Below are positions 1 to 64,000 of a stretch of DNA of 64,000 bases, piece by piece. The first letter of the stretch is position 1. Each line of letters starts with the position of its first letter. Origin of the DNA: Takakia lepidozioides (taxonomy: Eukaryota > Plantae > Bryophyta). The DNA is taken from the NCBI GenBank assembly GCA_030704615.1, contig CM060732.1, positions 65,472,001 to 65,536,000 of the forward strand, written 5' to 3'. A program made the translations under genes and the position numbers. The notes below the pieces were generated by a model. That model was not told the origin of the DNA. It ran no database searches and was given only the letters and a program-made list of their open reading frames with translations.

Positions 1-1309
1 GGTGTACAGGTTCCTCCCTGGAATGCTTTTGATAAACGGTATTGGGAGTATGCATTCTCCATTGCTAATGACCTGTTGGATGACAATGGATGCTTGGTGT
101 TTTTGCAGGGCTCCGATGATTCATTTGCATTGGAGCTCTTTTCTTACTCCAGGGGCAGCTCTATTTCCGTATTATCAAGGAAATATACTTGCATCAATAC
201 CACCCCTCTACACACTCAGACAGGAAAGGTAAAAATCATCCCTCTTCAATATCTCATTGTTTGATGTTTCATCTTCCTACTCTCATACATATTATTAAAC
301 CATCCGGGTGCACTGTTTTTGTGGAAATGGCACGTCTAACAGACCATGTTCTTCCACGCCCATGTCCTCACCAAGCAAGGAGGACTATTCAAACTGCGTG
401 AGTCTGGCAAAGTTGTGGACCCCCTTGCAGACCCTGTTGAGTTGGATGCCATCTACAACCACATTCCAGATGTTGCACTACCCATGCAAACTCCTCAACA
501 AGCCTGGAGGGGTGCGCGAGACCGTAGTCCCGCCTTCATGCAAGTGTTGTTGGAGACATGCTCACCTCCTGGCTCCCGCATTTTGGATCTCACAGCTGGC
601 ACAGGTTTGCATTGGTCTCCATTTTGTAATTAAAATCTTCTGAGCTGATTCATGATCATTAACTGTTATCCGATATAATATCATCATTGCATGTTTTTTT
701 CCTGCAAGTTCTACATTTATTGCTGCCCGCGAGTCTGGACGTCACGTATTTGGTCTTGAGGGGGACCAGACGTTGTATGCAGCACGTCTCTCTGCACTTC
801 AAAATACTCAACCCGTTTTGGTTTCATCTGTGGTAACTCCAACCATTCAACGTCCTGTGAGTTTGTTGGAACCCCCGCTCCTAAGGTGGCGCGCAAGCTT
901 GGTCTTCATCTCGGCAGTACTTCCTAGTGAGTATGTCTCGCCTCCATTCCCTTTGTTGCAATCTCTATATTATTTGCAAAGCAAACCATTCCCATTTGAT
1001 TTGTTAACATAAGTATACATGTATGTGTGATGCAGTGATGGGATTGTGCGGACCATCTACGATAGTCTACCCCAAAGTCCTCTTTCATCGTTTTATCTAC
1101 CTTCGTATGCCGAGTCCCAAGCTTTGCATTCAATACATCAACAACGTGATGTAGGTCTTTCCAATGATCTCTTGTTTGACCGAAGAGCAGCTATTGTTGG
1201 ACAATCTGTGGATAGGTTGCGTAGAGTTGAGGCTTTCATGGATGTGTATGCCTCTGAATCACAGGCTTATGACACGGATGATGAAGTATCAGCTGATGAT
1301 GTTATGTAG
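1..1309 (+). pseudogene. Intron-containing N4-cytosine/N6-adenine (beta-class-like) DNA methyltransferase gene; 5' end outside the window; probably inactivated by a splice-acceptor mutation
   Basis: Exons <1-228, 343-604, 708-930, 1036-1309 join in one frame. Translation includes YWEYAFSIANDLLDDNGCLVFL and TCSPPGSRILDLTAGTG|STFIAARESGRHVFGLEGDQTLY. The latter matches the SAM-binding signature of beta-class amino-MTases (S..G..VLDPF.GSGTT..AA...GR...G.E....Y). Introns 229-342 and 931-1035 are GT-AG. Intron 605-707 ends in CAA rather than CAG. Confidence 0.75.
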
Positions 1310-2560
1310 GTAATTAGAAATTACATATACAATACATTGTCCTCATTGTCAGTCCGAATTTTTTGTTATTTTTTATGATACATGTATTTCTCTCTAGTGT
1401 AAGGTAAAACAAATGGGGCAAATGACATGGTGTTGAAATCAGATTTCATGTTATCTTCCTGTCATTTGATTTATCTATGTAATAGTTTGTACATAGATCT
1501 CTACTGCATTTCATAGATCCCTTTACCTTAATGCAAGTTCGACATGCACAGCACTATCAAATTTCATCATTAGTAAGATCAACCCTTATGAGTATTGTGG
1601 CATGTTATGTACACACAGGGTGACTATCTTTATCTCATTAGTGTTTCATTTCATTAGTGTTTCAAGTCTGAATGGGTAGTGTAGTGGTATGAACTAGGCT
1701 TGATACCCGATAGGTTGTGGATTCTATCTCTGATGGACATTATGTTTTTGTAAAATAAAAATGTTTCAGAAGATAGATATATAGATACTGCAAAACCTAT
1801 GTAACAAAGCTCCCTAGCATTGTCAAGCTCCCTAGCATTCCCTTAGCATTGCTCCATTCTGAACTTCAAACTAGACTCCCACCATTGGAAGAGCCCGTAC
1901 CTTCACCATTTGTATCTAACAAGGAGCCGTGCCTCGTCACTTTTTAATTTTTCGACCTTTTTTCTCATGTTGGAAAGCCATAAAAGCAACATGTTCATCT
2001 CCCATTCCTACACTCACCCATGTGGAATAATAATACAATGAATATGAAATATTCTATATAGAATATTCTTATTCCATCCTTTGATATTTTGACTATGGAC
2101 CCTAAGATTAGATGAATCACAATTATTTATTTATTTTTGGGTACCCTTATTTAAGTGTTGTGCATATAAAATTGTTCCTATGCATATCTAAAATTTGTAT
2201 GCACGCATACATTCCTCCATATGCATGCATTTGTGTGCGCATATAGTATAGGCTACCTCCTCTTAGCTTGCCAAATACGTCAGTGACCTTGGTTTAAGTA
2301 GGCTGACCCTCCTTCAACTTGGCCAGCTAATTGTTAAAAATAGGCTGGATGATGTATGGCAGCGTTCATCCAATTACTCACTTCACTACATTTATTGATT
2401 TTACAGCTTATCCAATGAATGAAATCTGCACACCCACCCATTATTCATTACCTACGCTGAACGGATGAATTCTTGTGTTCACCATCCACTCCTCGTCCAT
2501 TCCGACATATCCATCTTCCTCGCATCTTTGTCCGAAGATTTTCACGGAGCCCGACATTAC

Positions 2561-3863
2561 CAGTGTTGTGCGGGTATATTGTCTTAAACATACCCTCCGG
2601 GTCCGGGTATACTTTATTTTCAAAATTATATTTACCTTTTTGGGTAAGGATATATTACTACTGGTAGAATTTGAAGGGTATAAATAAACAATACAAATCC
2701 TCATTTATACCAGTGTTGTTATGGTATCAGTGTTAGGACATACCATACTGGTCCTGGTACCAGACGTATCACAAAAAATTTATATCAGTCTGGTCTATAT
2801 AATGGTGGATGTATAATTCTCTACATACTGGTATGAGTATGAGTATCATGACCACAATATCAGCTGGTACGAGATATCAATTCTGGTATCATTCCAAAGC
2901 CATCTTGAATTACAAGTTTATCACTAGCAAGTATCAAGTGAAAACAAATACAATATAAATAAAGAAATAAATATACATAAATACAAGTATGTAGGCATAT
3001 ATACACATAAATTAATATAGTATACATACCAGAGTAAATGAGGAAGACGGCGGGGAAGTACTGGTATTGAGGCTGGTATGAAAAAACTGTTACCAGCCTG
3101 GTCTTGTGTATGACCCAGTATTCTCCCAAATGATACCAGACTGGTCTGGTATCTAATACCAATGCATATACCAGTATTTTATACCAGTCCTTCACCTATA
3201 TACCAGACCAACACTGATTTATACCCTACGGGTATAAATAAATACCGGATATAGTTAAATAAATTTATTTCTAATATTTTATTCAGTTATATATCGAAGA
3301 TGTATGAGTGCTATACTCAACAATGCTGGCAATATTGATAAAATAATCTTGGGATAACCTGCATACCTACATAACACAACTTTACGAGCTCCATAAACTA
3401 AAATATGTTTCGAGAACATGGGTGGAGCACAAGTTACTTTGGAAGCCCCACAAGAGGGGTTGATTTGTAAATGCCACAAGAGACTAGGGGTTGGCGGAGC
3501 TTGAATACAGGTGGGGGTAGAGCAGTGGGGCCCATCAATGACCAACTCAGGTGCTTTAGTGGGTTACCTGTAGCTGCATGTTGAAGCAAGGCTGAAACCA
3601 ATTGGAAAAAGGGGTAGGATGGGATACTGATTTTCCTGCCACAGATATACCCTCTGATTTAAATCTTAGCCCCCTCTGGGACGGGTATATCCACACCCAA
3701 ATAGCCCGGTTATGTATAGGGTAAGGATAATTATCTGTTAATTACCATCCGGGTGTATTCTAATGGTGGATATAAATTAAACCGTAGGGTCCGGTTACAG
3801 TTAAATGGTTATACCTGATATACCCGGCGGGTATATCCGGGTATATGATATACCCGCACAACA
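2561..3863. mobile_element. hAT-type non-autonomous element (MITE), right terminus eroded
   Basis: Left end CAGTGTTGTGCGGGTATAT (2561); right end ATATACCCGCACAACA (3848-3863) lacks the final CTG. The equivalent site in repeat copy B (about 17980) is empty. Confidence 0.7.
2711..3216. mobile_element. hAT-type MITE nested in the previous element
   Basis: Termini CAGTGTTG...CAACACTG; perfect 8-bp TSD ATTTATAC at 2703-2710 and 3217-3224; rich in GGTAT/ATACC subterminal motifs. Confidence 0.85.
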
Positions 3864-6486
3864 ACCCTAGAGCGCCAAAGCTCGAGACAATGGACCACCA
3901 CTTGAATCATTTCATTTTTAGGATATGCCATCTCATTTCCACATCTTTCCTGATCACAAAATTTTCTATAAGAGGGCTCAATATGGAAAGTATTTTGTGA
4001 TCATAACATTATATTTTGATGATTCGATTTTGATATGTAAAGACCTAGCTATGTTGAAAAAGACAAAAAATGATATCTTAAAGAAATTTGAGATGGTGAA
4101 GTAGAAAGAGATCATTGTGATCACAACATTATATGTTGACGATCTGATTTTGGTATTTAAAAACTTGGCTCTGTTGGGAGAAAAACAAAAGAAAAACCAT
4201 ATCTAAAAAGAAGTTTGAGCTGGTCGATTTGATCCAATACCATTTGGGGTTATCACTATTTTGTGTTCAACAAGATCGAGCGATTTCTTTGAACTAGCAT
4301 AAGTTTCTTACGATATCTATAGACACTTTGGTATGGCTGAAAGTAGGTTGATAAATATGTCATTTGTCCCAAATTGTAAACTCTAAAATGAAATGGTGGG
4401 TCTTGGGGCAAGAAAAATTGGATAAAGCTAGGTTTTGATTTGGTCAAACCAATTTCTTTTCTCACTTTTTCTTTGGGACCTGATATTTGAGGTCCGGGCC
4501 AATGCTATAATCTCACAATTTCCACGGTGGACTTGGCTCATTTTTTGGTATGTCATGCATAAATGAGCTGGGCCGATTGCTATAAGGCTGGAATCTCCGG
4601 ATGATTTTTGGTAGGTTTCTAGGGGCAATTTACTGCAGCTGGGTACCCAAAATTGGTAAAAAGTCAAAAAAGGGCTTGGGAATTTAAGGGTTAAACTATT
4701 GCAAACTTGGAGAAAATGAGAGCTGTTATTTATTAGAATATTTTGGGGAGTCTCATGTATGTAATGGTTTGTATAAGACCGGATATTGCACAAGCAGTAG
4801 GGATTGTGAGCCAATTTGTGGCTAACCCTGGGTAACCATAATATTAAGCTGCAATTAAACGTATGTTTCATTATTTGAGAAGCACAATTGACTTTTGTAT
4901 GTGTAAGAGAGGAAACGTTGGTAAAGTTCATTTGGATGAAATGCATTTATAAATTCAGTACTGATTCAAATGATATCCTCATCCATATCGATTCACTTCC
5001 AGCCCATACATGGATCATCGGGATCAAGATTGTAGGAGTTTAAACAGTAACACGATTTAATTATATTGATCTTCAAGATACGGAAATCTACACACATTAC
5101 CTTCTTTTCTCTTCGTTTCTTTTCTTTTCATTTTCTTTCCCTTTTCTTGCTTCACTTCGAAGAAGACGAGTACTCTTTCGTCATTCTCAAGGTTAACATG
5201 TTGTTTATTTGCTTCCTCAAAACTTTCAACTGTCCCTCTTGGTCTCTTTCTTGCTGCACAGCCAACAAGGATCCTTCACATGCCAAAATTCCTGGCTTCC
5301 ATACTTGATTTGTCATGCCAAAAAGTTTGTACCCCCTCATTCTCAGTTCTGAATACTCCATGGGTCCATTGTCTAATTTCACCTGCAGCTCTACTTGTGT
5401 AGCCGTCCAAGGATTTATCCAAAGATGATGGGGTTCATTATGATGCTCTTCATTACTCCATGGCCTTGCCGATTCTTCATTATAGCTGTTGCAATTCGAG
5501 TTGGCTGCCTCAAACTCTTGGTCATTGCTAAGGTTCAAACGTTTCTTCCACTCATTTGTTGTGCATTCTCATTCCAAGGCTCATATTGCATTAATTGTAG
5601 GTCTGCATATGCTTCTTTTGTGATCAGGTTGCTTCCGTGTTGCTAGCACACATTAGGTTTCTCCTCATATCCTTGTACCTCATTTGAACATACATCAACT
5701 TGGCGCTGCTTGTCTTGGATCCGGTTGTCCCCTGTTGACGCTCCTCTTGTACTTCTTCCTTGCAGCCTCGTCCTTCAACAAGCTGAATCTCCTCCTCAAT
5801 ATCATTGGCATGGAGGTCCGCCTAGAGTTGATCAATGATTTGACACTATTCCTTAGCGTCTGTATGAAGGACAAACAAGTCTTCCCTCCTAATTTTTGGT
5901 TCTTTCACCTTCTCTATGCATGGCTTTGTTGACCATGATGTGTTTGCCAGTATTTATCTTGAAATGTCCATTTCCTTGTCCATTCCAGGTTGCAAAGTCT
6001 CAAGGTAGTGACGCACTCTCTCCGCACCAACATTGTGTATTTAATATTGTCTTTGACTTTGCATTATAAAACAATGAGTTTTTTTTATCATCAAAGAAGA
6101 TTCAATGCTCTTTGTGTAGGTGTATTACAATGATGTTGGATTATTTGACTATAAGCTTAACGTTGATTTACTGACCAAATTAGACCATTGTTCCATTCAT
6201 GATTAAATAACTTTAAGAAGATATTGAGTTAAAAACTATCTTCCTTGACATTTGCGAAATACTAGTCTCTTCCTCTTATTCTTCCATTGTCCGTGTTGTT
6301 ACGCTTTAATTACTCTTGATGATTTGTTGCGGCAGTCTAACACTTTTGGTCCATTGCCGTGTTGTATCTCCCTGTCAGTTTTTTTTTTTTTTTCAAATCA
6401 CTTTACAGAGTTTATCTACCATGAATCCATATAACCACAACACTCTTCACTATGAAGGCCGTGGAATTATACTTCTTACTAACTTA

Positions 6487-6675
6487 ACAACCAGCATGTA
6501 GCCAGCCAGTGGTAATGGGCACATACCACGTTGGATGTGGTTGTGGGTTCAAACCACGGTATGGTGTGTCATGAAGGTGTCCACCTTTCAGCTAGAAGGC
6601 AGCAGCCCTTGTGGTGAAGAGACACCATATTAATTTATGCTCCCTTTGGGAGGCGTCTATATGTATATATATATA
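6487..6675 (+). mobile_element. tRNA-derived SINE upstream of the Argonaute gene
   Basis: A-box-like TAGCCAGCCAGTGG, B-box GGGTTCAAACC and a (TA)n tail; 14-bp TSD TTCTTACTAACTTA at 6473-6486 and 6676-6689. Confidence 0.75.
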
Positions 6676-7326
6676 TTCTTACTAACTTACTCTTTTGTTT
6701 TAAATATATATATGGGATCCTAATCAATATTTATTTTGCAATGTGTATTCTTGCATGAATTCTTATCATAATTTGCGACATGTGTACTTTCAACTATGTT
6801 TTTATAGAAAAAAATATATTTCCCATCCATTTAATCTCATTTTTAGAATTCATCATCTTCTACTGTCACTTTTCCATCCCTTCACAAACTATTTATTAAT
6901 AAATGGGGGGAGTCTAAACAGCAATATCGTATTTGGTTTTGTTGGATGAAAGAACAAACACCAAACGTTATAAAGTATTCCCCACATAAGCTGCGAAGAG
7001 TCACTTGTATATCATACCGATTCACTCTCATCAAACTTCTCTCTCTCTCTCATTCGTGAGTTTCCTAGTATTGCCTCTCTTGTCAGTTTTAATATTCTCA
7101 TAATGCGTTGTCTCTATGGCTGGCAAATAATTACTTTTCTGTCATTTTTTTTCTCTCTCTCTCTTGCATTATTGTGTGATGTATGTAATTTATATAACAA
7201 GCTGATACATAACATCCTTACTTTCTCAAGTTAGTCACTCTATCTCATCCCTACATGTAATCCTACTACGAGCTCATCTATCTAACAATCATCCACTCAC
7301 TATTGAAGTCCTAAAGACAGAGGAGA

Positions 7327-7696
7327 ATGCCACGCAAGAAGAAAACTCTAGTTGTAAAATCCAATCAATATCATCCTCCAGGAAGTGCCAGTCGATCACC
7401 ATCTCCCGAACATCTCCCCCCTACACAATCAATTGTGTGGGGAAGAGCTGGGGTAAGTGTAGGGTTGAGAGGCATAGTCTCTGACGATCATCCCATAGGA
7501 TGGGAACAAGTACAAAGAAATTTTGAGCTTGATCATCATGAGTTCCATGGTGCGGGTATGCCAAGTCAATCCAGGTCTCCCCCACGAAATCCACACATTG
7601 AGGAAGCTGGGCCAAGTGGAAGGGGCGGTGAAATGCAATATAGAGAGACAACCGTTTCATCTGGGCGTTATGCTTTGGGAACTCATAGGCACGACG

Positions 7697-7734
<38 letters not shown>

Positions 7735-10700
7735 GTATACACACACACGCACACTTGCAGAGTTTTTATTTTATGTCGAATACGATAAATTTTTAAAGTT
7801 TCTATGGAACTTTAAGTCCTTATTCAAATCTAAATATATGTGGACATCTCTACGTCTATTGAGGGCAATGCATGTGTGCGCGTCTGTGTGTGTATGTATG
7901 TGTATGGCAAGCCGCTTAGATCATATGTATTATGTGGACTTCATGTGTAGTATACTTTAATATTTCCATCCTTAAGTCACCCTTGCCTTGTTTCTTGACA
8001 ATGTAAATTTTTGAAGTGTCGGCAACTAGACCATGAACCTATATAACGATGGTAAAGCATTTAGGAAGAAAACAAAGAATGAACTCACATTCCCTTGGCT
8101 TTTCAGCTACCCAAGACTAATTAATGTTATACATAATTGAATACATATTACAGTCATACATTATTGTTTGATATAGTTACACAACATAGTGGCCTTATGA
8201 TGTAAAATGTGGTTCAATGGAACTCAACAAAATTGGACCAATATATGTTCATAAAATCTGGTTGTCTTTGTCATAGCCGAGACAAGTGTTATCTAGAGAC
8301 AACTATTTTTGTTGTTTAATGAAATGCATTCTACATGTCACAGTGTAAAAACTTTTAAGTTATCAAAGATATATGTGAAATTTGCAAATGGTTATGTTAT
8401 AAAATTTTCATGATCTTTTGAAGGAGCTAGTTTATCACTACTTACTACTCCCCATGGGCCTAACACTTCCCGAGGGCGAGAATACGAGCCTTACGTCACC
8501 CCCAATAGACCTGGGAATAGACAACAAAACTCAGCCACACGTAATGTCGTCAGAGCCCCAGAGTTGGGTTATGTACCCCCTGAAGGAGTACCCCCCCAGG
8601 CAATTGGTGTGACCAAGGTGCACCAAGGCAATCCGCTAACCAACCAAAGTGATGGCGAACCTAGCGCGCGGTTTCCATCTGTGCCTGCAACTCCTCCACC
8701 AGAGAGAGATTCGGCCAGTGCCTTACCTAAAGCAGACACAACTTTGGCTCAGATCACATTTGGTCTCTTCAACTTTTCTAGTAAATCTTCGTCCAATTCA
8801 ATGCAATTAACGAAGCGCCCAGCCCAGAAAGGTTCCATTGGACAGGTACTAGATACTCCCAATCACACGTTTTACCCTCTCTATATCTAAAATGTGTACA
8901 ATATATGCAAATTCATGAATGAACATCTCTAGTCACTTTCTTTGCTGATTTTTTTGTACACGAACACTTTAAATTGGATTCAACTAAAGCAAATCAGCAT
9001 AATTGTGAAAAGTATCACACCCATTTGGACCTAGAGGATAATTGAGTCCATAGTTCTGATTTTTTTTAAATAAATAATAAGAATAATAAGAATAATAAAA
9101 CCACATATAAGTGTCAAACCACTTCTCATACTTCATGTGCATTGAATAGAAATACAATGGATGTGACCCATATGCATTGACATTGGATACATTATAGAAA
9201 GAGGTGGGTGGACTCTCAAACAAAATAACCTTGGCACAATTGATATGTTTTATTTGTGCAGAATACAACATTTCTAGCAAATCATTTCATAGTAAAAAAT
9301 TTCAATTATCGCAACATTTGGCACTACAAATTGGAAATAATACCCAAAGTGAATAGTGAGCTAGCACGAGTATTGAAAGATAAGTTGGAAAAAAGATTGA
9401 ACACTAAAATGGTTTATGATGGAAACAGTTTAGTATTTATGCCGAGTAAGTTTTCATACCTTGAGAAGGAAGAGAGTATTGAGTGTGCTTCACGGTAAGT
9501 CCTCCCTCCCACACACTCTTTTCTTACTGCACTGGCACAGATGTGAGAGGATAAATCTTGTTATTTATTTAATTTATCAAATTTCCTTCTGGTAAAATGC
9601 CTCACTGACATATCCTAGTAAATGACCAGAGACTAATGTTAGATGTACATTTGAAATTGACTACAAGTATATAGGTTGAGTGACTCTCATTATACAGTTT
9701 CTATCTTAGAGCTTTGTTGCCGCTGTCATTGTCAATACATGTAAACACACCTTGAATTGGAAATTTAGAGCACAATCAAACTTATGAGGTTCAAAGCAAG
9801 GCCCATGAGAGAGAGGACTTGGCAAAAGCCAATGCAAATAAGGCTAAAAAGTTGTTTCCTTTAAAATCACATGATAAGTTGTTTAAACTTTGTAGTGAGA
9901 AACTTCAATGTCCATGTGGTTGTAAATTTCTTGAGGTATGTGTCATATCATCCATTAGTTGGTGTCAGTTATGACTTTGATGTCAATCTGGTTAGGAGCC
10001 GGGAAACCTAAGACAATATCAATTTGTGCAAAGAATTGGCAAAGTAAACAATTGGGCGACATATGATGTTAGCCTTAAGGAAAAAAAAAACATCTTTAGA
10101 GTTCATGGGAAACAAGTGGAACTTGAGAGTTTATGTTTAGATCATGCAAAATTCTTCAAAAAACTTGAGCTTCTGTGTATAATGTTTTGTGTGTTGTTCT
10201 GTAGAGAAAATCTTACCCCAACTATGTACAGAGTCAAATTGACTACAAGGAAAAACAATCAAACAGGTCTTCCCGATAATGAGATTGATGGGAATAAGCT
10301 AAGGAGTCTAATCGAGCAAGGAGGAACAGATAATGCACAAGAACATGTCAATGCATTGGGCTTTGTGCTCAAGGAGACTAGTAACCGCATTCTTTCACAA
10401 ATTGGTCAAAGCTTTTTCGACCCTGAAGATACCCAAAAAATGGATGATTTTGTGGAGGCATGGAATGGCTTCTTCAAGAGCTTGCGCCCCACTCAACAAG
10501 GCTTGGCTCTCAATGTAGACGTCTCAAGTGCCCTCTTCTTTCGGTCTTCATTGGATGACCAAACTGCTGGAGGGAGTGTGGCTAAATACCTTGAGTACAA
10601 ACTAAAAACCAATTTCCATCCCCGTTATGTTCTCAATGTGCACGAGAGGTATCAATCATTGCACCAAGTTGACCATCAATGTATTTTCTTGGGCCTTTTG

Positions 10701-13300
10701 CCAAAAAGATTTGGAATAAATCTTACCTTTTTGCATTATAATAGTCCAACATACACATGAAGAGTATACTCCTAACATCCATTTTGATATCCGTCTTTTG
10801 CACAATGACAGAGACGTGGCAATTGTGGCCCTCCGAAACTTGAGTATTACAATAAGACATCATCAACAGCCACGCAAGTATAGAATCATTGGTTTATCGG
10901 ATGAAATAATGTGCAATATCATGATCGCAAAAAGAGACAACACACGACAACCACTAACCGAATACTTCCATATCACATATGGTATCAATCTTAAATATTT
11001 GCGACTGCCATGCTTAACCTTGCACTCCACTAAGCCACCATGCTATATGCCAATAGAATTATGTGAAATAACACCAAACCAACAATTTAAAGGAAAACTC
11101 GCTGGGGATGAGATAGCAACAAAGGCTTATGTACGTTTTGCAGCTTGTGATCCCCAACAAAGAAGAAGAAAGATTGAAGAACATATGGAAAAAACCCATG
11201 CTAGGAGTACTTTGACCCAAACAAGGTATGTAATTATTTTCATGTGACATTTATCACTCATTGTACGTGTTGTTTATTTTACTTCAACTTTTGTCAATTC
11301 CCAAACGACTTTTAAGATTGACATAGTTTCTTGTTGTATGCATAGTTTTTCACAAATACGTCTTTGCTTCTATGTTAGGGATGAGCTTTGCCAACAGTTT
11401 GGGCTCAACTTCAGTGTGAAAATGACAGAAGTGGTGGGCCGAAAATTACCAAGCCCCAAAATATGTTTCAAAGAAGGCAGGACTAGCGATCACATAGTCG
11501 ATCCGTTTGACTATGGCTTTTGGGCTTGGCGCAACCGACATGCATTGCAAGGTGCAGTGATCAATCGGTGGGGGGCGCTCGTCCTCGCCTCAAATATCAA
11601 CGCCATGGTTGTGCCTAGATTTCTTGACGATCTCTCGCGGTAAGATAATATCTTTCGAGATAGTAACCCATAATTCCACCCCCCTGACCTACTGAAAGTT
11701 GTATTGCATTGTCTATCTAAATACCCTAGTATCTTCATAAAAGTTGGATTTTGATTTAAGTAAACATGATTTTATGGTCTTGGACATCATTTACAACTGC
11801 ATTTCAAACATAGATGAATTAATTGAGGTTTTTTAAACACAACTTTAATTATAACGACGGTTGATGTAGTCGGGCGCAAGAAATGGGAGTAGATTTACAT
11901 CATAACTATGTCCCTGAATATCAGTCTGCAAGTTACGATGAACCAAGTACACTGTTGACAAACCTTCATACGAGGATCACTCAAACAATAACTTCGAGAG
12001 AGCAAGCCTATGGAGCTCGAGTTGCCCTGATCATAGTTATTGTCAATGGAAAGAAAAACAAAAAATATTATGATATCAAACGATGCGCCGATCTAGAAAT
12101 AGGAGTTCCTACTCAATTTGTTACTACTGAATCTATATTGAACCAGCGATCAAAGGAAAACTTTCTCACTAATTTGGTCATGAAGATTAATGTCAAATGC
12201 GGGGGGCGCAATTTCAAATTATCCGTCCCTCCTAACCAGCTGCCTAGCATTCCACCAGGCCGCTCCTGCATCTATTTTGGTGCCGATGTCACCCATCCAG
12301 ACCCGGGAGACGTGGATAGCCCGTCGTTGGCAGCAGTTGTGGCCAGCAATGATTGGCCCGATTCTGGCCGTTTTATTGCTCGTACGCGAAAACAAGCCTT
12401 CCGCAGAGAAATCATTGACGACCTTCAAGCTATGGCTGTTGAGCTCATAATGGAATGGTCCAACAATAATAACAACAATTTGCCGGATGTGAGTCAATTT
12501 CTGCCCAAGCTTCTTGTGCGCATAATTTATTTAAGCACATTGCTTTGTGATCATACACATATATACACACTGAGCCTTGGTGTGATGCTTGTGTTATTGC
12601 AGCTCATAGTATTTTTTCGGGATGGCGTTGGCGAAAGTCAGTTCCAAGCTGTGCTGGAAGAGGAGGTTACGGCCCTTCAGCGGGCTGCCGAAGATGTCAA
12701 AACCAACTACCAACCTAAAATCACATTCTCTGTGGTGCAAAAACGGCATCACACACGTCTTTTCGCCATGGATAAAGGACCTGTTAAGAAGGTTAAGATT
12801 GGGGAGAAGAGAGAAGCCCCCCCCAATGTAAAGCCAGGCAGTGTGGTGGATGAGAAGATAACCCACCCCAGTCAGTTCGATTTCTATTTGTGTAGTCATG
12901 CTGGCGTGATCGGCACTAGCAAGCCTGCCCATTACCATGTTTTGTGGGACGACAATCACTTCTCGTAGGTTTGCTAATCCTCATATGCCAACATTTCATT
13001 TCAAACCTTATGTTAATTGATCTCTTATGGTTGGTGTGCATCAAGAATTTAACATAATGTCTGTTTTGCAGAATTGATGATTTTGAGACCTTAACAAACA
13101 ATTTGTGCTACCTCTATGCACGTTGTTGCAAATCGGTGTCGATTGTGACACCAGCCTACTATGCACATCATGTGGCCACTAGAGCACGGAACCACTACAT
13201 CTCTCTCAAAATGAGGGCAAGAAATAATGGACAGCCAGTGGCGAGTATAATCTTACCTGAAGTCCATGATTATGTTAGGTCTAAGATGTATTTTTGTTGA
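7327..13300 (+). CDS. AGO: Argonaute protein, about 1117 aa, 9 exons, slicer-type (DEDH)
   Basis: Phase-consistent GT-AG exons 7327-7696, 8424-8845, 9262-9494, 10205-10648, 10812-11225, 11379-11639, 11870-12488, 12603-12964, 13072-13300 (3354 nt). Motifs: ANHF and VYDG (N domain), [20 protein letters not shown] (L1), YMPIELC (PAZ), Y-K-Q-K 5'-phosphate pocket (MID), GADVTHP / RREII / [10 protein letters not shown] / PAYYAH (PIWI), C-terminal MYFC. The first two exons are supported by phase and open frame only. Confidence 0.95.
7700..7731. repeat. (CT)n microsatellite at the start of AGO intron 1
   Basis: About 16 CT units directly after the donor at 7697. Confidence 0.9.
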
Positions 13301-16070
13301 GATTTGATCTTTTTGAAGGCTTTGATTTTGGATCTAGGGCTGACAGGTCGCATGACCGGTTCGAAGTCTAAAGATATTAGCATTGTAACCAAGCCATAAT
13401 TGTGGCAAGTTCTTCCCAATCTAGGTACCACCCCAAAATCACAAAACAAAACTTCTGAAGCCACAAAGGTGGCCTACCTACTATAGCTCTAGAGTGAGAG
13501 ATGACAACAGTCAAAGCCCACATAACTATGTCACTTCGTCTTTCTATAGCTTTAGATGAAGTTATGAAAGCCACCTCACACATTGCATATTGACATTGCT
13601 CAGATCATCAGGTTCGAGCAATGTGAAAATCGTCCAAATATAAGAGTAGTACCATTGTAATAGTATGATCCTCTCACTCCTTCTTCCTACCAGGGGTGGA
13701 CTGAAATGACCAATAGATTTCTTTAGCCTATCCTTTTCTCATGTCAGCTTTCTTGAAAGGCTCATGAAGAAGCCTTGAAGAAGGTAGTCTTATACATCAT
13801 AGACTTGGTGCATGCTTCAAACATAGAGATCCAGCTTCCTCGACATGTAGACATAATATGTACATCCTCAATTGTTTCCCAAGGTTTAAAGAAAAAACCA
13901 TTATGAATAGATACTTGCTGCATATTATCTGATACAAAGAGTTTGAGGTATAAGCTAGTATTTTTTTGGCATTTGAAAGTCTTGCCTTCAAAGTGCAATG
14001 AACACCTCAAATCAGCCTACCTAGTGTGACCACATGTTTTGCAGTATGATAGAAGTCAAGTAAACCAGATGAGTTGCAGTCATGAGTGATACTAACTTTC
14101 AATTAATTGTACCACACCAAAAGAGATGGCATTTTGCAGAGAACAATATTTGCTTCTAGGAAAGCACCCATATTAGAGGAGCTAGCTGGATTGTCTTCAC
14201 GAGCTTGATATTCAACTATTCAATTTCAAATGGTCCAAGGTTCCACAACTCCATATCAAAAAACTTGCTTTGACAATGAACATATACAGACTAATCATTC
14301 TATAGATCTTGTATATCCATCTTTCTCCATATTTTCAATTAGAAATCTACTCTTGAATTCAGTGAGTTTATTGAGGGTCGAGCAACAATGTGACACCTTC
14401 AAGGTTTGTAAGATTTTCTATGGCTTTATTTATTTTTTAAATGATTACAATAAATTTTTGGGTTGGATGGCAAGTTCTCAAAATGTATACATATGCATGT
14501 CTGTTATTGGGATTGTGATAGACCCGATTCACCACTCCCCTGATGAGTCAATTCTTACTCAAACCTATAACATTAGCGGTTTTAGGGTCAATGAATACAC
14601 ATGGACCTTTTTATATCCTCAATAGCTCAAAATAGATTTACATGTTGGTTGATTAGTTACCTCTTTGAACTCAGAGTGCTTCATGTCATGAGGACCATAT
14701 GGACTTGCAAATTAACAATGTAAATGAAGTCCAATCCTATGAAAATAGTAAACATCCACCCATCTCACTACATTTTGTCTAAATTCCAATTTCATGAGAG
14801 AGAGAAGTAGGGTTTGTCTTGCCAAGATATGTTGTATAAGTTCAGATTATATTTTTTCAAAGACAATACACCCTTCAAATTAAGAAGGCACCATTGACAC
14901 TGACTGTCTAATTGTATACTCAGAGATGATTGGGGTGGGCTATGTTGTATTCACTTCCATCCTTCCCTCAAGCTAATACTTGCATCTAACTTCTTTTCAT
15001 AATTTGCTTTCAGCATAGCTCAAAGATGTTAAGTGTTCATGGCATGAAGACCATAAACAACTTAAATATCATTTATTTTGGCTAACTACTCATGTAGTCA
15101 CCTAGAGTTAGTTGTAGAAAAGTAAAACACAGTGTCTTAGCTATGTCAAGCTCTTTAGTGCAACCAAACTATATTTAACTCAATAGAGAAGGGATAGAAC
15201 TCATCACTATGAGCGTTTATTTATGGAAACATTTATGTCGTAACAACATAGATAGAGAATACTTCAACCAAAGAATAACTAAAGAGCCAATGCGCCGCGC
15301 GGCTACTGGAGCTATAACAACATATTCCACCATAGCTAGAAGGGGAACTCTATGTACACTTATGTACAACCAAAGCTCACTTATGAGTCCATAGAAGACG
15401 CGATGCCCTCAAGGCTCACCTACACCAGTCCAAAAAAAACACCACAAACATATGAAGTGGGTTGGAGATCAAGGATGTGCGAGGTGAATGGCAAGCACTC
15501 TTGCATGATATAGCTATCCAAAGTGAAATACAAAGTGGGATTTTAGAGAAACATTCATCTCAGGAATAAGATTGCAAGCAAATGGCAAGGGGAAGGGTGT
15601 GTCCTACTAGCATCACCTGAATGGTCTAAGGAAGAGTAGGTGTTGGTTATGACATTTGAACATCAAACCAACTTACAATAGCCTAAAAAGAGCAGTTCAC
15701 AATATAGACTTCCTTCCCTTCTCCAACTGGGAGGTTGAAGGAAGTGTTAGTTATTTATACTCCAGTATCCATTCTACTTCTTAGATTGGAAGAGCTACAA
15801 TGTGCTTCTAGGCTTGCACACTAAGGAAGATTGCTAACTACAGAAGAAAGATCTGTGACACAACACTACAATAGAATGTGAGGGTTCATTTAAAGTCAAA
15901 TATCATCTAGATTTATAACTAGTAGAGGGCTGCAATGTTTGTTTAATGCATTAAGGCTCCATCTCAAATCCTAAATCCTAAAGTAGAAGATGTCGTAAAC
16001 TTGAAATGCTAGGTGTCTATAAACCTAATTTAACCCTAATGTACATCTGTCTAACATGTAGGTCATGCAA

Positions 16071-16950
16071 TCATGATTCTTCTTCCTTTGAGGTATGCTC
16101 GGGTGTATCATGACCTCTTGTAGCGCTTCTCCTTGAGATTGACTTAGTCATCTCTGCCAGTAACATGTCTTCATCCCCTTCCCAAATTTGTGCAAAGCTC
16201 ACCATGGGGTCAGTTCTTCTCTGCTGTGCTAGATTCCGGTTGCCTTCACTTTCCAATTTTGCTAGTGCCCTGCCACGAGTACATTTGCTTCCGCACTCCT
16301 CCCTTAGGTGTCCGTACTCGTGATATTTTTCCCATTTTACATGACCATTTTTAGTTAGATAGAGTGACGTTGCAATGCGTCCCGTTTAATTCTGATATGT
16401 ATTAAGCACTTGGATTCTATTCAGTGACGTGCCTCCAGTCCCTTCTCTATACATGTAAAGAGCCCTGATCATGTGCCTTGTGCAGATTTGTGTTGAGAAC
16501 TTTCAAACTTCTGCCCATTGGACCGATATAACTGTCATCATCGGACTTGCTTCTCGCCAAAGGTTCTAATGTGATCTCCTCCATATTCATCAAACCATCC
16601 TATATTTCCATACTTGTTTCCACTGCTTCATCTATGTTGGTGAATCGCTGTCCCAACATCAATCTCCACAGCTCTGGACGAAGGCCTTCTACAAACCTCC
16701 TTGTCTGCTTAGAGTCAGATATGTGTCCTCTCTTGAACACTTTGTTAAGTGTATCCAAGAGGCATCCAAGTAGGTTTGAACCCGCTGGTAGCGTCCTTGT
16801 TTTACAACATTCATCTCTCTTCCAAATTCACAGATGTTATACTGAAAAAGCTGAAGCACTAGCCTCTCATGCTAATCACTTAGACTCTAACCATCCTGGA
16901 CTTATCTAAGCTTTGAATACCGCTAGACCCGATACCAAAAGAGGTGTCCC
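16071..16950 (-). pseudogene. Ty3/Gypsy gag relic
   Basis: Minus strand near 16590-16735 reads RRFVEGLRPELWRLMLGQRFTNIDEAVETSMEI*, similar to FVSGLRPELQKKVDMLPHNTVEEAFETANRIE in the element at 62.2 kb. There is a decayed zinc knuckle (HEYGHLREEC, about 16290-16325) and a PBS-like TGGTATC at about 16931-16937. Confidence 0.6.
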
Positions 16951-17659
16951 TGATATCCTGTTTACAACCTCGTTAGTTCCTTTGCAGGTACAGACAGACG
17001 ATGCCGCAGCGGAAGAGAAGACAACATCTATCCCTACCTTTCTTACTTCTTATTAACTTGACTCATACGGCATGCTACATATGTGTTTGAATGTTGTTGT
17101 GCTTTTATTCATCCGAAGGGAAATGACCAACGGTGGTGTGTAATCTGATCCATGACACTTGTTCAGCCCACATTCTTGGTAAGATTACCACCTTCGTAAT
17201 TTGCGATGTTGTTGCCTAGTGCAATGTATTGATAGGTGACGTCTTATGATCTAGCCCTTGACTATTCCGAACACATTGCCAAAGTCTAATTGCTAACAAC
17301 ACATTTAACACATGGAAATCATCACTCTCTCTTTTACACAAGCATATGGTCACTCAAAATACTCCAAGAACACTCAATACTTATGTGTATGAACCATACT
17401 CAATAGCTCAATACTCAATAGCTACATCAGGTCTCAATGATGATCACCTCTCCACCTTCAGCCCTTCTCTATTCCTCTCTCCCAAGTCGCTACCATCACT
17501 TCTCGCCAAAAAGCCTGCGCCCTTCTACTGAACTTCCTTCTCATATATATATATTGTCTCGAACGGCCACCCTTGCATGTGGGGTTCCTCGCTGCTACAC
17601 ACCAACTCCCTATCTTTTCCCATGTTATTATTTACTAAGCCACTAAATGCAAGGCTGCA

Positions 17660-20600
17660 GGTGTTATCCCCATCTCAACTTGTCAAATACAACAGTGACC
17701 TTAGTTTAAGTAGCGCCGCCCCTCCTTCAACTTGGCTAGCTAATTGTTAAAAATAGGTTGGATGATGTATAACAACGTTCATCCAATTACTCACTTCACT
17801 ACATTCATTGAATTTACAATTTATCCAACGAATGAAATCTGCACACCTACTCATTATTCATTACCTACGCTGAACAGATGATTTCTTGTGTTCACCATCC
17901 ACTCCTCGTCCATTCCGACACATCCATCCACAATCCTTCCTCGCATCCTTGTCTGAAGATTTTCACGGAGCCCAACATTACCCTCCAGCGCCAAAACTCC
18001 AGACAATGGACCACCACTTAATCATTTCATTTTCATGATATGCCATCTCATTCCCACATCTTTACTGATCACAAAATTTGCTATAAGAGGGTTCATGGAA
18101 AGTATTTTGTGATCATAACATTATATGTTGATGATTCGATTTTGATCTTTAAAGACCTAGCTTTGTTGAAAAAGACAAAAAACAATATCTTAAAGAAATT
18201 TGAGATGGTGGATCAGAAAAAGATCATTGTGATCACAACATTATATGTTGACGATCTGATTTTGGTCTTTAAAAACTTGGCTCTGTTGGGAGGAAAAAAA
18301 AAAAAAAACATATGTCAAAGAAGTTTGAGCTAGTCGATTTGAATCGGTGGAATTTTCATTCCATTGTGGAATTTCCCTTCTTCCGGGTGATTTCACTTTC
18401 TAGAGTACTTACAGGGAAATTTACCCCCTATTTTCACATACAAACCGACCCCCTCCAAAATTTGTTCTTTGGATCTGAAATTTTGTGTGAGTGTCCTGCA
18501 TGTGCCCCACATTCATAATGTGGAGGGCATTTCCACGGGAAAAATCCAAAACATTGGGAAAATCCTTGGTCAAAGGAGTTTTTTCAAGCTGAAATGTGAT
18601 GGACTTGAAAAAACCACAGTACAAAATTATTATAATATACCAATTGGAACGGTAAAAAAACTCTGCAATTTTGCAGGTAGGAGCATGTAGTAGGTAGGAT
18701 GAAAGTTGTAAGGTTCATTTCCCTGGATGTTTGGGGCCAGGGAGATATGCCCTCATCCATGAAGGTATATACGTTTCTGGGGGTGGCCCACCAAAAAACA
18801 GCTCGTCGTTTAAGGGTTAAAGACTCGTCTTCTTCAAGAATTTGCACTTTGGAACAACATGACTTTTACTGATATACGTTCAGCCCAACTATATAGTGAT
18901 TCAAGATATCATCAAGATACTTATATATATACTTACGCACATCGTATTGTTGTAAAACCATTGCATATATGAGGTTTCCACAACACTCTCCCAAAGGAAC
19001 ATCGTACTTTTATGATTCATTTCATTTTAGAGTTTACAATTTGGGACAAATGAGATATTTATCAACATACTTTCAGCCATACCACAATGTCTATAGATAT
19101 CGTCAAGAAACTTATGCTAGTTCAAAGAAATCGCTCGATCTCGTTGAACACCAAATATTGTATTGGATTGCTTGTCCAGTTCTCCCTAACAACGAGTGCT
19201 CTGGACGTGGGCACCAATATGTTGTAACATTGCATTAGTAAGAGCAATAAGTGGTTGAAAGGTGCAGGGCAACAATGCACACAAGCCTGCCCAAATTTCA
19301 CAGGAAAATTCCAAAACGAAAAAACCAGATGTTCATTTAAGTGAAATTTCAAGTAGCGTCCATCTCAAGCAATCATTTCACTACTACATTTGGGGGGGGG
19401 GGGGGGGGGGGGGTGGTTGTTTAGCGATGCCTCAGTGACCTCCAAATGCCGCGCCTAGCCACGGAAATACACTATAGCGCCCGAGGCGCGCTGGGGACAA
19501 ATTGCGACGTCGGAAAGTCGCACCCACGTCGGTCCGACGTCGCTCCCGGAACGTCGCAAAATAGCGACCTAGGGGAATCGCTAATCCCCCGGGTCCCCCT
19601 GGCCACGACCAACGACGACGGAATGTCGTCGCCCCTCCGGGGCGTCGCAACAAAGGGCAAGGAGGGGGGTCCATCCCTCCCCTTGCGTCATGGGGCAGTC
19701 GCAAGGACGTCGCCCATCCCCAGAAATAGCCACGCGCCGGCGTCGCCGACATGTCGCACCCTGGGACATTAAAGCCCCCGCTCTGCGATGCCTGGACATC
19801 GCAGATGGGGTCTATTATGCCTAGGGGACTGGTGACGCCCGGAAATCGCCATGACATTGCTGCCATCTGGGGGCGTCGCTAGACCCCCATGGGTAGGGAG
19901 GTTCTCTGGCGATGCCTGGGAATCGCACGGACGTCGCAGCCCCCGGGGCTGTCGCTAGCTCCATGGGAGGGCACGTTCTTATGCGACTCCCTGGAGTCGC
20001 AACAACGTCGCAGCCCCTGGGCGGCGTCGCTAGCTCCACGATGGCGTGGTTCTGTTGCGACTCCTGCGAATCGCAAGAGTGTTGCTGGTCGCCCCCGGCC
20101 GTCGCGCCGGCGTCGCTGGGTGGGTGGGTGGGTGGGAGGGTAGCCAGCTGGTATTTGGGGCGGGGTTTTGGGGTTTGTTTTTCGTTTTGGGGGGAGGGGG
20201 TGGTGTGGGGTTTTCTTGGGGTTGGGGTGTGCCTCGTGCTTGCAAGAATTGCATGCATTCTAATCTATAGGTCGACACACCAAATCCACATGTCCATTAA
20301 GGTTAGAATGAGGATCGAAATGGCAACTGAAAATAATATATATAAAGCGAGTATTACCTGTACATGTCTCTAACTGGGAACCATCCCTCACTCCTCATCA
20401 CCTAAGTCATAGGTGTACTCGTCCAAGGAATGCAAGCTACGTTGGTGACCATGGTGAATTACAACATCCCTCCGTATCTTTCAATAAAAAAAAGACCATA
20501 TCATGTTGGGCTGCCATTGTACCGGGTGAGTGTTCCCATTTCATGCTTATTATTTCTTTGGATTTTACATTAATCTTCTTCTCTTTGGCGCAATTCCGAT

Positions 20601-22180
20601 GGATTAATGAAAAATCCATGAAAAAAATCCTTTGTAGGTGTGGCGATCTAGGAATGATTCTAGTGAAGTTGTGACTCGAAAAGCGACTCTAGGATTGTTG
20701 AGTTTATGTAGGAGGGCAAGAATGTTGGAAGACATGGTTCTTGTTCTACAAGTGTTGACTCTGAGTTCTGCAATAGTGAATGAAGGAAACATTTTTTTAA
20801 TTTTTTATTTGTTTTTGGTCCAATATTTTGCACGGATGTAGTGGTGCAAGGGTCGAATTCATAGAACAAAACACAACCAAAAAACAATTATTACGTAGCA
20901 GCAATCCCCAATCCTAGATCCCCAGGTAAGATGACACTTGCGACGCCCCAGCAGGCATTCGACTCCGGAGAATCGCAACATCGCCATTGTGGCATTTCGG
21001 CGACGTCTGGACGTTGCAAACCCCAGCGCGGCCTGACTTGGCCCTCCCCACGCGCCTAAGTGTGAGGGGGTGTTGTTGCGATCCTCGGCAGTCGCAGCCT
21101 TGCGGGAGCGTCGCAGAGGGTAAGTGCGACACCCGGGCGTCGCAAATCCCAGCTCGCTGGCGGGTCATCCCCAACAACAGTGATGTGGCAGAATCGCAAG
21201 CAGGTGAAGCATCATTGGAGCGGCGCGGCGGCGACGGGCCGACGTCGCAATTTTCGGGCCGGGCGCCTGCGCGGCGCTACAATCGCAGGAGGGTCGTCGC
21301 GTCTGGCGCGCCCGGGGTCCCGGCGTCGCTAACCCCCCCTAAACGTAGTAGTGTTTGCCGGACAGGCGTGCCTTTTCCGGCAAGTTTTCAGGGCCACGTC
21401 ACGAAAACCCCGCAATGTGAAGGGCTTCCTGGAAGTGAAAATGAGTGCACCCACCGCTGAATAGGGAGACAACCCGCAGACCCCGCCGTGAAAGGGGCCC
21501 ACTTGCCCATATGTCCTGCCAGGTCGCTCAGGTCAACCCCATGGAGAGCCCTGGGCCACAAATTCCAGCCCCCCCCCCCCGGGGCACTTGCAAAAATCGC
21601 CGATGGCGCTCCAGATCTCCATTTGGCCGCCGTAAATTTGAGGGTGTACAGCTCGCTGACCGCTGCGTCTTTTGTTCAGACGCCAGTTTCATCCGACTTC
21701 ATCCCTCGGAGATACGGAGATATTCCAGGGATAATAAAAACGGCCGACCCGATTCGGGTCGGCTCGTCGTTTAAGGGTTAATAAAGTACAGAACTTATTA
21801 GAATATTGTGGGAAGTCTCATGTATACAATGGTTTGTATAAGACCGGATATTGCACAAGGAGTGGGGATTGTGAGCCAATTTGTGGCTAATCTTGGGTAA
21901 CCATAATATTACGCTGCAGTAAAACGGATGTTCCGTTATCTGAGAAGCACAATGGACTTTTGTATGTGTATGAGAGGAAACTTACTGGTAATGTTCATTT
22001 GGATGAAATGTATTAAATTCAGTACTGGTTCAAATGGTATCCTCATCCATATCGATTCACCTCCGGCCCTCTCTCTCTTATACATAGATCATGGGGATCA
22101 AGATTGTAGGGGTTTAAACGTTTAAACAGTAACACGATTTAATCATATTGATCTTCAAGATATGGAAATCTACAACATTA
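17660..22180 (+). repeat. Copy B of the Copia-debris direct repeat, with a different set of insertions (about 18344-21781)
   Basis: See copy A. ORF 18040-18333 shows the duplicated ITLYVDD/TTLYVDD motif; 21800-21960 encodes GSLMYTMVCIRPDIAQGVGIVSQFV. Confidence 0.8.
19379..21353. mobile_element. Non-autonomous CACTA (En/Spm) transposon, 1975 bp
   Basis: TIRs CACTACTACATTTGGGGGG and CCCCCCTAAACGTAGTAGTG; 3-bp TSD TTT (19376-19378, 21354-21356); dense GTCGC/GCGAC subterminal repeats at both ends; AT-rich core with no transposase ORF. Confidence 0.9.
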
Positions 22181-22217
22181 TCTCATGAATTTTGACGTCA
22201 TGTGGTCGATCGCTAGA

Positions 22218-24867
22218 TTATTGAGGACTGGATAATTTCAAGGACTTGATAAACTCTTTCCCTTTCAGCCCCATAGCCATGTAGTTGGTGAAGAAATTTC
22301 CAAAACTGATGCTTTGATAGAGAGGGCGGTGGTCAGCATCGATAAGTTGCGGAGCAGGGGACATGATAGAAGCGTCAGAGGGGCTGTAGAACGTGATCAA
22401 AGAAATGCGAGCTTCTCTTGAATTCACCACTGCCCGATGCTCCACGCTTGAGTACTTCCCATTGGTAATAATCTACACGATGCCAAAGGCCAACAATACC
22501 CATGTCAAAATAGCCATCTACAGGATCATCACGATCGATCTCAGGACTGAACTCAAGTGAATTCCTTGATATTTTACAGGAAATCTGCCGAAAAACAGTT
22601 AGTACATACGACTACATACTGGTTATTTCAAGTTATCCTACATCCCATGTAGTTCGTTCTTTCTGTAGAGGTGCACACCAGTAGTGTGCATAAAATGGGT
22701 GTGCGAGGAGTGTGTTCAGCGGGGCCTAGATCTTTATAAATTCAACTCGTGAGATTCACTACGAAGAAGGTGAGGGGCGTCGCAGTACTTGCCTGCATTG
22801 CGTCGCCCACGTTCAGAACAAGACTGTTGTTCATCGGTTTGATAGTAACCCAGCGACCGTCTTTTTTCACTTGAAGACCACCCACTTCGCCTTCCAGAAG
22901 AATTGTCAGGCCCCCTGCATCAGAGTGTGGAGTCATGCCAAGAACCAGATCTGGCTGAGGGCATGGTGGATAGTAGTTGAGTCGAAGGCCTTGGAAAGGG
23001 TTCTCTGCGTAGAGGTCTTCCAAGTAGCTAGGTCCGAGACAAAGGTTCTCGGACATAACAGCGAGCACCTCATTTCCGAATCTCTTCACCTCCTTGCTGT
23101 ACTCTTCCATCGTCTCTCTGCTTGTTTGAAAGATATACATTATCAGCATCTCATGTTCAGGTTAAGAAAACATTGCACAAAAAGGATTACAAGCCTCCAC
23201 AAATCCAACTAACATCTGGATAATTTTCTGGAGGGCCGTTCCAAGACCAGCAGCATTCCGTAGATTGAATTGTATGGATTGAGCCTTCAAAATCCAGCCC
23301 ACGAAGGTCACCGACTCATTTGGGTTACACATGAAGCAGAAGTGGTTCATGGATTATTTACGCACCGATATGTCGGAGGGTTTTCAGGCCAGGTGGCCAC
23401 CCTGGTGCTGTCGTGCATGTAATGCACAAGTATATCCACCCAGTCTAGGCGCTTGTTGTCTCGCACATGCAGGCGACGACCGTATCCTTGCATGGTCCCG
23501 GGCTCGCGTATCGCAAGGGCCTCCTTCTCCTCCATGGGTCTCTCAAAAAACAACTTTGCATTTGTCTTAACTCTATTCACCAACGTCTCCGAGATGCCAT
23601 GATTGACCACCTGCTAAAATTAATTTACAAGCTCCATGATCATGCAACGCTCCATTTGCGATATATCGAATCTCACGAGCAACTTGAAAATACTCAAAAG
23701 GAACTCAACGAAACAATCAGTATATGCCGCACATTACGAATTTTCTTGTCCAGAAAGGATCGTAGACTCGATGATCTGACGATTAAACATGATACTTGAG
23801 GAGCGGGCTTCCCAGGGAGCAGATGGCCACTTCGGAAGATACTTTTCAAGACATAAATGCGGTCCCACAAAGTGAAGCCCGAGTCTTCCCGGGGATCTAT
23901 GACCGCGATCTTCGGATTTGCCTTTTGAACATGTGTACATACACACGACTTCCGAAACCTACAATGGAGTCACCTTTTGGAAAGAATCATGAGAAGTCAC
24001 TAAGAAGAAAGTTCAACTTCTATAGATCTGCGCCGGAAGTCCAAGTTGTATTTCTAACTGTCTTGGACAAGCTAGGTATTCTATTCCAAGATATATTCAG
24101 AACCGGGGATAGGTGATTATAAGGTACCACTGCACATATATATAGTGTTTGCAAGCATACCTGCAAAATACCCAACTCTTCACATGCGCGGGCCACCTCT
24201 GCCATCACCCTCTGCCTTGAGCCTGAACGAAGAGTCAAGGTCACAAACATCAGCTGCATCTCAACCCGGCATTAGTTCGCCTTCTAACTAAACTACATAC
24301 CCCGAGATTAACAATGGAAGTTCAAAGTCAGTTCATGTGTGGCCGTTATGGGTGAGTTTCTAGTTTCTAGGTGTCTAGCAAGGTTTTAAGAGCTTCAATC
24401 CTGGAGCTGTGCACGTTGGTTCAAACATCTTACATCTGCAGACAGCATGTAAAAAAGAAACTGAACGATGCTTGCCAAAGTAGTATACTTGCTTAAGCCC
24501 CATCTTAGCTCCTGCCTGACTGCTGCTGCAGCTCTATCGCCTGGTTAATGTCCGAAATGAAGTACCAACCACCCTCGAGCGATTGAGAGCTGCAAATCTT
24601 ACATACTGCAAAACGATGTTTTCCAGGAAGAATCAATGGATATGAAGTCTGTGAATGGCAAAGGCACATACCCCCTGTTAGCTCCGCCCAGTTAATGACA
24701 GGCAGCTGGACTTCAGTGAAATTCGCTCCCAAGTTTGGGCGTTCATGTATGGATAGAACGTACTCCTCAGGGATTTCCTCGTCCCCTCGAGACGCAGCTG
24801 TTTGAACCCGCTCCATGTGTCGGGTCCAGTTTTTGTCATCATCTCTGGTTTTCAGAAATCTAGACAT
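22218..24867 (-). CDS. 2-oxoglutarate/Fe(II)-dependent dioxygenase (DOXC class), about 360 aa, 5 exons
   Basis: Exons 24867-24672, 24222-24161, 23610-23366, 23117-22793, 22472-22218 (1083 nt, phases consistent). Motifs VNHGI, LRLNYYPPCPQPDLVLG, HxD...H (PHSD, EHR) and RxS (RIS). Substrate cannot be assigned by eye. Confidence 0.93.
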
Positions 24868-25777
24868 ACGCGCCCGACTGTCTGAAAGTCGAAAGTAGGC
24901 CTGTTTCTTGAAAGTGAAGGGACGAACCCTCTGATGCCGTAAACTGTACTGCTGATGTGCAATGCAGGGAGGTCTACAGAGACAGTGTTCTAATGCAAGC
25001 TGAAAAGCTGCAACGTAAAGAATCTGAACAGATCAACGCGCAATCTAGAAACTTAAGATTCCATACATGTAGGTCCACGCTACATCCTTCAAATCTCAGG
25101 GAGAGGCTTGTCTCGAGAAACCCTGGCCCACTATGGTGTCTTTAATACCAAAATGTGGATGCGCGTCTGTGTGCCAGCTCATGCCAGGGTTTCTGTAGCT
25201 TCTGACTGGGCCTACCCTGCTGCCCTGCAGCTTTTGCCTGAGCGCTCGAAATTAGCAGTCGAGTCCATCCGCTATGGCATCATTAAGTGAACGTTGGGCG
25301 CCACGCCCTCTCAATTCCCCAGCTACGTCAATTCATTAACCTCGCATCCATGGAACTTGTGCAATGTGTCTAAGTTCTAATTTGCATTTACTGTGTTCGA
25401 AGTGTATGCGAATCCACTTCTTCTCAACATGTTCCCAGTTGCTTTTGGAATGGTTTCACCCGGTTGATCAGCATGTTTCATTGAGTATTAGTCTGTTTTC
25501 ATATTCATGATTCAATCCCGCGCGATCGCATGCCTCGACAGATGTACATGATAACTCAATTCAACTGGTAGAAGATTCTGCCTTATTTCAGTATTGATCA
25601 AGTTGCAATCCTGTTGCAATGTACAATGTCTGCCTTACTAACACGAAGCACTCAATTCTAAGCCTCAAGATAACCAAACTCGTGGCTGACCAGTTCGCTC
25701 ATCCACCCAGAGCTAATTTCTCTTCAGCTGATCGGCCCGTCCACTCCTTCAACCCACATACACAAATACATTGAAAA

Positions 25778-26050
25778 GCACTCAGAAAGCAACCCGAAAC
25801 ATGTACAGTCACAATTCTGGGAGAGGAAGTCAGAAAGCAACTGAAAACATATAGAGAAGACGCTCACAATGTCCGGACGAACAATGCTGGGAAGCACTTT
25901 GCAACCACTCATAAAGCAACTGAAAACATATCAAGAAACCGACAACATATCGAGCTCGCAACGGCCACAATGCTGGAAGCACTGTGTACCCATTGAGAAA
26001 CACTCAAAAAGCAATTGGAAACATATGGAGAAGACGCCCACAATGCTAAG
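25778..26050. repeat. Degenerate minisatellite, 4 units
   Basis: Core CACTCAGAAAGCAACTGAAAACATAT recurs with mismatches at about 25779, 25827, 25906 and 26001; the intervals share CACAATG(C)T. Confidence 0.6.
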
Positions 26051-27819
26051 ATGCATTGCAACTCATCTCCAGCCACCCTGGGGAGACGAGAGAGATGAGA
26101 CAGCCTTAAGGAGCTAGTGCCCCTTCTTTTCCTATGGTTTGAAAAGAGTGGTGAACGGGAAATACGTGTATATATAGGTACATGCACATTCTTCAAATTG
26201 GGTAACACACACTATTCCTAGACTATACCAAAGATATTCCACTATTCCTAGAATATGCCAGAGATATTCCACTTCGAAACTAACTAGTATGTAACTCGCG
26301 CCATACAATCGCCATGGGTATCTTTCCGGTGGTAGTGGAATCATCCCGACTCCTTTGGCTCCTGCTGCTCCTTCTTATTGTCAAACCAACGCATAAAATA
26401 TCTTTGGGGGGAGGCAGGGGGGCTATGTGAAGAGTTTCTACAGGAATTGTTTGAGGTTTCTTTGGGAATTTCTGCGGAAGGAGCAGATTGTTCATATGTT
26501 TACACAGACCGTGCCCAATAAAACTTCAAGACAGCCAACATTGACTCGAGAGGAGTTGACAAAATCGATTGGGTCGTGCAATAGTCAGAAACATGACTAC
26601 ACAAATATCATGTAGTGTGAAGTGGGAATGCAAGGAACATATTGGACTGTGGATGAAGTGGGTTGAGTGGTATACCATGAGAGTGGAACAACTGCATACA
26701 TGACATTACAAGGTGACCAAAACAGATGTTGCAAGAGTTCAAGTTAAAACTGGATTAGCAACACATGGAGAGACTCTGCAGTCTTAACATTGTGCTGTCA
26801 ATCTGCTCAAATTCATGGGCAAAATTCCTACTAACTTTCTGCCACTTCTCCAGAAGTGCGGGAAAACTCAGCCATGATATCAGCTAGCAGACACTAGGAA
26901 AGGAAATCGGGCGCAGATAATTTCCCTGGGTTGGTTTGAACCACACTCTAAATTGGCAGTTCTCTGAATATTAGGAGACCCATAAAACCATAAATAAAAT
27001 CCGAATTATTGCAATCTCAGCAGGAACCAGCAAAGAGCAGATATGCGAGGAAAATGCCCCGGACGTGTTTGCACAATTCCTCAGCTTCTTTCCTGTTCTT
27101 GTCCATCCCTTAAGAGCTGTGAACGTAAACGCTGTGAGACCACCTGCAGTTGGGCTCACAAACCCTTTCAGTGTTCAACATATTCTCTCTTACATGTTAG
27201 ATGCATATCGGTATAAATTGACGATCATACCCCGACCCTTTAGTGCATTTTTGGTATTAACCCTACAAGTTTGTGCTCTCAATAGAATATACCCAACAAA
27301 TGTTAACTTCCACTCAGGACTCAGGACCATGTAGCTACCGAGTTACTATCACAAGCTACAACCTGAAGTTGTAGCACAGTCATGTCCAGCCGACAGAGTA
27401 CCACTGTTCTCGAGTAAGGGAAGAGATGGTACATGGGGACAGTGCTAATGAAAATTTCCCCAAGACCAAAAAACTGCAATTGCAGTGGAAGTTAGTTTCG
27501 AATAGCTACATCATATAGATATGTACTGAAACCACCTGTAAAATCGTGAAATCTGAAATGGGAGCTTAACTGTGGTTCCCCCTGGTATGGTGAGAAGCTG
27601 TGAGATATGGCAGCTAACCGTCCCATTACAAATGTAGCCATTGGAGGTGCATGTCCACTACTCAGACTCCCCCTCTGACCTACACGGAGCTCTTTCCTCA
27701 AGGCAGCTTCATTGATGTCAGCACCACAGCCGACCATCGATGGAGAATGATGTGAACTCGGGCACCATCTCCAATCCATCTTGAGATCCAACTATGGTGA
27801 AAACCTTCCCCTGATTGAT

Positions 27820-40297
<12,478 letters not shown>

Positions 40298-43200
40298 GAT
40301 CTCCTCAACCTTGCAATTGCATTTCCTCGGTCAATTCTTCGGAACTGCTTCAGACCTTCTTCTCGCTCAATCCCTTGCTCCTCATTTCAGAAGACGGTAG
40401 TTCCTACTGTGAAGATCTCCTCTCAATGTAAACCGCTGGATATTACTCTGGACCCGTAATCGCCACTCATTGATATACTGTTCCTGGTGAAAGAAATTGC
40501 CTGCGTCGCCACCAAGGTCTCCGCTTCTATGCTGCCCTAGCTGCCTCAGGTCTGCATTCTTCCATCCTTGTTCTCTTTAGTCCCTTCGCCCTGTAGCATT
40601 GTCTCCTCCTTGAAGTTGCACCCCTTTAGCAGCTCTACTACTTGGAGTAATCGATCGGACTGCTTTTCGTTTAACATCTTTAGCCTCTCTACCAAACGTC
40701 CGTTTTTTGCAGACAGTATCTGTGATGTCTCACACATCAACGGGCCAGTCCACCACTCCAGGACTGGAATGCCTGCTTCGCCAGAAAATCCGCTGTCAAG
40801 TGAGATGTTGGTCGAGAGGGAAAAAGAGAAACTCGTTAAGTATAGAGTGACTGAAATGACTGTTCAGTCTAAATTAAGTGACCGAATTGAAACATGAAAG
40901 AGCACAAATTGCAAGAGAGCGAGAGAGAGATACAGAGGTGGTGAAGCCCTCCTTCATGAATTACAGAAACAGAATGCACTCCGTAACAAACGTCGCTCTT
41001 CAAAAGACAAGATTTGTACCAGTCCCGTATCTTACGAGAGTTGAGAAGAAAATAATTCCTGAGAGCGGAGAACTCAAAATGCAAACAAATGCCACGCACC
41101 TTTATGATCCATGCGCAGTAGGAGAGACAGAGAACTGGCGCGACGACAAAACAAAAACCAGAGTCCCGAAATCACTCACATCTTCACTCACTCCAATGTA
41201 AGAACGTACTCCTTAACACTATACGACTCAAACTGCAATATCAGTATAGACAGCTTGTGCTCCATGCGCACAAGGCGACCGAAAATCACAAGACGATGTC
41301 CCAAAATCACTCACATAATGCAGCTGGAGACCAAATCGCATAATGTAGAGCCACAAGCACCGAGAAGAACACGGAATTTTCACTCAATTGCTGTAATGCT
41401 CGTATAGTGTCCCGCATATCACAGAAGAGAAGTGACCTCGCATCTCGCACCGCAATTTCCCTCACCGCAAGCAGCCAAAACCAGTGCCTTGCGGCTACGC
41501 TGCTTTCTACGTTTCTACTCTATTTTTGGTCGCCTTCCTTTCCCGGCAACAGAGCGCACGCGTGGATGCCTCTAGCCCACAGTCGCTCGTGGTGATTCAT
41601 CCATCCATCCATCCATCAGTATGAAAAGCCAAGCAATTGAAAAACGTTGGAGTGAGAGCATTTATACCGACGACACTCTGCCCCACGCTGCTTACGCCGC
41701 TCCACCTCGCCTGTCCTCTTCCCTTGCTATTCTACTCTTCCTTTACTCTTGTACTTTTCTTTTTCTTTTTTTTTTTCTAAAGGGAAACACCTTTTCTCTT
41801 TTCTCTTTTGTTCTAAACTATGGGGTAAGCAAAACAAATGCGAAAAACCATGGAGCAAATAATACAATAATTATTAATAAAGCTCTAAAGGGCTTCCTCC
41901 CCTTTCTCTCAAAAACAAAAAATATAAATAATAATAATAATAATCATTCAGGTTTTTTTTTTCAAATTTGGGAAATAACAGGAGTGGCTACTGAGTTTTG
42001 CAGGAAATAGCCATATTTTCTGGTCATCCACTGAAATTTGGACAGAAATATCCTCCATTGTACTTTCATCCATGTATATCATCCATATTAGGCGAATTCA
42101 TCCAATATTTATATGTTTTAGGAGAATTTGGCGATTTCATCCATGAGAAAATAGGGAATTTACGACAGAATATTCGATTTGTTTTTGAGGTCGATTAAGT
42201 GCGAAAATTTAGCCAGAAATCTCAGCAAAATGCTATAAAATAGCCAAATTCCATATATTTAACACAAAATATTAAATAATTGATTTAAAAATGTGAATGG
42301 TGGGTGAGGGGACATGGCCCAGTGATAAAGGCCTGGGCGGAAAAGCAGTGGGCCCTTCATATCTCTGTCCCCGTATTTATGGTTTTTCCACCCACCCTAC
42401 CAGACACTGCTACATTCCAATAAGTATTTGGGACAGGACATGCTGACAATAGAAGGTCGAGACGTACAATTTCCATCCATACATTCCTCATACATCCAAT
42501 CAATGCTGCTCCCTCATCCCTTGATTACAGTAAGCGTGACTCATCATCATCTTCTAGAAAGCCGGCCCTCCTGTTGACCGTGGGTGGAAGCAAGTGGATG
42601 CTGAATGGATGCTGAATGGATGTTGCTTTGACCACACAACAAATAGAATCAAACAACATGGACTACATACTATGTATAGAGTCGGTGTGAATCACATGTA
42701 CATCATCCTTTACGTTGTTTCTTGTTTCCTTCCTTCCATAAATTTATGATCAATTTGGCAAGTTATCCCTCTTGATTCAACATAAACATATTTTTTTTCC
42801 CCTAATAATTCCAAATAAAGATTTTATCAGGGCCTCTGTCCCCTGTTTGTTTCAGGTTTCTTCTATAAGTTTTCTTCCTCCCTGAGTCTCAGTGAGCAGC
42901 CACCAGGTTGGCGGCCGGCAAGTCGTGCTGACGGAATGGGGGTGCTTAATTTAGGGCTGAATCTTGCTTTGTAAATCCGAGCGAATACGTATATAAGTAC
43001 ATATCCAGGTCCAACTCTGGAAATAAATAAATAAAAATAAAAATAAATAAATAAAATAAGTTACATGCAAACAGTCACAATCAGTATTAGTTTTGGTATG
43101 GATACAATTAAGACCACTGGTCCCACCCATGGTCAGCTTGACCGTAGGTGCACGTGGGTGTAATAGGGGGACCCGAAGTGACCCTACTTCTCCAATCAAT

Positions 43201-43591
43201 TGCATGAGCGGACCCTTTATTATAATTATGTATCCCTCCTCATTTTGCGCGCGGATATATCTTGCAATGGGCGGGTCTTTTTTCTTTTTTTCTTTTTTTT
43301 AAACATTGAAGGGTCTTTGATTTGATACAAACCCCTCACGGTTACCACTGTGATTATATAGTATATACGTATATACGGTAGTGCCTATACCATTCAACAG
43401 TTTGTGCGGAATTTTTATTTTTTTTTGGGAATATTTCATTTTGTTTTTCATAAGGGAAATACCTGGGAGCGACACTGAGCTCACAAATCAGGCCCCTTAA
43501 TTATTGTGGTGAGAAAATAACCTTTTTCAAAAGAACGCTTTTGCATGGGACACCGGCCCAAGGGAAGGGGAGAACATACCACAGCCATCAA

Positions 43592-43660
43592 GGTAGTAGG
43601 ATTTGACCCCAAAATTACCCCAGAATCACCAAGAGTGCGCTATCCAATTGAGCTACCAAC
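43592..43660 (-). other. Degenerate tRNA-like (SINE-head) sequence
   Basis: Minus strand GGTAGCTCAATTGGATAGCGC...GGGGTCAAATCC shows A/B-box-like motifs; no clean cloverleaf. Confidence 0.35.
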
Positions 43661-43815
43661 TTGTGTTGGTACAAAATAGTTATTCCTACAAAAAAAACAT
43701 CAAGTTCGGCACTCCAAAAATGTTTAAATTTCAACAAAGTCACATATGAACCCAACTTAGTTAACATGTGCTACATTGGTTGGTGCTAGCTGAGGAGGTT
43801 GGGCAACGTGTGAAC

Positions 43816-44978
43816 CAGTGTTGTGCGGGTATCCGCTTAGGCGGGTTGGAACCGGGCGGTTCCGGTTCCTGGGACCGGTACAGGAACCGGAACCAGCGGG
43901 TACGGGTTTTTCCAGGACCCGGCTGGGAACCGGAACCGGGATCCCTGGCGGTTTCCGAATTAGGGGTTTTTTTTTTTTTTTTTTTTTTTTTTCTCGCGAT
44001 CTGTCGTCTCTCACCTCCAATCTGCGCGATTTCAGCGCGGGAGAGGGAGCAGCACCTCAGCGCGTGGGGGAGGCCGCAGCAGCGCAGGAAGGTAGCAGCG
44101 TAGGTAGTGGTTTTTTTTTTTTTTTTTTTTTTTAACACGTTGTATCGTCTCTCATGTTGGTGAGCTCTTCCATGAACGAGTTTTTGAACAGTGAGGAAGT
44201 CCTCTTAGATGACAACGAGGAGTTGATTGCAGAGGCCGAGTTGTTTGAGATAGAATGATTTCTTTGTGTACTCTACACACAATGATTTATACTCGCTTAC
44301 ATTGCATTATTATTTCATAAATTTGTATATGAATGTTGTGTTGTTTCTTTTCAACATGGTCAAAATATTTGATATAACTAATGGGGATTCACAAATCATT
44401 TTCAGATTTATAAAAAACCGATCAAAAATTTAATATATATTTTTAAATTCAAAAAATAGAGAACCGGAACCGGAAACTGGAACCGGCGGTTCCTTCCCAA
44501 AAAATACCCGGAACCGGAACCGGAATCTGTTCATGAATTTTGGAACCGGAACCGGAATCTGATCATGAATTTTGGTTTATGGTGGTGGTGGTGGTGGTGG
44601 TGGTTTAGGGTGGTTCGCCAGAAATTTATGAACCGGAACCGCTTCATAAAGTGGTGGTGGTGGTGGTGGTTTAGGGTGGTTCGCCAGAAATTGGGTGGGC
44701 TGGTTGTGGAATCCCTACGGACAGCTGCAGAAGTATCTATAAGGGGTACGACCTGACCGGTTGGAACTCTGGCCACAGAAAAACGCTGCTCGCACGGCGC
44801 GTGCCTCCCCACGGGGATGCATCCATGTGCGGGCTGAGTGCCCAGTATGCGATGAGTGGTATGAGCGACGTGCCTGGAAGCGCGCGCAGAACCGGATCCG
44901 GAACCGGAACCCTCTTTAAATATACCAAGGAACCAGAACCGGAGGTTCCTTCAATATGGCAAGAACCGCACAACACTG
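43816..44978. mobile_element. hAT-type MITE, 1163 bp
   Basis: 13-bp perfect TIR CAGTGTTGTGCGG/CCGCACAACACTG; perfect 8-bp TSD GTGTGAAC (43808-43815, 44979-44986); many GGAACC subterminal repeats; internal (TGG)n and poly-T tracts. Confidence 0.92.
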
Positions 44979-45120
44979 GTGTGAACACGCTCACGTTGGC
45001 GCGAGCAGATAGGCGTATTCCATAGATTCTCAAAATATCATGTGAATATGCTACAACGAAAGGAAAATACGCTCATGTCGTGAGGCGAAGTGGCTCTTAG
45101 TTACGCCGGTTTCGGCCGGA

Positions 45121-45154
<34 letters not shown>

Positions 45155-45625
45155 GCAAAACTACTGAAAATTTTTGTGCTCGCGCAAAACTCTAAAATTT
45201 TAAGCTTATAAGAAAGAAAACAGAAAATCTTTAATTTCTAGGTTGGGTAGCGTGTGAGCATGCTCACGTGAGCACAAGGGCATATTCCTCGAATTTCCAC
45301 GAAAATTCAGTTAAATTTCCATAGCGAAACGAAATTGGCAAAACTCATAATATCCAAAACTAACACATAAAGAACAAGTAGCCCCTACACCGCTCTGCTC
45401 ACAGGATACCAACGCCCTTTGGAATTATTTTGCAAACAAAACTGTTTGTGCTCGCGTAAGCACATATTTTGAACTAGTTTCGCTGACAAAATATTGCTAT
45501 TTTATTGTAACCGCATCGAGTTGAAGAAAAAATATCTGAATAAGCTCTAAAACAGCACCAGTTATGAACTCTTAAAACCGAGCCTTAAGTACTCTTGGCA
45601 TCTGTGTTCTATGTTTTTTAAATAC

Positions 45626-47556
45626 CAATGTTGGACCAGTATATAGGTCCAACCCAGGTATCAATACTAATATCAATCTAGATAGGTAAGACCATACCCA
45701 GCTGGTAGGTAGGGTAGCCAGTACCCGCGGCAATACCCTACCAGGGCAATACACCTCGCTCCATACTGCGGTACATGTCTAGTATTGCGATCAACGAGAT
45801 TGTTGTTGATACCACCAGTATTATTGTGATGTGAGCCTCAACCCGTACAGTAGGTGTATGTGTGGAGTTGGGGCAAGGGAATTCATGGGCGGCTGCTTCA
45901 ATGATGGGTGTAGTGGTGACTCGCAATGGATTACAAAATTCGATTGGGGAGTCTTGCAAAGGAAGGCATGTTGATTCATGCGGCAGTCCATTATGTAAGC
46001 ATAGCATTTTATGGCATCTTTTTTATACTCAATATACAATGTGTGTGAGCTCAATTCTGGTTTTGTATGTGTGCATTGTGTTGTAATTGTGATCCAGTGT
46101 GAAGGTCCTTTTTTTTTCAGGTTATTGAATATTCTTTTGAATATATTGTATATTTCATATACATACCTAGGAAATATTCATATTCTCCACATATGAGATG
46201 GAAAAAAATAAATATTGATACCCTACTGCTATACATCCACAAATTTACGTTATTGATACCCCTCCCATATCCTACCCGGCCCCCTTACCCCAACATCACG
46301 ACCATACCAATCTTGGGAAATATAGGCCCTTTGATACCATAATCAATATGGTATCATATTTTTGTGATACCAGTCCAACATCGGTAAAAAATATATGATT
46401 TGGATACCATGTTGGTATCAAATAATGCACTATTGATGTGGTGTTTTACGGGTATCACTAGTGTTGAACAACCGATACCAGGGCATTATCAATACAGGTC
46501 TGGTATCAAACAAACCCACAATAGAATCATATTAAAAGGCCCACTTCTCATTCTACGTGTACAATGAGCATGCTTCTCATTGAATGTATTCGTCAAAGTA
46601 TCCATCTTCTTGTAAGAGCTCAAATTCAAGATTGAAAGCTGCATCCATATTGTGCATTTTCAATACTCATACCTAGGTTTTCCTCACAAAAATGGATCTG
46701 GTACTAGATTTTCAACCACCTACCAGACTGATAGAGTATCGCCCATAGTATTAGGAAACACAATACTAGGCCAATATGGGTATATGCTAGGTAGTGGCAT
46801 GAGGTGATATCAGACTGGTCTGGTACTTTATACCACTGTTGTATTGGTATGTGCTAGTAGGCCGGGATATGTGCACTGGTATGAGTAAGGGTATTGTAGA
46901 ACATTCCAATTGGGTATGTCTTGGGGCATATACCCCGGCTATACCATGGACCCGGGTTTTGAACACTGGACCTACCCCCCTACCTACCATACTAGTCTAA
47001 GTATGAACTACTTTCATACTCCGCTTGAGACCCGTATTGAGGATTGATGAACCCAAGCTAGCATGGGTATGTGTAATGATACAATAGGAGTAGAAGGTAT
47101 GATCAGCATACAAGGTACAATATGCAGGATTTCTTCAGTTTTTGTCATGGCATCGAGCTTTTCTCCCATTTGTTACAATCCAGCCTTACAATACAAAGAC
47201 CTTCACTAATTTATGAGCAATACAAATTAGTTTGCATGGGCATGTGTGATTGCAGATTTTTTTTACCTTTTGTATGTTACCCTCAATCCGGTTTTAATTT
47301 CAGCTTTGAATACAATTTGATGACTATTAGGGTATACCATATCATTGCACATGCTCCCCCCATATGTCATTTGAGTTTTTGCCATACCCATGCCTGGGAC
47401 CAGGGTATCTCAAAATTGGAAATACCCATACCCATCCTATAACCTACCCTGGCCAGTCCTAATCTACCCCGGGCCCTACCAGTTCGACCCAAGAGCCAAG
47501 TTGGACCTACCAGTACCAGTCTGGTATGTCAAAATGGACATACTAGTACAACACTG
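45626..47556. mobile_element. Decayed or nested hAT-type MITE region
   Basis: Ends resemble CAATGTTGGACCAGTAT and ATACTAGTACAACACTG; GGTAT/ATACC-rich like 2711-3216; no TSD found. Confidence 0.45.
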
Positions 47557-47569
47557 CTTCATATTACCT

Positions 47570-49760
47570 ATGCTATGCTATTCGTTAGGACCCTACCAGA
47601 CTATTTTTTTTTTTTCAAGAAATGGTCCGGCGGGCTTTTTGGACTTTCTACAGTTCTGGCAGTTTTGATTATAAATAATAATAAAAAGCATGTTTGTTGC
47701 ATGTATATGTGGTTGGCGCAATGGTAAGACGCATATGTTTGGCAGGGCAGGCCTTCCAAGGGTCGAATATTGTTGACATTTGGCAGTGGGAAGACATTAA
47801 TTTTAGATTTTCCGACTGTCTGTTTTTGCAATTATTTATGATCGGACAGCGTGTATGAATGATATAAATAAATCCAAGGTATAAATGTACAAGGATATAC
47901 CCTATATAATATCCTTGGATAAATGACACATTCATGAGGGGTACATAGTATATAACAGATTTTGGCCCCAATCCACATGGCCATGGTTCTCAATAGTCAC
48001 AAATTTCCCATGCCTCATGCATATGGGATAACTATACCCTTCCTTACAATATACCCTCATGTCAGTTTGTACCAGACATATGGTAGGGTAAATCTATGAA
48101 CTGCATCATCCAGTTATACCGTACCTGCCTACACCGTCCGATGATAATTAAATCCAAAAACAGACTGCCAGAAAGATGTAATTGAAGTCCTTCCGGTGCC
48201 CAATGTCACACATATTCAACCCCAAGAGCTAGCTTGCGAAATTCTCAAGCGATACCATTGTGCTAGCCATGCATACATTCAAAACCTATACTTTATCATG
48301 ATTACCTCCTGATCACCTCCGAAACTGCAGAAATTCCAAAAAGCCTGCCAAACTCCTTTTTCAAGAAAAATTAATTAGTCCTACAGGGTCCTGACGAATA
48401 GCATGGGCAAGTATGGTATACCAAATATGGGTATATGTCTTTTATATACCCTTAACGGTAGGCTAATATCCGGATATTATTTGTGGCCGGGTCCAGGTAC
48501 GTACAAATCCATTAACCGGTAATTAACCTATACCCGCACGACATTGGTTTTTTCTGAAGGTGCTCCCCAAACACATTAGCCCGAGTTCATGGGACACGCT
48601 GGAGAGGACTCTTAGCTTCAATATTATCACACTTGCAGATAGACTTTGTAGCACATGGCAACATTTCCTTACATAAGGAAGGACCATCCCCATGACTGCA
48701 AGAACTGCATAAATTCCAGAAAACTTCTTCAAGAAACATTAATTAGTCCTGCAGGGTCTTCACGAATAGCATGGACAAGTATCATATATTAAATATGGGT
48801 ATATGTCTAATGGTAGGGTAGTATCCGAGTATCACCTGTGGTTGGGTATGTATATATCCATTTATTGGTAAAACCTATACCTGCACAACATTGATTTTTT
48901 CCCCAATCATTTTAGCCCGGTTCCTGGGCACGCTGGAGAGGACTCTCAGCTTCCATACTATCACATGTGGCAGACTTTGGCAGCACGTGGCAACACTTCT
49001 TTACATAAGGAAGGCCATCTTGATGACTGTCAGTAGTGCAGAAATTCCAAAAAGCCTGCCGAACCCCTTCTTCAAGAAAAATTAATTAGTCCTGCAGGTC
49101 TTTGACCAGTGTTGGTCTGGTATGGTGTTTTGGAGATACCCGGAGGGTCCTGGTAGTACAAAAATTTAGATATGTCCCAAACAAGGATATGCAATATTAA
49201 AAAAAAACCTAGATTTTGGTACTTGCAGGGTATCAATAATGCTAGCATTTCACATTTGTAGACCTAGTATCAACAATGGTATGAAAACTTTGATACCAGC
49301 TGATATCAACTTCGGGTAAGGAATAAAAATACTTTTCTCCCTGCTTCTATATCATGTGATCTACATGCTATAATCAACGTATGTGCTTTCTTCTGAAATG
49401 TAATTTTAATTGTGCTTCATTGCGATCCCCAAAACCAAAGCCAAGAATCTCACAAATCTGCCATCATCTCTATATTAAGTGCCTCCACATTGATACTTGA
49501 ATGGCGATACCAGCAACCGAACTCAAGCGACAAAACAAGTAACAACATCAACAACTAGTGAGCCGAGACCAGTCAGCTAGGCTATCGCCCTCCCCGAAAC
49601 CCTAATCATATCCTACAAGTAGGTTACTCTATGGATGTCCAACCTATTTGGAACCGTCTGGTAGGGGCTTCTATACCCGGGTGCATAACCGGGTTGATAC
49701 CTGAGTTTCTATACATACCAGACCAACACTGGCCTTGACGAATAGCATGGACAAGTATGG
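47570..49760. repeat. Long imperfect inverted repeat (about 47570-47835 vs 48150-48405) followed by about 350-bp tandem units
   Basis: Motif GAAATTCCAAAAAGCCTGCC...TTAATTAGTCCT(A/G)CAGG...ACGAATAGCATGG at about 48330, 48710 and 49040 (the last split by a MITE), and in reverse complement at about 47575-47655. Confidence 0.7.
49107..49731. mobile_element. hAT-type MITE, 625 bp
   Basis: 18-bp perfect TIR CAGTGTTGGTCTGGTATG/CATACCAGACCAACACTG; imperfect 8-bp TSD TCTTTGAC/GCCTTGAC; empty sites visible in the neighbouring tandem units. Confidence 0.85.
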
Positions 49761-49769
49761 TATAGTACG

Positions 49770-51508
49770 TCTGCTATTTTCCAGTCGTATCAGCCTTTTA
49801 TGACTGCATGACTACCCAGTCAGATAAAACCAGTCAATTGTGACAAATGAGTCATAAGCGCCATACAGTCAAATCTGCTAGTCGTGGAGCTCACTGTTGA
49901 CGTGGCAACGGGGACGCCTAATCATAGTCATTGATAAGACCGTAGTAAATGACTGCGAATCCATGTCAGCTTCACGTGGAACGGAAAGGATATGCCACGT
50001 GTCACGTCAAAGGGAAGGCGACAGGGTCTTCACGACTGGCATATACGACTTCCACGGATTAACCCCAGGACAGTACGTGGAGAATACCGGGAACGATACG
50101 TGGCATGACAGGGTGACTTCCGCAGATTAACCCCATGACAACACGTGGATTAGACTGGACATGACACGTGGCATGACAATATGGAGCGGGAGGGTCTTTC
50201 GTGACTGGCATATATAACTTTGGACGTTTAATCCCAGGTCCACATGTGGAGTCAAATTATGCAGGATGGGGGTGGGGTAGTCGTTATGACTGGAACATAT
50301 GACTTCCATGGCGCACTCTGGATACTGCACGCGGCACGAGTATGGGCGAACATGAGGGGTGAAAGTGGCACGTGGCGGAGGCTCTGTGGATGGGAGGTAG
50401 TCGTGTACATGACCGTAGCATTGAAACACGAAAGCACCATTGAAAGCATATGAAAACATCATTGAAACATGAAAGCACATTTGAAATTGGAACATCGATT
50501 CAAATACAACGTGACTTAATGTTAAGAGATCCGTTCCATAATCTAATCCGGTGCTGCTACAAAAATGCACAAAACTGCAAAAGTTTAAGTAGACTTCCAA
50601 ATGCCTGAGCAGAAGATGCATACACTGGCTTGGCCGGACTTGGTCACCTACCTTCAACTGCCATCCAACCCGAAAACGACAGAAGATACATGAGCAAGCT
50701 TTCAGGCAATATAGCAACATTGACATATGTTAAACAAACTAACATCGCTGAGAATATGTCTAAGCACCATTACACAAACTCGATGTGTGCAAAATAGAAA
50801 ATTGCAGGTAGGGAACAGTAGCATGAAATTCTTCACTGAACTGCAGCTAACACCAGCAAATGCTAGTACTGTTGGATGAGAGCTCACTACACTTAATTCA
50901 TGTTAGCCCTCTCCTGCCCCAAACTGTCTATGTGAAGCCCTCCTTCCCAAACATCAAAATGCCCAACATGAGCAGGAGTGGTGTCAGGCCGAATTCGAGT
51001 AAGACAAATGGCCTTGAAGACATGGGTCTGCAGCAGCACCAAGGGAATTGTGTTAGAAACATGGTGATGCATACTACTACCAAATGACAACAAACAATGA
51101 GGCCCAGAGAGTACCTTCTGCCCCGGAAACTCTGCATTCGAAAGAGGCAGGGTATTTATACCAGTCCACATTTTGGAGATTTTGAACCCCGATGACTTCA
51201 TGTAGCTGTGAATGATCCGGCGGGATGCCATGTCCTGATCACCCCACTACAACAGATCGCGGTATATCTGACTGCCGAGCCGCGGTAGTCATGGTTTTCT
51301 TGACTTTGACCATGACTTCCCTGTATTTTTTGACCAAATGGGGCTTCACGTAGTCGTTGAAATGACTACGTGACTACGTAGTCCTCTTGGCGACTACTTT
51401 GGTAGACGTCGTCATGACTGTATAGCTCCGCACTAGACGGAAGGGTGGTCAACGATGGTTGACCAGTGCGAGCTTGCCACCAAATAGTCGCCGGAGTGAC
51501 TTCTAGTG
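49770..51508. mobile_element. CACTA-like remnant(s) surrounding a methyltransferase-like fragment
   Basis: GAC/GTC-rich subterminal-type tracts at 49770-50420 (including related units with GACTGGCATATA) and 51265-51500. CACTAC at 51245 and TAGTG ending at 51508. No matching TSD, so boundaries are uncertain. Confidence 0.5.
50893..51244 (-). pseudogene. Second, divergent amino-DNA-methyltransferase gene fragment (two exons)
   Basis: HSYMKSSGFKISKMWTGINTLPLSNAEFPGQK|THVFKAICLTR, with GT-AG intron 51114-51028, aligns to FSYSRGSSISVLSRKYTCINTTPLHTQTGK|TMFFHAHVLTK of the gene at 1-1309. Both have a phase-0 intron between K and T. Confidence 0.6.
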
Positions 51509-53473
51509 CAAGCTTGGTAACCAAAAGATTTAAAAAATTAAAAAGTTGCTTATAGGGTTGCCAATTAGAGGGCTCAGACTTGGCCTCTTTTTTGCTTTTT
51601 TTTTTGCTCCTGAGCGTTTTCTTGGTAGTATCGAGCCGAGAGATGAGAGATGGAATGCGATGATCAAAGCAAATGATGCAGGAAGGGGCGAAGCGCAACG
51701 TGCACCGCAACCGCAAATGTGGGCTCTTGGCTCCTGTTAGTACCATGATTTGGTATTCTTCCTTATGTTTACAAGGTTCTTGGGAGAGTCAGTTTGGTCT
51801 TAGCAGTCCGTGTTTCAATCGACGCCCACTCAGCTACACCGTGGTGGATCTCACAGAGCAATCCGACATTACCTGACTACAGACACAAGCAGCCGACACA
51901 AGAGGTCATCTTGGGTTCATGGTCAGTCAAATCCTCCATGGGTCATGACACAAGGTCGAGGACAATGTGGTGAGGGCACCTTCTTCTTTGACCTATTTCA
52001 GCCTGTTTTGACCTCTCATCAGACTCGGCCCTGAATTTCTTCACGATGGTGGGCTGCCTCATAGGATCGAATAATGCACATGTGCAGATCGTCCTTACAA
52101 AGGTCTAAGGGAGAAATTTTTAGTAGGGACCTCGACCGTAGTTTCCATGGTTTGAACCCTGGCCTTCAAGCTAAGACTATCTCGATTCGTCTCCCTGGCG
52201 TCCGCCGCTTGTCTGCGACTTTGACTCCCACAAGATCCCCTAGGGATCCCAGGCGGCGAAAGGAAGGTGACATGCGCCCTACCAAATTCTCAGAATCGCT
52301 GGTAAATGAGCTTGTTAAGTTGTTTGGCATGATGCACTTGTATTGAAGCAGCTTCAATGTTCCTTAATCCTCCTTTCATATTTTGAGATTTTGAATGCAT
52401 GTCTCTTAGTTAGTGAGGGAGAAAGAAGGAGAGGGGGAGAACCTGCAACACAGACTCAATGCAAGTACAGACAGCCAATTACTTTCAAATTGTTAGATGC
52501 TTCCCTCTTCTTTTTAGTTTCTAAGCTTTTTCATGATGATTGCACATTGGCTTTGTGTCAATGTACTGATACAACATGTACATCAATAAGAAAGGCCTCG
52601 CCAATCTGCTAATCACAGTTCCCTAAGACTTCGACAAGTTGCCTCCTGCTTGGAAACGGAGTCCAACGTTTTCACTAAACTCACCCAGCCAATGAGAGCA
52701 GTCTCACCGCCAGGCCAACCTCTGGACCAGTCCCCAAGTTTGTCTGCAGGGCTCTTCGCACGTTTTCCAGCCCCTTCCACATCTGGTCTTGCTTCCTGCC
52801 ATTTCATCATATGACGAGGACAATTTTTTGGGTTCAGATATGTACCTCTCTCATAAGCTCTATGAGCTTTCCGCGGACGTTATAAAGCACCATTTCATTT
52901 CATTTCATTTCTCTTTCTCGGCACTGATAAGTCCTCTTTCTCTCTTAGTAATGGGCCCTCAGCCCCCTTGTTGATGTAATAAAGTTTCTTTCTCTCAAGG
53001 AGGTGTTCCACTAAGAGGATCAGAAATGCTTAGCATATCTGCATGAGGCTTTGACTCTTAGACAATCCCTTAAGCAGTAGTTGTCTTTGGGCTGCTTGTG
53101 GTGGGCACCAATCTTTGTCTTGTTTCATGCTTCCTTTGTCACATAAGCTCTTTGAGCTTCCCGCGGACATCATAAAGTATCATTTCACTTCAATTCTTGC
53201 TCTCCTCATGGACATAATAGACTTCTGAGCCTTCACTTCTCTTTATCCAGCTAGAAGACCAGAGCAGCAGTGCTGAGATCAAGCTCAAGTCGATGCAATG
53301 TGTACATCTGTCGAGCGGCTTCTACTCACCCATCCCTTCGCTATCCGAGGTGGAAACTCCAAGATAGAAGAGTTGGATATCTCTAAGCACTCAGCCCGCT
53401 CAGAACAATCAGTCATGACCTACAGCTAGTGAATCATGGTTGTGCTTCCTATTTGTATTTCTTCTTGCCTTCA

Positions 53474-54218
53474 TGTTAGCAATTTACCTTACTGTGTATA
53501 CTGAAGCATCAGATTGCTTCAGTATCTACCAAGTTCCATTCACTCATCCATTCATTCCACAGCTTCACTCATGTCTCTATACTCAGTGTGATTGTATCGG
53601 ATAAGTATCAGATTATGATTTATCAGGTATTAAGCCAATGCCATGGTGACTCTAATCTGCCCTACAATATCACTACAACTTTGCATGTAACAACCATCTA
53701 CTGTTCATCTTTCCTCCTTCACAGTGCTCTCCATCCTTGCTCCCGTTCTTGCTCTTTGCCTGATCTCCCCTCATGCATGACCAAGAAGCGCTCCCCGTGA
53801 AGTGATCCCCTACCTGGTGCTGCTCTGCCTAATCTACCTGCAAGTTGTTCCAACCGCCTAACTAACTAACGGTCACCCCTGAAGTAACACGTTCCCTCTG
53901 CAGATGTCGTTCCCACACAATAGTTTCCTGCTAATGATAACCGTTCCCTCCGTGCGCTGTGATGGGCTGTGCCAAACTGTGTTGGGCTGTGACTGGCCGA
54001 GCTGTGACTGGCTGTGTCGTGTTGTGTCGGGCTGTGATAAGCTGTGATAGACTGTGACGGGCTGTGTTGGGCTGTGATAACCCATGACTTGACTGTGTGA
54101 GCCTGTCTACCACCCCTAAACCTGTGTGGCCTAAGTCTACCATCTGTAAGTCTGCGGAAAATTAAGGGTACCCCACAGAACCCGTAAAAGCGTCTAAGTC
54201 CCAAACAACCCTCTAACA
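53474..54218 (-). repeat. 3' LTR of the Ty3/Gypsy element
   Basis: Starts TGTTAG on the minus strand at 54218, just after the PPT. The nearest matching inverted terminus (TGTTAG on +) is at 53474; an alternative lies at about 51735. The left boundary is tentative because the 5' LTR is not in the window. Confidence 0.6.
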
Positions 54219-54220
54219 TT

Positions 54221-54235
54221 ACCCCTCCCTCTCTC
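54221..54235 (-). other. Polypurine tract
   Basis: Minus strand GAGAGAGGGAGGGGT followed by AA and the LTR-initial TG. Confidence 0.8.
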
Positions 54236-54256
54236 AAAAAGCCGTGTCCTCACGGT

Positions 54257-56731
54257 TTATTGCTTAGGATCAACAAACCTTTGTGAGCAAGCACCCTTCT
54301 GACAGTGCGAGTCTCTTGAAGGGCTCTGTGTGCGAGCTCGAGCCCTGTCATTCGCTGATGGAGGTGATTGAGCACCAAATGGAAATGTCTGACCCGCTTG
54401 TGGTTGATAGCGAGGTAACCTCTCGGGCATAGGAGATCCCCGTCGTTTCTTCTCTGCCATCTGGAGTGCATAGTCCTCCGCCATGTCAAAAGGTTCCTCT
54501 GAAGAACCAGTAGTATCATAATCATCTTCCCCCCTGAGGTGTTTTGGCGGCCGAACTTTAAGTGGCTCCTCCGGAATCCTACGTGGCATACAATGTTCCC
54601 TTCCACCGGCCCTTGTGTTAACCATACTAGCATAAGATGATTATCCACCAAGTCTTGCGTAGCACTCCTGAGAGTCTGCTCCTCCTTAAGTCTGTACACA
54701 TCTAACTGCTGCTGTAAAGCCTCCATGCGTTTTGCATGAGGCTCAACCAGGGCCGCATAGGCAGCAGCCAGATTATTGGCTTCATTCCAAGCTTTGTTAA
54801 CCACAGAAAGTTCATTCTTCTGGCCCGTGAGAGTTTGCTGCAACTCCAGGATGTACCTTTCTTTCTCTGCCTCCATCCGACTGTATTGTTGAAAGGTATC
54901 CTCATTGCCACGGATAGTAGCCGTCAACTCAGCAATGAGTTCCCCTTGCTCCACTGTCTCAGCCTCCACTATCATACACCTCTCTCCTTGTTTGTTAACT
55001 TCTGCTGCAGTCTGCTGCAGAGCAGTTGTTAGCACTGGATGGTCATTTTCTGATGAACTGCTTCCAACTCTGTATGAAGCACCTTTACCTCCTGCAATTT
55101 ATCCTCATGCGTCATTTGCAACTGGTGTAGCTATTGCTTATGTACTGCATGCAATTTCTCCTGCTCCAAACCTGCTTCAATCAGATTCCCCTTTGCTAGC
55201 TACAAGGCAGCCTTAGTGTCCTCCAACTCTTTCTGTAACTCAAGGTTGGCCTCCACATCCACCTTGTTTGCATACTCAGTGGCAATTCTAGCCTCAAACT
55301 CCTGCTTGAGTTCCTCCCTCAAAGCTGTCAATTGTGTAGATGGAACATGGGATTTCACATAAGTGCCCAACAAATTGAGTGTCTTGCTTATGGAACTCCT
55401 AAGCATGGCATGTTGTGGATCTTCATGGTGAACTTGCTGTTTTTCTCCCTGATCCTCCACAATGTGATGTTTCACCAACCATTCAGGCCACGTTCCCACA
55501 AGATCTTCTTCCTGAACGACCTCATTCTCCACAGGCGCTGCAGTGCCCTAACATTCTACCTCTGGAACTTCCGCCACAGGTTTGGGTATCACATGCATAG
55601 CAGGGATTTCCTTGGTCAAACTCTGCACCTTTGGTACCACTGGTTCCTGACCAAGCCAGAGTTTTCATAGAGAAGGTCACCCTTCTCAATGTCTGCCACG
55701 ACCTGCTCTGTAGTGGGAGTGTCCAATCCTTCTCCTTCCAGAGCAATAGGCTCCGATGCAACAACATGTACTAACTGAGAGACCTCTGAGACAACCGAGT
55801 CAACTGGCTGTGATGGCTGTGGTACCAAAGTGACTTCTTCTTCCTTCTCCAAAGGTCGTGCTTCCAGTAATAACAGCCCTCTGTGCGGCTGTTCCCCATC
55901 TTGCACAAGAGCTATAAAAACATCATCATGTCGCGGTTCCCTTGAAGCTAGTGGATCGGCCACTATAGGCGTGTCCCTCTTTTGTCTCTTGGACTGGTGC
56001 CGCCCTTCCAATTCACCTTCACCATGTGAAGAGCCCTGCTCCTCAATTGCAGTGGTTGCTGCCTCAAACACTCCCATCTCCTTACGTTCTCGCGCATCAA
56101 GTATGCAAGAATCAAGAATAATTTGCGCAATCACTGGACCAGACACAATGATTGGAGACTTAGCAGCAGTGCCTTGTAACCGCTTCATCTCTTCCACCAA
56201 ACCATTGTACATTAAGTCCGCCCAAGCCACATCTTCCCCCCTTAAGGCTTTCAGTATCTCCTCCGTGAATGATCGGCTAAGGTATTGTTGGTTCTGTTTC
56301 ATGGCAAACAGAACGTTCAGAACCTGACCAACTTCTTTTAACCCTGGGTACTCGGCCTTGGTGCAAGTGTATCCCTGAGTCTTAGAGAAACTCCCTTCTT
56401 GGAACAAATTGCCTATCTGCAATCTTGCCCTGTGCTCATCGACATTTACACGGCCTGATGGCAATTCAAACAATTGATGCAAGTATTGGGGAGTAATCTC
56501 TATATCTACTCCCCTCACTTGTGTAACTCCCGTCTGAGGTTCAAAGTTATGAATGAATTGTATCATGAACGCCCTATGATGCAAGGACCATTCCTTGCGT
56601 AGCAGTCCCTCCAATCGCAACTCCTTCCACAGTTGCACTGCCTGAGGTGTAGCAATTGTCTGCTTCTGCAGAATCGTGGTGCTCTTCACCCTAACATCCT
56701 CCATTCCCCGAATTCTCTTCATTCCAGACAA
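54257..56731 (-). pseudogene. Retrotransposon extra ORF downstream of pol (about 820 codons, interrupted)
   Basis: ORF pieces 55616-56731, 55200-55532, 54250-55035 and 54257-54625 are collinear and linked by frameshifts and stops. The N-terminal FIHNF...VRGVDIEIT..L..LFELP resembles Athila/Tat accessory-ORF domains; an acidic linker and a long E/Q/K/L-rich coiled coil follow. Confidence 0.7.
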
Positions 56732-57729
56732 AGCATGAGCTCATTCATTGAAATAGCTCTAAGAAAGCTTGCAAGGCGTAGAGCATAAAAGTATGGTTGG
56801 CACAGAATGGAATGGGTAAGTGCGTGTAAGCCTGTGTGGCTTGCAAGTATCGAGTGAGAGAGAATGTACTCTCAACCCGTCCGTCCTTGCGCCACTGCGT
56901 AAGAAGTAAAGCGAGCGTATAATCTGTAATATCCGTCATAGCTACAAAGCTATAGCTTTGATTGCCCCTTCCGTCGAGACACTGGTTATTCGGAGTCACC
57001 CCGACTCTTCCGCTCATAACTCTTCTAATTTCTTGTTCTTGTTTCTTGGAAGGAACCACCTGCATGAAATTCTCGCTCCTGATTGGCTGTTGCCTCCTTG
57101 GGTAACTTCTTAATTTTACCCCCCTCAGTGGACATTCCTATCTGGAATGTCCACTAGGACAGCACATGTGGCAAAAGTCCCCATTTTCTGTACTCGTGAA
57201 GGGTTCCGTTACTTTTGCCCTGAATGCATTAATGGGCCCACAAATAGTTTTGGCTGATGTACCGGTTAGGTACTTTGACGGCCCAGTTTGTCCTCTTGCA
57301 TGATGACACCCACTTTTTCAATATATGCACCGCGGTGTGCTTCGCCCTAGTGGCCACATGTTCGTTTTTAGACATGCCTCCGTCTTCCCCTGTCCGCGTG
57401 GCACGTTCTCCAAGTTTGACTTCCAAGCTGTCCTTTCATCCGCCGGTCATTTTTCTGACATTAACCCGCATCCACCTGTCACTAACCCTATGGACTGTGC
57501 TACCCATGTGGGCTGTATTAGGCTGTGACAGGTTGTGTCAGACTGTTACGAGCTGTGATAGGCTGTGTGATGTTGTGGTGGGTTGTGATAGACTGTGTCA
57601 CACTGTGGTGGGCTATGATAGCTATGCGAACACCTGTAGCTTCCGCCCTTGCCATACACACTCGGCTTAATGACAAGTGCTCCATACTCGGTATCACCGG
57701 TGCAGTCCATGACTGTTTTTGTGTTTCAA

Positions 57730-60700
57730 CATGCAAATCGTGCCGCAAATGGTTTGTCATGGATACCACTGTATCCCTTCAACTTATTGGCATTGACTCT
57801 TCCCAGCATTTCTTTGTTAATGGTTTGTAACATGGCTGTGTTGTTATCATACATCTTCTATATGACATAAGGTCCTTTCCATGGTGATTTAAGCTTAGAA
57901 GCTTTAATCTTTCCCTTCTTCTGCAACCACAGTACCAAATCTCCCGTCTTAAAAGTCTTTAATTTACCTTCATCAAACCGATCCTTTCTCCTCATCTGAA
58001 TTCTGGTCATGTTGTCTGCTGCATCAGCACATACTTCTTCCACATGGTATAATTCATGTTTCCTGATCTTAATTGAATCTTCCAATTCCATTCTCCTCCC
58101 CCATTCAGTTCTCATGGTAGGTAACAAGAACTCCACTGGAAGTAAAGCTTCTATACCATAAACTAATTGGAATGGTGTATACTTAGTGGTGACTTTATAT
58201 GAAGTCCTGTATGACCACAAAGCTGTCAGCAGCTTTGTATCCCAATCTGTTCTGTTTGCATTGACTATCTTAGCCAAGATAGTACATAGTATTTTGTTGG
58301 TGGCCTCTGCCTGCCCATTACCCTGTGGGTAATAGGTTGTACTCTTCCTATGCACAATCATGAACTCTAGTCAATAGTTCTATGGTCTCATTAATGAAGT
58401 GACTTCCCTGGTCACTGATAAATTCCAGGGGACAACCAAATCTTGTAAGTATATTATCATACAGGAACCTTGCTGTAGACTTAGCTGTGTTGTCCCTCAG
58501 AGCTTTAGCTTCCATCCACTTTGTAGTATAATCAGTGGCTGTGATTATATACTTGTTCTGTGTATTTCTGGCTGGTGGGTTAATTGGTCCAACAAAATCT
58601 AGTCCCCATTTCTGAAATGGTTCAGTAGGCATCGTAGGATGCAAAGCCATCTTCCCAGATCTCTACAATGGCCCTAGCCTCTGACACTCATCACAACTCT
58701 TGCAATATTTGTGTACATCCTTGAACAAGGTAGGCCACCAGTAACCTGCAAGTAGTATCTTTCTACTGGTAGTCTCTTCTCCAAAATGACCTCCAGCCAC
58801 TCTTTTATGAACTTCCTCCAAAACTTTATTTACTTCATGGTGGTACAAGCATCGTTTAAGAACTCCATCAGGTCCTAGCTTATACATTCTGCCCCCTATC
58901 ATAGTATAAGGTAAAGCCTTGATAGCTATTCTCTTCCTCTGCTCCTTCCCATAACTAGGTGGGCACTAACCATGAGTAAGGTATTATCTGATTGGCCACT
59001 GCCAATCTAACCAATCATCTGCACTTCCATGCACCTCCACTGCAAATAAACTCGCATCAGGTAGTTGGTCGTCTACTCCCGTGGCGGGCTCTCCTGTTGC
59101 TAGGTAGGACTCCCGTGGCGGGCTCTCTTTCAGTTGTGCTATAGTTCCTTTCAACACTATTCATCAACCTGCTAGCATAGTACACAGGTGAATCTATGTT
59201 TCCTGTAACATTTTGGGCTAACACTGCTCCCAATGCTTCTCCTGAGGCATCACAGTGAACATGAAATACTACATGCCAGTGAGGGTTAATCAGCACAGGT
59301 GTAGTTGTTACTGACAATGTAAGGTCCTCAAAAGCTTGTTGACATTCAGCTGTCCATGCAAACACTGCATCTTTCTTCAGAAGCTTCCTCAATGGTGTTG
59401 TTATCTGTGCATACCGTCTGACAAATCTTCTGTAATAACTGGTTTGTCCAAGGAATCTCCTTAGACTCTTAACATTTCCTGGTGGTGGAGATGCTTTAAT
59501 AGCCTCTGTCTTTCTGGGATCCACAAGCAGTTCCCTCTTACACACAATGTGTCCCAAAAGTACCCCTGAATTCACACAGAAAGTACACTTTTCTGGATTC
59601 GGGCCCAGACCTCTCATCCTGCATCTGGCCAAACATAACTCCAATTTATGCAAGTGCTCATTCTTAGAACTGTACACACTGAAGTCATCTAAGAACACCT
59701 GCATGAAATCATCCAGATACTCATGGAAAGATTCACGTATCACTCTTTGAAAAGTTGCTGGTGCATTACAGAGTCCAAAAGACATGACTTTGTATGCATA
59801 GGCACCCCAGTCTGTGATGAAAGCTGTCTTTCCCTGGTCTTCTTCTGCCCCTTGCACTTGGTTATACCTACTGAAGCCATCCATGAATGAATACATCTCA
59901 TGGCCTGCCACAGTGTCCAGTACCGCTTCTGTGAATGACAAAGGGAAGGGATCTTTCTTTGTACAAGCATTCAACTTCTTATAGTTTACACAAACTCTCA
60001 GTTTACCATTCTTCTTGGGAACTATCACAATGGGTGACAACCAAGTTGTATACTCTATCGGGTATATGAACTTAGCCTCAGCCAACTTCTTGATCTCTTC
60101 CCCAACCTTCTGTGCATAGTTGGGATTCATTCTGTACCTAGCCTGTTTGATTGGTACTGACCCTGGTTCCGGTTCAATCTTATGCTGACAGATCTCAGGT
60201 GGTATCCCTTTCAGATCCTCATAGCTCCAAGCAAATACATCTCTGTATTTGATGAACAGACTCTTAGCTTCCTCAAAGAATTCTGGTTCCAAGTCAGCCC
60301 CTACTTTCACCATTCTCGGTTCCTTCTCAGTTCCCACATTCACTTCTCTCACTTGCTCATCAGCTGTGATTGTCCAACCAGTCACTACTTCATCCTGTAA
60401 ACTTACAGTGCTGGTTCTTCTAGGATTTCCATTTCTCCCTCTATTTCCTCATAGAAATGTGGTGGGTAACTGCTTGTTTCACCCACATTTGGTGTAGCTG
60501 TTACTACACCACAACAGATACCTTTTAAACAATTAAGGCCTTCCAGTTGCATTTCTGCAACCTGCTCCCACTCTGGGTGTGCAGCAAACAGAGTAGCTTC
60601 CTGCTCCTCATCAAGTCCTTTTCTCCAGTCATACTCTCTGACTCCTTGAGGTCTTCTCGCAGCAGGTAGTCTACTAAATTTCTTAGTGGTGATTTGTACC

Positions 60701-63521
60701 TTGCACTTCCCATCATGCACAGTTAGTAACTGGGAATTCCAGTCATGGAATACCCTGGCCTGTTTCAGCCATGGTCGACCCAGCAATAAGGAGTAAGCTT
60801 CCATGACATCATCCATTTTCAATACAGTCACTGTGATCTTAAAGATCATCTTTTGAATCTGTATCTTAACTCCTCTTATCAAGCCTAATGGCTGAACACT
60901 TCTTTGATCCGCCATTGTTATTGTGAATGGGGCTGGTTTCATGATACTTAGACCAAGCTTCTGCCTTAATTGGTTTGTCATGATATTAACTCCAGAGCCT
61001 CCATCTATCAATACATCAGTCAAGTCTGTGCTTCCAATTCTCAATTGGATTACTGGCATAGAATCATCAAAGTCCATGCCTGTTTCTCGCCCTTCTGGCT
61101 TCACAATATAGCTTGTCACCTTGCTGTTCAGGTCTGTGTTCCCTGTCACATGGGCAATCTGATTGATTGCTTGATACTGTCTGTGCCTACAATGAGGTGC
61201 CATAGCCAATAGCTGTCCAATGGTAATCTCCGCTTTGGACTGGCATATTACTTCAGCCAAAGTCCCTTCATTACCCTACACTTGTGCAGCTTCTTTCTTC
61301 ACTTCATCTTCTCTTTCAGAATCAGAGGAATCTGCCATAGGGATATCAGTACTCTTCTGCATTTCCCTTATGGTATCAGCCACTTCCTTGTGTAGTTCCT
61401 TATCATCTCTCCAAGCCTCATCATCTTCAGGCACATCAATGTCATCTTCATTATCTTCATCTTCCTCATCTACTGGAGGTATTAGTTTAGCTTTGCTTCT
61501 GGTTACTATCATCGTACTCACTTCTGGTACAAAACATGGCCTAACCATGTGAGCTGCCACCACTGGGCCCTCATTCACAGGAGCTCTCATCTCATTCTGG
61601 TGTCTGATCTAGAATGGACAGGCTGCCTTGCGATGTCCTGCCTGATTACAATAGTAACACAGTTCTTCACCATTGGGTCCTCACCCTTGATCTGCTCTGG
61701 GATTATTTCTATAACTTGGATTACCCTGATAGTTGCCCCTGGGATTGCCCTGGTAATTCCCTCTTGGATTACCTCTCTCTTCCATACCATTGTTATAACC
61801 ACCAGGCCTACCATAGTGGTCCTGATCACTGTTTCTTCTTGGCTGGGGCTGCACTTGATGCACCCTTACTTGCCTAGGTTCTCTTGCAGCTGTCCTTCTG
61901 TTGTAATAACAATTTTCAGTAGAATGGTTATCTATTTTACAGATAGTACAGTGTTTCTCCTTCATGTGGCATTCAGTTGTGGTATGGCCTTCATTCTGGC
62001 ATTTTGCACACCAAACACCCTTCCTCTAATGTGTTGCAGCCTCTGTGGCATACTTCTTCAAGATCTCTTCCAATCTTTTCTCATAGTTATCCCTCTTCAA
62101 CTTTTCCTTCTTCTTACTCTTCTTCTTGAGCTCTTGCTCTTCTTCCTCATCTGACTCCTCCTCAGAGTCCTCATCATCCCTTTTCTCTCTCCTGAGCATT
62201 CCCAGTTGCTCAATTCTGTTAGCTGTTTCAAATGCCTCCTCCACTGTATTATGGGGTAGCATATCCACTTTCTTTTGCAACTCTGGTCTTAGTCCACTCA
62301 CAAACCAAGTCTTCTGTAACCCTGGTGCTGGTACAGCAGCCAGCTTTTTCATCATTAATTCCATCTTTTCCATGTACTCTTCAATAGTTTCAAGCTTCTT
62401 TTGCCTTAACTGTTGTAAACTTCCATACACTTCGTCCTCAGTTTTGCTTGTCCTGAACCTATTTCGGAATGCCGTACTAAGGCCATTCCAGGTCAGGAAA
62501 TGTTAATCAGGGAATCTTACATACCATTCACTTGCTTTCTTAATAAGTGAACAAGGAAACAGTCTCATCTTGGCATCATCGCCATTCTCATTGTTCACAA
62601 TACACATGTGCTCAAATTGGCTAATGTGTACATCATGATCCCCTTTCCCTGCGTATATTGGAAAATGTGGTTTTGCCCGTGTTGGAATACCGCCATTTGT
62701 GGCCTTACACCCTGCCCTCCGGTAGGTGCTGGTCCTCTTGTTGGTGCTGGTCCTTGAGGACCTGTTGTAGTAGTGGTGGAACTCCCATCAGGTGCTGGCC
62801 CCTGAGCACTCCCTGCTACTGGCCCCACTATATTCACAGTATTCCCAGCTCCAGTTGCACTACTTCCCACACTCTTTGTCCCCCCATAGCCAAATCCAGG
62901 CTACCCGCCTGATCCCCCTGAACCGACACCTTCGTTGGCCTGTGATCCAAGTGCTCCACTTGATCTAGGTCCAACAGGTTGGGATGTCCTGGTTGTAGTC
63001 TCAACCTCAACTGTTGGGTCTACTTCTTCATCTTCCAATTTCTTCTCTCTGTTTTCATCTTCCAAGTTCTGCTCTTGGGTTTCTTCCTCTTCACTCATGT
63101 AACTCAATTGCAATGGTGTTGGAGAGTCTGAACTCTCCATTGGCTCTGCCACATCCACCCCTCCTTCTTTGTCTTCCGTTTCAGAAACTGGAGTTCTTGC
63201 TTTTGGTGTTCCATGCCAACTCTTATCAAAGATTTTTGTCAAATCTTTTATCCAAGGATGTACCTCAGATCTCTCCCCTCGTGGCTGATCTTCTTCCTGT
63301 ACCAAATCCCTTAATCTTTCTTGTAAAGAATAAGAAGGAGTGGCATCCAACTCTAGTTCCTCCGGTATGGGTGATGTACTCTCCGATCTTAATGGTGTGA
63401 GAGGTCCAGATGACTCCCCTATGTCTATTCCTCTCTCCCAAAGATATGGATAATTAGCTTTCAAATAACTCTCTCTCTTTGCTGAATATCTTTGAAGTCT
63501 AGCTTCTCTTTCATCACTCAT
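57730..63521 (-). pseudogene. gag-pol polyprotein (interrupted)
   Basis: Gag (FPCSL...EWY, FVSGLRPEL), three CCHC knuckles (about 61620-62010), protease LIDGGSG/LLGRPW (60403-61260), RT LRVCVNY/FGLCNAPATF/FLDDF, partial RNase H CDAS...YYASR...NYSTTERE (59057-60385), integrase HHCC (58663-58902), WGLDFVGP/SDQGSHF/NGQAE and GPY (57858-58650). Confidence 0.93.
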
Positions 63522-64000
63522 GTCCCATGTCTTTCATATCTTCAATGACGCAATAACCAAAACTCTCTTCTGTAGTATCTCTCGTATATGCCTGGGTTTC
63601 TTTCAAGCTTCAAAGCACCCTTGGCTATACTAGAAGTCTCTGTTTACCATATAACCATATGGCAAACACGTTTGGAAAGTTGTTCTTGGTGTAAGTTTGA
63701 TCCACAAGATATCCTTGGGAATCCAATTCTTTACCAGTACCACCTCTACAGGCCACCTGATAAATCTTTATCACTCCTTTCTCCAGACCCCACTCAGGGT
63801 CAGCATCATGCACTCTCTTAAGAATGTTTTTTTTACAACCGTCTGGCAATTCCAAGAACCTCAGAAAGAATTGTTTGGACAATCTTTCTTTCTCAGTTCC
63901 ATAGGGAATTTGATTCACATCAAATTCTTTAATTCTCCAACCACCATGATCCCACCAGATGCCTGTCACATCTGGTTGTTCTTGACCCAGTTCCCCAGTA

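Follow-up and report, generated by a model that had tools for sequence, protein, structure and literature searches.

An open frame beside a CACTA-type end in the moss Takakia lepidozioides and its doubtful kinship with a methyltransferase-like gene family

Does a CACTA-type transposon in the moss Takakia lepidozioides carry a second, strongly diverged copy of a methyltransferase (MTase)-like gene? The question arises from a first-pass annotation of a 64,000-nucleotide stretch of contig CM060732.1 (positions 65,472,001 to 65,536,000; hereafter the window), which described a two-exon fragment on the minus strand inside CACTA-like DNA and read it, together with an MTase-like gene at the start of the window, as part of a transposon-borne family. 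We compared this fragment (candidate copy 2) with the gene at the window start (copy 1), with the relatives of that gene and with the transposon-type sequences that surround the fragment. The 117-codon frame underlying candidate copy 2 is probably a chance open frame in transposon-derived DNA; we infer its accidental origin from the anatomy of the stretch and from the homology tests, which failed.

Copy 1 and its moss family

Copy 1, our reference for comparison, is the 3′ part of an MTase-like gene that is cut by the window start (1-1309, plus strand), with exon A at 1-228, exon B at 343-603 and exon C at about 710-859. The junction between exons A and B reads AAG|GTA at 228/229 and CAG|ACC at 342/343. 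Between exons B and C (604-710), the donor lies in phase 1 (..ACA G|gt), and the sole AG acceptor (caag|ttct) throws the conserved STFIAARESGRHVFGLE frame out of register; as this junction looks broken, copy 1 is probably a pseudogene. An exhaustive profile search with exon B returned 44 cluster representatives, almost all of them single-exon ORF fragments, and two of the 44, a bacterial repeat protein and a low-complexity protein, were false positives. A word search with exon A found one relative only, from which a broad exon A profile was not buildable. With a 4-sequence alignment, 13 family loci were retrieved from JGI metagenome contigs resembling moss host DNA. In these loci, exons A, B and C are 50-69% identical to those of copy 1 and the introns lie at the same positions (tblastn E 1e-35 to 1e-6); many of the loci contain frameshifts or stops. 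Among themselves, the family loci are 70-90% identical in DNA over several kb, with rearrangements that include inversions, and none of the 13 shows synteny with the window beyond 1-1150. Copy 1 hence belongs to a dispersed, decaying, multi-copy moss MTase-like family. To this extent the first-pass annotation's idea of a repeated, decaying family holds; the second copy that it placed in the window is not supported.

The family resembles the beta-class N6A/N4C MTases (PF01555; M.RsrI, DpnA, CcrM) in the C-terminal AdoMet-binding region, at the pattern ..SPAFMQ..LDLT.GTG...GR..FG.E; the matches are weak and consistent, and all of those to PF01555 lie under the gathering score. Single exons of copy 1 had no match in Pfam. 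Family members match N6_N4_Mtase below threshold (P0031, E=0.0027, profile positions 139-218 of 221; P0033, E=0.0068), the AdoMet-binding motif is where the family profile aligns with DpnA (E=0.06) and with M.RsrI (E=1.3), and P0031 compared with CcrM gives E=0.46. Motif IV of the beta-class amino-methyltransferases has the form (D/S)PP(Y/F), whereas that of the family is DCPMG: an exon found in family loci upstream of the point at which the window starts carries ..IIVDCPMG.. at the position of the catalytic motif (L001:6740-6949, L002:1118-1348 and L008:9589-9672, with DCLMG in L004:1743-2030). Judged by this departure from DPPY, the active site may be altered or dead. The self-marking or anti-silencing activity suggested by the first-pass annotation is hypothetical.

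In family loci (L008:6297-6727, also L001:1500-2846), arrays of palindromes of ~40 nt (GAAAACCATATG...CATATGGTTTTC type) precede the MTase-like exons at a distance of 3-4 kb. ParB and transposase domains were found in none of the family loci. A bacterial-type amino-methyltransferase in a bryophyte genome has a precedent in MpDN4MT1a/b of Marchantia, prokaryote-type N4-cytosine MTases that are encoded by tandem host genes, expressed in sperm and shown to have 4mC activity (bioRxiv 10.1101/2021.02.12.428880). In contrast to these, the copy 1 family consists of dispersed, decaying members and its catalytic motif is non-canonical, and it is by these features, rather than by sequence comparison, that we set the two apart.

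The 117-codon frame and its comparison with the family

Candidate copy 2 consists of a stop-free frame of 117 codons on the minus strand (50896-51246) that closes with a stop. It can be divided into a putative exon A (51246-51115) with the 3′ end AAG|GTA, a putative intron of 87 nt (51114-51028), which is in frame and free of stops, and a putative exon B (51027-50896), which opens with CAG|ACC and terminates in the stop. The two peptides quoted in the first-pass annotation are really present on the minus strand, as are the GT/AG sites, and the junction sites AAG|GT and CAG|ACC fall on the aligned spots of the phase-0 intron of copy 1. The likeness between the copies amounts to about 11 of 22 residues around INT.PL, together with T..F.A..LT+ after an AG. 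The frame is held by a unique spacer of 824 bp (50421-51244, assigned to no strand) that lies between two motif-rich blocks and has no similarity to the remaining window or to the 13 family loci. Stop-free frames of at least 117 codons number 56 in the window and 25 in the reversed window.

The frame is open, contains an ATG at 51231 (MASRR...) and has GT/AG sites that look plausible; it might accordingly belong to a live gene, whether MTase-like or not, that has diverged very strongly. We regard this as very improbable, since the frame has no relatives in any database searched, is surrounded by transposon debris and runs into a stop where the conserved core of the family should begin, and since further exons are not recognisable.

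Candidate copy 2 was queried as separate exons and as the natural stop-free read-through piece. BLASTP between the two copies left exon A without a match and reached E=1.4 with exon B, and both tblastx and blastn between them were without a match. At E<=10, neither exon A, exon B nor the 117-aa stop-free piece matched any Pfam family, PF01555 included, and a PDB sequence search at the same threshold was likewise empty. A word search of 5.8 billion proteins revealed no relatives of candidate copy 2; the ESM Atlas yielded no usable match for it, nor for exon B of copy 1, which served as control.

The profiles of the moss family gave no significant match either. With a broad HMM built from 47 family fragments, candidate copy 2 obtained E=16 and about rank 26 of 2711 window pieces; with the HMMs derived from the 13 loci, it came to rank 27 of 2711 for exon A (E=14) and to rank 738 for exon B. 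Its best BLAST score against the 47 fragments was 19.2 bits (rank 116 of 823), with the top four matches all on the start of exon B. A DNA profile spanning exon A, the intron and exon B found no match in candidate copy 2 (nhmmer), and at the DNA level 44-54.3 kb resembles none of the 13 family loci. The first-pass annotation had itself named profile-profile significance as the test that could refute its alignment; hhalign, run with a 29-sequence alignment against candidate copy 2, returned a probability of 9% over 19 columns that include acceptor read-through, so that by its own measure the proposal is refuted. The claimed alignment of the two copies is thus not above chance in the standard homology tests (BLASTP, tblastx, HMMs, hhalign and nhmmer).

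The strongest blocks of the family (PPWNAF...NDLLDDNGC in exon A, WRGA..AFMQ..LDLT in exon B) occur in none of the six frames of 48-52 kb, and hence the conserved blocks expected on either side of the fragment are missing. Candidate copy 2 lacks the AdoMet-binding motif I (FxGxG-type, here LDLT.GTG), as the stop precedes the motif I region; catalytic motif IV would belong upstream of the CACTAC break, where nothing matching it was found. In Smith-Waterman comparisons with exon A of copy 1, candidate copy 2 is the best non-self piece (score 43), with the reversed window giving 41 twice, and for exon B it stands at rank 191. Its exon A rank drops from 2 with the single sequence to 27 with the family profile, which indicates that the match rests on residues peculiar to copy 1 and not on conserved positions.

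A residual signal is seen when collinearity is considered. On summing the scores of the exon A HMM and the broad HMM, with the correct order required, candidate copy 2 heads the 1163 real pieces with a sum of 4.8 bits, and the profile positions that it covers agree with the last part of exon A and the first part of exon B. The bare sum of 4.8 bits was reached by 18 of 30 synthetic windows. By a post hoc test, one out of 90 Markov windows contained a junction-consistent match of this strength, as did the one reversed window (~2/91); a stricter version of the match was seen in none of 120. This test was framed after the data had been seen, and part of the score comes from reading through a generic splice acceptor (LLQ); we therefore take the junction-consistent match as a hint (p about 0.01-0.02) and not as proof. 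As for the identical phase-0 intron of the first-pass annotation, the splice sites do lie at the aligned spots and the collinear match across them is rare in the nulls, as far as a post hoc assessment goes; the shared intron is a putative one.

These observations raise the alternative that the frame is a true, very diverged and now non-functional MTase-like relic of ~88 codons across the exon A/B junction, which we consider possible but doubtful. The rarity of the junction-consistent collinear match in the nulls, the top non-self Smith-Waterman rank for exon A, the phase-0 AAG|GT ... CAG|ACC at the aligned place of an intron that the family has kept, and the clustering of the top four BLAST matches on the start of exon B are all consistent with such a relic. 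Nevertheless, every standard test is non-significant, the conserved blocks are missing on both sides, DNA similarity to the 13 family loci is absent and the rarity test is post hoc. Moreover, divergence of this degree should bring stops or frameshifts, yet the frame is open even across the putative intron.

Motif-rich blocks and the CACTA-type end

The block to the left of the spacer (block L, 49768-50420, no strand) is rich in AGTC/GACT and ACGTG in both orientations, includes a 68-bp tandem duplication at 50047-50178 and has no recognisable CACTA tip. The block to its right (block R, 51245-51508, plus strand) is a CACTA-type end, in which CACTACAA at 51245-51252, with CACTAC at 51245-51250 on the plus strand, is followed rightwards by ~250 bp of subterminal-type motifs. 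Per 250 nt, AGTC/GACT occurs 11.4 times in 51245-51508 and 7.7 times in 49768-50420, compared with 1.5 times in the spacer and a window mean of 1.6 +/- 1.5, and it is in this form that the GAC/GTC-rich flanking repeats of the first-pass annotation are borne out. In Arabidopsis, CACTACAA is reported as the octamer that forms the terminus of both CACTA1 and Pack-CACTA (PMC6379663). The 51245 end is like CACTA (En/Spm) and Pack-CACTA elements both in this octamer and in its dense short subterminal repeats, which occur in both orientations. The CACTACAA end reads into the right-hand motif block, so that its element extends rightwards and does not include the fragment. The CACTAC at which the fragment was said to be cut thus exists, but its orientation does not support a position of the fragment inside CACTA-like DNA.

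Unlike CACTA elements, the stretch has no confirmed inverted mate, no 3-bp duplication and no transposase found in the window. A possible mate, CTAGTG at 51503-51508, lies exactly at the end of the right block, would delimit a mini-element of 264 bp and pairs with the 51245 end at 11 of 18 terminal bases. With CCC and CAA as its flanks, 51245-51508 lacks a 3-bp target-site duplication. Other mates of the 51245 terminus with at most three mismatches were not found except for a site at 62758-62775, which was dropped because it is coding-like gag sequence and has no subterminal motifs. No CACTA-type transposase was detected in the 10 ORFs scanned out of 16 window ORFs of at least 150 aa, a scan confined to unspliced frames of this length; the transposon-related domains in the scanned ORFs were gypsy RT/RNase H and protease only. 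Rfam had no match over 46-54.5 kb. The proposal that CACTA elements carry the family receives no support, as the 51245 terminus is present in none of the 13 family loci and no transposase was found in the window. Nothing in this analysis ties the copy 1 family to CACTA elements.

The boundaries can be read in three ways: as two CACTA-type fragments independent of each other, as a single degraded non-autonomous element, or as a capture intermediate like that of Pack-CACTA. It is rather improbable that 49768-51508 is one non-autonomous CACTA element with a degraded left tip, a right tip CTAGTG at 51508 and the spacer as cargo; in such an element, CACTAC at 51245 would be an internal, terminus-like subterminal repeat. 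A single element is consistent with motif-rich blocks only at both ends, with CTAGTG at the very end of the right block and with short motifs, ATGACTAC and GTAGTC among them, which blocks L and R have in common; however, its left boundary is without CACTA, neither end could be compared with a second copy and a target-site duplication is undefinable. Local alignment of blocks L and R in direct and inverted orientation scores 24 and 20, respectively, which is not above shuffles (95th percentile 24). An inverted-repeat relation of the two blocks was dropped for this reason, despite two adjacent perfect 10-mers.

If the frame were a relic, it may tentatively be pictured either as cut by a CACTA-type insertion at 51245 or as taken up between a pair of CACTA-type ends, as in Pack-CACTA capture. 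A direct-repeat model has been proposed for Pack-CACTA capture, and blocks L and R resemble the capture intermediate in their same-strand motifs and in the short unique spacer between them (PMC6379663). In contrast to Pack-CACTA, the gene origin of the fragment is here only putative. We consider it unlikely that the 88-codon fragment really is an ancient remnant of an MTase-like gene, picked up or cut by a CACTA-type element.

The wider neighbourhood is rich in repeats. A 368-bp repeat family occupies 47575-49102; its copies are direct except for one in inverted orientation (75-94% identity), and it may be a satellite or the internal repeats of a transposon. A MITE-like insertion (49106-49732) interrupts the third unit, which resumes at 49731-49764. 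Homology to this repeat unit stops at ~49765, where block L begins. The MITE-like insertion terminates in inverted repeats of 19 bp without a mismatch (CCAGTGTTGGTCTGGTATG and its complement), and the 8-mers on its flanks, TCTTTGAC and GCCTTGAC, agree in 6 of 8 positions, which suggests a hAT-type element. An Argonaute gene with ArgoL1 and Piwi domains lies at 10-13 kb. On either side of it, 2261-5102 and 17673-22183 contain four collinear or inverted repeat segments (143-393 bp, 86-94% identity) that are probably fragments of one dispersed repeat. The N-terminal exon of an ALE2-like receptor kinase is found on the minus strand at 31.5-32.1 kb; near this gene, at 29612-29764, there is a repeat of ~150 bp that recurs, at 78-88% identity, to the right of the CACTA-type end, twice within 52849-53196 and 290 bp apart. 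A Ty3/gypsy retroelement on the minus strand spans 54-63.5 kb (RT, RNase H, protease). At its edge, 53956-54080 forms a degenerate 10-bp tandem array, GCTGTGAYNG, of ~12 copies, with a weaker copy at 57508-57620. A second CACTACAAC, at 53671-53679 on the plus strand, adjoins no subterminal motif block and is probably there by chance.

Reading and meaning of the locus

Taken as an accidental frame, the locus would read as follows. The stretch 49768-51508, made up of a CACTA-style subterminal block without a clear end, the unique 824-bp spacer and a further block of 250 bp that belongs to the CACTACAA terminus, would be non-functional, transposon-derived DNA. The right motif block runs away from the spacer, and the 117-codon frame within the spacer would be accidental, its likeness to copy 1 falling within what chance may produce once all six frames of an entire window are compared. 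The best non-self Smith-Waterman match, the top collinear rank and the rare junction-consistent match count against a chance frame. On the chance-frame reading, no methyltransferase copy would be demonstrable at 49768-51508 and no function would be expected of it.

The first-pass annotation saw here its best candidate for an undescribed system in the window. Candidate copy 2 is not separable from a chance open frame and its CACTA link is mere adjacency, so that as it stands it carries little weight; were it a true relic, it would add one more dead copy and a hint of capture by a CACTA-type element. The real interest lies in the dispersed moss family of bacterial-type MTase-like sequences, with its DCPMG motif and its palindrome arrays, of which copy 1 is the member here.
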